This document shows positions 1 through 64,000 of a stretch of 64,000 bases of DNA, piece after piece. The stretch spans positions 1,920,001 through 1,984,000 of the forward strand of contig CBDBGH010000003.1 of NCBI GenBank assembly GCA_965205265.1, given 5' to 3'. A program made the position numbers and the translations under genes. Origin of the DNA: Alphaproteobacteria bacterium. GTDB taxonomy: Bacteria; Pseudomonadota; Alphaproteobacteria; Bin95. Position 1 is the stretch's first letter. Each line of letters begins with the position of its first letter. The notes below the pieces were generated by a model that saw only the letters and a list, made by a program, of their open reading frames with translations, did no database searches and had not been told where the DNA came from.

Positions 1-2
1 TT

Positions 3-209
3 CGCGGCTTACAAGACACGGTCAGGCGTCTTCCTCAATTTCCGCTCGGCGACGGCCACAGTTACGCCCCGCTACCGGACGGCACGAACATTGTGACGAT
101 GGCTGACGGCACAATGCGGCTTGCGTTGCCTGCGGAGGTTTCGTTTGAGGCTTCTGCTGGACTCCCAGAGGTCAGATTTTCTCCGGTTGGGGAACACAGC
201 GATGCGTAG
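3..209 (+). CDS. 3' end of a hypothetical protein running in from the left edge
   Basis: Open frame from base 3 (RGLQDTVRRLPQFPLGDGHSYAPLPDGTNIVTMADGTMRLALP...) to TAG at 207-209; protein-like composition; converges on the lipoprotein gene. Confidence 0.45.
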   Translation, partial: RGLQDTVRRLPQFPLGDGHSYAPLPDGTNIVTMADGTMRLALPAEVSFEASAGLPEVRFSPVGEHSDA

Positions 210-242
210 CTTGCTTCCGCTGCCCCTCTGTGCCGGGGAGGC

Positions 243-274
243 TCCCCGAGGGGGAGGAACAGGACCCTCGGGGA
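243..274. terminator. Hairpin between convergent genes (possible bidirectional terminator)
   Basis: TCCCCGAGGG (243-252) / CCCTCGGGGA (265-274) inverted repeat; no clear U-tract. Confidence 0.3.
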
Positions 275-285
275 ACCGGACCCGG

Positions 286-1119
286 CTATTGTCGAGTCAA
301 CGAAAACGCGCCTGCGATTCCGCTGCGCTCGAACACGCCGCCGGCCTCTTCGTGATTCGGGCCGTAGAACCGTCCCTCAAGCCCACCGCTGCCGCTGAAC
401 TCACCACCCCGCATCGAGATGCCTTGCCAGCTAATGTCGCTGCTGCGAGTGCCGGAAGTGTCGGCAATGTTCGTGAACGCGAGGTCGAGGGTCTCCGCCG
501 CAAGGTTGGCGGTCATCGCTGCGTCGCCAGTGACTTCTCGGCCGAGACTCGAACTGCCGACCCTCACGCCGGCCATCGCGCCTGTCCATATCGCGCTGCC
601 GGAGACCGGGTTCGACCCGCTGCCCATCCCGAGGGACGCGGGAAAGGCGAACTGGACGTCAACGCCTTGAATGGTCGTCGAGCCGCGAAGCGGCGTCCCG
701 GCGTTGTAGTTTCCCCAAACGCCGAAGGTGTTGAAGTTGAAGCCATCACCGCTGGCGGTCGCCCGGCCTGTCTGTACACCGTTGCGAGTCTGCTGGCCGG
801 TGATCGTCACGGCCGGCCCGTTCGGATCGACATCGCGCAGATCGAGCGTTGCGCTCTCGCCTTGGAATGTCACCGTGCAGGTCGAGCCGCTGCATGATGA
901 GTTCGCCCGGAACAACGAGCCTTGCACGGCAATGAGTACATCGCCGACAACGACGGTGTCGGGCGCGGCGCCGGGGTCCGTAGGGGTCGTGGGGGCTGGC
1001 GGGTTGCCGGGGCCGGTCGGCCCTCCGTTCATGGCGGTTCCGCCGCCTCCCCCGCCTCCGCAGGATGCGAGAACGAAAACAGCGGCCAACGCCGCCAGAG
1101 TGCGAAAAGTCATGGACAT
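286..1119 (-). CDS. Surface lipoprotein with transferrin-binding-protein-like (TbpB/Slam-substrate type) C-terminal beta-barrel
   Basis: Lipobox LASC followed by GGGGGG and a Pro-rich linker; C-terminus GLEGRFYGPNHEEAGGVF...GAF is typical of TbpB-type barrels. Confidence 0.75.
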   Translation of the reverse strand: MSMTFRTLAALAAVFVLASCGGGGGGGTAMNGGPTGPGNPPAPTTPTDPGAAPDTVVVGDVLIAVQGSLFRANSSCSGSTCTVTFQGESATLDLRDVDPNGPAVTITGQQTRNGVQTGRATASGDGFNFNTFGVWGNYNAGTPLRGSTTIQGVDVQFAFPASLGMGSGSNPVSGSAIWTGAMAGVRVGSSSLGREVTGDAAMTANLAAETLDLAFTNIADTSGTRSSDISWQGISMRGGEFSGSGGLEGRFYGPNHEEAGGVFERSGIAGAFSLTRQ

Positions 1120-1324
1120 TCCCTTCCTGTTACACCCAGCGGAGTCGCCGGGCTGTTGCAGACATTCCCAGGAATCTGGAAGGTCCCCGCCTATTCGCCG
1201 GGTGCAGGGGAGCTACCCCAACACCGGGTTCCGGCTGTTCTATTCAGCGGGCAACCCGGCACAGGCCGAGAGCCCTAGGAATGTCTGCGAGAGTCAGTTT
1301 GCGGGGGGAAAATCATGGATGCAA
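1115..1324 (-). promoter_or_regulatory. Putative sigma70 promoter plus structured 5' leader of the lipoprotein gene
   Basis: Minus-strand TTGCAT (1324-1319)-N17-CAAACT (1301-1296); inverted repeat 1158-1168/1278-1288; GACATTCCC repeated at 1115-1123 and 1161-1169. Confidence 0.5.
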
Positions 1325-1360
1325 GCGGGGTATAGACAGGACCAAGAAGGAGTATCGGCC

Positions 1361-1570
1361 ATGACCAGAGGCGTTCCGGTGCTGGACCCGAAGGTTCACC
1401 TTGTCGGCGCAACGCCGGTGGCGCTCGCGCAGGCGCTGTTCCGCAACAAGAACCCGGCGCTACGCCCGGCCCGCGTTCGACAGGCCGTTGTCAGCGACGA
1501 GGTCGCGATAGAGAAGCCGGCGGCCGACGAAGCGGGCGACAGTGTCCCGCATCTGGGCGAGGGTTCCTGA
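1361..1570 (+). CDS. Small hypothetical protein (69 aa) convergent on, and overlapping, the IS1595 transposase 3' end
   Basis: AAGGAG RBS at 1347-1352 before ATG; helical N-terminal part ATPVALAQALFR. Confidence 0.45.
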   Translation: MTRGVPVLDPKVHLVGATPVALAQALFRNKNPALRPARVRQAVVSDEVAIEKPAADEAGDSVPHLGEGS

Positions 1571-2437
1571 GTCCCTGATGTTGTGCTTGCCGGCAAACTC
1601 ATCGGCATACCGATGCAGGTGCTTCGGGCTCATCTTGTGGAAGGTGCCCTTGTGAGCGCGCTTGAGCATCGACCAGAACGACTCCATGCCGTTGGTGTGG
1701 ATCATGCCGTCCACATATTCACCGACGCGGTGGTTGACCGACTCATGGGCGAAATCCGTACCGAGACCGACATAGCTGCGGTGTTCGTCGGTATAGACGG
1801 CCGCGCCGGGCTCTGCGTGTTCGCGCACGAAGCCTTGCAAAGTCGGCTTCTTCGTATCCGGCACGACTTCGACGCGGACCTCATTACTGTCGCGGTCCTT
1901 CATGCCGACAACCGCCGTCATGTGGGCCGTGCCTCCGCTTGTGAGCGTCTTGCGCTTCGCCTTCGGCATATTGACCTGACGACCGCCGAAATACGACTCG
2001 TCCACTTCTACCGGGCCGTCAAACTGCTCGTCGTCATCTTCAGCCCATGCCTGCCGGATGCGGTGAAGCATGAACCATGCGGTCGGCTGCGAAACGCCGA
2101 TGTCCCGCTGGAGTTTCATAGACGAAACCGACTTGAGCGAAGTCAGGACAAGGTAGATGGCAATCGCCCACTTGCGGAGCGAGACTTTCGACCGCTGCAT
2201 GGGCGTCCCGGTGCGGACAGAGAAGTAAGACCGACAGCCGCCGCACCAGTAGGGCATCGGCTTGCGGTTCTTCGTCTCCGTCGTCTCGGCATTGCCGCAA
2301 TGCGGGCAGTGCCGTCCCTTCGGCCAGATCGCTTCCTCGAACCATGCGGTCGCGGTCGCTTCATCGGGGAACATGTCAAACAGTTCAGGCAGCGTCAGCC
2401 CTTCGCGGTCGGCTCTTCCGGGGGCTTTCTTCGTCAC
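1460..2437 (-). CDS. IS1595-family transposase
   Basis: Zn ribbon CPHC...CGGC, HTH (GVSQPTAWFMLHRIR), catalytic motifs VEVDESYFGG / YTDE / HTNGMESFW; GTG start at 2437 with AAGGGAG RBS. Confidence 0.93.
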   Translation of the reverse strand: MTKKAPGRADREGLTLPELFDMFPDEATATAWFEEAIWPKGRHCPHCGNAETTETKNRKPMPYWCGGCRSYFSVRTGTPMQRSKVSLRKWAIAIYLVLTSLKSVSSMKLQRDIGVSQPTAWFMLHRIRQAWAEDDDEQFDGPVEVDESYFGGRQVNMPKAKRKTLTSGGTAHMTAVVGMKDRDSNEVRVEVVPDTKKPTLQGFVREHAEPGAAVYTDEHRSYVGLGTDFAHESVNHRVGEYVDGMIHTNGMESFWSMLKRAHKGTFHKMSPKHLHRYADEFAGKHNIRDSGTLAQMRDTVARFVGRRLLYRDLVADNGLSNAGRA

Positions 2438-2463
2438 GGGCGCGTCTCCCTTCAACACTCTGG

Positions 2464-2492
2464 AATATAGGGAGGATTGCAGCCCATGTCAA
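2464..2492 (-). promoter_or_regulatory. Sigma70 promoter of the IS1595 transposase
   Basis: TTGACA (2492-2487)-N17-TATATT (2469-2464); the -35 overlaps the inner edge of the TIR. Confidence 0.7.
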
Positions 2493-3424
2493 GTCATCTT
2501 TGTAATCCCCTCATGTTTTGTCATGGTCGGGTGCGAAACCGGGGTTTCGGGGCGGGTTGAAGGGGGCGGCCCATTCTCGAGCCGGTTGAGGCTGTCGGCC
2601 TGGCGGCGTTCGATGTTTTCCGGCGACCAGGGGTCGTGGATCTCGGCATAGCCGTTGCGGCGCTGGTAGAGCCAGTCGGTTTCCGCGCCCTCGGCCCTCT
2701 CCTCCTCGCCCGGGCGGTCGCCGTCGGCCCACTCGCCGGGGAACCGCTCCGGGTCGTAGGTGTCTTCGGGCGGGTCGTCAGCGAGGGGCAGGTCGTTTGC
2801 CGGAGGCGGCGGCGGGTCGAAGCGGACGGGCAGGCTCTCGCGCTCCTCGACGGCCGCCATGAGCCTTGCGGCAAGCTGCGCATGGGCGGCCCCGCCGAAG
2901 CCTTCCCCTGCCTCCATCGCCTCCCTGTTCCCGCAATGGCGGGCAAGGGCGCGCTCGGCGCGGGCACGGCCATTGCGCACGGCTTCGGCGAGGGGTCCCG
3001 GCACGGTGCCGGCCTCCTGCGCCTCGCCGGCCTCGATCTCCCCGAACTCGTCCTCCTCCGGCATCGACCAGAGCGCCGCCCGGTTGGCCGGCTGCGTCAG
3101 CCCCGCAATCTCCGCCTGGAAGCGGACGATCCGGACCATCATGTAGGCAGAGCCGCTCGCCACCGCCGCATCCCAGGCCTGCTCCAGGCGGGCGAGCACG
3201 ATCTGCGCCTCGTCCCTCTCGGTGCGCCGCCACGACATGCGGATGCGCCGCACCCGCTCGACGATCCAGGGGCGTTCCAGCAGGGCGGAGCCGGTCTGCC
3301 TTGCGGAGCGTTCGGCATAGCCGGCGCGCCTTGCGGCGTCTGCGGCATTGCCGGAGGCTGTGTAGTGGCGGCAGAAGGCTTCCTGCCGTGAGGAAAGGGA
3401 GAGGGTCGGGTCGAGCACGGGCAT
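2489..3424 (-). CDS. Orphan terminase small-subunit-like HTH protein; last codons run into the IS1595 end
   Basis: N-terminus LSSRQEAFCRHYTASGNAADAARRAGYAERSARQTGSALL matches the terminase small-subunit HTH pattern; AAGGAG RBS before ATG 3424; acidic/Pro-rich C-terminal half. Confidence 0.7.
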   Translation of the reverse strand: MPVLDPTLSLSSRQEAFCRHYTASGNAADAARRAGYAERSARQTGSALLERPWIVERVRRIRMSWRRTERDEAQIVLARLEQAWDAAVASGSAYMMVRIVRFQAEIAGLTQPANRAALWSMPEEDEFGEIEAGEAQEAGTVPGPLAEAVRNGRARAERALARHCGNREAMEAGEGFGGAAHAQLAARLMAAVEERESLPVRFDPPPPPANDLPLADDPPEDTYDPERFPGEWADGDRPGEEERAEGAETDWLYQRRNGYAEIHDPWSPENIERRQADSLNRLENGPPPSTRPETPVSHPTMTKHEGITKMT

Positions 3425-3680
3425 GGGTGCGGCTCCTTCGTTCCGGTTCGCGTTCATCCGGCACACTGCCCCGGCGGGGAGCGACCCTTATTCGCGCGTC
3501 ATCCTGCGCGGGCGCCTGTGCGCGGGCGGGCGCGTTTCGCGGCGGCGCGGTTCGCGCGCCTGATTGCCCGCGCGCGAGGCAGGCTGAGGACGCACTTCGC
3601 CTGTCGGCTGAATCGGGGTCGTTCCGCACCGGGCCGGCGCGGGCGGGAAGCGGTCCGCGCGGACTCCACTCCCTCGGACC

Positions 3681-3706
3681 ATCATAGCACATTTTCTGAA
3701 AATGCA
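3681..3706 (-). promoter_or_regulatory. Extended -10 promoter with overlapping palindromic operator
   Basis: Minus-strand TGcTATGAT (-10 at 3686-3681) and TTGCAT; perfect palindrome CATTTTC-T-GAAAATG at 3690-3704 in an AT-rich patch. Confidence 0.5.
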
Positions 3707-3864
3707 AGTCATATAGAGAAATATTACATAATTTTTACGAACAATTTGCTCCCTGTATCGACCGGCCGCCGGATTCATGCCGGATTGCGCCAGCGGCGCC
3801 CTGCTCCGGCCTAGTGCGGTATCCGCCCGGTGTGAAACGAGGAGCGCTTCCATCCGGGGGTCTA

Positions 3865-3996
3865 TCCTTCGATACGCCTCCCTCCGGTCGGCTACTCAGG
3901 ATGAGGGGAGGGGCGCGCAGGAGCGACCAGCCTTCATCTTCCCCTCATCCTGAGTAGCGCCGGCCTTCGCCCCGCGAAGGACGGCGCGTATCGAAG
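3865..3996. repeat. REP-like palindromic doublet (interrupted; final arm resumes at 6243-6252)
   Basis: TCCTTCGATACGC...GCTACTCAGGATGAGGGGA / TCCCCTCATCCTGAGTAGC...GCGTATCGAAG(GA) nested inverted repeats. Confidence 0.7.
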
Positions 3997-4240
3997 GGGG
4001 CTTATATGGATAGGTTGACAACAGGTTTGGGAGGCTTCGCACCTTCTCTCCGGCGTCCAACCCGCCCCCATATCGTCATACCCGGACTTGCTCCGGGTAT
4101 CCATGCGGCCGTCCGGCGGCAGCGGTGGAGAGAGATACCCGGAACAAGTCCGGGTATGACGGAGGGGACGTGACGGAGGGGGCGTTGAGGTATGACGGAA
4201 GAAATGTCGTCGGTCTCCCCCGTCAACCTATCTTTGTAAT

Positions 4241-6156
4241 CCTGACTTCGACGGTTGGGCTGACTTCTGACCGATCTCGCGTCTGGAGTTTTCAGTAAAG
4301 CCAATGAGTTGGCAGTTGCGGTGCGGTCAAGCTGCGTTGTAGTGCCTAGTAAATCTTTGAGACTGTCAATGCCTCCGCCACGCGCTACACTCCCCCCATG
4401 TTCGTGCGCATCAAGACCTCCCCCAACAGCCCGCGACGCTCGGTCCAGATCGTCGAGGCCGTGCGCGACGGCGGCAAGGTCCGACAGCGCATCGTCCGCC
4501 ATGTCGGCGTGGCCATGGACGAGGACGAGCTCGAGCGCCTGAGGCAGCTCGGCGAGTACGTCAAGGCGAAGCTGGAGGACGAGCGTCAGCCGGCATTGTT
4601 TGCGCCCGAGAAGATCGCTGAGCAGGCGATCCGTGTCGGCCGCCGGGGGGACGGCAAGGAGGAACTCCCGGTCGACCTCAAGCAGCTTGAAGAGGAGCAG
4701 CGCCTGATCACAGGCATCCACGAGGTCTATGGCGAGATCTACCGGCTGCTGGGCCTCGACGCGCTGCTGCCGCGCTCGCGCTACCGGGCCTCCCATGACG
4801 CGCTGTTCCATGTGGTGATGGCGCGGGTAGCCAACCCCGACAGCAAGCGGGGCAGCGTGCGCCGGCTCGAGGAGGACTTCGGCGTGAGTCTTCCGCTCGA
4901 GAAGGTCTACCGGATGATGGATCAGCTCGACGCGACGGTGATCGAGCGACTGCGCACGCGCGTCGGCGAGGCGAGCCGGTCGCTGCTGCCGGAGCCGGTC
5001 GCGATCCTCTTCTTCGATTGCACCACGCTCTACTTCGAGACGGCCGCCGAGGACGAGCTTCGCCAGCACGGCTTCAGCAAGGACGGCAAACACAAGGACT
5101 CGCAGGTTCTGCTGGCGCTGATGGTGACGCGCGAAGGGCTGCCGATCAGCTACGAGGTCTTCCCCGGCGCCACCTACGAGGGACACAGCATGGTCCCGGT
5201 CCTGCAGGACATGCAGCGCCGCCACCAGGTGGAGCGCACGGTATGCGTGGCCGACCGGGGCATGCTGAGCGCCGACAACCTCGACGCCATGGACGCCATC
5301 GGCGGCGAGTATGTCGTCGGCGCGCGGCTGCGCAAGCTGCCGCTCGCGCTGCTGGGGCAGGTTCTCGACCCCGGGACCTATGCCCCGCTGGAGGGCTCAC
5401 AGGACCGCCGGGTCGGCGAGTGGGAGTACAAGGGCCGTCGCCTGATCGTCGTCTTCTGCCCCCAGCGCGCACGCAAGGACGCGCACGAGCGCCGCCATCA
5501 GGTGGAACGCCTGCTCGACAGGCTGGCCCGCAGCGACAATCCCAGGGAACTGCTCTCCAATCACGGGGCGAAGCGCTTCATCGCCGTCGAGGGCGACGCA
5601 CGGCTCACGGTGAACCCGGAGAAGATCGCCGAGGCCGCACGATGGGACGGGCTCACCGGCGTCATCACCAATCTGCGCGACGCGCGCGTCACCGAAGTGA
5701 TGGCTCACTACCAGGGGCTCTGGCAGGTCGAGGAGAGCTTCCGGATCACCAAACACGACCTGAAGATACGTCCCATCTGGCACTGGAACCCGGACCGGAT
5801 CCGCGCTCACATCGCCATCGCCTTCCTGGCCTTCGCCTGCGTTCGACACCTTGCGTACCGCGTCGCCATCCAGAAGCGGCGGATGTCCCCGGAGGTCATC
5901 CGCTCCGCCCTCGTCCACCGCCAGTGCTCCCTGCTGCGCTGTCGGCAATCGGGCAACCGCTACGTCATCCCCTCGAAGCCGACACCGGCGGCGGAGCAGA
6001 TTTACGCAACCATGGGGCTGCCCCTGACGATCACCCCGTATCAACTCGCCTGACCGTCGACGAAGCACGGCTCGAAGAAATGCCGGATGTAGTGCCTAGC
6101 CGAAATGAGAACCAGGCAATATCAACTACTTATGCGAATCAACCGTCGAAGTCAGG
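4241..6156 (+). mobile_element. IS1634-family insertion sequence, copy 1 (1916 bp)
   Basis: 17-bp TIR CCTGACTTCGACGGTTG at both ends; 82-bp direct repeat 4159-4240 / 6157-6238. Confidence 0.93.
4398..6053 (+). CDS. IS1634-family transposase
   Basis: 551 aa; FFDCTTLYFE, GFSKDGK, VADRGM, YQGLWQVEESFRITK, IRAHIAIAFLA motifs. Confidence 0.92.
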   Translation: MFVRIKTSPNSPRRSVQIVEAVRDGGKVRQRIVRHVGVAMDEDELERLRQLGEYVKAKLEDERQPALFAPEKIAEQAIRVGRRGDGKEELPVDLKQLEEEQRLITGIHEVYGEIYRLLGLDALLPRSRYRASHDALFHVVMARVANPDSKRGSVRRLEEDFGVSLPLEKVYRMMDQLDATVIERLRTRVGEASRSLLPEPVAILFFDCTTLYFETAAEDELRQHGFSKDGKHKDSQVLLALMVTREGLPISYEVFPGATYEGHSMVPVLQDMQRRHQVERTVCVADRGMLSADNLDAMDAIGGEYVVGARLRKLPLALLGQVLDPGTYAPLEGSQDRRVGEWEYKGRRLIVVFCPQRARKDAHERRHQVERLLDRLARSDNPRELLSNHGAKRFIAVEGDARLTVNPEKIAEAARWDGLTGVITNLRDARVTEVMAHYQGLWQVEESFRITKHDLKIRPIWHWNPDRIRAHIAIAFLAFACVRHLAYRVAIQKRRMSPEVIRSALVHRQCSLLRCRQSGNRYVIPSKPTPAAEQIYATMGLPLTITPYQLA

Positions 6157-6425
6157 ACGGAGGGGACGTGACGGAGGGGGCGTTGAGGTATGACGGAAGA
6201 AATGTCGTCGGTCTCCCCCGTCAACCTATCTTTGTAATCTCCTATCGAAGGACGGCCGGACTTCCGGTTCAACATGAACGGGTCCTGCTCTAGCCGTTCG
6301 AGGGCGAGGACAGGCGGAGTCGGGGCGGCAGTCCTTGCGCCTCCTTTGTCACGATCCAACAAAGTCGGATGTCGCAATAATCCGGCCTATAGTTGTCGAA
6401 CGGACAAGGACAAGGAGCGTGCGAA

Positions 6426-6839
6426 ATGAGCGAAGAGACGCCAGGCCGCCGCGACCTTCTCGAACAGACTTCGAGAATCGTGTCGGCGCATGTCTCCAAC
6501 AATACGGTCGCGGTCAGCGATCTTCCCGATCTCATCCGGCAGGTTTACGGTGCCCTTGCAGGCCTCGGCGAACGCCCTCAGGGACCCTCCGAACGCCCGA
6601 TTCCCGCAGTTCCCATTCGCAGGTCCGTGATGCCGGACCACATCGTGTGCCTTGAAGACGGCAAGAAGCTCAAGATGCTCCGGCGCCATCTCAAGACCGC
6701 TTACAACATGACACCGGAAGAATACCGCGAACGCTGGAACCTGCCGGCCGACTACCCGATGGTTGCGCCCAATTATGCGGCCCAGCGGAGCGAGCTCGCC
6801 AGGAAAATCGGTCTCGGCCGCCGCACGACCCGCAGTTGA
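6426..6839 (+). CDS. mucR: MucR/Ros family transcriptional regulator
   Basis: IVSAHVSNN, PAVPIRRSV, IVCLEDGKKLKMLRRHL, YPMVAPNYA motifs. Confidence 0.92.
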   Translation: MSEETPGRRDLLEQTSRIVSAHVSNNTVAVSDLPDLIRQVYGALAGLGERPQGPSERPIPAVPIRRSVMPDHIVCLEDGKKLKMLRRHLKTAYNMTPEEYRERWNLPADYPMVAPNYAAQRSELARKIGLGRRTTRS

Positions 6840-6933
6840 CGGCGACTCGGCTCCGAAGCCGGAGAACGCGCGGCCGCACTAGGCGCGCCGCGCCGGGCCG
6901 GGTAAACTGACCCGGTCGGAGAAAGGCGCTGCG

Positions 6934-7875
6934 GTGGCTCTCAAGGTAAGGAAGGCGGTGAGTCGGGTGGTGCCGCGCAGACGGGTGACGCCGCCCGGCA
7001 AGCGCGGGCTCATCGTGCCGTTCTTCGGCCCGGCGGCGCGACGGCGGCGCGCAGCCCCCCTCGCCCAGCGCAGCCCGTTCATCGTCGAATCCGGCGATCT
7101 CGTCGTCCGACTGGCCCAGACGGATGCGGACATAGACGCTGCCCAGGCCCTGCGCTTCAAGGTCTTCTACGAAGAGATGACGGCGCAGCCGAGCCCGGCG
7201 ATTGCGGCGGCCGAGCGCGATTTCGACCGGTTCGATCCCTATTGCGACCACCTCATCGTCCTGGACCGGCGCCTCGGCAGCGGCTCGTCCGCCATCGTCG
7301 GCACCTACCGGCTGATGCGGCGCGATGCGGCGGCCCGCATCGGGCGCTTCTACACCCAGGACGAGTACAATATCCGCAAGCTGCTGCGCGGCGGGCGGCA
7401 GATCCTGGAACTCGGACGCTCCTGCGTCCATCCGGACTATCGCCGCCACCACACCATGCAGATGCTCTGGCGCGGCATTGCGCGCTATGTGACGCACTAC
7501 AATGTCAAGCTGTTGTTCGGCTGCGGCAGCTTTCCCGGCGCCGATCCGGAGGCGCATGCCCTGCCGCTCTCCTACCTGTATCACGAACATCTGGCTCCTC
7601 TTGCGGTTCGCCCGAAGGCGCTGCGCTCGCGCCATGTCGAGATGCGGCGCATAGCCCGCGAGGATATCGACGAAAGGAAGGCGCTCGCCGCCCTGCCGCC
7701 GCTCATCAAGGGCTATTTGCGCCTCGGGGGCGGAGTCGGCGACGGCGCGGTGATCGATGCCGAGTTCGATACCGTCGATGTCTGCATCGTCGTCCGCCCC
7801 GACGGCGTGACCGACCGCTATCTCAGGCGCTACAGCCGGGACGGCGAAGTCACGCGGGAGGCCCTGGCTTCGTGA
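6934..7875 (+). CDS. olsB: GNAT-fold ornithine N-acyltransferase (OlsB-like); start uncertain
   Basis: AQALRFKVFYEEM, DRFDPYCDHL, VGTYRL, ELGRSCV, LPPLIKGYLRLG; adjacent acyltransferase. Confidence 0.75.
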   Translation: MALKVRKAVSRVVPRRRVTPPGKRGLIVPFFGPAARRRRAAPLAQRSPFIVESGDLVVRLAQTDADIDAAQALRFKVFYEEMTAQPSPAIAAAERDFDRFDPYCDHLIVLDRRLGSGSSAIVGTYRLMRRDAAARIGRFYTQDEYNIRKLLRGGRQILELGRSCVHPDYRRHHTMQMLWRGIARYVTHYNVKLLFGCGSFPGADPEAHALPLSYLYHEHLAPLAVRPKALRSRHVEMRRIAREDIDERKALAALPPLIKGYLRLGGGVGDGAVIDAEFDTVDVCIVVRPDGVTDRYLRRYSRDGEVTREALAS

Positions 7876-8666
7876 TCCGGCACTCGCCGCTGCGCGCGCT
7901 CGGGCGCCTTCTGGCCTATGTCCTCTACACATTGCCTCTAATGCCGGTGCAAGCCTTCGCCGTGCTCTTCAAACGGCCCCTCGCCGTGACCCTGCCGCTT
8001 GCCTACCATCGGCGCTGCGCCGGGCTTCTTGGCTTCGAACTCCGGACCCACGGGACGCTGAGCACGACCCGCCCGACCCTGTTCGTGTGCAACCATGTCA
8101 CCTATCTCGACATCGTCACGCTGGGGGCGACGCTGCCGGCCTCTTTCGTCGCCAAGTCGGAGGTCGCGGGCTGGCCCTTTTTCGGGCTGCTTGCTAGGCT
8201 GCAAAGAAGCGTGTTCGTGGACCGGCGGCCGCGTTCGACCGCCGGCCAGCGCGACGCCATGCAGACGCGGCTCGAAAGCGGCGACAACCTGATTCTCTTC
8301 CCGGAGGGCACGTCCAGCAACGGAAGCCGGGTGCTGCCTTTCAAGAGCGCCCTGTTCAGCGTCGCAGAGCGCGAGGTCGGCGGCAAACCGCTGGTAGTGC
8401 AGCCGGTATCGGTCGCCTATTCCGCCATAGACGGCCTGCCGACCGGCCGGGCGCATATGCCGCGCATCGCCTGGTATGGCGATATGGGCATGGCGGGCCA
8501 TATCTGGAACGTGTTGGGTTTGGGACGGATATCGGTGGACATCGTGTTGCACAGCCCTACCAGCTATGCCGAGTTCGCAAACAGGCGGGATATGGCGCGC
8601 GTCTGCCACGAAGCGGTGGCCGGCGGCATGGAGAAGGCCCTAGCCGGCCGACTCGCAGGCGGTTGA
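7872..8666 (+). CDS. Lysophospholipid acyltransferase (OlsA/PlsC family)
   Basis: [22 protein letters not shown] motifs; GTG overlaps the olsB stop. Confidence 0.85.
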
Positions 8667-8701
8667 CGCGCCCGCGCCGAATGCTAGCTTCACGCGCATC
8701 G

Positions 8702-10057
8702 ATGCTCGAGACACCGACAAGGCAGGCAGTGCGAAAGAAGCTGTTTGTCAAAACATATGGCTGCCAGATGAACGTGTACGACTCCGAACGGATGTCGGAA
8801 ATGCTGGCGGCCGTTGGCTACGAGGCCACCCGGACCGCCGACGACGCCGACCTCGTGGTGCTCAATACCTGCCATATCCGCGAGAAGGCTGCTGAAAAGG
8901 TCTATTCCGAGGTCGGCCGGCTGCGTGCGCTCAAGGCCCGCCGCCCGGACATGCTGATTGCCGTCGCCGGCTGCGTCGCCCAGGCCGAGGCCGGGGAAGT
9001 GGTGCGCCGCGCGCCTGCCGTCGATATCGTCGTCGGGCCGCAAGCCTATCATCGCCTGCCGGAAATGCTGGCCCGGGCCGAGCGGACGCGGGGCGGCGGA
9101 ATCATAGACGTGGACTTCCGCCCGGAAACGAAATTCGACGAGCTTCCGGTTCCCGAAGGGCCGGCGGGGCCGAGCGCGTTCCTCACGATCCAGGAGGGCT
9201 GCGACAAATTCTGCACCTTCTGCGTCGTGCCCTATACGCGCGGCGCCGAGTATTCCCGACCGGCGGCGGCGGTGGTCGCCGAGGCGAAGGAACTCGCCAG
9301 GCGCGGCGCGCGCGAAATCGTGCTGCTCGGCCAGAACGTGAATGCATGGCGCGGCGAGGGCGCCGGCGGCCGCGACTGGACCCTGGCGCGCCTCATCCGG
9401 GCGCTGGCCGAAATCGAGGGCGTCGAGCGGCTGCGCTACACGACCTCGCATCCCCGCGACATGACCGACGACCTGATCGAGGCGCATGGCGCGGTGCCGG
9501 CGCTGATGCCCTTCCTGCATCTCCCGGTCCAGGCCGGCTCGGACCGGGTGCTGGAGCGGATGAACCGCAAGCACCGCGCTTCGGACTACAGGCGCATCGT
9601 CGAGCGGCTCCGCGCCGCCCGGCCCGACATTGCGCTCGCCTCGGACTTCATCGTCGGGTTCCCGGGAGAGAGCGAGCGTGACTTCGAGCAGACGCTGGGC
9701 CTCGTGAGGGATGTCGGCTACGCCCAGGCCTATTCGTTCAAGTTCAGCGCCCGGCCCGGCACGCCTGCCGCCGCCGACCCCCTGCAGGTGCCGGAAGCGG
9801 CCAAGGGCGAACGCCTGGCCCGGCTTCAACAGCTGCTGAACGGCCAGCAGCAGGCATTCAACCGGGGCTGCGTCGGGAAACGCCTTCCCGTGCTGTTCGA
9901 GCGGCCCGGCAAACGGGACGGCCAGCTCGTCGGGCGGTCTCCCTACATGCAGGCGGTCCATGCAGAAGCGGGCGCAGCCGGGATCGGCGACCTTGCCGAG
10001 GTCGAAATCCTGGCCGCCGGCCCGAACAGCCTCTCCGGCGGGAGCCTCGCAATTTGA
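8702..10057 (+). CDS. miaB: tRNA-2-methylthio-N6-dimethylallyladenosine synthase
   Basis: [23 protein letters not shown] radical-SAM motif, TRAM end; start could be GTG 8729. Confidence 0.95.
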
Positions 10058-11034
10058 GCGAAGCGCGTCTTCAGTTCGACGACAACAGCCTTCTGCCGGC
10101 CCTGTACGGCACGCACGACCGCAACCTGGCGCGTCTGGAACAGAAATTCGGCGTATCCATGCACGCGCGCGGCAACGAACTGGCCATCGCCGGACCGGAA
10201 AGCGCCGTGGCGGCGGCGCGCTCCGCGATGGACCTGCTTTACGACCGCGCAAGGCGGGGGCTCGAAATCGACCCGGGCGAAGTGGACGGCGCGGCGCGGC
10301 TCGCCGAGGTCGCCGGCATTGCCAGGCTGCCCGGCGCCGGCGGCGACCTGTTCGGCGCCGATAGCGAAACCGTGGAAACCCGGCGGCGCCTGATCGCCCC
10401 CCGTTCCCCCAACCAGGCGCTGTATCTCAAGACGATCCGCGAGCGCGACGTGGTCTTCGGGGAAGGCCCGGCAGGCACCGGCAAGACCTATCTTGCCGTG
10501 GCGGCGGCGGTTTCCATGCAGACGGCGGGAGAGGTGGACCGAATCGTGCTGTCGCGCCCGGCGGTCGAGGCCGGCGAGCGTCTCGGCTTCCTTCCGGGCG
10601 ATCTTCGCGAAAAGGTCGATCCCTATCTTCGGCCCCTCTACGATGCTCTGCACGACATGGTCTCGGGCGACCGGGTGATGCGCCAGATCGGCAATGGGGA
10701 GATCGAGATTGCGCCGCTCGCCTTCATGCGGGGACGCACTCTTGCCAGGTCGTTCGTCATCCTGGACGAGGCGCAGAACACGACCCCCACCCAGATGAAG
10801 ATGTTCCTGACCCGCCTGGGCGAAGGCTCGCGGATGGTGGTGACGGGCGACATGTCCCAGGTCGATCTGCCGGGAGGGGTGCGCTCGGGGCTGGCCGAGG
10901 CGCTCGACGTGCTGGGAGGTGTGGACGGTGTCGGCGTGGTGCGCTTCAACTCCCGCGATGTGGTCCGGCACCCGGTGGTGACGCGCATCGTCGATGCCTA
11001 TGACGCGGCTGCCAAGGCGCGCCGCGATGGATAA
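10054..11034 (+). CDS. phoH: PhoH-family ATPase
   Basis: [29 protein letters not shown]; canonical position after miaB. Confidence 0.93.
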
Positions 11035-11503
11035 GTGGACGGTCGAGGTCTCGCTCGGCGAGGGCGAATGGCCCGACGGCGAAGAGGCCGCCGACTGGTG
11101 CAGCCGCGCGGCATGCGCGGCGCTGGCCGGCGCCGGGCGAACCGAACCTGCGGAGCTTTCCGTTCTGCTCGGCAGCGATGCCGAGCTCCGCGCGTTGAAC
11201 CGCCGCTACCGGGGCCGCGACAAGCCGACGAATGTGCTCTCCTTCCCTTCCGGCGCCGCGCCCTGGCCGGGCGGGCCGCCGCTGCTCGGCGAGATTGCGC
11301 TGGCGGGCGCAACGGTCCGGCGCGAGGCCGTCGAGCAGCGCAAGACGCTGCACGACCACCTGTGCCACCTCGTGGTCCACGGGACATTGCATCTCCTCGG
11401 GTTCGATCATGCAACCGAAGCGGCAGCCGTGCGTATGGAGCGGCTGGAGGCGCGTTGCCTCGAAACCCTGTCGGTAGCCGACCCCTATGAGGAGCGGGGC
11501 TGA
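11027..11503 (+). CDS. ybeY: rRNA maturation endoribonuclease YbeY
   Basis: RGRDKPTNVLSF and HGTLHLLGFDH motifs. Confidence 0.95.
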   Translation: MDKWTVEVSLGEGEWPDGEEAADWCSRAACAALAGAGRTEPAELSVLLGSDAELRALNRRYRGRDKPTNVLSFPSGAAPWPGGPPLLGEIALAGATVRREAVEQRKTLHDHLCHLVVHGTLHLLGFDHATEAAAVRMERLEARCLETLSVADPYEERG

Positions 11504-11509
11504 CCGGCC

Positions 11510-12379
11510 GTGGACACGACGCACCATACGCCGAACGGCAATGGCGGCCGCCTGAAAGGCATCTGGCGCCGTCTTTCGGGAAGGCGAAGCAATGAGGGCT
11601 CGATCAGCGAAACCCTGTCGGACCTTGCGGCTCAGCATACCGAGGACGTAACGCCCATCGACCCGCTCGAACGGGCCCTGCTGGAAAACACGCTCAAGCT
11701 TCGCCGCATGACGATCGAGGATGTGATGGTGCCGCGGGCGGACATCGTCGCCGTTTCCGCGGAGACGCCGCTCCATGAGGTCGTGGCTGCGGTCGAGCAG
11801 TCGCGCCACTCGCGCCTTCCGGTATTCGAGAAGGATCTCGACCGGATCGTCGGCATGATCCACGCGAAGGACGTGCTGGCTCATATCGGCAAGCCGGACC
11901 CGCCATCGCTCAAGGACCTCGCGCGCGAAGTCCTGTTCGTCTCGCCGGCGATGCTGGTTCTGGACCTGTTGCTCGACATGCGGCTCAAGCGCACGCATAT
12001 GGCCCTGGTCGTGGACGAGTTCGGCGGCATAGACGGTCTCGCCACAATCGAGGACCTGGTGGAGGAAATCGTCGGCGACATCGAGGACGAGCACGACATC
12101 GCGGAATCGCCGCAACTGGAGACGCGGCCGGACGGCACGCTGGTGGCGGACGCCAGGGCGACGCTGGAGGATTTCGAGGCGGCTGTCGGCGAGGTCCTGA
12201 CCGACGATGAGCGCGAGGACCTCGACACTCTGGGCGGGCTCGTTTTCAACCTGGTCGGGCGCGTTCCGAGCCGCGGGGAGCTGGTGTCGCATCCCTCGGG
12301 CCTGGAATTCGAGGTGCTGGACGGCGACCCGCGCCGGCTGAAGCGGCTCAGGGTCCGCAATCTGCCGGCGGACGAATGA
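11510..12379 (+). CDS. CBS-domain HlyC/CorC family protein
   Basis: DVMVPRADI, HSRLPV, VVDEFGG, IEDLVEEIVGDIEDEHD. Confidence 0.9.
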   Translation: MDTTHHTPNGNGGRLKGIWRRLSGRRSNEGSISETLSDLAAQHTEDVTPIDPLERALLENTLKLRRMTIEDVMVPRADIVAVSAETPLHEVVAAVEQSRHSRLPVFEKDLDRIVGMIHAKDVLAHIGKPDPPSLKDLAREVLFVSPAMLVLDLLLDMRLKRTHMALVVDEFGGIDGLATIEDLVEEIVGDIEDEHDIAESPQLETRPDGTLVADARATLEDFEAAVGEVLTDDEREDLDTLGGLVFNLVGRVPSRGELVSHPSGLEFEVLDGDPRRLKRLRVRNLPADE

Positions 12380-13869
12380 GAACGCGGCTCGCCGGGCTGG
12401 CGGGCCGGAAACGGCTATTGGCCGCAGCGGCCGCAGGCATGGGCGCCACACTGGCCGTGCCGCCTCTGGGCGCAACGCCGGCCCTGGCCGCAGGCCTGGT
12501 GGCGCTTGCATGGCTGCTCGACGGCACGGCGCGGTTCAGGGACGCCTTCCTGACGGCCTTCGCCTTCGCCTTCGGGTTCTTCGCCGCCGGCCTCTACTGG
12601 GTGGCCGGCTCCTTCTTCGTCATCGGCGGCGCAACGGCGGCAGGCGGGCCGGCGGCCGTTCTGGGCCTGGCGGCGCTGCTTGCCTTCTTTCCGGCTTTTC
12701 CCGCTGCGCTGGCGCATCGCCTGACGCAACCGGGCACAGGACGGGCTCTGGCGCTGGCGGCCGCGCTCGGCCTCGGCGACTGGCTGCGCGGCCATCTGCT
12801 GACCGGCTTTCCCTGGAACCTGTTCGGCTATTCCTGGCTGCACGTACCGGCCGTCGAGCAGGCGGCCGCGGTCATCGGCATATACGGGGTCGGGCTGGCG
12901 ACGCTTGCTGTCTGCCTTCTCCTGTCCGTGCCCGACCGGCGGGCATGGACGGCAGCCGCTCTCGCGGTTGCAGCGATGTTCGCTTACGGCGAGCTTCGCG
13001 TCGGCGGCGCGCCCCCGGTGGAGACGGCAGGCGGGCCGCTTCTGCGCCTCGTGCAGCCCAATATCCCGCAATCCGAGAAATGGCGCCGCGAGGATGCCGC
13101 CGCCCACCTGCAGCGCCTGGTGCGCCTTGCCTCCGCAGGCCCGGTGCCGGACGCCGCGATCTGGCCCGAAACGGCCGTCGCCCGGCTGCTGCATTCCAAG
13201 TCGCCGCTTGTCGAGGCGCTGGGAAAGAGCGTCGAGAGCCGCCGGGGGCTGATTTCCGGTGCGCCCTGGCGGGAGGACGGGCGTTACTACAACAGCATCC
13301 TCGCGATAGACCGCGAGGGCCGGATACAGGGGCGCCACGACAAGGCGCATCTCGTGCCCTTCGGCGAATATGTGCCGCTGCGCAGCCTGCTGGGCGCGGC
13401 GAAGCTGACGGTCGGGGGCAAGGACTTCGCCGCGGGGCCGGGCCCCTCGACGCTTGTCCTTCCGGGTATTCCGCCGTTCGGCGCGCTGATCTGCTTCGAG
13501 GCGATCTTTCCGGGCGAGGTCGTTGCAACCGATGACCCGCCGGAATGGCTGCTGAACCTGACCAACGACGCCTGGTTCGGCGAAACGGCGGGGCCGCACC
13601 AGCATTTCGAAATCGCGCGCATGCGCGCCATCGAGACCGGCCTGCCGGTCCTGCGCGTCGCCAATACCGGCATCACCGGCGCGGTGGACGGCTACGGGCG
13701 CCGCCTCGGCAGGCTCGAACTCGGAACCGCCGGCAGCCTCGACATCCGCCTGCCTGCTCCGCTTGCGGAAACGACCTACGGCCGCCTGGGCGACCTGCCG
13801 TTCTTCGCGGGGGTCTTGCTGCTCGCCGCCTTCGCCGCCTGGCGCGGCCGGCCCGGCGGCCGTCGATAG
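12376..13869 (+). CDS. lnt: Apolipoprotein N-acyltransferase
   Basis: TM N-terminus, GFPW, VQPNI, WPETA, KAHLVPFGEY, ICFE, TNDAWF. Confidence 0.93.
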   Translation: MRTRLAGLAGRKRLLAAAAAGMGATLAVPPLGATPALAAGLVALAWLLDGTARFRDAFLTAFAFAFGFFAAGLYWVAGSFFVIGGATAAGGPAAVLGLAALLAFFPAFPAALAHRLTQPGTGRALALAAALGLGDWLRGHLLTGFPWNLFGYSWLHVPAVEQAAAVIGIYGVGLATLAVCLLLSVPDRRAWTAAALAVAAMFAYGELRVGGAPPVETAGGPLLRLVQPNIPQSEKWRREDAAAHLQRLVRLASAGPVPDAAIWPETAVARLLHSKSPLVEALGKSVESRRGLISGAPWREDGRYYNSILAIDREGRIQGRHDKAHLVPFGEYVPLRSLLGAAKLTVGGKDFAAGPGPSTLVLPGIPPFGALICFEAIFPGEVVATDDPPEWLLNLTNDAWFGETAGPHQHFEIARMRAIETGLPVLRVANTGITGAVDGYGRRLGRLELGTAGSLDIRLPAPLAETTYGRLGDLPFFAGVLLLAAFAAWRGRPGGRR

Positions 13870-14674
13870 GAGCCGCCGCCCGCCGTCGGGTCGCGCCGCA
13901 CATGGCCGCGCTCGCGAAAGCGCCGGACAACATCCGGGCTCTCATCGCACCGACCACCGGGATTACGATAGCCGAAGACGAATTTGGGGGTCTTGGGCCC
14001 CGCCGCCGACCAATCGCTTGAATTATTGGAGAAAAACCTGCGCAGCCGGCTCGATTTAGCGTAGCATTTCCGCACCATTTTCAAACTTGGCATCTGCTAC
14101 AAGACTGGTGTTGAACGACAAGCCTTTCGGCCGCGCGTCATTCGGCATTGTTGTTCGTCTGCTGCCCGGCGTGGTTGTCGGTGTCAACGGCGGTCCTGCC
14201 GCAGAGACCATGCACGGCCGAAGCAGTTCCGGAACACGCCTTCGCAGGTCTGTCATTTACAGCCCGGGTCCCTGGCAGACTGCCGCCAGCACGACTCGTT
14301 CACGCGGCGAATGGCGCCTGCGGCAATCCGGATCGGGGCAGGGCCGGGCTCGGGTGAACGGTTTCGTCGTCTGCTCGTCCCACGCTCCCGCACGGGCGTT
14401 GCCAATAGGGGGCGTTCGGAGTCATGCTGGCGCCTGACCACACGCTCCGGCCGGTGCTCCGGCTTGAGGCCGACACTATCGAATCCGGCTGTAGCGGCGT
14501 GGCCGGCGCCTTCCGGTAGGAGGCAGCGATGGCGATAGGCGGGCTAAGTCTCCTGCGGGCGGTGGATCGGCACGCATTCATCGCCCCGGGCAGGCCGGGT
14601 TGCTGCCGCCGGATTGCCGGCGGACCGGGCCGACAGGCGGGGCACGCGGCGGACATGCTGGAACAGGCGCCCCC

Positions 14675-15253
14675 ATGAACAGGTCCCGCCCGTTCCTGGC
14701 CGCTGTGTTCCTGGTGGCGCTGTCGCTGGCCTCTGCGGCTCACGGACAGTCAGGCGAGCATTCGGAAATCCCCGGCCATGTGCGTGCCTACGCCCTTTGG
14801 CAGCAAGGCTACATATTGCACCTCAACGGCCGATACCGGGCCGCGGTCGACAGCTTCCGCAAGTCCATCGAGATTCTGCCCACGGCCGAGGGGCACACAT
14901 TTCTGGGCTGGTCGCTCAGCATGCTCGGGCATATCGAAGAAGCTATCGCCGAATGCCGGAAAGCCATCGCGCTCGATCCGGATTATGGCAATCCTTACAA
15001 CGATATCGGGGCCTATCTGATCGAACTCGGTCGCCCGCACGAGGCGATCCCGTGGCTCGAGAAGGCGACCTCCGCCAAGCGGTACTGTTGCTATCAGTTC
15101 GCGCATTTCAATCTCGGCCGCGTGCATCTGGTGGAGGGGAATCCCGACGCGGCGAGGCGCTCCTTCGAACAAGCCTTGCAGCACGACCCCGACTATCTGC
15201 CCGCACGAAAGGCTCTCGATTATCTCGACGCCGAATTCGGAAAACCGCTGTAG
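14675..15253 (+). CDS. Exported TPR-repeat protein
   Basis: Signal peptide; TPR helices (AEGHTFLGW, GNPYNDIGAYL, AHFNLGRV). Confidence 0.8.
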   Translation: MNRSRPFLAAVFLVALSLASAAHGQSGEHSEIPGHVRAYALWQQGYILHLNGRYRAAVDSFRKSIEILPTAEGHTFLGWSLSMLGHIEEAIAECRKAIALDPDYGNPYNDIGAYLIELGRPHEAIPWLEKATSAKRYCCYQFAHFNLGRVHLVEGNPDAARRSFEQALQHDPDYLPARKALDYLDAEFGKPL

Positions 15254-15338
15254 TCGAGCGCCCGGTGGCGCCTCCCGGCGGACGCGCATTTGACGCGCCC
15301 GCCGGGAGGCGTCAGTCTCCTGAGTCTGAGGGAATCCC

Positions 15339-16100
15339 ATGGCGGAACTCGACAAGAGGGTAGCTATCGTAACCGGCGGCGCCCGCGGCATCGGACGCGG
15401 CTGCGCACATGCGCTGGCCGAACGCGGCCTTGCCGTGGCGCTGGTGGACATCCTCACCGACGAGATGTCGGATACGAGGGCCGAGGTCGAGGCCCGGGGC
15501 GCCCCGTGCCTCGCCTTCGAGGCCGATGTCGCCGACCATGCCCGCGCGAGGGAGGTCGCCGGCAGCGTCCTCGACCGGTGGGGCCGGATCGATGTGCTCG
15601 TCAACAATGCCGGGCGGCCGATGCCGACCGGCATACTGGACCTCTCCGAGGAGCAGTGGGACACGACCATCGACGTCAACCTGAAGAGCTGCTTCAACTA
15701 CATCCAGGCCGTGGCGCCCACCATGCTGGCGCGCGAATACGGGCGCATCGTCTCGATGTCCTCGCTCAACGCCCACTCCGGCGGCGTGACGGCCGCCGTC
15801 TCCAGGGTGGCCTACGCCGCCGCCAAGGCCGGCATCATCGGCCTGACGCGCTCGCTCGCCAAGGAGCTGGGGCCGCACATCGCCATCAATTGCGTGTGCC
15901 CCGGCCTCATCAAGACCGAGCTCGCGCAGAAGAACCCGGTCATCGCCACGCGCGAGCCGGAACTGATCCAGGGCATTGCGCTCAACCGGACCGGCAGCCC
16001 GCGCGACGTGGCCGAGCTCGTGGCCTTCCTCGCGACCGTGGAGCCCTGCTTCGTCACCGGCCAGGACATCACCATAGACGGCTTCCAATGGAACCGGTGA
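15339..16100 (+). CDS. SDR-family oxidoreductase
   Basis: TGGARGIG, NNAG, YAAAK. Confidence 0.9.
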   Translation: MAELDKRVAIVTGGARGIGRGCAHALAERGLAVALVDILTDEMSDTRAEVEARGAPCLAFEADVADHARAREVAGSVLDRWGRIDVLVNNAGRPMPTGILDLSEEQWDTTIDVNLKSCFNYIQAVAPTMLAREYGRIVSMSSLNAHSGGVTAAVSRVAYAAAKAGIIGLTRSLAKELGPHIAINCVCPGLIKTELAQKNPVIATREPELIQGIALNRTGSPRDVAELVAFLATVEPCFVTGQDITIDGFQWNR

Positions 16101-16192
16101 GGGCCGGGGGGACGGTTCGGGGACGGTCCCGGAATGGAAGGAGGCGGGCCTGCCCCGCCGCAATGGAACCGCAACAGGGAGACACACGAACG

Positions 16193-17758
16193 ATGCTCAT
16201 TCGCCAAGCATTCCGTCTTTGCCGCATCGCCGCCGCCGCGGCGGTCGCATTCGGCGCCGTGACGACAACCGCGGCGGCCGGCGGCAAGTTCGTATTCGCC
16301 AACTCATCCGCTTACGACACGCTCGATCCCCATGCCGTCTTCGATGTCGGGCGGGTCGCCTCGCGCATCAACCTCTATGACGGGCTGATGCGCTGGTTCG
16401 ACAATCCCCCGCATCTGGAGCCGTGGCTGGCCGAGAAGGTCGATATTTCGAAAGACGGGCTGACCTACACCTTCACGCTCCGGGACGCGAAGTTCCATGA
16501 CGGCTCGCCGGTGGAAGCCTCCGACGTGGTCTATTCCATCGACCGCATCCTGGCGATGAAGAAGGGCGCCTATTCGCTGTTCGAAGGCACGGTCGCGCCG
16601 GGCTCCACCCAGGCGCCCGACGCAAAGACGGTCGTCTTCAACCTCTCCAAGCCTTCGGCCATCTTCCTCGCCACGGTTCCGGAAATCCATGTCGTCAACG
16701 CCGAGCTGGTGAAGGCCAACGAGGCGGACGGCGACCTCGGCACCGCCTGGCTGTCGAAGAACGACGCCGGCTCCGGATCCTTCCGGCTCAAGCGCTACGA
16801 CCCGGCAATCGGCTGGCAGGCGACGCGCTTCGAGGACCATTTCTTCGGATGGGACATGGTGGACAACCCGCTCGACGAGATCGAGTTCCGCACGGTCGTC
16901 GAGATCAACTCGCGCGTGCTCGGCCTGATGAACGGCGACTTCCACGGCACAGACGGCTACCTGCCGCAGGATCAGGTGAAGCGCCTGCGCACCAGCGACC
17001 ATGTCGTGGTGCAGGAAGAAGAGTCCATGCGGATCTTCTATTCCATCATCCATAACGGCCGCCCGCCGATGAACGACATCAACTTCCGCAAGGCGTTGAG
17101 CTACGCCTTCGACTATGACGGGTTCATCGACAACATCCTGTCGGGGTCGGTCGCCCGCAACCCGGTGCCGCTGCCGAACAATATGTGGGGCTCGCCGTCG
17201 GGTCTGGCCGGCTATACGCTGGACCTTGAAAAGGCGAAGGAGCACCTCGCCAAGGTCGAGGGCGACATTCGGGAGATTTCGCTCGGGGCCCTTTCCGGCT
17301 ACGGCCAGACGGAACAGGCCGCAGCGCTGTTGCAGAACGGCCTGAACAAGATCGGCGTCAAGACCAAGATCGTCACCGACACCTGGCCTGTGGCTTCCGG
17401 CAAGATGCGCGACGAGCAGCAGATGTACGACCTGCTGTTCCTGTGGAAATCCACTTACTACGCCGACCCGAACAACTGGCTCGGCGAGATGTATGCCTGC
17501 GAGCAGATCGGTGCCCGCAACAACTCCTGGTACTGCAACGAGGAGGTGGACAAGCTGCTTTCCGAGGCGCGCGTTTCGACCGACCAGGAGCTGCGCCGGG
17601 CCAATTACGAGAAGGCCAACCGCCTGCTGATGGAGGATGCTGCGGGCATCTTCGTGTACAACACCAAGTGGTTCGGCCCGTTCAACAAGAACGCCAAGGG
17701 TATCCGGTTCTCGCCAATCGGCAACGGCCAGGAGATGCGCTGGGTCTCGATGGAATAG
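16193..17758 (+). CDS. ABC transporter substrate-binding protein (family 5, Dpp/Opp type)
   Basis: Signal peptide; LYDGL, TYTFTLR.AKFHDG, FRKALSYAFD. Confidence 0.9.
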   Translation: MLIRQAFRLCRIAAAAAVAFGAVTTTAAAGGKFVFANSSAYDTLDPHAVFDVGRVASRINLYDGLMRWFDNPPHLEPWLAEKVDISKDGLTYTFTLRDAKFHDGSPVEASDVVYSIDRILAMKKGAYSLFEGTVAPGSTQAPDAKTVVFNLSKPSAIFLATVPEIHVVNAELVKANEADGDLGTAWLSKNDAGSGSFRLKRYDPAIGWQATRFEDHFFGWDMVDNPLDEIEFRTVVEINSRVLGLMNGDFHGTDGYLPQDQVKRLRTSDHVVVQEEESMRIFYSIIHNGRPPMNDINFRKALSYAFDYDGFIDNILSGSVARNPVPLPNNMWGSPSGLAGYTLDLEKAKEHLAKVEGDIREISLGALSGYGQTEQAAALLQNGLNKIGVKTKIVTDTWPVASGKMRDEQQMYDLLFLWKSTYYADPNNWLGEMYACEQIGARNNSWYCNEEVDKLLSEARVSTDQELRRANYEKANRLLMEDAAGIFVYNTKWFGPFNKNAKGIRFSPIGNGQEMRWVSME

Positions 17759-17886
17759 CACGGCCCGGCAGGTTTGCGCGGCGGTTCCGGACCGGTTCCG
17801 GAGCCGCTGCGGTTCCTGCTCGGATCGAGATGCGGCAAGGACGGGGTCCGGCGGCAGCCGGGGCCTGACAGGATGGCCACATTCCG

Positions 17887-18891
17887 ATGCGCGAACTCGT
17901 CCTCACCCTCAACCGCCTGCTCTGGCTGGCGCCGACGCTTCTCGGTCTGCTCGCGATCACCTTCACGATCAGCCACATCATCCCGGCCGATCCCATCGCC
18001 TTCATCGCGGGCGACAATGCCAGCGCCGAGCAGATCGCCGCGCTCAAGGCCAAGTTCGGGGTGGACAAGCCTATCCCGGTGCAGCTCTGGAACTATGTCG
18101 TCGGCGTCGTCCAGGGCGATTTCGGTGTCAGCCTCTATACCCAGCGGCCGATTGCGGACGACCTGGTCTCCCGCCTGCCGGCCACGCTGGAGCTCGCCTT
18201 CGTCAGCATCCTGCTGTCGGCCGTCATCGGCATCCCGCTCGGTGTGCTGGCTGCAGTTGACCGCAATTCCTGGCTCGACCATGCGCTGCGCGTCTTCACC
18301 GTCTCCGGCCTCGCGATCGCTGCCTTCTGGCTGGCGATCCTGTTCCAGCTCCTGTTCGCGATGGAATGGGGCGCGACGCCCCTCCAGGGCCGGATCGACG
18401 GGTGGGGGCCCGACCCCGTCACAGGCTTCTTCCTCATCGACTCGGCCTGGGCCGGCGACTGGGAGGCGTTCCGGTCGGCGGCCCACCACATGGTCCTGCC
18501 GGCGGTCACGCTCGCCTTCCCCGCCATGGCGACGGTGATGCGTTTCACGCGCGCGGGCGTGCTCGACGCCATAAACTCCAACTATGTCGATTACCAGAAC
18601 GCCATGGGCGTGCCGCGCCGGGTCGTCATATGGCGCTATGTGCTGAGGAACGCGCTCATCGGCACGGTGACGCAGCTGGGCCTCATCTTCGGCAACCTGA
18701 TAGCGAACGCCGTCGTCGTGGAGGCCGTGTTCGACTGGCCCGGCCTCGGCCTCTACGCCGTCAACTCGATCCTGCAGTCCGACTACAACGCGATCATGGG
18801 CTTCACCCTCATCATGGGCGCCGTGTTCATCGTCGCCAACCTGCTGGTCGATATCGCCCACGGTTTCATCGACCCGCGCGAAGCCGGCTGA
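17887..18891 (+). CDS. Peptide-type ABC permease (DppB-like)
   Basis: GDFGVS, RLPATLEL, VVEAVFDWPGLG. Confidence 0.9.
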   Translation: MRELVLTLNRLLWLAPTLLGLLAITFTISHIIPADPIAFIAGDNASAEQIAALKAKFGVDKPIPVQLWNYVVGVVQGDFGVSLYTQRPIADDLVSRLPATLELAFVSILLSAVIGIPLGVLAAVDRNSWLDHALRVFTVSGLAIAAFWLAILFQLLFAMEWGATPLQGRIDGWGPDPVTGFFLIDSAWAGDWEAFRSAAHHMVLPAVTLAFPAMATVMRFTRAGVLDAINSNYVDYQNAMGVPRRVVIWRYVLRNALIGTVTQLGLIFGNLIANAVVVEAVFDWPGLGLYAVNSILQSDYNAIMGFTLIMGAVFIVANLLVDIAHGFIDPREAG

Positions 18892-19748
18892 TGGAAACCG
18901 CCCGCTTCCTCCTGCGCAAGCTCGCTGCCGACAGGACGGCGGCGCTGGGCGCGCTCATCATCGTGCTGCTGATCGTCGTCGCCATCGCCGCGCCGGTGCT
19001 CTCCACGCATCCGCAGGACATCTCCGAGTTCAACCCGCCGGGCCGCCTTCAGCCGCCCTCGGCCGAGCATTTCTTCGGTACCGACCGCATGGGTTCGGAT
19101 GTCTATTCGCGCATCCTGTTCGGCGCGCGGATCACCATCGCCATCGCCGTCATCGCCATCGGCGTCAGCGTGCTGATCGGCGTGCCGGTCGGCCTGGTCG
19201 CCGGCTATTACCGCAACTGGATCTCGGATGCGCTCATGCGCATATCCGACATTTTCCTGGCCGTGCCGCAGATCGTGCTCGCCATCGCCATCGCCCAGAC
19301 GCTCGGCCCCTCCATCGAAAATGTCATCCTTGCGCTGTCTGCAACCTACTGGCCCTTCTGGGCGCGGCTCGTCTATGCGGAAACCCGCTCGGCGCTCAAC
19401 GAAACCTATGTGGAAGCGTCCGTCGCGCTCGGCGCCTCGCCCGGACGGGTGATGCTTCTGCATGTCCTTCCCAACATCTCCTCGTCCCTCATCGTCCGCA
19501 CCACGATCGGCATGGGCGGCACCATTCTGACCGCCGCGACGCTCGGCTTCCTCGGCCTCGGCCCCCCGGCGCCCTCGCCGGAATGGGGACGAACCATCGC
19601 CGAGTCCCGCGAATTCCTGCCCGAGGCCTGGTGGTACGCCACGGCGCCGGGCCTCGCCATTTTCCTTGTCGTCATGGGCTTCAACCTGTTCGGTGACGGG
19701 CTGCGCGACATTCTCGACCCCCGCACCCGGCGGTCCTCCGATGGATAA
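18891..19748 (+). CDS. Peptide-type ABC permease (DppC-like)
   Basis: FGTDRMGSD, LGFLGLG, FNLFGDGLRD. Confidence 0.9.
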   Translation: METARFLLRKLAADRTAALGALIIVLLIVVAIAAPVLSTHPQDISEFNPPGRLQPPSAEHFFGTDRMGSDVYSRILFGARITIAIAVIAIGVSVLIGVPVGLVAGYYRNWISDALMRISDIFLAVPQIVLAIAIAQTLGPSIENVILALSATYWPFWARLVYAETRSALNETYVEASVALGASPGRVMLLHVLPNISSSLIVRTTIGMGGTILTAATLGFLGLGPPAPSPEWGRTIAESREFLPEAWWYATAPGLAIFLVVMGFNLFGDGLRDILDPRTRRSSDG

Positions 19749-20763
19749 CCTGCTGACCGTCGCGGACCTGGAAGTGGGCTTCCAGACCGACCGCGGCCTG
19801 GCCCGGGTGCTCGACCGGGTGAATTTCCATGTCGGCCGCGGCGAGATCGTGGGCCTGGTCGGCGAATCGGGCTGCGGGAAGACGACGCTCGCGCGCGCGA
19901 TCCTGGGCGTGCTCCCGGCGAACTCGGCGCGGATCGGCTCGGGCGTCATAGACTTCGCCGGCCGCAACCTGCTGGCGGAAGACCCCCACGCGCTCGCCAC
20001 GCAGGTTCGGGGACGGCAGATCACCTTCGTGCCGCAGGACCCGTTCTCGTCCTTCAACCCCGTTTTCACCATCGGCGCCCAGATCGACGAGCTCATGAAG
20101 TGGAAGTCGCCGGATTCCGAACCCGGTGCCGCCGGCCGTTCTTACTCTCGCGCGCGGCGCCGGTCGGACCGCGACCGCGTTCTCGAACTCCTGCGCATCG
20201 TCCAGCTGCCCGATCCCGAAGGCATACTGAAGAAATACCCGCATGAGGTTTCCGGCGGCCAGCGCCAGCGCCTCATGATCGCCATGGCGTTGCTGCCCGA
20301 GCCGCAACTCATCATCGCCGACGAGCCGACGACCGCGCTCGATGTCACCATCCAGGCCCAGATTCTCAAGCTGCTCAAACGCCTCGCCGCCGAGCGCCGG
20401 GTCTCGATCCTGTTCACGACCCACGATCTCGGTACGGCCTACGAGATTTGCGACCGGGTTACCGTCATGTATGCGGGCCAGGAGGTCGAAAGCGCGCCGT
20501 CGGACGACTTCTTTGCCGCTCCGCGCCACCCCTATACGAAGCGCCTGCTGGAATCCCTGCCCTCCCGCGAGCACGGTATCAGCGGCATTCCCGGCCAGAT
20601 CCCGGCGCTGATCGATCCGCCGACGGGCTGCCGCTTCCATCCGCGCTGCACCCATGCGAGCGAGCGCTGCGCCGCCGCCCGTCCGGATGTGTCGGAGGCG
20701 GGGCCCGCCCACCTTGTCCGCTGCCACCACCCGGTAGGCGTCCTTCGGGAGGCCGTTCCGTGA
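19741..20763 (+). CDS. Peptide-type ABC ATP-binding protein (DppD-like)
   Basis: GESGCGKT, SGGQRQR, DEPTT, C-terminal Cys cluster. Confidence 0.92.
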   Translation: MDNLLTVADLEVGFQTDRGLARVLDRVNFHVGRGEIVGLVGESGCGKTTLARAILGVLPANSARIGSGVIDFAGRNLLAEDPHALATQVRGRQITFVPQDPFSSFNPVFTIGAQIDELMKWKSPDSEPGAAGRSYSRARRRSDRDRVLELLRIVQLPDPEGILKKYPHEVSGGQRQRLMIAMALLPEPQLIIADEPTTALDVTIQAQILKLLKRLAAERRVSILFTTHDLGTAYEICDRVTVMYAGQEVESAPSDDFFAAPRHPYTKRLLESLPSREHGISGIPGQIPALIDPPTGCRFHPRCTHASERCAAARPDVSEAGPAHLVRCHHPVGVLREAVP

Positions 20764-21752
20764 CGGCGCCCGGCCCGGACCTGCTGCAGCTTCAGGGGCT
20801 GCAGAAATATTTCCCGATCCGCGATGTCTGGAAGCGCCGCATCGGCTGGCTGAAGGCCGTGGACGACGTCTCGCTCACGGTCGAGAAGGGCGAGATCCTG
20901 GGCATTGTCGGCGAGTCGGGCTGCGGCAAGTCCACCCTAGGCAAGACGGTGATGGGGATCCACCGCCCGACCGGCGGCCGGATCGTCTTCGAAGGAAACG
21001 ACATCACCGATCTCAAGCCGCACCAGTCGCGCGACCTGCGCCGCGACCTGCAATATACCTACCAGGACCCGGGCGCCTCGCTCGATCCGCGCTGGAAGAT
21101 CGGCAAGGCGCTGGACGAGCCGCTGGTCATACACACCGGTCTCGACAGCGCCGCGCGCCGGGAGCGGGTGCGGGACATTCTCGAGGCTGTCGGCCTTCCG
21201 GAAAGCCATCTCGACCTCTACCCGCACGAAATATCCGGCGGACAGCAGCGCCGGGTGGGCCTTGCCCGCATCCTCACCCTGCAACCGACCCTTATCGTGT
21301 TGGACGAGCCCACTTCCGGGCTCGATGTTTCCGTGCAGGCGACCGTTCTGAACCTCTTCCTCGACCTGCAGAAGCAGTTCGACCTCACCTATGTCTTCAT
21401 CTCGCACGACCTCAGCGTCATCCGGATGATCTGCGACCGCGTCGCCGTGATGTATCTCGGCAAGGTGGTGGAGCTGGGCGCGACGGAGCGGCTGTTCAGC
21501 GCCCCGCGCCACCCCTATACCCGCTCGTTGCTGTCGGCGATCCCCGAGATCGGCAAGCAGCGGATCACCGATACCTTCTGGCTGGAGGGTGAGCCGCCCG
21601 ATCCGGGCAATCTTCCCTCGGGCTGCCGGTTCCGCACGCGTTGCCCGCTCGCCGGGCAGCAGTGCGCGGCCGAGGTTCCGCCCCTGGTCGAACACCTGCC
21701 CGGCCACGCTGACGCCTGCCTGTTTTCCGACCGCGCCGTTCCCGGAGCCTGA
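20760..21752 (+). CDS. Peptide-type ABC ATP-binding protein (DppF-like)
   Basis: GESGCGKST, SGGQQRR, DEPTS, GCRFRTRC. Confidence 0.92.
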   Translation: MTAPGPDLLQLQGLQKYFPIRDVWKRRIGWLKAVDDVSLTVEKGEILGIVGESGCGKSTLGKTVMGIHRPTGGRIVFEGNDITDLKPHQSRDLRRDLQYTYQDPGASLDPRWKIGKALDEPLVIHTGLDSAARRERVRDILEAVGLPESHLDLYPHEISGGQQRRVGLARILTLQPTLIVLDEPTSGLDVSVQATVLNLFLDLQKQFDLTYVFISHDLSVIRMICDRVAVMYLGKVVELGATERLFSAPRHPYTRSLLSAIPEIGKQRITDTFWLEGEPPDPGNLPSGCRFRTRCPLAGQQCAAEVPPLVEHLPGHADACLFSDRAVPGA

Positions 21753-21773
21753 AAGACACCGCTCGACGGGCCG

Positions 21774-22670
21774 TCAGAGGCCGGCCTGCTCCTTGCAATA
21801 GCGGGCGACTTCGGCGTGGGTCGCGAACCAGACGCCCGGTTTCGTGCGGATATGCTGCACCAGTTCGTCCAGCACCTGGATGCGCGAGCGGTGGCCGATG
21901 AAGTGCGGGTGCATGGTCAGCAGGAACAGCCCCTCCTCCTCCCAGGCGCCGTCGAACTCGCGCCTGAACACCTCCAGCACGCCTCCGGGCGGCGTGTAGG
22001 GGCGCAGGCCCGAGAAGCGGTCCATCGACCAGTAGGGCGCGTCGTCGCGGATCCACTCCACGGGCAGCTCGACCACGCCGGTCGGCTCGTTGTCCTCCAG
22101 CAGCTCATAGGGCTCGTCGTCGGCCATGAGCGAGGAGTCGTAAAGCAGGCCCATCTCGCGCGTGATCGCGAGCGTGTGCTCGGAGAAGTCCCAGGACGGC
22201 GTGCGGATGCCGACCGGGCGGACGCCGCAAATTTCCTCCAGCTTGTCGGCGGCGCGCATCTGCAGGTCGCGCTCGTCCGCCGGCGGGAGCGCGGAGTTGA
22301 GCTCGTGAATCCAGGAATGGATGCCGATCTCATGCCCCTCCGCGACCACCCGGCGCTGCTCGTCGGGATGCAGCATGGCGACCACCGCCGGCACGAAGAA
22401 GGTCGCCGGCACGCCGTAGCGTTCCAGCAAATTGAGGATCCTGGGCACGCCGGCGCGCGCGCCGTATTGGCCCTGGCTCAGCTTGCCGGGCGAGCTCTGG
22501 GCCCAGCGCAGGGTCTGCGTCTCGTGGTCGGAGTCGAAGGAGAGCGCGACCGCGCAGCGCGCCCCGCCGGGCCATGACGCGGGCTTGAGCGAGCGGCCGG
22601 CCCGCACCTTCTCCACGATCGGCCGCCAGTCGGCCTCCTTCCATCTCCAGGCTTCCGGCTGGTCCGGCAC
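21774..22670 (-). CDS. Polysaccharide deacetylase family protein (CE4, PuuE/PgdA-like)
   Basis: WPGGARCAVALSFD, ATFFVP, HEIGIHSWIH, YDSS, TMHP. Confidence 0.85.
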   Translation of the reverse strand: MPDQPEAWRWKEADWRPIVEKVRAGRSLKPASWPGGARCAVALSFDSDHETQTLRWAQSSPGKLSQGQYGARAGVPRILNLLERYGVPATFFVPAVVAMLHPDEQRRVVAEGHEIGIHSWIHELNSALPPADERDLQMRAADKLEEICGVRPVGIRTPSWDFSEHTLAITREMGLLYDSSLMADDEPYELLEDNEPTGVVELPVEWIRDDAPYWSMDRFSGLRPYTPPGGVLEVFRREFDGAWEEEGLFLLTMHPHFIGHRSRIQVLDELVQHIRTKPGVWFATHAEVARYCKEQAGL

Positions 22671-22690
22671 ACCGGTCCCTCTATGCTTGC

Positions 22691-24574
22691 TCACCGCGGG
22701 TCTCCTCCGCTTTCCTGCTTCGCGCCGGAGGAGCATAGCATCGCCGGCGCCGTCTCCTCATGCCGGCGCCGTTCGGGCAGGGTTTCCTCCTGGCGATCCT
22801 CGTCGGCGTCGTAGTAGCGCCCCCGGTGAAACATCTTGGCGGGTCTCGGCATGGCTGCGCGGCGGGCAAGGGTGGCTTCGAGGTTCACCCGGTCGCCGGC
22901 AAGGATCACGCCGTAGTCGCGGGCGGCGGCTTCCTCGGAGACGAAGCCGTCCAGAATGTCCGCCAGCACATCCTCGGCCGGCCTGTCGGCAGGGTTGCCC
23001 CAGCCTCCGCCGCCGGGAGTGATGATGCGGACCAGATCGCCTTTCCTCAGGCGAATGCCGTCGCCCATGGTCGGGATATCCCTCGCCTCGGGGCCGTCAG
23101 GGTTGACGACGACCCGGCCCGGCGATCCCGCCAGCCCGCCATGGACCCCGAACGCCGGCTGGCGGCAATTGTCGAGCCGGATGCCGAAACGGGCCTCGTC
23201 CGACAACACGCGGACATCCCGGACGATGCCGCAGCCGCCACGCCAGCGTCCGGCCCCGCCGCTGTCCCGGTGGATGCCGAATGCTTCGATTTCGACGCCG
23301 AACTCCATCTCTGCGAATTCGATGGGGTAGTTTTCCTGGGCCACGTAATAGACCGCGTCGATGCCGTCGGCGAAGGTGCGCGCGCCGAAACCGACAGAGA
23401 GTCCCTCGATGCATAGCGGCTCTGTGCCGTCGGCATTCCTGCCGCGCAGATAGTAGAGCACGTAAACGGAGGGCGCCGCCGAGGCCTGCCCGCCCGTCGC
23501 CTGTGCAAGCGTGCCGAACAGCGCGCTGGTGACGCGGATCATGGTGTGCGACCGCAGGCCCAGAGGGGCCGGGAACCGGGGCGCGACCAGCGTGCCCGGT
23601 TTCCTGACGACGCTCTCGACCGCGCGCTCGAAACCGCCGTTCATGCCGATGCCGGGCCGGTCCATGCACATCCAGAGGCCCAGCATGAATTTCGGCACCG
23701 AATCGTCCATAAGGAAGTTGATCGGCCCGTCGGCCTGGCGGTCGGACGCCGAGAAATCCATCTCGAGAGCGCCGTTCCTCTTCCGCAAGACCAGGTCGAC
23801 AAAATAGGAGCGCTCGGTCACCGCGTCCGAGTCGATGCGGTCGCGAAAGGCATACTCGCCGTCGGGAATGCGGTCGGCGATCTCCCTGCGGAGCGCGCTT
23901 TCGTTCTCCGCCAGCATTGCCTCGAACGCGGCCTCGACCACCTCCACGCCGTGGCGCTCAACCGTCTCGGTCAGGCGGCGGGCGCCGAGGCGGCAGGCGG
24001 CCATGATGGCCTGGAGGTCGCCCCTCAGCATGTCCGGGAAGCGTGAATTGCGCATGAAAATGCGCACGACTTCACGGTTCTCGACGCCTTCGCGCACGAC
24101 CCGCACCGGAGGTATCATGATGCCCTCCTGGAAGACGGACACCGCATGCGGGCTGATCGAGCCCGGGACCGAGCCGCCGATATCCCAGAGGTGGCCCCAG
24201 GCCTCCGCGAAGGCGAACAACCGGCCCTCATGGAAGACGGGCATGACGAAAACCATGTCGGGCAGATGGCTGACGGCGCCGCCCGTCCCGTAGGCGTCGT
24301 TGTACCAGTAGAGGTCGCCGGGCCGCATGGTCCGGGCCGGATATTCTTCCAGAATCGCATCGACGAGATTGCCGGCCAGCGTGAGCGAGGTGGAGACCAC
24401 GAGCTCGCCGTCGCGGTTCAGGAAGGCGGTGAAGTAATCCTTCTTCTCGCGGATGAAGGGCGACATGGCGGAGCGCGCGATCAGGGCCTCCATTTCCGAG
24501 CGGGCCCCGTTGAGCGCGCCCTTGATGAGCTCCAGGGTGAAGCGGTTGGGCGCCGGAAGGGTATCGGACGTCAC
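22691..24574 (-). CDS. Hydantoinase B / oxoprolinase family protein
   Basis: SPFIREKKD, NDAY..GG..HLPD, HLWDIGG, DSGGAGRWRGG, TPGGGGWG. Confidence 0.9.
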   Translation of the reverse strand: MTSDTLPAPNRFTLELIKGALNGARSEMEALIARSAMSPFIREKKDYFTAFLNRDGELVVSTSLTLAGNLVDAILEEYPARTMRPGDLYWYNDAYGTGGAVSHLPDMVFVMPVFHEGRLFAFAEAWGHLWDIGGSVPGSISPHAVSVFQEGIMIPPVRVVREGVENREVVRIFMRNSRFPDMLRGDLQAIMAACRLGARRLTETVERHGVEVVEAAFEAMLAENESALRREIADRIPDGEYAFRDRIDSDAVTERSYFVDLVLRKRNGALEMDFSASDRQADGPINFLMDDSVPKFMLGLWMCMDRPGIGMNGGFERAVESVVRKPGTLVAPRFPAPLGLRSHTMIRVTSALFGTLAQATGGQASAAPSVYVLYYLRGRNADGTEPLCIEGLSVGFGARTFADGIDAVYYVAQENYPIEFAEMEFGVEIEAFGIHRDSGGAGRWRGGCGIVRDVRVLSDEARFGIRLDNCRQPAFGVHGGLAGSPGRVVVNPDGPEARDIPTMGDGIRLRKGDLVRIITPGGGGWGNPADRPAEDVLADILDGFVSEEAAARDYGVILAGDRVNLEATLARRAAMPRPAKMFHRGRYYDADEDRQEETLPERRRHEETAPAMLCSSGAKQESGGDPR

Positions 24575-26631
24575 AAGCTGCCCTCCGAGACGACGAGATT
24601 GCCGAAGCGGTCGGTGAGCGCAATTTGACCGGGAAGAAGGACGGTCGTCGAATCGAGCTGTTCCACGATAGCCGGGCCCTCGATGCAGTGGCCGGCAAGC
24701 AGGCTCTCGCGGCGATAGATGGGCGTGGGCCGCAACATGTCGTCGCCGGCAACGCAGGCGGGGCGCTCGCTGGACGGCTCGGGGCGTTCGCCCGGGGCAG
24801 CAGGCAATTCCGGCAGGTCGAATTTGTCCGTGAGCCCTGTAGCCTCGACCCGCTGGTTGACGATCTCGACCGGCGCCTCGGGCTCGCAGAAGGTGTAGAG
24901 CCGCTCGTGGAGCGCATGGAAGTCGGCGATGAGCGCAGTCAGGGCGCCTTCCGTGACCGGGCTGCTGCACGGGACGGTCAACTCCACCCCCTGCTTTTCG
25001 TAGCGCATGTCGGCCGACCGGTGGAACCGGCGGCGCTCGGGTGGAATGCCGTTGGCTTCGAGGCGGCCTTCGGCCTCATGCGTCAGTTCCGCGAAAACCG
25101 CCTCGGTGGCGGCGGCATCGAAGGCGCCGGCGCGCTGCAGACGCGTGACGGCGAAATCGTACCGAAGGTCCGTCGCCAGCAGGCCGATGGCGCAGAGAAT
25201 GCCGGGAAAGCGCGGCACAAGCAGGCTCGCCGCGTTCAGTTCGCGCATGAGTTCCGCGCCGTGGACGGGGCCCGCGCCGCCGAAGGCAGCGAGCGCAAAA
25301 TCGCGGGGGTCGAGGCCTCGTTCGACCGACATGATCTTCAACGCCCCGGTCATGTTGGCGTTGACCAGATCGACGATTCCCCGCGCGGCCGGCAGGACAT
25401 CCATGCCGAGCGGCTCCGCGGCATGCCTGCGTATGGCCGCCGCGGCGGCTTCGGGAGCCAGCGCGACCTCGCCGTCGAGCAGGGCGGACGGGATGCGGCC
25501 GAGTACGAGATTGGCGTCGGAAACGGTGGCCCGCTCGCCCCCCTTGCCGTAGCAGGCGGGCCCCGGATCGGCGCCGGCGCTTTCGGGGCCGACGCGAATC
25601 GCGCCCTGTTCGGTCACGGTCGCGACGGACCCGCCGCCAGCGCCGATGGTGTGGATATCGATCATCGGGAAGGCGAGCGGGTGGTCGCCGACCCGGCCCG
25701 CGGTCGAAAGGGCGGGTTGGCCGTTCCGGACAAGCGCGACATCGGCGCTGGTGCCGCCCATGTCGATGGTCAGGAGATCGTCGATCCCGGCGGCCCGCCC
25801 AAGCCAGGCTGCCCCCAGAGCGCCGGCGGCCGGTCCGGAAAGCGCAAGATGCACGGCGCCGCGCGCGGCTTCCCGGGGCAGGCAGGCGCCGCCGTTCGAT
25901 TTCATCAGCAATAGCGGCGCTTCTATGGCGCGGCGGCCGAGCCCCTCGGAAAGCCGCCCGATATAATGCCGGACCACCGGTTGCACCGAAGCGTTCAAGG
26001 CTGTCGCCACGGTGCGTTCATATTCCCGGAAGACCGGAAGAACATCGGCCGACAGGGAGACTTCGACGTCCGGAAGGATTGAGCGAAGAATCTCGCCTGC
26101 CCGGCGCTCATGGGCCTGGTTGGCGTAAGAGTGAAGCAGCACTACCGCAACCGCCTCGAGGCGGGCGGCGCGAATGGCCTCCGCGGCAGCCTCGACCGCC
26201 GCCTCGTCCAGCGGCGCCGCTACGGTGCCGTCGATGCGGATCCGGCCCGGCACCTCGAAGATGAAACGGGGCTGGACCGGCCGTTTGGGCTTCACCCAGG
26301 AAAAGAGATTGGCCGCGCGCGGGATTTCCGCCCGCCCGATTTCCAGCACATGGCGGAACCCCTTCGTAGTGACAAGGCCGGTCCGGACGCCCTTTCCCTC
26401 CAGGATCGCGTTGGTGACGATGGTCGAGCCGTGCAGGACGGTCGCCACTTCCGCCGCGCCGACGCCGGACCGGTCGAGCATCCTGTCCACTCCGGCGAAG
26501 AAGCCGTCGGCAGGGGCGCTCGGCACGGAGGGCGACTTTGCGACATGAAGCGCGCCGCCGGCGCGGTCCGCCAGGATGACGTCCGTGAAAGTGCCTCCCA
26601 CATCGAGGCTCAGCGCATAGCGTGCGGTCAT
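24571..26631 (-). CDS. Hydantoinase A / oxoprolinase family protein
   Basis: DVGGTFTD, SGPAAG, DMGGTS, IGAGGGS, AFGGAGP. Confidence 0.92.
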   Translation of the reverse strand: MTARYALSLDVGGTFTDVILADRAGGALHVAKSPSVPSAPADGFFAGVDRMLDRSGVGAAEVATVLHGSTIVTNAILEGKGVRTGLVTTKGFRHVLEIGRAEIPRAANLFSWVKPKRPVQPRFIFEVPGRIRIDGTVAAPLDEAAVEAAAEAIRAARLEAVAVVLLHSYANQAHERRAGEILRSILPDVEVSLSADVLPVFREYERTVATALNASVQPVVRHYIGRLSEGLGRRAIEAPLLLMKSNGGACLPREAARGAVHLALSGPAAGALGAAWLGRAAGIDDLLTIDMGGTSADVALVRNGQPALSTAGRVGDHPLAFPMIDIHTIGAGGGSVATVTEQGAIRVGPESAGADPGPACYGKGGERATVSDANLVLGRIPSALLDGEVALAPEAAAAAIRRHAAEPLGMDVLPAARGIVDLVNANMTGALKIMSVERGLDPRDFALAAFGGAGPVHGAELMRELNAASLLVPRFPGILCAIGLLATDLRYDFAVTRLQRAGAFDAAATEAVFAELTHEAEGRLEANGIPPERRRFHRSADMRYEKQGVELTVPCSSPVTEGALTALIADFHALHERLYTFCEPEAPVEIVNQRVEATGLTDKFDLPELPAAPGERPEPSSERPACVAGDDMLRPTPIYRRESLLAGHCIEGPAIVEQLDSTTVLLPGQIALTDRFGNLVVSEGSL

Positions 26632-27377
26632 GGGCCGCCCATCACCGGCAGCGTCTGGCCGGTGATCCAGCCGGCCCGGTCGGACGCCAGGAACAGCACG
26701 GCATGGGCGATGTCCTCCGGCCTTCCGAGCCGGCGCATGGCGATGCCCTCGACGATTGCCGCCTGCTCTTCCGGGCTGCGCGCTTCCCACTGCCGGACAT
26801 AGTCGGGCGAGGTCTGGGGCATCAGGCCGGGCGCCACCGTGTTGACGGTAATTCCGAAGGGCCCGAGTTCGGAAGCGAGCTGGCGCGCCAGCCCGATCTG
26901 CGCCGTCTTCGCCGTGCCGTATGAGTGGATGCCGGTGCGCGAGACGCGGAGACCTGCCCCGGACGAGATCAGCACGATCCGGCCCTCGCCCTTCGCCTTC
27001 ATGCCGGGCGCGACCGCGCGCGCCACATGGAAGGCGCCATCGACATTCACCGCCTGAATGGCGCGCCAATCTTCGTCGGTCACTTCCTCCAGCGGGCCGG
27101 CCGTGCGGCCGCGCACGCCGCCGGCGGCGTGGACGGCGATATCGACCGGGCCGATCCGGGCGATGAGCGCATCGACGGCTGCGGACTCGGTGACATCGAG
27201 GCCATGGGCCTCGACCGGGAACCCGGCCGTCGCGGCGGTCTCGCGCACCAGTTCGCTTTCGATGTCCGCGGCGTGAACCTCCGCCCGCTCGGCGGCGAAG
27301 GCGTGGGCGATAGCGCGGCCGATGCCACGCGCTGCGCCGGTCACGAGGACGCGCCTGCCAGGAAACGAAATCTCCAT
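26628..27377 (-). CDS. SDR-family oxidoreductase
   Basis: TGAARGIG, YGTAK. Confidence 0.88.
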   Translation of the reverse strand: MEISFPGRRVLVTGAARGIGRAIAHAFAAERAEVHAADIESELVRETAATAGFPVEAHGLDVTESAAVDALIARIGPVDIAVHAAGGVRGRTAGPLEEVTDEDWRAIQAVNVDGAFHVARAVAPGMKAKGEGRIVLISSGAGLRVSRTGIHSYGTAKTAQIGLARQLASELGPFGITVNTVAPGLMPQTSPDYVRQWEARSPEEQAAIVEGIAMRRLGRPEDIAHAVLFLASDRAGWITGQTLPVMGGP

Positions 27378-27880
27378 ACGATCAGCCCCGCGCCGCCCCG
27401 ATCTGCATTCCTGCAGGCTACGCCCGAATCCACGCTGCCCATTCTAACTATTTGAGCTAGCGTTGTTTTCCAGAAATTTACAACTGGGGAACCGGATTGT
27501 AACCGCTGGTTCCCTGGCTGCAACTGTAGCCGGGAGAAATCGCATGCCCGGAACCACCCTCACCGGGGCCCGGAGCCGAAGCGCCGATGGCGATCGGCAC
27601 AGCGCCCCGGCCGACCCCCGTCCCGCCGGAAACCGAGGACGACACGTCTTCGATACCGCTCGGCCGCGAAGGCAAACTCAAACGCTTCCCGGCCGCCGGC
27701 AACTACACCGTCGGCGAAACCCAGGCCGTCATCGACAGCGCCCGCGCGATGATCGTGCCGCCCCCGCAGCTGCCAACCCGGCGGTGCGGCATAGTGTCAT
27801 GCCTCTCCCCATTATCACGGCATCTTGCCCCTCTCCCTGACTGCCGCACTTTTGGAAGACAGGGAAATGCCCGTCCCCTG

Positions 27881-28490
27881 TAGAGCGCCCTTGCAAACCA
27901 CTTCGGTCTGCTTTTGACGTTCTTCCGGTAGGGGATGACGGTCAGGGAGCCTTTTCCCGGACGCGTTGGCGGTTTCTGGCGCTGTCATAGGTCTTGTCTT
28001 CGACGATGACGCGGGGCCGGACATCGGGGCCGAGACCCATCGAGGTCTCGAAATGCGGGCTGTCCGCCGCTGGGCCGCCGGTCAGATCGAAAGCGACCGG
28101 CAAGCCGTCGAAATCCGTCTTCAGGTGGACCTTCGTGCTGAAACCGTCCCGCGAGCGTCCGAGCGCCCGGCCCCGTTGCCCCCTTTTGCGCCCGCCGCCG
28201 ATGCATGTGCGCCGTACCGCTCGAACCCGCCAGCGTGGCGAAAAACTCCTCGAACACCCCAGACCGGCTCAGGCGGCGAAAGCGCCGCCAGAAACAGGCG
28301 GTTGCGCTTCGCCTTCGCTCCTCGCCGCGGAAGGCAAAGCCGGAATACCTCCAGCGTCACCTCCCAGTCCGCCTCCGTCATCCGCGTCGACATCGCCAAA
28401 CTCGACGAAGCGTCGACGTCTCATGAATCATACAAATCCCCGGACGGGAATCCCAAATCGCATAGCTGAGCCAATCCGTCCACAGGACCC
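27881..28490 (-). pseudogene. Degenerate IS5-family (IS427-like) element with internally deleted, frameshifted transposase; boundaries approximate
   Basis: Fragments MTEADWEVTLEVFR..., RLSRSGVFEEFF, AHASAAGAKGG, GRSRDGFSTKVHL...FDLTGG, DKTYDS in different frames. Confidence 0.7.
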
Positions 28491-28497
28491 GGTAAAG

Positions 28498-28589
28498 TGG
28501 CGGACAGGGAGGGATTCGAACCCTCGGTACGCCTGTTGACGTACGACGGATTAGCAATCCGCTGGTTTAAGCCACTCACCCACCTGTCC
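28498..28589 (-). tRNA. tRNA-Ser (GCT)
   Basis: GGACAGG acceptor, anticodon arm GCGGA-TTGCTAA-TCCGT, long variable arm, GTTCGAATC T-loop, encoded CCA. Confidence 0.96.
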
Positions 28590-28727
28590 CGAAAGCCGGC
28601 GAGACTTACAGAATCCGCGCCCCCGGCGTCAACGCCCAAGCGGGAATGAGAAACCGTCCGGGCGGTCTTCGAACCGGGTCGCGGGATATGCTACACTCAG
28701 TCTGGCGCCAACCCCGCGAGAAGCTTA

Positions 28728-29258
28728 ATGATGCGTTCCTGTCTTATCGCCGCCGCCATCGCGGCGCTACTTGCCGGCTGCGGCGATAGCAAGATAGAGC
28801 ACGACTATCCCGATCCGCTGTATCGGCACCTGCCGGGAAGCCAGGGCCAATCCTACCTCCCGAAGGAAGGCGCGCAGGGAATCTTCGGGGAAGGCGGCAT
28901 CAATCTTCTTGGAGGAGAGGGGCAACAAGGCGGCGGTTCGGGGATCGGCGTCAACAGTTTCCTGTGGCGCGCTTCGCTCGACACGCTGTCCTTCATGCCG
29001 CTGGCCTCGGCGGACCCCTTTGGCGGCGTCATCATCACGGAGTGGTTCGCACCGCCCGAAACGCCGGACGAACGCTTCAAGGTCACGGTGTATATCCTCG
29101 ACAGGCAGCTTCGGGCCCACGGCCTGAAGGTCGCGGTATTCCGCCAGGAAAGGAGCGGCGCCGGCTGGGTCGATGCGGCGGTGGACAGCGCCACGCACAC
29201 TGAAATCGAGAACAACATCCTGGTCCGGGCGAGAGAACTGCGCATCGCCAGCCTGTAG
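28728..29258 (+). CDS. DUF3576-like lipoprotein
   Basis: Lipobox LAGC; GVNSFLWRASLDTLSFMPLASADPFGGVIITEW; usual neighbour of leuS in Alphaproteobacteria. Confidence 0.8.
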   Translation: MMRSCLIAAAIAALLAGCGDSKIEHDYPDPLYRHLPGSQGQSYLPKEGAQGIFGEGGINLLGGEGQQGGGSGIGVNSFLWRASLDTLSFMPLASADPFGGVIITEWFAPPETPDERFKVTVYILDRQLRAHGLKVAVFRQERSGAGWVDAAVDSATHTEIENNILVRARELRIASL

Positions 29259-29282
29259 CATCCGGGGATACGGAGCGCCTTC

Positions 29283-31835
29283 ATGGCCCGATACGACCAC
29301 CGCGAAGCCGAGCCTTACTGGCGCGGGCGATGGGAAGAAGCCGGCTGCTTCACGGCCCGCGAGGACGCTTCGCGCCCGAAATATTACGTGATGGAAATGT
29401 TCCCCTATCCCTCGGGGCGCATCCATATGGGCCATGTGCGCAATTTCACGCTGGGCGATGTCGTCGCCCGGTACAAGCGCGCGCAGGGCTTCAATGTGCT
29501 GCACCCGATGGGCTGGGACGCTTTCGGCCTGCCGGCGGAGAACGCCGCCTTCGAAGCCGGCGTCCATCCCGGCGTCTGGACGCGCCGGAACATCGCCACC
29601 ATGAAGGCCCAGCTTTCGACCATGGGCCTCTCCTATGACTGGAGCCGGGAACTCTCGACCTGCGAGCCCGACTATTTCAAGCATGAGCAGGCGATGTTCC
29701 TCGACTTCCTGGAGAAAGGGCTCGCATACCGGCGCAAGTCCTGGGTCAACTGGGACCCCGTCGAGAACACCGTGCTCGCCAATGAGCAGGTGATCGACGG
29801 CCATGGCTGGCGCTCGGGCGCGCCGGTCGAGCGGCGCGAGCTCGCCCACTGGTTCCTCAGGATCACCGCCTATAGCGACGAACTGCTGGAGGCGCTGGAC
29901 GGGCTCGACCGCTGGCCGGACCGCGTGCGGCTGATGCAGGCGAACTGGATCGGCCGCTCCGACGGCGCGCGGGTCAGCTTCCGGCTCAAGGGGCGCGCCG
30001 ACACGCTCGAAGTCTTCACCACCCGGCACGATACGCTGTTCGGCGCCTCCTTCATGGCGATCTCGCCGGACCACCCGCTCGCGCAGGAAATCGCGGCGAA
30101 GGATCCGGACATGGAGGCCTTCATCGCCGAATGCCGCAGCCTCGGCACCAGCGAGGCGGCCATCGAGCAGGCGGAGAAGCGCGGACGGGATACCGGGCTG
30201 AGGGCGCTCCACCCCTTCGATAACGGGGTGGAACTGCCCGTCTATGTCGCGAATTTCGTGCTCATGGACTATGGCAGCGGCGCCATTTTCGGCTGCCCCG
30301 GCCATGACCAGCGCGACCTCGACTTCGCCCGCGCCTACGGCTTGCCGGTGCTCCCCGTGGTCTGCCCGCCCGATGCGGACCCCAGGCGTTTCGAGATCGG
30401 GGCGGAGGCCTATACCGGCGACGGCCGGCTCATCAACTCGTCCTTCCTGGACGGGCTCGACGTGCCCGACGCGAAGCGCTGCATGGGCGAGCGGCTGGAG
30501 GCGCTCGGCTTCGGCGAGCGCACGGTGCAGTACCGCCTCCGGGACTGGGGCGTTTCCCGCCAGCGCTACTGGGGCTGCCCGGTCCCGGTCATCCATTGCG
30601 GCGCCTGCGGCATCGTGCCCGTGCCGCGCGCCGACCTGCCGGTGACGCTGCCCGACGACGTGACCTTCGATACGCCCGGCAATCCGCTGGACCGGCACCC
30701 GGCCTGGAAGCATGTCCCCTGCCCGTCCTGCGGCGCCCCCGCCGAGCGCGAGACCGACACCTTCGACACGTTCTTCGAGTCCTCCTGGTATTTCGCCCGC
30801 TACTGCTCGCCGGGCGTCGAGGACCGGCCGTTCGACCGCGAGGCCGTGGATTACTGGATGCCGGTGGACCAGTATATCGGCGGCGTCGAGCACGCCGTGC
30901 TGCATCTGCTCTATTCCCGCTTCTTTAGCCGGGCCATGAAGGAATGCGGCTATATCGGGGTGGAGGAGCCGTTCGCCGGCCTCTTCACACAGGGCATGGT
31001 CTGCCACGAGACCTACCGCGCCCGGGACGGGGGCTGGCTGCAGCCGAACGAGGTGGAAGACGACGGCAAGGGCGGCAAGCGGCGGTTGTCGGACGGGATG
31101 CCGGTTTCGGTCGGCCGCTCTGAGAAGATGAGCAAGTCGAAAAAGAATGTCGTCGATCCCGAGGAGATCATCGAGCGCTACGGCGCCGATGTGGCCCGCC
31201 TGTTCATGCTGTCCGACAGCCCGCCGGCGCGCGACCTGGACTGGACAGAGGCGGGCGTGGAAGGCGCGTGGCGCTATCTCAACCGGCTCTGGCGGCTGGT
31301 GGACGAGGCGCCGGACGCGCCTGCCGGAGCCGGAACGAGCGATGCGGCGGAGGCGCTGAGAAACACCGCCCACAAGACCGTGGACGCGATGACCGGCGAT
31401 CTCGAACGCTTCCACTTCAACCGGGCGGTGGCGCGGGTCCGCGAGCTTACCAACGCGCTGGCAGACGCCCTGCCGGCCACCGACCCGGCAATGGCGGCCG
31501 CATATCGCGAGAGCATAGAGACCGCCGTGCGACTGATCGCCCCGATGACGCCCCATCTGGCGGAAAGCTGCTGGCGAAGGCTCGGCGGGGAGGGCCTGCT
31601 TGCCGACCGACCCTGGCCGATCGCCGACCCCCTGCGGCTGACTGAAGACATTGTGGTGCTGCCCGTGCAGGTAAACGGCAAGCTGCGCGGCCAGCTGGAG
31701 GTGGCGCGCGGCCTGGAAGCGGCGGATGTCGAGGCGGCGGCACTCGCGCTTGCCGGCGTGCAACGGCAGCTCGAAGGCCGGCTACCCCGCCGCGTCGTCG
31801 TCGTGCCTGACAAGATCGTCAATGTTGTGGCCTGA
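29283..31835 (+). CDS. leuS: Leucine--tRNA ligase
   Basis: [25 protein letters not shown]. Confidence 0.97.
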
Positions 31836-32349
31836 GAGACTTGCGGCCGCTGTTGCCGGACTGCTGCTCGGCGCCACGCTCGCCGGCTGCACGCTCGAGC
31901 CCGTTCATGCGCGCCGGCCCCAGCAGGGACCCGACGTCACCGCGGCCATGGCGCAGGTCGAGGTCGAACCGATTCCGGACCGGGTCGGGATGTTGCTGCG
32001 CCGCCGGCTCGAGGAACGCCTGGCTCCGGGCGGACCCCGCCTTCCCGCGGAATACCGCCTCCGCGTTCAACTGCGTTCTTCTTCCGCCGGCTCGCTCATC
32101 GGCAAGAGCGAGAACGTAACCCGCACGGACCTCAGGCTCACCGCCGAGTTCGAGCTCACGAAGCGCGGCGGCGACCGGCCGGTGCTGCGCGGCTGGGCGC
32201 GCTCCGTGCATAGCCACGATGTCCTCCAGTCCGCCTTTGCGACGCGGGCGGCGGAACGCGCGGCGCGCGACCGCGGCGTCGATGCGTTGAGCGCCCAGAT
32301 CGCGCGCCGCCTCGCACTCTTTTTCCGCAGCGGGGAACCGGCCGGATGA
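31822..32349 (+). CDS. lptE: LPS assembly lipoprotein LptE-like
   Basis: Lipobox LAGC; leuS-lptE-holA synteny. Confidence 0.75.
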
Positions 32350-33488
32350 AGCTCGCCGGCCGGCAGGTTGCCGCGTTCCTGCGCGATGCGCCGCCGCCCG
32401 AACTGCTCGCCGTCCTTCTCTACGGACCCGACGAGGGGCTGGTACGGGAGCGCGCACGCCTGCTGGCCGGCAAGGTCGTCGAGGACATCCGGGACCCCTT
32501 CCGGGTCGCGACGGTCACCGGGCCGGACCTGAAGGCGGACCCGGCCCTGCTGGCCGACGAGGCGGCCGCCATTTCGCTTACCGGCGGCAAACGGCTGGTG
32601 AGGCTGCGCGCCGCCGGCGACGATTGCGCGAAGGCGCTGGAGGCCGTCCTGGACGGTCCCGCCGCCGAGGCGCTCATCGTCGTCGAAGCGGGCGATCTTC
32701 CGCCGCGCTCCAGGCTGCGCAAGCTGGCCGAGGCGCACGGCCGCGCCGCCGCCCTGCCCTGCTACGCCGATGACGACGACGCTGTCTCCCGGCTGGTGGA
32801 GCACGCCGTGCGAAGCACCGGCGCAAGAATCGATCCGGATGCGCTCGCCTTCGCCGTGGACCATCTCGGCAACGACCGGATGACGACCCGCATGGAGGCG
32901 GAAAAGCTCGCGCTCTACGCCGGCGAGGGCGGCACGGTCTCGCTCGAGGACGCCATGGCCTGCATCGGCGATGCCGCCGTGCTTTCCCTGGACGACATCG
33001 CCTTCGCCGTAGGCGCGGGCGACCTGCCGGCGCTCTCGACCGCACTCGACCGGGCAGCCGCCGAAACCGCGGCGCCCGTTTCGATCCTGCGCGCCGCGGG
33101 GCGCCACTTCCAGCGGCTGGATACGGCGCAGGCGCTCATCGCCGCCGGCGCGGATGAGCGAAGCGCCATGACGCGGTTGCGGCCTCCGGTCTTCTTCCGG
33201 CGCAGGGAAGCGTTTCGCCGCCAGCTCCGCCGATGGCCGCAAGGCCGCATCCTTGCCGCCCTGGCGCGGCTGAACCGGGCGGAAATCGACTGCAAGACCA
33301 CCGGCCTCCCGGACCGGGCGATCGCCGAGCGCACCCTGTTCGAGCTGGCCCGCGCGGGCGCTCAGGCCGCCCCGGCAATGGCGAGGAAATCGGCAGCGGA
33401 CAGGCTCGCGCCGCCGACCAGCGCGCCGTCCACATCGCAAGGCGCCAGCAGGGCCGCCGCGTTGTCGGGCTTGACCGAGCCTCCGTAG
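32346..33488 (+). CDS. holA: DNA polymerase III delta subunit
   Basis: [23 protein letters not shown]; synteny; C-terminal tail overlaps tpiA. Confidence 0.88.
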
Positions 33489-34096
33489 AGAATGCGGGTC
33501 CCTGCGCCCCGCTCGCCGAGCGCAGCGCGCAACGCGGCATGGACGGCAACGATCTCATCGACCGTCGGCGTGCGCCCTGTGCCGATGGCCCAGACCGGTT
33601 CGTAAGCGACGACCGTGTTCTCCGGCCGGGCGCCTTCCGGCAGGGAGCCCAGAAGGCTTGCCGCCACGACCGCCTCAGCCCGGCCGGCATCCCGCTCCCC
33701 GGCGGTCTCGCCGACGCAGACGATGGCGACAAGACCCGCCCGGTGCACCGCCGCCGCCTTCGCGCGCACGATGGCATCCGACTCGCCGTGGCCGGCGCGG
33801 CGCTCGGAATGGCCGGCGATGACATGAGAGCAGCCGGCATCGGCCAGCATCGCGGCCGAAATGTCGCCGGTATGCGCTCCGGCCTCCTCCGCGTGGCAGT
33901 CCTGCCCGCCGAGCGCCACCCGGCTGCCGGAGAGCACAGACGCGACCGGGGCCAGCAGGGTGGCCGGCGGACAGACCAGCAGCTCCGCCGCGCCTTCCGT
34001 CGCAGCGGCCAGCGACCGCGCGAGCGCAAGGCCGTCGGCGGCGAGGCCGTTCATCTTCCAGTTGCCCGCAATCAGCGGGCGGCGCGCGGCGGTCAT
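33362..34096 (-). CDS. tpiA: Triosephosphate isomerase
   Basis: [41 protein letters not shown]. Confidence 0.96.
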
Positions 34097-35445
34097 CGGG
34101 CCTTCTTCTCCTGTTTGCCGGCGAGCGCGCGTACGGCCGACGACATGGCGATCCGTCCTTCGCCCTTGTAGGCCTCGTGGTTCGCCTCGATCATGTCGCT
34201 CCGGTAGAGATAGTTGATCATCACGCCGGCCGACTGCGCCCGCCCGGCGTCGGAGACATTCGCCATCCAGTTGAGCCGCTCCATGCGCGCCCCGTTCGAA
34301 AGGTGGAAATGCGCGACCGGATCGGCCGCCCTGCCCTTGCGCCGGGCGTGGACGAGATAGCGCGCAACCGCCCGCAGCACCGGCCCCTTCGCGGCCTCGG
34401 CGGCCTCCGGGTCCTCCCACCATCCCGGCTTTGCGAGAGCGGCCTGCACAGCATGGTCGGGATTGTCCTTCAACCAGCGCCCGAAGCCCGGAATCGGCGA
34501 AAGCGTGGCGAAGGTCTTCAGGTTGGGCAATTCCGCGCGCAGATCGTCCACCACGCGCTTGATGAGGAAATCGCCGAACGCAATGCCGGCAAGGCCGCGC
34601 TGGGCGTTGGAGATCGAATAGAAGACCGCCGTGTCCGCCCGCGATGCATCGCCGACCGGGCTCTCCTCGTCGAGCAAAGCGTGGACATTGTCCGCAAGCC
34701 CCGTCTCCAGCGCGACCTCGACGAAGATCAGCGGCTCGTCCGGCATGCTCGGGTGGAAGAAGGCGTAGCAGCGCCGGTCCGAGTCGAGCCGGTTTTTCAG
34801 GTCCTGCCAGCTCCGGATGGCATGCACCGCTTCGTAGTCGATCAGCTTTTCCAACAGCGAGGCCGGGGCGTTCCAGTCAATCCGCCTGAGCTCCAGGAAG
34901 CCCGCATCGAACCAGCTCGCAAGCAGGTGCTTCAGGTCCTTCTCCAGGCCCGAGAGCGCGGCATCGTCGCGTGCCAAGCGCATGAGGTCGTAGCGCAGGT
35001 CCACCAGGAACTTCACGCCATCGGTCAACGCATTGAACTGCCGCAGCAGGCGTTCGCGCGGCGCATTCAGGGCATCCCGGAGCGCCTCTTCCGCAGCCGT
35101 CCGGCCTTCAGGCGCCACTGCTTCCAGCGCCGCAACCGCCCGGCCGAGCGCCGCCGGGTCCCGGTCGAACTCGGTCGCCAGAATGGTGAGGTAGCGGCGG
35201 CGACCGGTCTCCGATAACTGCAGGTAGGCCCTGCCGAGCTCGGCCGCGCGGCCGCGCGCGGAGACCTCCCCGCCCCGGCCTTCCAGACAGGCCCGGAAAC
35301 GCTCGCGTATGCGTTCCGCATCGCCCTTCGTCAGGTCCGGGTCGGGGTCGAGGCCGTCGCTGCCGATGAGCCCCCGCACGGCTTCCTTCAGGCCTGCGAG
35401 CGTGCGGTCGAACAGTCGGGAAACTTCTGCTTCTGACTGGCTCAT
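34093..35445 (-). CDS. Malonyl-CoA decarboxylase
   Basis: [41 protein letters not shown]. Confidence 0.92.
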
Positions 35446-36914
35446 GTCGCGTGCATCCTGCGGAGAACGGTCGGCAACATGTCCGGCAGGTCCTCCGCAA
35501 TCAAGCCCGGCCCGAAGGCCGCCGCCGCCTCTCCATGCAGCCACGTTGCCGCAGCTCCCGCCTCGAAGGCGGACATGCCCTGCGCCATCAGGCCCAGCGC
35601 CATGCCGGCCAGCACGTCGCCGCTGCCGGCCGTCGCGAGCCAGGGCGGGCCATTCGTCGAAATCGCGGCCCGCCCGTCCGGCGCGGCAATCACGCTGTCC
35701 GCCCCCTTGAGCAGGACGGTCCAGCCGCTCGCCGCCGCGGCCGCGCGCGCCCTCGCGAGTCGGTCGCCGCCGAACCGGAAGAGGCGCGCGAACTCGCCGT
35801 CATGAGGCGTCAGCAACCCGGCGCCGCCCCTGCCTTCCGGCAGCCGTCCGGCCATCGCCGTCAACGCATCGGCATCGAGCACGACCGCTCCGGCGCGCGC
35901 GCAGGCCGCTTCCACGGCGTCTGCCGTTTCGGGGCCGAGGCCGGCGCCGGGCCCGACCAGCACGGCATTCTTGCGCCCGTCCTCCAGCAGGCGCCGGAAG
36001 TCCTCCGGCCCGCTGCGCCGCACGACCAGCGCGCCGGGCAGCGAAACCGCATAGACCGGCCAGGCCTTATCGGGCGCGGAAACCGTCACCAGGCCCGCGC
36101 CGGCGCGCATGGCGCCCCTTGCCGCCAGCCGGGCCGCGCCGGTCGTGTCCGCCCCGCCCCAGACGACCGCATGGCCGCGCGTGTATTTGTGGCTCTCCGG
36201 CCCTGGAACGGGCAGCCTCCACGAATCCGGGCCGTTCTCGAAGGCGGTAGGGCCGATATCGTCCAGCACCGCCTCCGGAATGCCGATATCGGCAACCTCG
36301 ACCTCGCCGCAATGGAGCCGCCCCGGCAGCAGCAGATGGCCCGGCTTCTTGCGGAAGAAGGTGACCGTGAGCGCCGCGCGGGGCGCATGGCCCAGCACCG
36401 CGCCGCTATCTCCGGCAATGCCGCTCGGCAGGTCCACCGCCACCAGCGGCAGGCTCTCCGCCGCTTCCAGAACCTCCCTTGCGGCACCCGAAACCGGCCG
36501 TTTCAGCCCGGCCCCAAAGAGGGCGTCGATGACGAGTCTGGCATCGCCCAGCACTGCGGGATCGAGCGGTTCGACCGGACCGGGCCAGCTTCGCGCCGCC
36601 TCGGCCGCATCGCCGGACAACGCCTCGCGCCGGCCCAGCAGCGCCACGCGCACCGGCCAGCCGGCAGCCTGCAGCCGTTCCGCCGCGATGAAGCCGTCGC
36701 CGCCATTGTTGCCGGGCCCCGCCAGCACCAGCACGGGCCGCGGACTCCAGCGCCGGCGCACCGCGTCGGCGATGGCGACGCCGGCATTGCGCATCAGCTC
36801 GAAGCCCGGATGCCCGCGGTCTGCCGCCAGCCGGTCGGCCCGGCCCATCTCTTCGACCGTCAGCAGGGCCGGGCGGCCGCGCATTGCGGGAGCAGCCGGT
36901 TCGTTCAGTCCCAT
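35442..36914 (-). CDS. nnr: Bifunctional NAD(P)HX epimerase/dehydratase
   Basis: GPGNNGGDG, DALFGAG, HKYTRG, LTPHDGE, TAGSGDVLAG. Confidence 0.92.
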   Translation of the reverse strand: MGLNEPAAPAMRGRPALLTVEEMGRADRLAADRGHPGFELMRNAGVAIADAVRRRWSPRPVLVLAGPGNNGGDGFIAAERLQAAGWPVRVALLGRREALSGDAAEAARSWPGPVEPLDPAVLGDARLVIDALFGAGLKRPVSGAAREVLEAAESLPLVAVDLPSGIAGDSGAVLGHAPRAALTVTFFRKKPGHLLLPGRLHCGEVEVADIGIPEAVLDDIGPTAFENGPDSWRLPVPGPESHKYTRGHAVVWGGADTTGAARLAARGAMRAGAGLVTVSAPDKAWPVYAVSLPGALVVRRSGPEDFRRLLEDGRKNAVLVGPGAGLGPETADAVEAACARAGAVVLDADALTAMAGRLPEGRGGAGLLTPHDGEFARLFRFGGDRLARARAAAAASGWTVLLKGADSVIAAPDGRAAISTNGPPWLATAGSGDVLAGMALGLMAQGMSAFEAGAAATWLHGEAAAAFGPGLIAEDLPDMLPTVLRRMHAT

Positions 36915-37594
36915 TCCATGACACGCCTGCCATGGAGCGTCTTCACGACCGGCACCGGGCGGCTCATGTCGTGCAGCCTGTCCTCGGCGAGGCGGGCCTC
37001 GATTTCCCTGAGCACGAGCGCGGTAATCGGCCGGAGCTTGAGGCGCTGCGCATCGGCAAGCCGGACCCAGTGCAGCTTCAGCAGCTCGCCCGAGCCCTCG
37101 CTCAGGTCGCCCCGCACATGCTCGGCGTCGATCACGAAAAACCTCGCGTTGAAACGACGCGGACGGCCGGGCGGCGTGACAGCCCGGTGGATGTAGGTCA
37201 GCCTGTCGAGCGCCGGGGCGTGGCCGCTGTCGTAGAAATGCCGCCAGTCATCCGAAAGGCCGGCGGGCCGCATGCCGTTGACGGGCTCGCCCACGATCAA
37301 CCCCGCTTCCTCGAAGGTCTCGCGCACCGCCGCCAGCGCCAGCGCCCTCGCCCGACGCGCGGTCGCGGACGAACGCAGCCTTTGTTCGACCTCCGGGCGC
37401 AGTTCCCGGGCGGCAGGCGCATGGCCGTCCTGGCGATCCACCCTGCCGCCGGGAAAGACATAGTGCTCCGGGTAGAAGACGTGGCCCTGCGAGCGCTCGC
37501 CCATCACCACCTCGCCGGTTTCCCGGCGGAGGATGACAAGGGTGGCCGCGTCGCGGATCGGCGTTCTGGGCCGCCGGTCGCCGCCTGCCTTCAT
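36905..37594 (-). CDS. NUDIX hydrolase
   Basis: RDAATL, VFPGG, AAVRETFEEAG, RRFNARFF. Confidence 0.85.
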   Translation of the reverse strand: MKAGGDRRPRTPIRDAATLVILRRETGEVVMGERSQGHVFYPEHYVFPGGRVDRQDGHAPAARELRPEVEQRLRSSATARRARALALAAVRETFEEAGLIVGEPVNGMRPAGLSDDWRHFYDSGHAPALDRLTYIHRAVTPPGRPRRFNARFFVIDAEHVRGDLSEGSGELLKLHWVRLADAQRLKLRPITALVLREIEARLAEDRLHDMSRPVPVVKTLHGRRVMEWD

Positions 37595-37618
37595 CCGCGC
37601 CCCGCCCCGGACGGGCCG

Positions 37619-37696
37619 TGGGGTGCCCAACCGGATTTGAACCGGTGACCTCCTGGACCACAACCAGGCGCTCTAACCGACTGAGCTATGGGCACC
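37619..37696 (-). tRNA. tRNA-His (GTG), with encoded G-1 and C73
   Basis: G-GTGCCCA...TGGGCAC-C-CCA; anticodon arm CCTGG-TTGTGGT-CCAGG. Confidence 0.95.
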
Positions 37697-37831
37697 ACGC
37701 GGAAAGCCTCGCAAGGAAGGACGCCATCTAGGCCGTCCACCCCCCGAAGGTCAAGACCGGGGGCGGTTTCGTCCATAGCCGCCGCAGCCCGGACCGGCTA
37801 ACCTTTCGTCCACCGACCGGCGCCTGTCCCC

Positions 37832-39106
37832 ATGCACACGCTCCTCTTTCTCGAGCCCGGCCACTTCCACGCCGCTCTCACCCTGCGCGCGGCGAACCCG
37901 CGGATCGACCCCACCGTCCACCTCTATGCCCGCCCCGGCCCGGAACGCGACGCCTTCATGGCCCTGGTCGGCTCGTTCAATGCGCGGGACGACCGGCCGA
38001 CGGGCTGGAACATCCGGACCCACGAAGCGGCCGACCCGGAGCGGGCCCTGGTCGAGGAGCGGCGCGGAGACATCGTCGTCCTTGCCGGGCGCAACCGGCC
38101 GAAGCTCGGCGCCATCGCGCGCCTGCATGCGGCGGGCCTGCATGTGCTCGCCGACAAGCCCTGGCTGACCGAAAGCGCGGCGCTGCCGGATCTGGAACGG
38201 GCGACGGCGGGCTGGCCGCTCGCCATGGACATCATGACCTTTCGCCATGAGGCGGCGGCGCGTCTCACGCAGAAGATCGCGGCGGACCCGGACCTGTTAG
38301 GCGCCCTTGGCGGGCAGACGGACGAGCCCGCCATCGACATCCAGTCCGTTCACCATCTGCTCAAGATCGTGAACGGCGCGCCGCTCCGGCGGCCCTCCTG
38401 GTATTACGACACCCGCATCCAGGGGGACGGGCTCGTCGATATCCAGTCCCACATGGCCGACCAGGCGCAGTGGATACTCGGCGACGGTCCGGGCTTCCTG
38501 TTCGAACGGGACTACGAGCTGGAGGACGCGCGCCGCTGGAGCACCCCGGTGCCGCGCGAACTCTTCGAGGCCAGCACCGGCCTCGACGAATTCCCGCAGG
38601 CGCTGGAGCCGCATGCGGAGGCCGGGGTGTTGCAACTCGCCTGCAACGGCGAAATCCGCTACCGGCTGCGGGGCGCGCCCGTCCGCCAGCGGGCGGAGTG
38701 GGGGCAGCGCGAGCCGGAGGGAGGCGGCGACGCGCACCGGACGACCGTCCGGGGCGAGCGGGCGGCGGTCATTGCGCGCCGCGGGCCCGAGACCGGCTTC
38801 CGGGCCGAGGTGCATGTCGCGCCGCGCGACGCGGGGCCCGGCTTCGAGGCCCGCCTTTCGGAGAAGCTCGCCGCCTGGGAGGCCGATATGCCCGGCCTGT
38901 CGCACCGCCCGTCTTCCCTCGGGCGCGAGATCGTCATCCCGGCCGCTCTCCACACGCCGCATGAAGCCCATTTCCCGATGGTGCTCGACGGTTTCCTCGA
39001 CCTTCTCGACGCGGGCGACTGGCCGGCTGCCCTCGCTGCCCGCATACGCGCACGCTACACGCTTCTCGCGCGGGCCCGAGAGCGATGCGCGCCGGCCGGC
39101 GGATAA
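37832..39106 (+). CDS. Putative Gfo/Idh/MocA-like oxidoreductase
   Basis: PGHFHAAL, HVLADKPW, DIMT.R.E, SVHH, QGDGLVDI motifs. Confidence 0.65.
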   Translation: MHTLLFLEPGHFHAALTLRAANPRIDPTVHLYARPGPERDAFMALVGSFNARDDRPTGWNIRTHEAADPERALVEERRGDIVVLAGRNRPKLGAIARLHAAGLHVLADKPWLTESAALPDLERATAGWPLAMDIMTFRHEAAARLTQKIAADPDLLGALGGQTDEPAIDIQSVHHLLKIVNGAPLRRPSWYYDTRIQGDGLVDIQSHMADQAQWILGDGPGFLFERDYELEDARRWSTPVPRELFEASTGLDEFPQALEPHAEAGVLQLACNGEIRYRLRGAPVRQRAEWGQREPEGGGDAHRTTVRGERAAVIARRGPETGFRAEVHVAPRDAGPGFEARLSEKLAAWEADMPGLSHRPSSLGREIVIPAALHTPHEAHFPMVLDGFLDLLDAGDWPAALAARIRARYTLLARARERCAPAGG

Positions 39107-39204
39107 CTGCATCAGAGCCTGGCGCCGACCCCCGGGGCATTGCGGCGGATTTCGCTTTCGGACATAGTCCGGCGCCTTCCGAAAAAGACAGGATACGGGC
39201 CGCC

Positions 39205-40368
39205 ATGCTTCGCCTTGCCGACAATCTGAACCGACTGGGGACCGAGACCGCCTTCGAGGTCCTGGCGCGGGCGGCGAAGCTGCAGGCGGAAGGCCGCGAC
39301 ATCATCAATCTCGGCATCGGGCAGCCGGACTTCAAAACGCCGCCCCATGTGGTCGAGGCGGCGGCGCAGGCGCTGCGCGACGGGCACCACGGCTACACGC
39401 CGGCCAACGGCATCCCGGCGCTGCGCGAGGCCGTGGCGGCGGATATCGCGCGCTTTCGCGGCGTCGAGGTCGATCCCGACCTGGTCATGATCATGCCCGG
39501 CGGCAAGCCGACCATGTTCTTCGCGATCATGATGTTCGGGGAGCCCGGCGCCGAGATCGTCTATCCGAACCCCGGCTTCCCGATCTACGAGTCGATGATC
39601 GAATATTCCGGCGCCACGCCCGTCGCGATGGCGCTGCATGAGGAGAACGGCTTCGCCTTCTCGGCCGACGAGGTGCTGGCGCAGATCGGCCCCGCGACGC
39701 GCCTCCTCATCCTGAACAGCCCCGCCAACCCGACCGGCGGCGTTGCGCCGAAGGCGGAGATTGACAAGCTGGTGGCCGGGCTCGAGGACCATCCGCACGT
39801 CGCGGTCCTCTCCGACGAGATCTACAGCCGGCTGCTCTACGAAGACAACGAGCATGTCTCGCTGCTCGGCTATGAGAGCCTGCGCGAGCGCACCATCCTC
39901 CTGGACGGCTGGAGCAAGACCTATGCGATGACGGGCTGGCGGCTCGGCTACAGCGTCTGGCCGAAGGCGCTCTTCCCGCTGGTGGAACGGCTCGCGGTCA
40001 ACTGCCATTCCTGCGTCAATGCGGCCACGCAATATGCCGGCATCGCCGCACTGAACGGGCCGCAGGACGCCGTGGAGACCATGCGCCGGGCCTTCGATGC
40101 ACGCCGGCGCATCATCGTGCGCGCGCTCAACCAGCTTCCGGGCTTCCGCTGCGTCGATCCGGGGGGCGCGTTCTACACCTTCCCCAATATCGAGGGCACC
40201 GGCATGAGCGCGCGCGAACTGCAGAGCCGGATGCTGGAGGAAGCGGGCGTCGCGACGGTGGCCGGCACCAGCTTCGGCGGGCATGGCGAGGGCTTCGTCC
40301 GGTTCTCCTACGCGGCGAGCGAGGAAGACATCGAACGCGCGGTCGAACGCATCCGCACCGTGCTCTGA
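39205..40368 (+). CDS. PLP-dependent class I/II aminotransferase (AspAT-like)
   Basis: LGIGQPDF, NSPANPTG, SDEIY, SKTYAMTGWRLG. Confidence 0.92.
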   Translation: MLRLADNLNRLGTETAFEVLARAAKLQAEGRDIINLGIGQPDFKTPPHVVEAAAQALRDGHHGYTPANGIPALREAVAADIARFRGVEVDPDLVMIMPGGKPTMFFAIMMFGEPGAEIVYPNPGFPIYESMIEYSGATPVAMALHEENGFAFSADEVLAQIGPATRLLILNSPANPTGGVAPKAEIDKLVAGLEDHPHVAVLSDEIYSRLLYEDNEHVSLLGYESLRERTILLDGWSKTYAMTGWRLGYSVWPKALFPLVERLAVNCHSCVNAATQYAGIAALNGPQDAVETMRRAFDARRRIIVRALNQLPGFRCVDPGGAFYTFPNIEGTGMSARELQSRMLEEAGVATVAGTSFGGHGEGFVRFSYAASEEDIERAVERIRTVL

Positions 40369-40393
40369 GCGCCCGTTCGGCAGGCAGTCCAGG

Positions 40394-40888
<495 letters not shown>

Positions 40889-40935
40889 ACACCCGGCGCG
40901 AGCGCCTTCCGGAACAGAGAGGGAGCCCCTATCTC

Positions 40936-42357
40936 ATGTCGCTCAACTGCAAGACGCCCGAGGATGTGCTCAAGGCAATCCAGGACAACGATGTCCGCCA
41001 TGTGGACCTGCGCTTCACCGACCCGCGCGGCAAGTGGCAGCACACCGCCCAGTATGTGACGACCATGGACGAGGATGTCTTCGTGGACGGCATCTTCTTC
41101 GACGGCTCCTCCATCGCCGGCTGGAAGGACATCAACGAGTCCGACATGATCCTGATGCCGGACCCCACCACGGCCACCATGGACCCGTTCATGGCGGAGA
41201 ACACCATGGTGCTGTTCTGCGACGTGCACGAGCCGTCCACCGGCATGTCCTATGAACGCTGCCCGCGCTCGGTCGCCAAGAAGGCCGAGGCCTATATCCA
41301 GGAAGCGGGCATCGGCGACACCGCCTATTTCGGCCCGGAAGCCGAGTTCTTCGTGTTCGACGACGTGCGTTTCGACGTGTCGATGAACCGGACCTTCTAC
41401 ATGCTCGACAGCGCGGAAGGGCCCTATAACTCCGGCACGGAGTTCGAGGAAGGCAATCCCGGCCACCGCCCGGACGTGAAGGGCGGCTACTTCCCGGTCC
41501 CGCCCGTGGACAGCGGCGCGGACATGCGCTCCGAAATGGTCTCGACCATGGCCGAGATGGGCCTCGAAATGGAGAAGCACCATCACGAGGTGGCGCCCTC
41601 CCAGCATGAGCTCGGCCTCAAGTTCGGCACCCTGGTCGGAGCCGCCGACGCGCTGCAGATCTACAAATACGTGACCCATATGGTCGCGCACAGCTACGGC
41701 AAGACGGCGACCTTCATGCCGAAGCCGGTGATCGACGACAACGGGTCCGGCATGCATGTCCACCAGTCGGTCTGGAAGGACGGCCAGCCGCTCTTCGCCG
41801 GCCACGGCTATGCCGACCTCTCGGAGTTCGCGCTGCACTATATCGGCGGCATCATCCGGCATGCGAAGGCCATCAACGCCTTCTCCAACCCGCTCACCAA
41901 CTCCTACAAGCGTCTCATTCCGGGCTTCGAGGCGCCGGTGCTGCTGGCCTATTCGAGCCGCAACCGCTCGGCCTCCTGCCGCATCCCCTATGTGGCGAGC
42001 CCGAACGGCAAGCGCGTCGAGGTGCGCTTCCCCGATCCGGGGGCGAACCCCTATCTCGCCTTCGCGGCCATGCTGATGGCGGGCATCGACGGGGTCATCA
42101 ACAAGATCCATCCGGGCGAGCCGATGGACAAGAACCTCTACGACCTGCCGCCGGAGGAGCTGGAAGGCGTGCCGACCGTCTGCGGATCGCTCCGCGAAGC
42201 GCTCGGGAGCCTGGACGCGGACCGCTCGTTCCTCACACGCGGCGACGTGTTCTCCGACGACCTGATCGACGGCTATATCGACCTTAAATGGGAAGAGGTT
42301 TACGCCTTCGAGCACACGCCGCACCCGATCGAGTTCAAGATGTATTACAGCGTCTGA
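40936..42357 (+). CDS. glnA: Glutamine synthetase type I
   Basis: FDGSSI.GW, HHHEVA, ATFMPKP, NGSGMH, adenylylation motif NLYDLP. Confidence 0.97.
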
Positions 42358-42381
42358 CCGGGCGGCAGGCGGAAAACAGCG

Positions 42382-42413
42382 CGAAGCCCCGCCCCGGCGG
42401 GGCTTCGTCGTTT
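42382..42413 (+). terminator. Hairpin terminator after glnA
   Basis: CGAAGCCCCGCC-cc-GGCGGGGCTTCG followed by TCGTTT. Confidence 0.7.
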
Positions 42414-42430
42414 GCGGGCCGGGGCCCTCC

Positions 42431-43960
42431 TCAGGGGTCCGGCTGCTCCGCCTCCAGATCGCGGAGTTCGGTTTTCACCACCTTGCCGTAATTGTTCTTC
42501 GGCAGCGCCTCGACGAAGCGGTAGGCCTTGGGCCGCTTGAAGCGGGCCATGCTGTCGAGGCAGTGGCGGTCGAGCGCGTCGGGCGCCGGGCTCTCGCCGG
42601 CGGCGACGACATAGGCGATGACATTCTCGCCCCATTCCGGGTCCGGCCGGCCGATCACCGCCACCTCGCTCACCCCCGCATGGGTCAGCAGCACCTCCTC
42701 GATCTCGCGCGGATAGATGTTGGTGCCGCCCGAGATAATCATGTCCTTCGAGCGGTCCTTGAGCGTCACATAGCCTTCCTCGTCGATGATTCCGACATCG
42801 CCGGTATGGAGCCAGCCACCCCTGAGCGCCTCCGCCGTGGCATCCGGGTTGTTCCAGTAGCCGTTCATCACGACCTCGCCGCGCACCTGTATCTCGCCGA
42901 TCTCGCCCGGCGGCAGGGCGCGTTCGTCCCGGTCGGCGATGCGGACCTCGACATTGGAGAAGGCCCGCCCGGCAGACGCCAGCCGCTGCTCGTAGCGGGG
43001 ATGGTCCACCTCCGCGATCTCCTCGCGGCGCAGGCTCGTGATCGTCATCGGGCACTCGCCCTGGCCGTAGATCTGGATAAGCTTCGGCCCCCAGAGCTCG
43101 AAGGCGCGCTTGGCGTCGGCCACATACATCGGCCCGCCGCCATATACGATCGAGCGCAGATTGGCGACATCCGCGCTCTCCGCCGCCGGGTGGTCGATCA
43201 GGCGCTTCACCATGGTCGGCGCCGCGAAGAAGCTGCTGCCCCTGTAATGCCGGATCAGCGCGAAGATCTCTTCCGGGTCGAACCCGCCCTCCGTCATCAC
43301 CTGGGGGCTGGCGCGGACGACGTAGGGAATGCTGTAGCAGCCGGAAGCGTGGCTGAGCGGCGCGGGATGCAGCACCGCATCGCCCTCCGCGATCTCGTCC
43401 ACATCCGAGAAGTAGCCGAGCGTGCAGTGCATCAGGTTCCGGTGCGAAAGCGCGGCGCCCTTGGGCCGGCCGGTCGTGCCGCTGGTGTAGAACAGCCAGG
43501 CGTTGTCCGTCGGCGCGACATCGGCGAGCCCGATCCGCTCGCCTTCGTAAAGCGCCCGAAAACCGGCGTCTCCGACCACGAGCATGCGTTCGACCTCGGG
43601 CAGGTCATCGCAGACCGGGGCCAGAGCGTCCGCCAGGTCCGGCGTGACGGCCACGGTCCGCGCGCCGGAGTTCCCGAAGATATAGGCGAACTCGACCGGA
43701 TGCAGGCGGGCGTTGACGGGCACGGCGCAGAGGCCCGCATGCCATATGCCGTAGAGCAACTCGATATATTCCGGGCAATTCTTCATCGCGATGGCGACAC
43801 GGTCGCCCGGCCGGAGGCCGGACGCCCGGAGCGAGCCCGCGATGGCAGCGGATCGGCCGGCAAGCGTGCGGTAGTCGGAATGGGGCTCGAAGGCATGCGC
43901 CAGCGCAAGGCTGTCGGGCCTGGCGCGGGCGGCGCGGATCAACAGGGCGGCCAGGTTCAT
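42431..43960 (-). CDS. AMP-dependent acyl-CoA synthetase
   Basis: YTSGTTGRPKG, YGQGE, LHTGD, KDMIISGG, NYGK. Confidence 0.92.
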   Translation of the reverse strand: MNLAALLIRAARARPDSLALAHAFEPHSDYRTLAGRSAAIAGSLRASGLRPGDRVAIAMKNCPEYIELLYGIWHAGLCAVPVNARLHPVEFAYIFGNSGARTVAVTPDLADALAPVCDDLPEVERMLVVGDAGFRALYEGERIGLADVAPTDNAWLFYTSGTTGRPKGAALSHRNLMHCTLGYFSDVDEIAEGDAVLHPAPLSHASGCYSIPYVVRASPQVMTEGGFDPEEIFALIRHYRGSSFFAAPTMVKRLIDHPAAESADVANLRSIVYGGGPMYVADAKRAFELWGPKLIQIYGQGECPMTITSLRREEIAEVDHPRYEQRLASAGRAFSNVEVRIADRDERALPPGEIGEIQVRGEVVMNGYWNNPDATAEALRGGWLHTGDVGIIDEEGYVTLKDRSKDMIISGGTNIYPREIEEVLLTHAGVSEVAVIGRPDPEWGENVIAYVVAAGESPAPDALDRHCLDSMARFKRPKAYRFVEALPKNNYGKVVKTELRDLEAEQPDP

Positions 43961-44039
43961 CCTCGATCTCCGGAAAGAGTCTGCGGTAAGTCAAGCAAGC
44001 CTTGCCCTCCCGCCGCAAGCCCCGGCGCGGACACGCGGT

Positions 44040-45239
44040 TCAGCCGCGGCTCACCGCGACATGCGCATCCTTGCGGCGGTCGAGGTCCGGCAGCAGCTCC
44101 GTGCCGAGCCCCGGTCCCTCGGGCGGCAGGATCCAGCCGTTCTCCACGGTCGGGATCGTCGTGACCAGCTCCCGGTACCAGCCGGTGTAGAACGAACGCA
44201 CGGACTCCTGCACCAGCGCGTTCGGCACACTGAGCGATAGGTGGACGCAGGCCATGAAGGCGACCGGGCCCGAGCAGTCGTGCGGGGCGACCGGGCGGTG
44301 ATAGCTGTCCGCCAGCGCCGCGATCTTGCGGGCCTCGGTCAGCCCGCCGCACCAGGAAATGTCGGGCATGGCGATGCCGCAGGCCCCGGTCTCCAGCAGG
44401 TCGCGGAACTCCCACTTGCCGCCGAGCGTCTCGCTGACGCAGATCGGCACGCGGGTCTTGGCCGCGTAGTCCTTGAGCGCGGCGAGGCTGTCCATGCGGA
44501 TCGGGTCCTCGTACCAGAAGGGGTCGAACGGCTCGATGGCGGCCGCGACCCGGACCGCCGCCGGGTGGCGCCAGAGCGAGTGCAGCTCCACCATGATGTC
44601 CATGGCGTCGCCCACCGCGCCGCGTATCTTGCGGAACGGCTCCAGCGCCCGGTCGAGGTCGCGCGCGGAGATGTAATAGCCGTCGGACTCGATCGCCGCA
44701 TGGTCGAACGGCCAGATCTTCATGCCGGTGATGCCCTGCTCCAACAAGCTCAGCGCCAGCTCGTCGGCGCGGTGGAGGAAGGCGTCGAGGTCTTCGTAGG
44801 GGCCTTCGTCCGCGCCCTCCAGCCCCCAGTCGTCCGTGCCCCAGTCCGGGCGGCTGCGCACATAGCGGTAGCCGGCGCAGGTATTGTAGGTGCGGATGCG
44901 GTCCCGGCTGAGGCCGCCGAGAAGCCGGTGGACAGGCTGCCCGGTCGCCTTGCCGAGCAGGTCCCAGAGCGCGATGTCCACAGCCGACCGGCCCCGCGCC
45001 TCGGCCCCAGCGCCTGAGAAGCCGATATAGGGGGTAAGGTCCCGCCCGATGCGCTCGATGGCGCCCGGGTCGCGCCCGAGCAGCTTCGGCGCCGCGGACT
45101 CGTGCAGATAGGCCTCGACCGCGCGGGCCCCGAAAAAGGTCTCGCCGAGGCCCACCGGCCCCTCGTCGGTATGCACCCGCACCCAGAGCACATTGGGGAA
45201 CTCGTCGAGCCTGATGGTTTCGAGCGCCGTGATCTTCAT
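44040..45239 (-). CDS. Mandelate racemase/muconate lactonizing enzyme family (enolase superfamily)
   Basis: GLGET, DIALWD, KIWPF, MVELH, WYEDP, APHDC, GPGLG. Confidence 0.88.
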   Translation of the reverse strand: MKITALETIRLDEFPNVLWVRVHTDEGPVGLGETFFGARAVEAYLHESAAPKLLGRDPGAIERIGRDLTPYIGFSGAGAEARGRSAVDIALWDLLGKATGQPVHRLLGGLSRDRIRTYNTCAGYRYVRSRPDWGTDDWGLEGADEGPYEDLDAFLHRADELALSLLEQGITGMKIWPFDHAAIESDGYYISARDLDRALEPFRKIRGAVGDAMDIMVELHSLWRHPAAVRVAAAIEPFDPFWYEDPIRMDSLAALKDYAAKTRVPICVSETLGGKWEFRDLLETGACGIAMPDISWCGGLTEARKIAALADSYHRPVAPHDCSGPVAFMACVHLSLSVPNALVQESVRSFYTGWYRELVTTIPTVENGWILPPEGPGLGTELLPDLDRRKDAHVAVSRG

Positions 45240-45302
45240 GCGTCGCGTCCTTCCCGTCCCTTCCGCTCTCCTCGCCGGGCACGATAGGGCTATGCTCGGG
45301 CC

Positions 45303-45791
45303 ATGTCAGGGAAAACGCTCATTGTCGTCGATGTGCAGAGCGGCTTCGTCAACGGGCACACCCGCCATATCGTTCCCGCCGTCGAACGGCTGCAGGCGGG
45401 CTATGACCGCATTTACGCCACCCGCTTCGTCAACGCCCCGGCCTCGCCCTGGCGACGGTTCATGGACTGGCGGCGCTTCGCAGAAGGCTCGGCGGATGCG
45501 GAGCTTGCATTCCGGCCTGCGGCGCACGCCGTCATCGTCGAGAAGCATGTCTATAGCTGCGTGAACGACGCGCTCCTCCGCGACCTGCGGGACCGGGGAA
45601 CGACCGAGGTTTCCCTCTGCGGCATCGACACCGACGCCTGCGTGCTGGTCTCGGCGGTCGATCTTTTCCAGAACGGCATCCGCCCGGTCATTCTCGCGGA
45701 CGCCTGCGCCAGCCATGCCGGCCCCGAATATCACGAGGCCGGGCTCCGGCTGCTGGAGCGGCTCGTCGGGAAGCGCCAGATCGTTCGCTGA
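45303..45791 (+). CDS. Isochorismatase / cysteine hydrolase family protein
   Basis: LIVVDVQ.GF, K..YS, GIDTDACV. Confidence 0.85.
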   Translation: MSGKTLIVVDVQSGFVNGHTRHIVPAVERLQAGYDRIYATRFVNAPASPWRRFMDWRRFAEGSADAELAFRPAAHAVIVEKHVYSCVNDALLRDLRDRGTTEVSLCGIDTDACVLVSAVDLFQNGIRPVILADACASHAGPEYHEAGLRLLERLVGKRQIVR

Positions 45792-47981
45792 CAGGAACGG
45801 ACAGGCGCGTCAGACCCTGCCGGCGCTGGCGATGGCGGCCATGTTGAGCAAGCCGCGCACGGTGACGGCGGGCGTCACGATATGCGCCGCGCCGTCATAG
45901 CCGAGCAGCACCGGGCCGATAGGCTGGGCGTTGCCGAGCGTGGTCAGCGCATTGATGGCGGCATTGGCGGCGTCCATACCCGGAAAGACGAGGATGTTCG
46001 CGCGATCGGTGAGCCTGGCGCCCGGCAGGAAACGGTCCCGCGCCGCCTTGTCGAAGGCGAGATTCAACTGCATTTCGCCCTCGAATTCGAAATCCGCTGC
46101 CGTTTCCGCGAGGATCTCGGTCGCCCGGCGCATCCGGGCCGCGCTCGGGCTGGAATGGGCGCCGAAATTTGCATGGCTCACCAGCGCAACGCGCGGCGTC
46201 AGGCCGAAGGCGCGCACCTGCGCCGCCGCCATGCGGCAGATGCCGGCGATCTGCTCGGCGCCCGGCTCGTAATTCGCATAGCCGTCGGCGATGAAGACCG
46301 TGCCGGCGTCCATGATGAGCGGGACGAGGGTGGAAACCGTCTCCTCGCCGGCGCCGAAAATGCGCGCGATGCGCTCCAGATGGGTCGAGAACTCGCCGCC
46401 CGTGCCGCAGATCATACTGGCTGCGCGGCCCTCGCGGACGAACATCGCCGAGGCCAGCGTATCGCTCGTCCGGAACAGCTTGCGCGCGGCGTCGGGACCG
46501 ATGCCGTCGCGCGCACGGAGGCTGTGGAGCAGCGCACCGTAGTACTCGACCGCCTCCTCGCTTTCATGGTCGAACACCTCGAAGTCGCGGCCGGGCGCGA
46601 TCCCGAGGCCAAGCTCCGCGCAGCGCGCCGCCACCCGCTCGGGCCGCCCGGTCGCCACCGGGACCGCCACCCCTTCGTCCAGCACGTTCCGGATCGCCCG
46701 AAGCACGCGGTCGTCCTCGCCCTCGGCGAACACCACCCTGCGCGGCGCGGCGCGGGCGCTGTCGAAGAGAGGCCGCATCAGGAAGCCGGTGCGGTAAACG
46801 AAGCTGGTGAGCCTGGCGCGGTAAGCCCCGATATCGTCCAGCGGGCGCAAGGCGAGGCCGCTCTTCATCGCCGCCCCGGCGACTGCCGGGGCGATGGCGC
46901 CCAGCAGCCTCGGATCGAACGGCCGGGGCAGGAGGTAGTCGCGGCCGAATTGCAGCCGCCGGTCTCCGTAGGCGCGCGCTACCTCGTCGGTGACGCCCTC
47001 GCGCGCGAGCGCCGCCAGCGCGTGGACGCAGGCGAGTTCCATCCCCCGGTCGATCCCGGTTGCCCCCGCGTCGAGCGCGCCCCGGAAGATGAACGGGAAG
47101 CACAGCACATTGTTGACCTGGTTCGGATAGTCGCTCCGGCCCGTGCAGACGATGGCGTCCGGCCGCGCGGCGTGGACGTCCTCGGGCATGATCTCCGGCG
47201 CCGGGTTGGCCAGCGCCATGACCATCGGCTCGGGGCCCATGCGCCGGACCTGGTCGGCACTCAGCACACCGGGACCGGAGAGTCCGAGGAAGATCTCCGC
47301 GCCGTCGATGACTTCGTCCAGGGTCCGGGCACCGCTCTCCTGGGCGAAGGCGGCCTTGTGCGGCTCGGCGTCGCGGTCCCGGTGGACGAGGCCGTCGATA
47401 TCGACCAGCCACACATTCTCCCGCCTGAGGCCGAGGTCGAGCAGCATGTTGAGGCAGGCGATGCCGGCCGCACCGCCGCCGGTGGAGACCAGCTTGACCC
47501 GCCCCAGCTCCTTGCCGAGCAGGTGCATGCCGTTGACGATGGCGGCGGCCACCACAATGGCGGTGCCGTGCTGGTCGTCGTGGAAGACGGGGATGTTCAT
47601 CTCCGCCTTCAGCCGGTCCTCGACGAGGAAGCAGTCCGGCGCCTTGATATCCTCCAGGTTGATGGCGCCGAAGGTCGGCTCCAGCCGCCGGATCGTATCG
47701 GCCAGCGCGTCCGGATCGCTCTCGTCGATCTCGATGTCGAACACATCGATATCGGCGAACTTCTTGAACAGCACGGCCTTGCCTTCCATGACCGGCTTGG
47801 CGGCGAGCGCCCCGATGCCGCCGAGGCCCAGCACCGCCGAGCCGTTGGTCACCACCGCCACCAGGTTGGACCGCGCGGTATAACGCGCGGCGTCCTCCGG
47901 CCGCTCGGCGACCGCCCTGCTCGCCTCGGCGACGCCCGGCGTGTAGGCGAGCGCGAGATCGCGCTGGTTGGCGAGTGGCTT

Positions 47982-49897
47982 CCTGACTTCGACGGTTGAT
48001 TCGCATAAGTAGTTGATATTGCCTGGTTCTCATTTCGGCTAGGCACTACATCCGGCATTTCTTCGAGCCGTGCTTCGTCGACGGTCAGGCGAGTTGATAC
48101 GGGGTGATCGTCAGGGGCAGCCCCATGGTTGCGTAAATCTGCTCCGCCGCCGGTGTCGGCTTCGAGGGGATGACGTAGCGGTTGCCCGATTGCCGACAGC
48201 GCAGCAGGGAGCACTGGCGGTGGACGAGGGCGGAGCGGATGACCTCCGGGGACATCCGCCGCTTCTGGATGGCGACGCGGTACGCAAGGTGTCGAACGCA
48301 GGCGAAGGCCAGGAAGGCGATGGCGATGTGAGCGCGGATCCGGTCCGGGTTCCAGTGCCAGATGGGACGTATCTTCAGGTCGTGTTTGGTGATCCGGAAG
48401 CTCTCCTCGACCTGCCAGAGCCCCTGGTAGTGAGCCATCACTTCGGTGACGCGCGCGTCGCGCAGATTGGTGATGACGCCGGTGAGCCCGTCCCATCGTG
48501 CGGCCTCGGCGATCTTCTCCGGGTTCACCGTGAGCCGTGCGTCGCCCTCGACGGCGATGAAGCGCTTCGCCCCGTGATTGGAGAGCAGTTCCCTGGGATT
48601 GTCGCTGCGGGCCAGCCTGTCGAGCAGGCGTTCCACCTGATGGCGGCGCTCGTGCGCGTCCTTGCGTGCGCGCTGGGGGCAGAAGACGACGATCAGGCGA
48701 CGGCCCTTGTACTCCCACTCGCCGACCCGGCGGTCCTGTGAGCCCTCCAGCGGGGCATAGGTCCCGGGGTCGAGAACCTGCCCCAGCAGCGCGAGCGGCA
48801 GCTTGCGCAGCCGCGCGCCGACGACATACTCGCCGCCGATGGCGTCCATGGCGTCGAGGTTGTCGGCGCTCAGCATGCCCCGGTCGGCCACGCATACCGT
48901 GCGCTCCACCTGGTGGCGGCGCTGCATGTCCTGCAGGACCGGGACCATGCTGTGTCCCTCGTAGGTGGCGCCGGGGAAGACCTCGTAGCTGATCGGCAGC
49001 CCTTCGCGCGTCACCATCAGCGCCAGCAGAACCTGCGAGTCCTTGTGTTTGCCGTCCTTGCTGAAGCCGTGCTGGCGAAGCTCGTCCTCGGCGGCCGTCT
49101 CGAAGTAGAGCGTGGTGCAATCGAAGAAGAGGATCGCGACCGGCTCCGGCAGCAGCGACCGGCTCGCCTCGCCGACGCGCGTGCGCAGTCGCTCGATCAC
49201 CGTCGCGTCGAGCTGATCCATCATCCGGTAGACCTTCTCGAGCGGAAGACTCACGCCGAAGTCCTCCTCGAGCCGGCGCACGCTGCCCCGCTTGCTGTCG
49301 GGGTTGGCTACCCGCGCCATCACCACATGGAACAGCGCGTCATGGGAGGCCCGGTAGCGCGAGCGCGGCAGCAGCGCGTCGAGGCCCAGCAGCCGGTAGA
49401 TCTCGCCATAGACCTCGTGGATGCCTGTGATCAGGCGCTGCTCCTCTTCAAGCTGCTTGAGGTCGACCGGGAGTTCCTCCTTGCCGTCCCCCCGGCGGCC
49501 GACACGGATCGCCTGCTCAGCGATCTTCTCGGGCGCAAACAATGCCGGCTGACGCTCGTCCTCCAGCTTCGCCTTGACGTACTCGCCGAGCTGCCTCAGG
49601 CGCTCGAGCTCGTCCTCGTCCATGGCCACGCCGACATGGCGGACGATGCGCTGTCGGACCTTGCCGCCGTCGCGCACGGCCTCGACGATCTGGACCGAGC
49701 GTCGCGGGCTGTTGGGGGAGGTCTTGATGCGCACGAACATGGGGGGAGTGTAGCGCGTGGCGGAGGCATTGACAGTCTCAAAGATTTACTAGGCACTACA
49801 ACGCAGCTTGACCGCACCGCAACTGCCAACTCATTGGCTTTACTGAAAACTCCAGACGCGAGATCGGTCAGAAGTCAGCCCAACCGTCGAAGTCAGG
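47982..49897 (-). mobile_element. IS1634-family insertion sequence, copy 2 (1916 bp)
   Basis: Same TIRs and identical transposase protein as copy 1; 38-bp direct repeat 47944-47981 / 49898-49935. Confidence 0.94.
48085..49740 (-). CDS. IS1634-family transposase
   Basis: Identical 551-aa translation to 4398-6053. Confidence 0.92.
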   Translation of the reverse strand: MFVRIKTSPNSPRRSVQIVEAVRDGGKVRQRIVRHVGVAMDEDELERLRQLGEYVKAKLEDERQPALFAPEKIAEQAIRVGRRGDGKEELPVDLKQLEEEQRLITGIHEVYGEIYRLLGLDALLPRSRYRASHDALFHVVMARVANPDSKRGSVRRLEEDFGVSLPLEKVYRMMDQLDATVIERLRTRVGEASRSLLPEPVAILFFDCTTLYFETAAEDELRQHGFSKDGKHKDSQVLLALMVTREGLPISYEVFPGATYEGHSMVPVLQDMQRRHQVERTVCVADRGMLSADNLDAMDAIGGEYVVGARLRKLPLALLGQVLDPGTYAPLEGSQDRRVGEWEYKGRRLIVVFCPQRARKDAHERRHQVERLLDRLARSDNPRELLSNHGAKRFIAVEGDARLTVNPEKIAEAARWDGLTGVITNLRDARVTEVMAHYQGLWQVEESFRITKHDLKIRPIWHWNPDRIRAHIAIAFLAFACVRHLAYRVAIQKRRMSPEVIRSALVHRQCSLLRCRQSGNRYVIPSKPTPAAEQIYATMGLPLTITPYQLA

Positions 49898-50079
49898 TAG
49901 GCGAGCGCGAGATCGCGCTGGTTGGCGAGTGGCTTGGTCGCACGGATGGCGAGCTTGCCCGGCCTCCCCGCCTCGTGATAGCGCAGCGCATCCCCGTTCA
50001 TCGCCTGCCTCCCCGCGCAACGGCCGGCCCCTGACAACGGGCAGTTTACATCCAACGACGCAGTCGGATGCCTGGCCCG

Positions 50080-51210
50080 TCAACCGATCCCGAAGCGCAG
50101 CAGCCGGCCTGCCGCAAGCGCGGCCGCCGGGCGGGGGACGGGGCCGGAGGGATCGACCAGCAGGATGTCCGCGCGCATGCCCTCGGCGAGCGCGCCCCGG
50201 TCGTCCAGCCCTGCCGCCCGGGCGGGATTGGCGGAGACCAGCGGCCAGGCCTCCTCCAGCGGCAGGACGCCCTCTTCCGCCAGCCGGAACGGAGCCAGCA
50301 GCAGGGCGGGGTAGTAGTAGTCCGAGGCGAGCACGGTGCAGAGGCCCTTGCGCACCATGTCGGCCGCCCCGGGCGAGCCGGTGTGGCTGCCGCCGCGCAG
50401 CACATTGGGCGCGCCGAACACGACCGCCTCGCCCGCCGCCGCCGCGTCCCGCGCCACCTCCTCCACTTCCGGGAACTCCGAGATGCGCACGCCCAGGCTG
50501 CGGTAGAGGCGGCGGTCCTCCAGCGTTTCCTCGTCATGGGCGAGCCGGACCACGCCCGCTTCTTCGGCCGCCGCCGCGATCCGGCGAAGGGCCGCCGGGA
50601 CTTCGGGCGCGCCTTTCCGCACCTCTTCCAGCAGGCCGCGAAAGGCGTCATGCGAGACCCCCGCGCGGCCTGCATACTGCCCGATCTTCTGCTCGTCGCG
50701 GCAGCACTGCTCGTAGATTTCCTCGAAATGGTCGTTGAAGGCGAGCAGATCGACCTTCCCCGCCCTGAGCCACTGAGAGAGCTCGTCCATGGCGGCCAGG
50801 TTCCAGGTCTCGATGCGCAGATGCAGGCGGGTATCGACGACCAGCCGGCCCTCAAGCGCCTCCAGCGCCGCCATCAGCGCCACCAGCGTGCCGCGCCCGC
50901 GCAGGCCCGGCTCCCAGGACCAGGTGACCGCGTGGAAGGCCGTGGTGATGCCGTTGGCGGCCATCTGCCGGTCGGTGTCGAGCAGCGCCACATCCAACGG
51001 GAAATGCACGCCCGGGCGCGGCATGACCTGACGCTCGAAGGCGTCGCCGTGGATGTCCACGATGCCCGGCAACACCAGCAGCCCGCCGGCGTCCAGAACC
51101 TGCCCGCCCGCGCCGCCGGCGTCAGCGATCTGCCCGTCGGCGACGGCAAGGTCGCGCCGCTCGAAACCGCCTTCCGGCGCCAGCACCCGTCCGCCGGTAA
51201 TCGTCAGCAA
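50080..51210 (-). CDS. phnM: PhnM-like amidohydrolase (alpha-D-ribose 1-methylphosphonate 5-triphosphate diphosphatase family)
   Basis: LPGIVDIHGD, PRPGV, FNDH, SEFP, GAPNVLRGGSH, LASDY; TTG start inferred. Confidence 0.82.
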   Translation of the reverse strand: MLTITGGRVLAPEGGFERRDLAVADGQIADAGGAGGQVLDAGGLLVLPGIVDIHGDAFERQVMPRPGVHFPLDVALLDTDRQMAANGITTAFHAVTWSWEPGLRGRGTLVALMAALEALEGRLVVDTRLHLRIETWNLAAMDELSQWLRAGKVDLLAFNDHFEEIYEQCCRDEQKIGQYAGRAGVSHDAFRGLLEEVRKGAPEVPAALRRIAAAAEEAGVVRLAHDEETLEDRRLYRSLGVRISEFPEVEEVARDAAAAGEAVVFGAPNVLRGGSHTGSPGAADMVRKGLCTVLASDYYYPALLLAPFRLAEEGVLPLEEAWPLVSANPARAAGLDDRGALAEGMRADILLVDPSGPVPRPAAALAAGRLLRFGIG

Positions 51211-52073
51211 GCGCCTGCCGCCTCTTTGAAGCGCGCGAGCGCCTGTATGCGCTCCTCCACCGACTCGACCCGGTAGAGCGGGTAGAGCGTCAGCAGGGTC
51301 GCGCCGAGCGCCCGCCAGCCTTCCGCCGCGGCCGCCCATTGCTGCACATCCGGCGAGTCGGCGCGCATCCAGGCGTCGATGCCGAAGGAGGCGGGGTCCC
51401 GCCCTTCCGCTTCCAGCAGGCCGTGCAGGGTCTCGACCAGCCGCCTGCCGCCGTCGTCGGGCCGCGCGATGGGAATCCACCCGTCGCCGATCCGCGCCGC
51501 GCGGCGCAGCACGGCCGGATGCGTGCCGCCGAACCAGACCGGGATCGGGCGCTGCACCGGCAGGGGGTTGAGCCCGGCATCGGCGAAGCCATGCCAGCGG
51601 CCTTCGGCCGTCACCAGCTCCTCGGTCCAGAGCCGGCGCATCAGCGCCACCTGTTCCGCCTGCCGGGCGCCGCGCGTCTCCCAGTCCTCGTTCAGCGCCT
51701 CGTATTCGACGAAGTTCCAGCCCGTGCCGATGCCGAGCCGGAGCCGCCCGCCGGAGAGGATATCCACCTCCGCCGCCTGCTTGGCGACCAGCGCCGTCTG
51801 GCGCTGCGGCAGGATGAGCACGCCGGAGGCGAGCCCGATGCGCTCCGTGCAGGCGGCCAGATAGCCCATGGTGACGAAGGTCTCGTGGAACTGGTCCCGG
51901 TGGGTGTAGGGCGGCTTCCAGCCTTCGCGCGAGGTGGGGTCGGCGCCCAGCACATGGTCCGGCACAGTGATCCAGTCATAACCCAGCTCTTCGGCCGCCT
52001 GCGCCCAGTCGCGTATCGCGGCGAAGTCGGAGCCGAAATCCCTGGTCGGAAAAAAGGCGCAAAGCCCGGCCAT
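51204..52073 (-). CDS. LLM-class (probable F420-dependent type) oxidoreductase
   Basis: PDHVLG, LILPQRQTALVAKQAAEVD.LSGGR.RLG.G.GWN. Confidence 0.85.
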   Translation of the reverse strand: MAGLCAFFPTRDFGSDFAAIRDWAQAAEELGYDWITVPDHVLGADPTSREGWKPPYTHRDQFHETFVTMGYLAACTERIGLASGVLILPQRQTALVAKQAAEVDILSGGRLRLGIGTGWNFVEYEALNEDWETRGARQAEQVALMRRLWTEELVTAEGRWHGFADAGLNPLPVQRPIPVWFGGTHPAVLRRAARIGDGWIPIARPDDGGRRLVETLHGLLEAEGRDPASFGIDAWMRADSPDVQQWAAAAEGWRALGATLLTLYPLYRVESVEERIQALARFKEAAGAC

Positions 52074-52190
52074 CGTTCACTCCCGTCGCTTCGGAGCCGC
52101 CAGTATAGACCGGAGCCGCCGGCACGGCAGGCCGGATAATCCGCCCGACCGCCGTCAGCGCAGGTCCCGCTCCACCATGCGAACAATTTT

Positions 52191-52438
52191 GGAGATTACA
52201 AAGATAGGTTGACGGGGGAGACCGACGACATTTCTTCCGTCATACCTCAACGCCCCCTCCGTCACGTCCCCTCCGTCATACCCGGACTTGTTCCGGGTAT
52301 CTCTCTCCACCGCTGCCACCGGACGGCCGCATGGATACCCGGAACAAGTCCGGGTATGACGATATGGGGGCGGGTTGGACGCCGGAGAGAAGGTGCGAAG
52401 CCTCCCAAACCTGTTGTCAACCTATCCATATAAGCCCC
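52191..52438. mobile_element. 248-bp IS1595-type MITE, copy 2 (intact, inverted relative to copy 1)
   Basis: TIRs GGAGATTACAAAGATAGGTTGAC / GTCAACCTATCCATATAAGCCCC; 8-bp TSD ACAATTTT at 52183-52190 and 52439-52446; internal REP doublet. Confidence 0.9.
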
Positions 52439-52606
52439 ACAATTTTTGTGCTTTTCTGCCATCACGTTGATAATAAAGGAAAATTTTCTGGATTTCGTGC
52501 CACCCCTCATCCGTAGCCCCGGCCCGGGCGCGGCTTTCCGAGACCGGCTCCCCCCCGCCCGTTCGATTGCTGCCATAATGGCGGCGACGGGACGGGAGGG
52601 AGACCT

Positions 52607-53377
52607 GTGGGCGCACTCGACGGCAAGGCGATTCTGGTTACGGGGGCGGCTTCGGGCATCGGGCGGGCGACGGCGCTGGCCGCGGCCGCGGCCGGCGCTT
52701 CGGTGCTCGCGACCGACATCGACGAGGCGGGCGGGCGCGAGACCGCCGAGCGGGCCGGCGGGCGCTTCATGCAACAGGACGTGACCGACGAGGCGCGCTG
52801 GCGGGAGGTCGCCGCCGAAGCGGACCCCCTGCACGGGCTGGTCAACAATGCCGGCATCGCCATCCTGCGCCCGCTGCTGGAAACCAGCCTCGAGGACTGG
52901 CGCAGGCAGCAGGCGGTCAATGTCGAGGGCGTGTTCCTCGGCGTGAAACACATCCTGCCGGTCATCCGGGATTCGGGCGGCGGCTCCATCGTCAACCTCT
53001 CCTCGGTCGCCGGGCTGCGCGGCAACAGCGTCGGCCTTGCCTGCTACAGCGCCACCAAGGGCGCGGTCTGCCTGTTCACCAAATCGGCCGCGCTGGAGAG
53101 CGCCCGGCGCGGCTGGAACGTGCGGGTGAACTCGGTCCATCCCGGCATCATCGACACGCCGATCTGGGAGCGGATGGCCGAGAGCGGCCCCTCGCCCTTC
53201 AACGACCCGAACGCCTCGACCGACCCCGTGGAACGCGCCGCCAGCCGGGTTCCGGGCGGACAGCCCGGCAGCCCGGAGAACATCGCGGACGGCATCGTGT
53301 TCCTGCTTTCCGACGCCTCGACCCACATGACGGGCTCCGAACTCGTCATCGACCACGGCATGACTGCCGGCGTGTGA
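52607..53377 (+). CDS. SDR-family oxidoreductase
   Basis: TGAASGIG, NNAG, YSATK, RVNSVHPG. Confidence 0.9.
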   Translation: MGALDGKAILVTGAASGIGRATALAAAAAGASVLATDIDEAGGRETAERAGGRFMQQDVTDEARWREVAAEADPLHGLVNNAGIAILRPLLETSLEDWRRQQAVNVEGVFLGVKHILPVIRDSGGGSIVNLSSVAGLRGNSVGLACYSATKGAVCLFTKSAALESARRGWNVRVNSVHPGIIDTPIWERMAESGPSPFNDPNASTDPVERAASRVPGGQPGSPENIADGIVFLLSDASTHMTGSELVIDHGMTAGV

Positions 53378-53416
53378 CGCGCCCGACAGGACCGACGTGG
53401 AAGGCCCGACCCGCCC

Positions 53417-54463
53417 ATGCGCATATTCACCACCCTGCCGCAGAACGACCTGAACGAAGTGTCCGCAGCGGCTGCCGAAGCCGAAGCCGCCGGGTTCGAC
53501 GGCGTGCTGACGATGGAGAACCGCCACGACCCGTTCCTGGCGCACGCCGTCGCCGCGACCGCCACGAAGCGGATCGAGCTCGGCACCGCCGTCGCCATCG
53601 CCTTTCCGCGCAGCCCGATGGTGGTGGCGAACGCCTGCTGGGACCTGCAGACCGCCTCGAAGGGCCGTTTCGCGCTCGGCATCGGGCCGCAGATCCGCCC
53701 GCATAACGAGAAGCGCTTCTCGGTGCCCTGGACCGCGCCGGTGCCGCGGCTGCGCGAATATGTGCAGGCGCTCCGCGCGATCTGGCGAAGCTGGGAGACC
53801 GGCGAGCGGCTGCGCTTCGAGGGCGAGCACTACACCTTCACCCTGATGACGCCGAACTTCACTCCGGCATCGACGGGCCAGCCCATGGTGCCCGTCACCC
53901 TCGCGGCGGTCGGCGATTATTCGCTCCGCCTCTCGGGCGAGCTGGCGGACGGCGTGCGGCTCCACGGCTTCTGCACGAGGCGCTATCTGGAGGAAGCCTG
54001 CCTGCCGCGCATCGCCGAGGGCATGGCGCGGACGGGCCGCAGGCGCGAATGCTTCGAGGTGACCGGCGGCGGCTTCATCGCCACCGGCGCCGACGACGAG
54101 GAAGTGGCCAAGGCCGTCGAGTGGGTGCGCTACCGGGTCGCCTTCTACGGCTCGACGCCGAGCTACTGGCCGGTGCTGGACCTGCACGGCCTCGGCGACC
54201 TCGGACGCAAGCTCAACCGCATGACCAAGGACGGCGCCTGGGACAGGATCGCCGCCGAGGTCGATGACGACACGGTGCGCCTGTTCGCCGCCGTCGGCCG
54301 GCATGACGAGCTTGCCGGCGCCGTCGAGGAACGCTTCGGCGGGGCGGCGGACGCCATCTACGCCAGCCTCTCCATGGACATGCGCCCCGCGCTGCCGCCC
54401 GACCTGATCCAGGACATCCGCCGCCTGCCCACCGCCTTCAGGGGCTATGACACAGCCTGGTGA
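53417..54463 (+). CDS. LLM-class probable F420-dependent oxidoreductase (TIGR03617-like)
   Basis: ENRHDPF, IAFPRSP, GRFALGIG.Q, FTLMTPNF, AFYGSTPSY. Confidence 0.82.
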   Translation: MRIFTTLPQNDLNEVSAAAAEAEAAGFDGVLTMENRHDPFLAHAVAATATKRIELGTAVAIAFPRSPMVVANACWDLQTASKGRFALGIGPQIRPHNEKRFSVPWTAPVPRLREYVQALRAIWRSWETGERLRFEGEHYTFTLMTPNFTPASTGQPMVPVTLAAVGDYSLRLSGELADGVRLHGFCTRRYLEEACLPRIAEGMARTGRRRECFEVTGGGFIATGADDEEVAKAVEWVRYRVAFYGSTPSYWPVLDLHGLGDLGRKLNRMTKDGAWDRIAAEVDDDTVRLFAAVGRHDELAGAVEERFGGAADAIYASLSMDMRPALPPDLIQDIRRLPTAFRGYDTAW

Positions 54464-56309
54464 CATCGGCGCAATTGCGGCTCACCCCGCCGCCGGGCAG
54501 GGCGGACGGAGCCGGCGGCTTTCGCTCTCCTGGCTGCTGGCGCTCAGCTTCGGCTCGCTGATCGCGGTCTCGATCCTGGTGGTGCTGGGCTTCGCCGTCT
54601 ATGGCGGGGCGCGCAACACGGTGGACCTGCTGCGGGACCGGGCCGACCTCGGAATCGGGGTGCTGACGATGGAGGTCGAGGGCCTGCTGGAATCGGCGGC
54701 CTACCAGGCCGGCTTCGTGGCCCGGGCGCTGGAGACCGGCGAGGCCGACCCCGAGGATCCGGAGCAGGTGACCGCGCTCCTGTTCGGCGCGATGGCGGCC
54801 GACCCCGCCATCGGCGCCCTCGCCTTCATGAGGGCCGATGGACGCACGCTCATCGCCGAGAGAACGGAGACCCTGGCGAAGATACGGACCCCGGACTTCT
54901 CGAACGACGGGGCGGCGCAGGCCGCGCTCCGCTACGGCCGGGCGAACCGGGAGCCCGTCTGGATGCCGCCGATCTACCGGCCGGACTACGATTCCTCGAT
55001 CCTCACCCTCCAGATTCCCATTTACAGGAACGACCGGTTCGAGGGCATGGTGGCGGCGGTGCTGGGCATGAAGGCGCTCTCCGAATTCCTTGAACGACTC
55101 GGCGACGACAGCGCGCCGAACACTTTCGTGCTCTACGGCAAGGAGAGGGTGCTGGCCCATCGGCTCATGGCGCCCGGCTATCCCGGCCTGTCGCTCAGCG
55201 CGCCCCTGCCGGCGCTCGCCGGCTTCGGGGACGCGGTCCTTGCGGATATGTGGAGGCCCGGGGCCATGCGCCCGGCCACGATAAGGGCCCGGCCGCCCCT
55301 GATGAGCCATCTCGTGGAGGCGGGCGGGAACGACTACCTGTTCCTCTACCGCGAGCTCGGCGCCTACACCGCGACCCCGCTCATCGTCGGGGCCTATTTC
55401 CACACCGAAGTCATAGGCGCCGAGATAAACCGCCTGCTCTACTCCATTGTCGTCGGCCTCGCGGCGCTCCTGCTTGCGGTCGGGCTCGCGCTGTTCATCG
55501 GCAGGCGGCTCGCGCGCCCCGTCCTGCGGCTTTCCTCGGTCGCGCGCCTCATCGGCGAATTGCGCCTGGAGGACATCCACAACCTGCCGGCGAGCCGGGT
55601 CCGCGAACTCGACGAGCAGTCGAACGCCTTCAATGCGATGGCGGGCGCGCTGCGCTGGTTCCAGGCCTATGTGCCACGCTCGCTGGTCCACCAGCTGATG
55701 CGCGAGGGCGACCTCGCCTCGCTGGCGTCGGACCGGCGCAATGTTACCGTGATGTTCAGCGACATCGCCGGCTATTCGACGATCTCCGAAGGCAAGAGCG
55801 CGGCCGAGGTCGCAGCCCTGCTCAACCGCCATTTCGGCATATTGACCGCCGCCATCGAGGCGGAGGGCGGCACGGTGGACAAGTTCATCGGCGACAGCGT
55901 GATGGCCTTCTGGGGGGCGCCGGAAAAGCAGAAGAACCGCGCCATCCGCGCCTGCCGGGCGGCGCTCGCTATCCGGGACGGCATCGCCGCCGACAACCGC
56001 GAGCGGGAGGCCCGCGGCGAGCCGCCCGTCCGCCTGCGCCTCGGCATCCATTCCGGGCAGGCCACGGCCGGCAATATCGGCGCGCCGAGCCGCGTCAACT
56101 ACACCGTCATCGGCGACGATGTGAATATCGCGCAAAGGCTGGAACAGATCGGCAAGGAGGTTTCGCCCGACGCCGAGGTGGCGATCACCGTCAGCGCCTC
56201 GACGGTGGCCGATCTGGACGGGCTGTTCGAGGTAGAGCCGGTGGGCGAGATGGAGGTCAAGGGCCGCGCCGCGCCCGTCGCCGTCTATCGGCTTGTCGGG
56301 CCGGCCTGA
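54447..56309 (+). CDS. Membrane class III adenylate/guanylate cyclase with periplasmic sensor and HAMP domains
   Basis: Two TM segments; VMFSDIAGY, DKFIGD, RLGIHSG, YTVIGD.VN.A.RLE, VKGR. Confidence 0.9.
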   Translation: MTQPGDIGAIAAHPAAGQGGRSRRLSLSWLLALSFGSLIAVSILVVLGFAVYGGARNTVDLLRDRADLGIGVLTMEVEGLLESAAYQAGFVARALETGEADPEDPEQVTALLFGAMAADPAIGALAFMRADGRTLIAERTETLAKIRTPDFSNDGAAQAALRYGRANREPVWMPPIYRPDYDSSILTLQIPIYRNDRFEGMVAAVLGMKALSEFLERLGDDSAPNTFVLYGKERVLAHRLMAPGYPGLSLSAPLPALAGFGDAVLADMWRPGAMRPATIRARPPLMSHLVEAGGNDYLFLYRELGAYTATPLIVGAYFHTEVIGAEINRLLYSIVVGLAALLLAVGLALFIGRRLARPVLRLSSVARLIGELRLEDIHNLPASRVRELDEQSNAFNAMAGALRWFQAYVPRSLVHQLMREGDLASLASDRRNVTVMFSDIAGYSTISEGKSAAEVAALLNRHFGILTAAIEAEGGTVDKFIGDSVMAFWGAPEKQKNRAIRACRAALAIRDGIAADNREREARGEPPVRLRLGIHSGQATAGNIGAPSRVNYTVIGDDVNIAQRLEQIGKEVSPDAEVAITVSASTVADLDGLFEVEPVGEMEVKGRAAPVAVYRLVGPA

Positions 56310-56384
56310 CGGCCGACGCTTCCCTCGCCCTGCAATCGCTGCGATAAAGTCTTGACGACGGACGAAGGACAGGGAACGGAACCC

Positions 56385-57239
56385 ATGCCCGACGATCTTG
56401 CGGATATCCGCAGCCATATCGGCACGCGCCAGGCCGACAGCGATGTGGCGACGGCGGCCCCGGTGCTGCTGTTCCAGAAGACCCTTGGGCGCCAGGACCT
56501 GGAGCCGGAGGAGGGCGCCGCGATCCCGCCGGGCTGGCACATGTTGTATTTCCTCCCCCGCTTCGAGCAGGCGGAGCTTGGGCCGGACGGCGCGCCCGCC
56601 ACCTCCGGCGTCATCCCGGAAATGCCCTTCCCGCGCCGCATGTATGCCGGCACGCGCCTCGCCTTCCACGAACCGATCCGTATCGGCGACCGGCTGCGCC
56701 GGGAGACGGAGCTTGTGGACCTGACCGTCAAGGACGGCAGCACCGGCCGGCTTGCTTTCGCGACGGTCGAAAGCCGCATCTCCACGCCGCGCGGCCTGGC
56801 CGTGGTCGAGCAGCGCGACACGGTCTATCGCGAGGAGACGCCCGCCGGCGCCGCCAACAGGGCGCCGAAGCGCGCTGCACCGCCGGCCGATACGGTCTGG
56901 GAGGCGGAGGAGCGCCCGGACGAGGTCACGCTGTTCCGCTTCTCGGCGCTCACCTTCAACGCCCACCGCATCCATTACGACGCCGTCTGGGCGAAGGAGG
57001 TGGAGGGCTATCCGGCGCTGGTGGTCCACGGGCCGCTCTCGCAGTCCTACCTGATGAACTTCGCCCGCGATTGCATGGCGCCGAAGCGCATGACCTCCTT
57101 CGACATGCGGGCGCGCGCGCCGCTCTTCATCGACGGGCCGGTGCGGCTCGTCGGCAAGCCGGTCGAAGACGGCTGCGAGGTCTGGGCGACGACGCCGGAG
57201 GGCACCATAGCGATGAGCGCAACCGCCGGCTTCGCCTGA
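56385..57239 (+). CDS. Double hot-dog (MaoC-like) acyl-CoA hydratase/dehydratase
   Basis: PPGWH, RRMYAG, LFRFSALTFNAHRIHYD, LVVHGPL. Confidence 0.82.
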   Translation: MPDDLADIRSHIGTRQADSDVATAAPVLLFQKTLGRQDLEPEEGAAIPPGWHMLYFLPRFEQAELGPDGAPATSGVIPEMPFPRRMYAGTRLAFHEPIRIGDRLRRETELVDLTVKDGSTGRLAFATVESRISTPRGLAVVEQRDTVYREETPAGAANRAPKRAAPPADTVWEAEERPDEVTLFRFSALTFNAHRIHYDAVWAKEVEGYPALVVHGPLSQSYLMNFARDCMAPKRMTSFDMRARAPLFIDGPVRLVGKPVEDGCEVWATTPEGTIAMSATAGFA

Positions 57240-57280
57240 GGCCCGGCGAGGGGAACGAGGAACGACCGGGAGAGAGCAAC

Positions 57281-58129
57281 ATGGCAGAGCAGCTTCAGAC
57301 CCGTCCGCTCGGCGGCGCGCTGGGCCTCGAAGTGACCGGCGTCGATCTGTCGGGGCCGATCGGCGAGGACATGTTCGACGAGATCAAGGAGCATTTCTGG
57401 CAGAACCCGGTTCTCGTCTTCCGCGACCAGGATCTGGACGCGCACAGCCTCGCCGCGCTCGGCAAGCGCTTCGGGCCGCTCCAGCTCCATGTGCTGGTCG
57501 ATTACCGCCATGAGGAGGTGCCGGAGGTCTCCTGGCTCACAAACGTGAAGAAGGACGGCTCGGTCGACGAGGTGGGCTACAAGCGCGCAACGAGTTGGCA
57601 TTCGGACGGCACCTTCGAAGAACACCCTCCCGCCGTAGCAATCCTGCACGCCAAGGAGATCCCGTCCAAGGGCGGCGGCACCCTGTTCTGCAACATGATC
57701 CGGGCCTATGAGACGCTGCCCGACGAGACGCGGGCGCGCATCCAGGGCCTGACCGGGCGCCACCTCTACGCGGCCGGCCGCGGCGGCAACGAGACCGTCC
57801 CGCTCAAGGACTACCAGAAGGGGACGCTGCCCGAGGTCCATCACCCGGTCGTGCGCACGCACCCCGAGAGCGGCCGCAAAATGCTCTATGTGAACGACAT
57901 CCACACATTCGGCTTCGTGGAAATCGACGGTGAGGAAGGCGAGACGCTGCTGAACGATCTGCTCGACCACGCCACGCGGGACGAGTTCGTCTATCACCAC
58001 CGCTGGAGCCACGGCGATGTGGTGATGTGGGACGAACGCGCCACCATGCACCGGGGCGCCGGCGACTACGCACCGACGGAACGCCGGATCATGCTGCGCA
58101 CGATCTCGTTCGGGGAGAGGCCTGAGTGA
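57281..58129 (+). CDS. TauD/TfdA family Fe(II)/2-oxoglutarate dioxygenase
   Basis: VLVFRDQ, WHSD, HPVVRTHPESG, WD.R.T.HR. Confidence 0.9.
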   Translation: MAEQLQTRPLGGALGLEVTGVDLSGPIGEDMFDEIKEHFWQNPVLVFRDQDLDAHSLAALGKRFGPLQLHVLVDYRHEEVPEVSWLTNVKKDGSVDEVGYKRATSWHSDGTFEEHPPAVAILHAKEIPSKGGGTLFCNMIRAYETLPDETRARIQGLTGRHLYAAGRGGNETVPLKDYQKGTLPEVHHPVVRTHPESGRKMLYVNDIHTFGFVEIDGEEGETLLNDLLDHATRDEFVYHHRWSHGDVVMWDERATMHRGAGDYAPTERRIMLRTISFGERPE

Positions 58130-58989
58130 ACGGGTCCTTCGCCAAGGCCGTCCTGCTGACCGGGGCGGCCGGCGGGCTCGGCACGGCGATGGCCGAGGCG
58201 CTCGCCGGCGATGGGCACAGGCTTGCGCTGGTGGACCGCGACGAAGAGCGCCTGCAGGCGCTGACGAACCGGCTCTGGCAACAATATGGCGACGGCGTGG
58301 TGCTGCCGCTGGCGCTCGATCTCACCGACGAGGAGGCCTGCGCGGAGGCCGTCGGGCGCGCGGCCGAACGCTTCGGGCGGCTCGACATATTGGTGAACAA
58401 TGCCGGCATCGGCATGAGCACGCTGCGCGCCGACTACCATATCCGTCCGCTTGCGGCGCTCAGCGAGGTCTCGGTCGAAGACTGGCAACGCTTCCTCGCC
58501 GTCCACGCCACCGCGCCCTTCGTCTTCATGCGCGCCGCCGCCCCTTTCATGCAGGAGCGCGGCTGGGGCCGGATCGTCAATGTCACCACCTCGCTCTCAA
58601 CCATGCTCCGGCCGCAGTTCTTCCCCTATGGCGCATCGAAGGCGGCGCTGGAAGCGATGTCATCCCAGTTCGCCGGCGAGCTGGAAGGCAGCGGCATCAC
58701 CGTGAATGTACTCACGCCCGGCGGCCCAACCGACACGCCGATGGTGACGGAGGAGAGCGCGCCGGACAGGAGCGCCCTGCTCTCTCCCGCGGTGATGGCC
58801 CCGCCGATCCGCTTCCTCGCCTCCGAGATTTCCGACGGCTTCACCGGCCGGCGGATCATCGCCGCGCTTTGGGACAAGCGCATCGCGCCCGTGGACTCCG
58901 CCATGAACGCCGGCGGCCCGATCGGCTGGCCCGGCACGGGACCGCCCGCCATCTGGCCGGAGAGCCTGCCGGGGGCCGAGCGCGCCTGA
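58126..58989 (+). CDS. SDR-family oxidoreductase
   Basis: TGAAGGLG, NNAG, YGASK. Confidence 0.88.
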   Translation: MNGSFAKAVLLTGAAGGLGTAMAEALAGDGHRLALVDRDEERLQALTNRLWQQYGDGVVLPLALDLTDEEACAEAVGRAAERFGRLDILVNNAGIGMSTLRADYHIRPLAALSEVSVEDWQRFLAVHATAPFVFMRAAAPFMQERGWGRIVNVTTSLSTMLRPQFFPYGASKAALEAMSSQFAGELEGSGITVNVLTPGGPTDTPMVTEESAPDRSALLSPAVMAPPIRFLASEISDGFTGRRIIAALWDKRIAPVDSAMNAGGPIGWPGTGPPAIWPESLPGAERA

Positions 58990-59100
58990 TCCGGCGCGGC
59001 GGAATGCTGCACCGCAAAAAGCCCCGCGCCGCTTGACTTGGCCGGCGCCCGAACCCTAAAAGCCGCCCTTGCCCGTCAACCCGAGCCTGCGGAGGTCCCC

Positions 59101-59850
59101 TTGAAGGTCCTCGTCCCCGTCAAGCGCGTCATCGACTACAATGTGAAGATCCGGGTGAAGCCGGACGGCACCGGCGTCGAGACCCGGAATGTGAAGATGT
59201 CGATGAACCCGTTCGACGAAATCTCCGTCGAACAGGCCATCCGGATGAAGGAAAACGGCTCGGCCGAGGAGATCGTGGCGGTTTCCATCGGCGTGCAGCA
59301 ATGCCAGGAGACCATCCGCACCGCGCTCGCCATGGGCGCGGACCGGGGCATCCTGGTCGTCACCGAGGACGAGGTGGAGCCGCTCGCCGTCGCCAAGATG
59401 CTGAAGGCGATCTGCGAGAAGGAAGAGCCGGGCATGGTCATTCTCGGCAAGCAGGCCATCGACGACGACTGCAACCAGACGGGCCAGATGCTCTCCGCCC
59501 TGCTCGGCTGGTCTCAGGCGACCTTCGCCTCCGAGGTCGCGATAGACGGCGGCAAGGCCCGCGTCACCCGCGAGGTCGATGGCGGGCTGGAGACGGTCGA
59601 GGTCTCGCTGCCGACCGTGGTGACGGTGGACCTGCGCCTCAACGAGCCGCGTTACGCCTCGCTGCCGAACATCATGAAGGCGAAGCGCAAGCCCATCGAC
59701 CGCATGGAGCCGGCGGACCTCGGCGTCGATACCGCGCCGCGCCTCACCGTGCTGCATGTCGGCGAGCCGGAGAAGCGGGCCGGCGGCGTCAAGGTCGAGA
59801 CCGTCGAGGAGCTCGTGCAGAAGCTCTCGACCGAAGCGAAGGTGATCTGA
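59101..59850 (+). CDS. etfB: Electron transfer flavoprotein beta subunit
   Basis: [32 protein letters not shown]. Confidence 0.95.
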
Positions 59851-59854
59851 TCCC

Positions 59855-60808
59855 ATGAGCGTTCTCGTCATCGCCGAACACGACAACGCCACCTTGAAGG
59901 CGGCCACGCGCAATGCCGTGGCCGCGGCGGCCGAGATCGACGCGGATGTGCATGTGCTGGTCGCGGGCCAGGGTTGCGCCCCGGCCGCCGAGGCCGCCGC
60001 GCAGGTTGCGGGCGTCGCGAAGGTGCTCGTCGCCGAGGATGTGTCCTACGAGCATGCACTCGCGGAGAATGTGGCGAAGCTGGTGGTCGATCTCTCCGGC
60101 GGCTACGGCCATGTGCTGGCGCCGGCCACCGCCAACGGCAAGAACATCCTGCCGCGCGCCGCAGCCCTGCTGGACGTGGCGCAGATTTCGGACATTACCG
60201 AGGTCGTCTCGGCGGACACCTTCGTGCGGCCCATCTATGCCGGCAACGCCATGGCGAAGGTGCAGTCCGCCGACCCGGTCAAGCTCATCACCGTGCGCAT
60301 GACGGCGTTCGACGCGGCTGCGGCCGAGGGCGGCTCCGCCCCGGTCGAGGCGGTGTCCGGCGCGGGCAGCGTCGGGCTCTCCAGCTTCGTCGGGCGCGAG
60401 CTCACCAAATCCGAGCGCCCGGAACTCACCACCGCCGGCATCGTCGTCTCCGGCGGCCGCGGCATGGGCTCGGGCGAGAACTTCAACATTCTGGAGGCGC
60501 TCGCCGACCGGCTGGGCGCGGCGGTCGGCGCTTCGCGCGCGGCGGTGGACGCGGGCTATGTGCCGAACGACTACCAGGTGGGCCAGACCGGCAAGGTGGT
60601 CGCGCCCGAACTTTACATCGCGGTCGGCATTTCCGGCGCCATCCAGCATCTCGCCGGCATGAAGGACAGCCGGGTGATCGTCGCCATCAACAAGGACGAG
60701 GAAGCGCCGATCTTCCAGGTCGCCGATTACGGGCTGGTGGCGGACCTCTTCAAGGCCGTGCCGGAGCTGACCGACGCGCTCGACGAATACAAGGCGGAAA
60801 ACGATTGA
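59855..60808 (+). CDS. etfA: Electron transfer flavoprotein alpha subunit
   Basis: [30 protein letters not shown]. Confidence 0.95.
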
Positions 60809-60813
60809 CAGCC

Positions 60814-61707
60814 ATGCCCAGGGATCTCGACAGCGGCATCCGCAAGGTCGGCGTCATCGGCGCCGGGCAGATGGGCAGCGGCATTGCGCATGTCGCCGCG
60901 CTTTCCGGCTTCGACGTGCGCCTTGTGGACATCGCCGACGCGGCGCTGGAGCGCAGCCTTGGCGTCATCGGCGGCAATATGGACCGGCAATTGCGGCGCG
61001 GCCTGTTCGACGAGGCGGCGAAGGCCGAGGCGCTGGCGCGGATCGGGACCGGCACCGACTATGCCGCCTTCCGGGATTGCGACATCGTGATCGAGGCCGC
61101 CACGGAGAACGAGGCGGTGAAGCGCGAGGTCTTCAAGGCGCTGCTGCCGCATCTCGCCGAGGGCGCCATCGTCGCCTCGAACACCTCCTCGATCTCAATC
61201 ACGCGGCTCGCCTCCACCACCGACCGGCCGGAGCGCTTCATCGGCCTGCATTTCATGAACCCCGTGCCGATGATGACCCTGGTGGAGCTCATCCGCGGCA
61301 TCGCCACGGAGGACCGGACCTTCGACGATGTGAAGCAGTTCGCCCTCTCGCTCGGCAAGACGCCGGTGGCGGCGGAGGACTTCCCGGCCTTCATCGTCAA
61401 CCGCATCCTGCTGCCGATGATCAACGAGGCCGTCTATACGCTCTATGAGGGCGTGGGCTCCGTCGATGCCATCGACACCGGCATGCGGCTCGGCGCCAAC
61501 CACCCGATGGGGCCGCTGGAGCTGGCGGACTTCATCGGGCTCGACACCTGCCTTGCGGTGATGCAGGTGCTCTATGACGGGCTGGCGGACAGCAAATACC
61601 GCCCCTGCCCGCTGCTGGTGAAATATGTCGAGGCGGGCTGGATCGGCCGCAAGGCCGGCCGCGGCTTCTACGATTATTCCGGCGACCACCCGGTCCCGAC
61701 ACGGTAG
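60814..61707 (+). CDS. hbd: 3-hydroxybutyryl-CoA dehydrogenase
   Basis: GAGQMG.GIA, SNTSS, HFMNP, HPMGPL.LAD.IGLD. Confidence 0.9.
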   Translation: MPRDLDSGIRKVGVIGAGQMGSGIAHVAALSGFDVRLVDIADAALERSLGVIGGNMDRQLRRGLFDEAAKAEALARIGTGTDYAAFRDCDIVIEAATENEAVKREVFKALLPHLAEGAIVASNTSSISITRLASTTDRPERFIGLHFMNPVPMMTLVELIRGIATEDRTFDDVKQFALSLGKTPVAAEDFPAFIVNRILLPMINEAVYTLYEGVGSVDAIDTGMRLGANHPMGPLELADFIGLDTCLAVMQVLYDGLADSKYRPCPLLVKYVEAGWIGRKAGRGFYDYSGDHPVPTR

Positions 61708-61753
61708 GGCGCCCGGCGACCCGACCCCTTTCCCGTCATACCCGGACTCGATC

Positions 61754-62241
61754 CACGGCTGTCCGGTTTAGGTCAGGGGCCATTGTATGGCGGTTTGTTC
61801 GTTGCATTCGGGGGGTGGAGGAGCAGCCAGGCGATCAGAGCGACGGCGACCTGGATGCGCACGGCATTCTCGCTGATGCCGGGGAAGCGTTTGCTCTTGA
61901 GGTTCTGCTCGATCCACCGGAAGAACAACTCGATGGCCCGGCGCCGGCATCGCAGATCGCATGCACCTTGGCCCCGCAGGCCTTGGCCGAAAAATGCGCC
62001 TACTCGGACCCCCGCCCGCTCAGGCGCATGCCGGTCGCGTCGATCAGGTAGACCGCCTCGCCGATCTTGCGCCGCAGGCCCCAATGGACATGACCGACCG
62101 TCTCGGCGAACAGCGCGGTGAACAACGCTGCCAGGCGCATGGCATTGAGGCTCCTCTGTGTCCAAAACGTCCGCAAACGCTTGGACGCCAGTAGAATCAA
62201 TGCCATGCAACCCGTCCACAAAAATAAACCGGACAACCCTG
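61754..62241 (-). mobile_element. Internally deleted IS4-family element (488 bp) with both TIRs, inside a REP-like doublet
   Basis: TIRs CACGGCTGTCCGGTTTA / TAAACCGGACAACCCTG; transposase scraps LRRKIGEAVYLIDAT and IELFFRWIEQNLK..RF.GISENAVRIQ. Confidence 0.8.
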
Positions 62242-62395
62242 GAACAAGGCCGGGCGCGACGGGAAAAGGATTCGGGGTAACGCCTTCAGTCCCGCCCCGA
62301 AGCCCCCGGACGCCGCAAACAGCCAATTCTCAAACGGTCTCTGAGAATGCCTGCCGCGGTCCCGGGCGCGGGGCGCCGGCGGTATCGAGCTGGAA

Positions 62396-63388
62396 ATGAC
62401 GGCGCCGGCCGGTGCAGTATCGGCCGCGCCAACCGAAGCCGGACCGCTGCCCATGCCCGACCGACTGCATGCCGCCCCCGACACCGTCCACTGGGGTTTC
62501 TTCGACGCCCGGCTCAAGCCCGCGCTCACCGTCGAGAGCGGCGCGGAGGTCGAGATCGAGACGGTTTCCGGCGCGCCGGACGCCCTTCCCGGCCCGGGTT
62601 TCGAGGTGCCGGAGGGATTGCGCCGCATCCATGCCGAGACGCCGCGGCCGCTCGGCTCCGGCCATATCCTGACCGGGCCGGTCGCCGTCGCGGGCGCCGT
62701 TCCGGGCGATGCGCTCCGGGTCGAGATTCTGGATGTCCAGCTCGGCACGGACTGGGGCTGGAACGCGATCCGGCCGCTCGGCGGCGCGCTGCCGGACCAA
62801 TTCCCGGAAGGGCGGATGGTCACGATCCCGCTCGACCGCGACGCCGGCGAAGCCCGGATGCCCTGGGGCGGGGCGCTCGCCTGCCGGCCGTTTTTCGGCG
62901 TCATGGGCACGGCCCCGCCGGCGCATTGGGGCATGGTGAGCTCGGTCCAGCCGCGCGCCTTCGGCGGCAATATCGACTGCAAGGAACTGACTGCGGGCTC
63001 CGTGCTCTACCTGCCGGTGTTTGCGGACGGCGCGCTCTTCTCCTGCGGCGACGGCCATGCCGTGCAGGGCGACGGCGAAGTGTGCCTGACGGCCGTAGAA
63101 ACGGGGCTAACCGGGCGGTTCCGCCTCACGCTCAGCAAGGACATGGGCCTGGAGGCGCCGATGGCCGAGACGGCGGAACACTGGATCCAGCTCGCCTTCG
63201 ACGCCTCGCTCGACCGGGCCGCCCGCACGGCGCTCAGCCGGATGATCGACTTCATCTGCCTGCGCTCCAACCTGTCGCGGGAGGACGCCTACATGCTGTG
63301 CAGCCTGGCCTGCGACCTGCGCATCACCCAGCTGGTGAACCAGCAGCAGGGCGTCCACGCCATGCTGGACAAGGGGCTGATTCCCTGA
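62396..63388 (+). CDS. Acetamidase/formamidase family protein
   Basis: TVHWG, HILTGP, FGGNID, GDGHAVQGDGE; start may be ATG 62453. Confidence 0.88.
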   Translation: MTAPAGAVSAAPTEAGPLPMPDRLHAAPDTVHWGFFDARLKPALTVESGAEVEIETVSGAPDALPGPGFEVPEGLRRIHAETPRPLGSGHILTGPVAVAGAVPGDALRVEILDVQLGTDWGWNAIRPLGGALPDQFPEGRMVTIPLDRDAGEARMPWGGALACRPFFGVMGTAPPAHWGMVSSVQPRAFGGNIDCKELTAGSVLYLPVFADGALFSCGDGHAVQGDGEVCLTAVETGLTGRFRLTLSKDMGLEAPMAETAEHWIQLAFDASLDRAARTALSRMIDFICLRSNLSREDAYMLCSLACDLRITQLVNQQQGVHAMLDKGLIP

Positions 63389-63411
63389 CGAAGCGGAGGG
63401 AGGACCGCCCC

Positions 63412-64000
63412 ATGCTGTTCGGCGCGGCGATGTTCGTCACCGATTACTCCATGCGGCCTGCGGCGCTGGCGCGGGCGCTGGAGGAACGCGGCTTCGAGTC
63501 CTTCTGGGCCCCGGAGCATTCCCACATTCCGGTGGACCGCGCCTCGCCCTGGCCGCAGGGCGGGCCGCTGCCGGAGAAATACGCCGATGTGGCGGACCCG
63601 TTCGTCGTGCTCTCCATGGCCGCGGCCGCCACGGAGCGCCTGAAGGTCGCGACCGGCATCTGCCTCGCCGCCCAGCGCGACCCGATACAGCTGGCGAAGG
63701 AGACCGCGAGCCTGGACGCGCTATCGGAAGGGCGTTTCCTGTTCGGCGTCGGCGGCGGCTGGAACCGCGAGGAGATGGCGGGCCACGGCACGGCGTTCGA
63801 GGAGCGGTTCTCGATTCTGCGCGAGCGCATCGCCGCCATCCGCGCCATCTGGAGCGAGGAGGAAGCGGCGTTTTCCGGCCGGCATCTGTCCTTCCCGCCG
63901 ATGCGCTCGCGCCCGAAGCCCGCGCAGCCCGGAGGACCGCCCGTGCTGGTCGGCGGCGAGTTCCCGCATGGCGCGCGCCGGGCGCTCGCCTGGGGCGACG
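63412..64000 (+). CDS. LLM-class probable F420-dependent oxidoreductase, truncated by window edge
   Basis: MFVTDYSM, EHSHIP, DPFVVL, RDPIQLAKE, GGWNREEM; GGAGG RBS. Confidence 0.85.
   Translation, partial: MLFGAAMFVTDYSMRPAALARALEERGFESFWAPEHSHIPVDRASPWPQGGPLPEKYADVADPFVVLSMAAAATERLKVATGICLAAQRDPIQLAKETASLDALSEGRFLFGVGGGWNREEMAGHGTAFEERFSILRERIAAIRAIWSEEEAAFSGRHLSFPPMRSRPKPAQPGGPPVLVGGEFPHGARRALAWGD

Follow-up and report, generated by a model that had tools for sequence, protein, structure and literature searches.

A structured leader RNA on the minus strand stands directly before a lipoprotein gene in the window (the whole 64,000-nucleotide stretch of DNA analyzed here), which raises the question of what this RNA is and whether it controls the gene that follows. 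A preliminary description had proposed an outer stem, inner hairpins, and an alternative pairing that could hide the start codon. The segments on which it was built are all present: GCAGACAUUCC at 1288-1278, GGAAUGUCUGC at 1168-1158, GGAAUGUC at the start region, CCGGGUU at 1259-1253, and AACCCGG at 1230-1224. We found that the window leader is one copy of a strongly conserved, ~145-nt structured 5′-leader RNA family. A covariance model of the family (R1) matched the window copy (contig coordinates 1921142-1921289) with 92.8 bits (E = 2.3e-17). The family is apparently undescribed and is probably a new gene-control element. The parts of the window copy are listed in Table 1.

Table 1. Parts of the leader and its surroundings in the window (window positions, given in the direction of transcription)
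Feature	Position	Strand	Remark
-35-like hexamer TTGCAT	1324-1319	minus	seen in sequence; putative promoter element
-10-like hexamer CAAACT, weak	1301-1296	minus	17-nt spacer to -35; position kept in homologues
Whole RNA motif	1289-1142	minus	covariance-model match, model positions 1-144
P1 5′ arm GCAGACAUUCCUAGGG	1288-1273	minus	partner 1173-1158; 16 bp including 2 G-U
J1 linker CUCUCGGCCUGU	1272-1261	minus	window subtype: local hairpin with S1 possible (CUCGGC/GCCGGG)
S1 GCCGGGUUG	1260-1252	minus	5′ strand of probable pseudoknot; 9 bp with S3
P3 5′ strand CCCGC	1251-1247	minus	partner 1190-1186
Internal-loop strand UGAAUAGAACA	1246-1236	minus	near-invariant across phyla
Distal arm	1235-1197	minus	P3b 1235-1233/1199-1197; P4 1225-1222/1204-1201; P5 hairpin 1219-1207
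P5 hairpin GGGG-UAGCU-CCCC	1219-1207	minus	covariation
Internal-loop strand GAAUAG	1196-1191	minus	conserved (conservation lines of alignments)
P3 3′ strand GCGGG	1190-1186	minus	partner 1251-1247
J2 pyrimidine-rich linker	1185-1174	minus	CCUUCC (1183-1178) complements ribosome-binding-site GGAAGG
P1 3′ arm UCCUGGGAAUGUCUGC	1173-1158	minus	partner 1288-1273; covariation, repeat search, raw-sequence duplex
S3 CAGCCCGGC	1155-1147	minus	proposed switching strand; partner S1 (pseudoknot) or S4 (hairpin P6)
P6 hairpin	1152-1135	minus	CCCGGCG 1152-1146, loop ACUC, CGCUGGG = S4 1141-1135; in single-sequence MFE
Ribosome-binding region AGGAAGGG, purine-rich	1128-1121	minus	seen in sequence
GGAAUGUC	1122-1115	minus	covers first AUG (1119-1117); alternative partner of P1 5′ arm in the preliminary description
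Downstream ORF, 277 aa	1119-286	minus	lipoprotein signal ...VLASC, then Gly run

The outer stem, P1, is real and far beyond chance. All 16 of its base pairs in the window were also returned by a repeat search as an inverted repeat, and the fold of 1290-1100 had a z score of -4.73, which none of 200 shuffled sequences equaled. Across homologues, both sides had changed at every one of the 16 pairs. The sequence of P1 is free to vary while its pairing is kept. Independently of any model, the raw flanking sequences formed a duplex of -24.8 to -35.6 kcal/mol in 29 of 29 copies, despite differing arms.

The rest of the fold was assessed in alignments of the family, which gave the strong covariation and conservation among homologues that the preliminary description had named as a check. 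In alignment A4, 98.1% of cells were paired, compared with 81.6% after shuffling (0 of 500 shuffles as high), and 25 of 40 pairs had changes on both sides. Alignment A5 gave 97.4% paired cells against 76.9% for shuffled alignments and 528 doubly changed cells against 135 expected; when partners were slid, at most 50% of cells were paired. RNAalifold found compensatory changes at 28 of 32 pairs. The long arm consists of P3, P3b, P4, and P5. P3 had both-side changes at four of its five pairs (A5), and covariation was found in each of P3b, P4, and P5, the last being a hairpin already noted in the preliminary description, with a loop conserved as G-UNGCU-C. About 30 unpaired nucleotides are near-invariant in the alignment across 8 phyla. 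A local J1:S1 hairpin (P2) was weakly supported as a general helix (72.1% of cells paired versus 70.6% shuffled). P2 was convincing in some copies only, the window subtype among them.

The inner hairpin CCGGGUU/AACCCGG of the preliminary description, which the single-sequence MFE also contains, did not hold up, since its 3′ partner is unconserved outside the genus; S1 pairs with S3 instead. S1:S3 is probably a 9-bp long-range helix that crosses P1, which would make the compact fold a pseudoknot. Among 68 sequences, 97.6% of its cells were paired, and neither this fraction nor the covariation score was reached by any of 500 shuffles, a comparison that kinship among sequences can win without any structure. 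The helix was absent from the model that built the alignment. Doubly changed cells numbered 16 against 4.0 expected, and the support consists mostly of conserved sequence plus one covarying pair.

S3 has a second partner, S4, with which it forms hairpin P6. The 32 nt after S3 hold a complement to it of -10 kcal/mol or lower in 69 of 76 leaders, compared with 42% of control windows. When 47 P6 hairpins were aligned by a second model (R2), 40 to 45 of 43 to 47 cells were paired at each position. Covariation in P6 was slight because S3 hardly varies. The S3:S1 and S3:S4 pairings are mutually exclusive, and we infer that S3 may alternate between them, with little covariation behind S1:S3 and little in P6. 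The 3′ end of P6 lies a median of 21 nt upstream of the start codon. S3 is followed by a conserved R-C-C-(A/C), with CC in 70 to 72 of 76 leaders. P6 as an intrinsic terminator was rejected: only 1 of 69 hairpins had at least 5 U in the next 8 nt, and no U-tract follows P6 in the window. In a scan of the window region, the only terminator-like sites were those at 1097-1078 and 1528-1516.

We determined how widely the family occurs. The genome that holds the window has 8 matches, 6 of them distinct. The motif was found by blastn in 14 of 16 genomes of the same genus and, in an even sample of the class, where it is rare, in 4 of 150 other families. When 34 loci were compared with the covariance model, 31 gave full-length matches (77 to 188 bits) and 1 gave a partial match. 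Scanning GTDB species genomes for the core pattern yielded at least 66 loci, all matching the full model, and 65 of the 68 model matches in these loci span positions 1-144. Judged by record titles of the matches listed, the metagenome-assembled genomes (MAGs) carrying the motif bear at least 8 phylum labels, the taxa being Alpha- and Gammaproteobacteria, Acidobacteriota, Gemmatimonadota, Binatota, Chloroflexota, Latescibacterota, Verrucomicrobiota, and Thermodesulfobacteriota. In a metagenome scan, 46 of the 80 matches listed had the prefixes MKWU, LXNI, or LXNJ, which denote assemblies from Aplysina aerophoba, Sarcotragus foetidus, and Petrosia ficiformis (PMC5099237). The motif is abundant in marine-sponge metagenomes and very frequent in the assemblies of these three sponges; the GTDB and metagenome counts are lower bounds and do not imply absence from other habitats, such as the seawater sampled and assembled in that study. 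No match was found by blastn in plasmid and phage collections, and the core pattern occurred 0 times in IMG/VR viral contigs.

Members of the family keep a fixed place between promoter and start codon. A TTG[AC][CAT] word begins 36 to 34 nt before the motif in 51 of 94 distinct homologous leaders; no other position had more than 3. The conserved position of this -35-like word is consistent with transcription starting near 1289, at the first base of P1, and suggests a sigma-70-like promoter at a fixed distance. The promoter of the preliminary description is plausible on this ground, although a strict consensus scan of 900-1700 returned 0 promoter-like sites. Each copy would be transcribed from its own sigma-70-type promoter, with the RNA beginning at P1's first base. 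The start codon follows S3 by ~35 nt in the window and mostly by 26 to 45 nt in the family, and promoter and leader form one unit ahead of unrelated genes within one genome. An IS1595-type insertion sequence (transposase, 2458-1460) lies upstream of the promoter and interrupts a divergent ORF. The link to IS1595 drawn earlier is incidental, as no other copy examined adjoins that element. What stands from the preliminary description is a structured, conserved, covarying leader with its own promoter directly before a lipoprotein gene, and this leader is probably regulatory.

Most downstream products appear to be signal-peptide proteins, lipoproteins, or GT25 transferases. Of 76 downstream ORFs, crude heuristics assign a hydrophobic segment at the N terminus to 58 and a lipobox-like motif to 26. 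Pfam searches with 59 of the 76 ORFs identified GT25 (4), CsgG (2), OMP_b-brl/Opacity (1), and TbpB_B_D (1, under its cutoff); 40 of the 59 had no Pfam match. The TbpB_B_D match is that of the window ORF (22 bits, under the 26-bit cutoff). The gene set, mostly uncharacterized exported proteins, points to no metabolite.

Two features expected of a riboswitch were found in the family: a covarying, aptamer-like fold with conserved unpaired nucleotides and a place in the 5′-untranslated region on the same strand as the gene, with which the leader is predicted to be cotranscribed. The leader would act in cis on the following gene, as riboswitches do. A candidate ligand or factor would stabilize the P1/pseudoknot fold, and S3 would shuttle between the pseudoknot and P6, which would remodel the RNA at the 5′ border of the ribosome-binding site and in this way affect the initiation of translation. 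We put the chance that these RNAs form a new riboswitch-like cis-regulatory leader family at about even, judging from sequence comparison. In folding models of 75 to 76 leaders, the ribosome-binding site was not generally occluded; from the Shine-Dalgarno (SD) sequence to the AUG, the probability of being unpaired was 0.39 to 0.48 in all states modeled. This probability was 0.473 with S3 free and 0.447 with S3 blocked (P = 0.054), 0.421 with the P1 3′ arm free and 0.447 with it blocked (cognate and noncognate arms being equal), and 0.431 with J2 free and 0.450 with J2 blocked. The models thus gave only small shifts in SD accessibility for S3/S4, the P1 3′ arm, and J2 and do not favor SD occlusion by any of them.

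Pairings with the start region do occur, and they vary among copies. The window's J2 CCUUCC forms a duplex of -11.0 kcal/mol with the SD, ranking 5th of 74. Family-wide, J2 pairs with its cognate SD at -7.65 kcal/mol versus -6.77 for noncognate SDs, a small advantage reached in 0 of 5,000 permutations but possibly inflated by kinship of the copies; the corresponding values were -7.65 for SD windows and -5.08 for coding-sequence windows. A subset of copies has mimics of the P1 5′ arm that end in the ribosome-binding site. In leaders of GT25 genes, S4 was seen by eye to pair with the start region. These sub-platforms point in opposite directions, ON in some copies and OFF in others. Such varied downstream pairings on one conserved core resemble the expression platforms of riboswitches.

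A more far-reaching proposal, which we make tentatively and consider possible though doubtful, is that the motif is a new sensor-RNA or riboswitch class spread horizontally among sponge symbionts of at least 8 phyla, where it would sense a host or community signal or a second messenger and set how much of the exported and surface proteome is made. If true, host interaction would be served by an RNA regulon that is specific to one habitat and spans phyla, in which surface lipoproteins, Opa-like and other outer-membrane proteins, CsgG-type secretion lipoproteins, and LOS glycosyltransferases are co-controlled. The riboswitch-like reading, if it holds, would add an orphan regulatory RNA that is well supported and has hundreds of natural variants, a regulatory RNA common to several phyla within one habitat, and a direct experimental route to learning which of their surface proteins sponge symbionts co-regulate and what they respond to.

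The switch of the preliminary description places the alternation elsewhere, with the P1 5′ arm (GACAUUCC, 1285-1278) pairing either with the P1 3′ arm or with GGAAUGUC over the first AUG. The second pairing exists (8 bp, -13.9 kcal/mol), GGGAAUGUC occurs in both the P1 3′ arm and the start region as a 9-nt exact repeat (naive chance ~0.001, uncorrected), and the paralogue L002 has a similar pairing (-12.8). The pairing is not beyond chance, however: the window's cognate arm ranked only 28th of 83 arms on its downstream region (z = -0.4), and across 83 distinct copies cognate arms had no advantage over noncognate arms (-12.0 versus -11.7 kcal/mol; median rank, 39 of 83). In L010, the closest among the copies in other genomes of the genus, the P1 arms have changed together while the start region is unchanged, and the pairing falls to -8.7 kcal/mol. 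P1 is twice as stable (-27.9 kcal/mol) as the pairing that would replace it, and a second in-frame AUG (1113-1111) has better spacing from GGAAGGG than the first. We regard hiding of the first AUG by this arm as very improbable. A constitutive leader module would be a portable promoter with a 5′ structure that protects the mRNA end, with the 5′ triphosphate end buried in P1, and/or aids ribosome loading, or that marks mRNAs of exported proteins, with no sensing or switching. The predicted start exactly at P1, the single promoter-leader unit before unrelated genes of one genome, the mostly exported products, and the lack of a general SD-occluding alternative in our models all agree with it. Yet protection would require no more than a simple 5′ hairpin, the near-invariant unpaired nucleotides across 8 phyla are typical of a binding pocket, and the two conserved, exclusive partners of S3 are typical of a switch. 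We consider such a module unlikely.

The core from S1 to S3 plus RCC might instead be released by processing or premature ending as a stable small RNA of the sRNA-Xcc1 or phage C4-CI type, its exposed P1 3′ arm being antisense to the 5′ arm and ribosome-binding site of the same transcripts. The sRNA-Xcc1 model (RF02221) gave same-register matches in four of the six distinct copies of the genome, at 26.3 to 31.8 bits (window, 29.0; L002, 31.8; L004, 26.6; L005, 26.3), under its 53-bit gathering score; a search of the whole genome gave 2 matches, both below the cutoff, and neither this genome nor 14 control genomes had one above it. The Xcc1 closing helix corresponds to S1:S3, and the conserved R-C-C-(A/C) after S3 may resemble an acceptor end. 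Xcc1 itself is an 88-nt RNA by end mapping (PMC2996969) located upstream of symE (bioRxiv 10.1101/2025.06.18.660453). Of 83 copies, 8 (~1 expected) have a cognate P1 3′ arm that outranks all other arms on its own downstream region, and in 12 of 83 this arm is among the best 3; several of the top-ranking pairings end in the ribosome-binding site, as in L024 (16 of 16 nt). Against this, most copies lack a downstream target, including the window's (rank, 72 of 83), so that the C4/CI-like idea of the preliminary description fits a minority to which the window copy does not belong. RF02221 had no match in L006 and L007 at E up to 5 or in 20 diverse loci from other phyla at E up to 1, the C4 model (RF01695) matched neither 900-1600, at E up to 10, nor the other copies examined, and the phage, plasmid, and viral collections held no copy. 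A start at P1 also places the 5′ arm in the same RNA, where P1 already occupies the "antisense" strand. An RNA of this type is, in our estimate, rather improbable. The RNA might also be catalytic, as a self-cleaving ribozyme of a new class, or autonomous in some other way, its position before genes being secondary; either would account for the compact pseudoknotted fold with invariant unpaired nucleotides and for the multicopy, patchy distribution across phyla. Orientation and spacing to a promoter and a start codon are nevertheless strict in nearly all copies, and no Rfam ribozyme family matched; the chance of such an RNA seems slight.

The motif is absent from Rfam 15 above threshold, as the preliminary description had suspected in recognizing no known family, and a literature search brought up only papers on sRNA-Xcc1, none of which describes it. 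sRNA-Xcc1 is the sole Rfam family with any resemblance. Both RNAs have a closing helix around a hairpin, S1:S3 in the motif, and both of these helices have family-wide support; the internal loops are AAUAcAAuA/GAAU in Xcc1 and AAUAGAACA/GAAUAG in the motif. Both lie directly upstream of a protein gene in the same direction, which for Xcc1 is symE. The motif is ~60 nt longer: it includes a distal arm of 31 nt (P3b-P5), and where Xcc1 forms a second hairpin, the motif carries the 3′ arm of a new outer stem, P1, which crosses the closing helix. The gene contexts also differ: exported proteins follow the motif, whereas Xcc1 is associated with symE or ORF6N genes, integron cassettes, or prophages. 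Homology of the two is unproven, although the motif may clarify the role of the poorly understood sRNA-Xcc1 family.

C4 and CI are structured RNAs encoded in leaders, and the antisense RNA matures from the leader transcript by RNase P. A minority of motif copies likewise have upstream and downstream complements, like the a1b1/a2b2 and seqA/seqC pairings of phage P1/P7 C4 and P4 CI. In the motif, by contrast, the upstream complement (P1) is always present and the downstream one is lacking in most copies, and the phage, plasmid, and viral collections gave it no phage context. The ompA 5′-untranslated region is a 5′-terminal stabilizer stem-loop, and the motif similarly places a stem at the transcript's first nucleotides, before mRNAs of envelope proteins. 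It differs in being much larger, with unpaired nucleotides and a long-range helix conserved across phyla. The c-di-GMP-I/II riboswitches are a pseudoknotted translational class that controls surface and secreted proteins. The motif has no sequence or model similarity to any Rfam 15 riboswitch family and no consistent SD-sequestering helix. It is nonetheless like the pseudoknotted translational riboswitches in its place in the 5′-untranslated region, its variable closing stem, its conserved loop nucleotides, its probable pseudoknot, a strand by the ribosome-binding site with two exclusive partners, and a putative regulon of envelope and secreted proteins.

The leader represents a new, strongly supported family of pseudoknotted 5′-leader RNAs that is distributed across phyla in a habitat-linked manner, with exported proteins as its regulon. 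A preliminary description had recognized a structured leader in the window, and it proposed that the 5′ arm of the outer stem (P1) alternately pairs over the first AUG of the lipoprotein gene, switching translation. The observation proved to be real and led to something larger than was then seen; the AUG-hiding switch is unsupported. All the strings quoted in that description were found where it placed them, and a repeat search recovered the outer inverted repeat (as I1). The RNA from 1290 to 1100 folds at −94.1 kcal/mol (z = −4.73), and none of 200 shuffles folds as well.

In the window, an IS1595-family transposase gene is inserted in a divergently transcribed plus-strand ORF; a comparable divergent gene start lies upstream of the leader at locus L100. 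The ORF adjoining the IS (2489-3466, minus strand) has a domain of the phage small terminase subunit (Terminase_2; E = 4.5e-13), which suggests a prophage or island remnant. Two in-frame AUGs, 6 nt apart, lie at 1113-1119 (minus strand); the second (1113-1111) lies at a more usual distance from GGAAGGG, and starting there would yield a classical lipoprotein signal peptide (MTFRT…).

A blastn search of the window's own genome found the leader in 8 places, as 6 distinct sequences with two duplicate pairs, preceding two other lipoprotein genes, two GT25 glycosyltransferase genes, and one small ORF. The core is common to these copies; the P1 arm sequences vary, with complementarity kept in each copy. 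By blastn, 14 of 16 genomes of the genus carry the element (2 to 11 matches each), and one full-length copy was found in another family. Two leader-plus-lipoprotein loci each occur twice on the genome's contig C3 (~364 kb and ~3086 kb; ~35 kb and ~5398 kb), with identity extending over 1.5 kb or more; they represent either large repeats or duplications from assembly (genome contamination estimate, 7.28%). One pair is in inverted orientation, and in the other an IS3-like element interrupts one copy shortly after the lipoprotein gene start. A tRNA gene (72 bits; 2132-2205 of locus L004) lies ~450 nt from a GT25-associated copy.

A covariance model of the whole motif (R1; 144 positions, 31 pairs) was built from three near-identical copies with helices read by eye. 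Among 34 loci, R1 gave 31 full-length matches and 1 partial match, which form alignment A4. A scan of GTDB, at one genome per species, with a degenerate core pattern identified at least 66 loci; R1 matched all 66 of those listed, and 65 of the 68 matches cover model positions 1 to 144 (alignment A5). Both alignments are biased toward the nested helices, to which they were fitted; 98.1% of cells were paired in A4 (81.6% in shuffles) and 97.4% in A5 (76.9% in shuffles). In A4, 25 of 40 pairs were changed on both sides, including 16 of 16 in P1, and 0 of 500 shuffles reached any measure. A5 had 528 doubly changed cells versus 135 expected, and RNAalifold found compensatory changes in 28 of 32 pairs. 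Two observations argue against P1 being a fitting artifact: the raw flanks of 29 of 29 genus copies form a duplex of −24.8 to −35.6 kcal/mol, and A5 with partners slid is at most 50% paired. The CCGGGUU/AACCCGG inner hairpin of the preliminary description, although also drawn by single-sequence minimum-free-energy folding, was rejected because its conservation ends at the genus.

Features of the leader and its surroundings in the window
Feature	Position	Strand	Remark
IS1595-type transposase gene	2458-1460	-	DDE_Tnp_IS1595, E 1.3e-41
Intergenic stretch	between transposase gene and lipoprotein ORF	-	340 nt
Lipoprotein ORF	1119-286	-	277 aa; TbpB_B_D match, below cut-off
Divergent ORF	1361-1459	+	ATG at 1361 (MTRGVPVLDPK…); GGAG ribosome-binding site; interrupted by IS
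P1	1288-1273 with 1173-1158	-	
S1:S3	1260-1252 with 1155-1147	-	
P3	1251-1247 with 1190-1186	-	
Internal-loop strands	1246-1236 and 1196-1191	-	
P3b	1235-1233 with 1199-1197	-	
P4	1225-1222 with 1204-1201	-	
P5	1219-1216 with 1210-1207	-	
P6	1152-1146 with 1141-1135	-	

The long-range helix S1:S3 is absent from R1 and is therefore an independent test. It was paired in 97.6% of cells, with 16 doubly changed cells versus 4.0 expected (0 of 500 shuffles as high), and changes on both sides fell in only 1 of 9 pairs (G-C 39, A-U 12). Since S1 lies inside P1 and S3 outside, the two helices form a pseudoknot. Directly 3′ of S3 is a conserved R-C-C-(A/C)-G, whose two C residues are kept in 70 to 72 of 76 leaders; after it comes S4, a strand resembling S1. 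Of 76 leaders, 69 have a complement of S3 of −10 kcal/mol or stronger within the 32 nt that follow it, compared to 42% of control windows (mean energy, −15.1 versus −9.5). A small model of the S3:S4 hairpin (R2) gave 56 matches in 82 loci, 47 of them at the expected place; in these, 40 to 45 of 43 to 47 cells were paired per position. This hairpin, P6, ends a median of 21 nt before the start codon. It was rejected as an intrinsic terminator: at least 5 U within the following 8 nt were found in 1 of 69. A tandem duplication of the P1 3′ arm, S3, and P6 follows the motif at locus L044 (~806-874; two R2 matches separated by 42 nt), giving the P1 5′ arm another perfect partner.

When the class was sampled evenly, 4 of 150 other families had an R1 match. 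The listed GTDB matches are all metagenome-assembled genomes (MAGs), many with names that we take to resemble published sponge-symbiont bins. The genome records of the 66 listed loci are labeled Alphaproteobacteria (33), Gammaproteobacteria (5), Acidobacteriota (8), Gemmatimonadota (9), Binatota (4), Chloroflexota (4), and Verrucomicrobiota, Thermodesulfobacteriota, and Latescibacterota (1 each). Misbinning is unlikely to explain this spread, because several matches are on contigs of 0.1 to 2.5 Mb. Two Gemmatimonadota MAG records (L096 and L052) have two motif copies within ~600 nt, divergently oriented in L096. The core pattern had at least 122 matches in JGI/GenBank metagenome contigs; among the 80 listed, 46 have the prefix MKWU01, LXNI01, or LXNJ01, which PMC5099237 assigns to assemblies of the sponges Aplysina aerophoba, Sarcotragus foetidus, and Petrosia ficiformis. 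Searches of plasmids, phage genomes, and IMG/VR contigs yielded no copy of the motif.

Among 94 distinct leaders, 51 have a TTG[AC][CAT] word starting 36 to 34 nt ahead of model position 1, versus at most 3 with one at any other position, and in 41 of the 94 it is also followed by a NANNNT hexamer at 16- to 19-nt spacing. Judged from these fixed promoter-like words, the RNA most likely begins with P1, in agreement with the start site near 1290 proposed earlier; no promoter in the window was scored when the scan required the strict consensus. The start codon lies 26 to 45 nt after S3 in most leaders. Of 76 downstream ORFs, 58 were scored as having a hydrophobic N-terminal segment, and a lipobox-like motif was scored in 26; the heuristic is crude and also picks up some GT25 N termini (crude window background, 11 of 98). 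Pfam was searched with 59 of the 76, close duplicates excluded. It matched GT25 (4), CsgG (2), and, once each, OMP_b-brl/Opacity, Rhodanese, SNase, Big_9, FTP, T5orf172, DUF932, methyltransferase, and 4HBT; sub-cutoff matches include TbpB_B_D, in the window's protein, and 40 of 59 had no Pfam match.

We calculated duplex energies for every 5′ arm with every downstream region among 83 distinct copies. Cognate 5′ arms were no better than noncognate arms (−12.0 versus −11.7), with a median rank of 39 among 83 and a rank of 28 for the window's arm on its own downstream region. In L010, where both P1 arms are changed together and the start region is unchanged, 5′-arm pairing falls to −8.7 kcal/mol. 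The 3′ arm had a modest cognate excess (−14.8 versus −13.5), ranking first in 8 copies (1 expected) and in the top 3 in 12 of 83. Several of these copies have a 5′-arm mimic whose end lies within the ribosome-binding site (16 of 16 nt in L024, for example); the window copy has none, and its 3′ arm ranks 72. The linker between P3 and the P1 3′ arm (J2) is pyrimidine rich (66%), and in the window its CCUUCC (1183-1178) matches GGAAGG (1127-1122); across the family, the cognate advantage of J2 is small (−7.65 versus −6.77; 0 of 5,000 permutations), and relatedness of copies may inflate it. In partition-function folding of 75 to 76 leaders, the unpaired probability from the Shine-Dalgarno sequence to the AUG varied only between 0.39 and 0.48 when S3, the 3′ arm, or J2 was either blocked or left free. 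Since none of these tests gave another, pairing of S3 with S1 or with S4 is the only general alternative pairing. The most likely reading, to which we give about an even chance, is that the leader is a riboswitch-like sensor acting in cis, whose S3 strand would toggle between the pseudoknot with S1 and P6 with S4. Its rivals are a constitutive stabilizer or loader module, a ribozyme, and a processed RNA like Xcc1 or C4.

We did not find the motif described in the main-text literature searched. The preliminary description recognized no known family, and Rfam 15 gave only sub-threshold matches to sRNA-Xcc1 (RF02221; 29.0 bits in the window versus a gathering score of 53). Scores were 26 to 32 bits in 4 of 6 distinct own-genome copies, always in the same register; none was above the cutoff in the whole genome, and 20 copies from other phyla gave no match with E of 1 or less. 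These scores fall short of family membership. Xcc1 is described as an 88-nt RNA (PMC2996969). In Xanthomonas integron cassettes it precedes symE (bioRxiv 10.1101/2025.06.18.660453), in Xylella it occurs close to C4 and IsrK RNAs (PMC12189769), and in APSE phages it is followed by an ORF6N gene (PMC7313666). Its likeness to the motif, which may reflect distant kinship, is limited to the closing helix and one internal-loop hairpin. As for the suggested parallel to C4/CI-type RNAs, it does not extend to the window copy, and only a minority of copies, those with a downstream mimic, share the logic.
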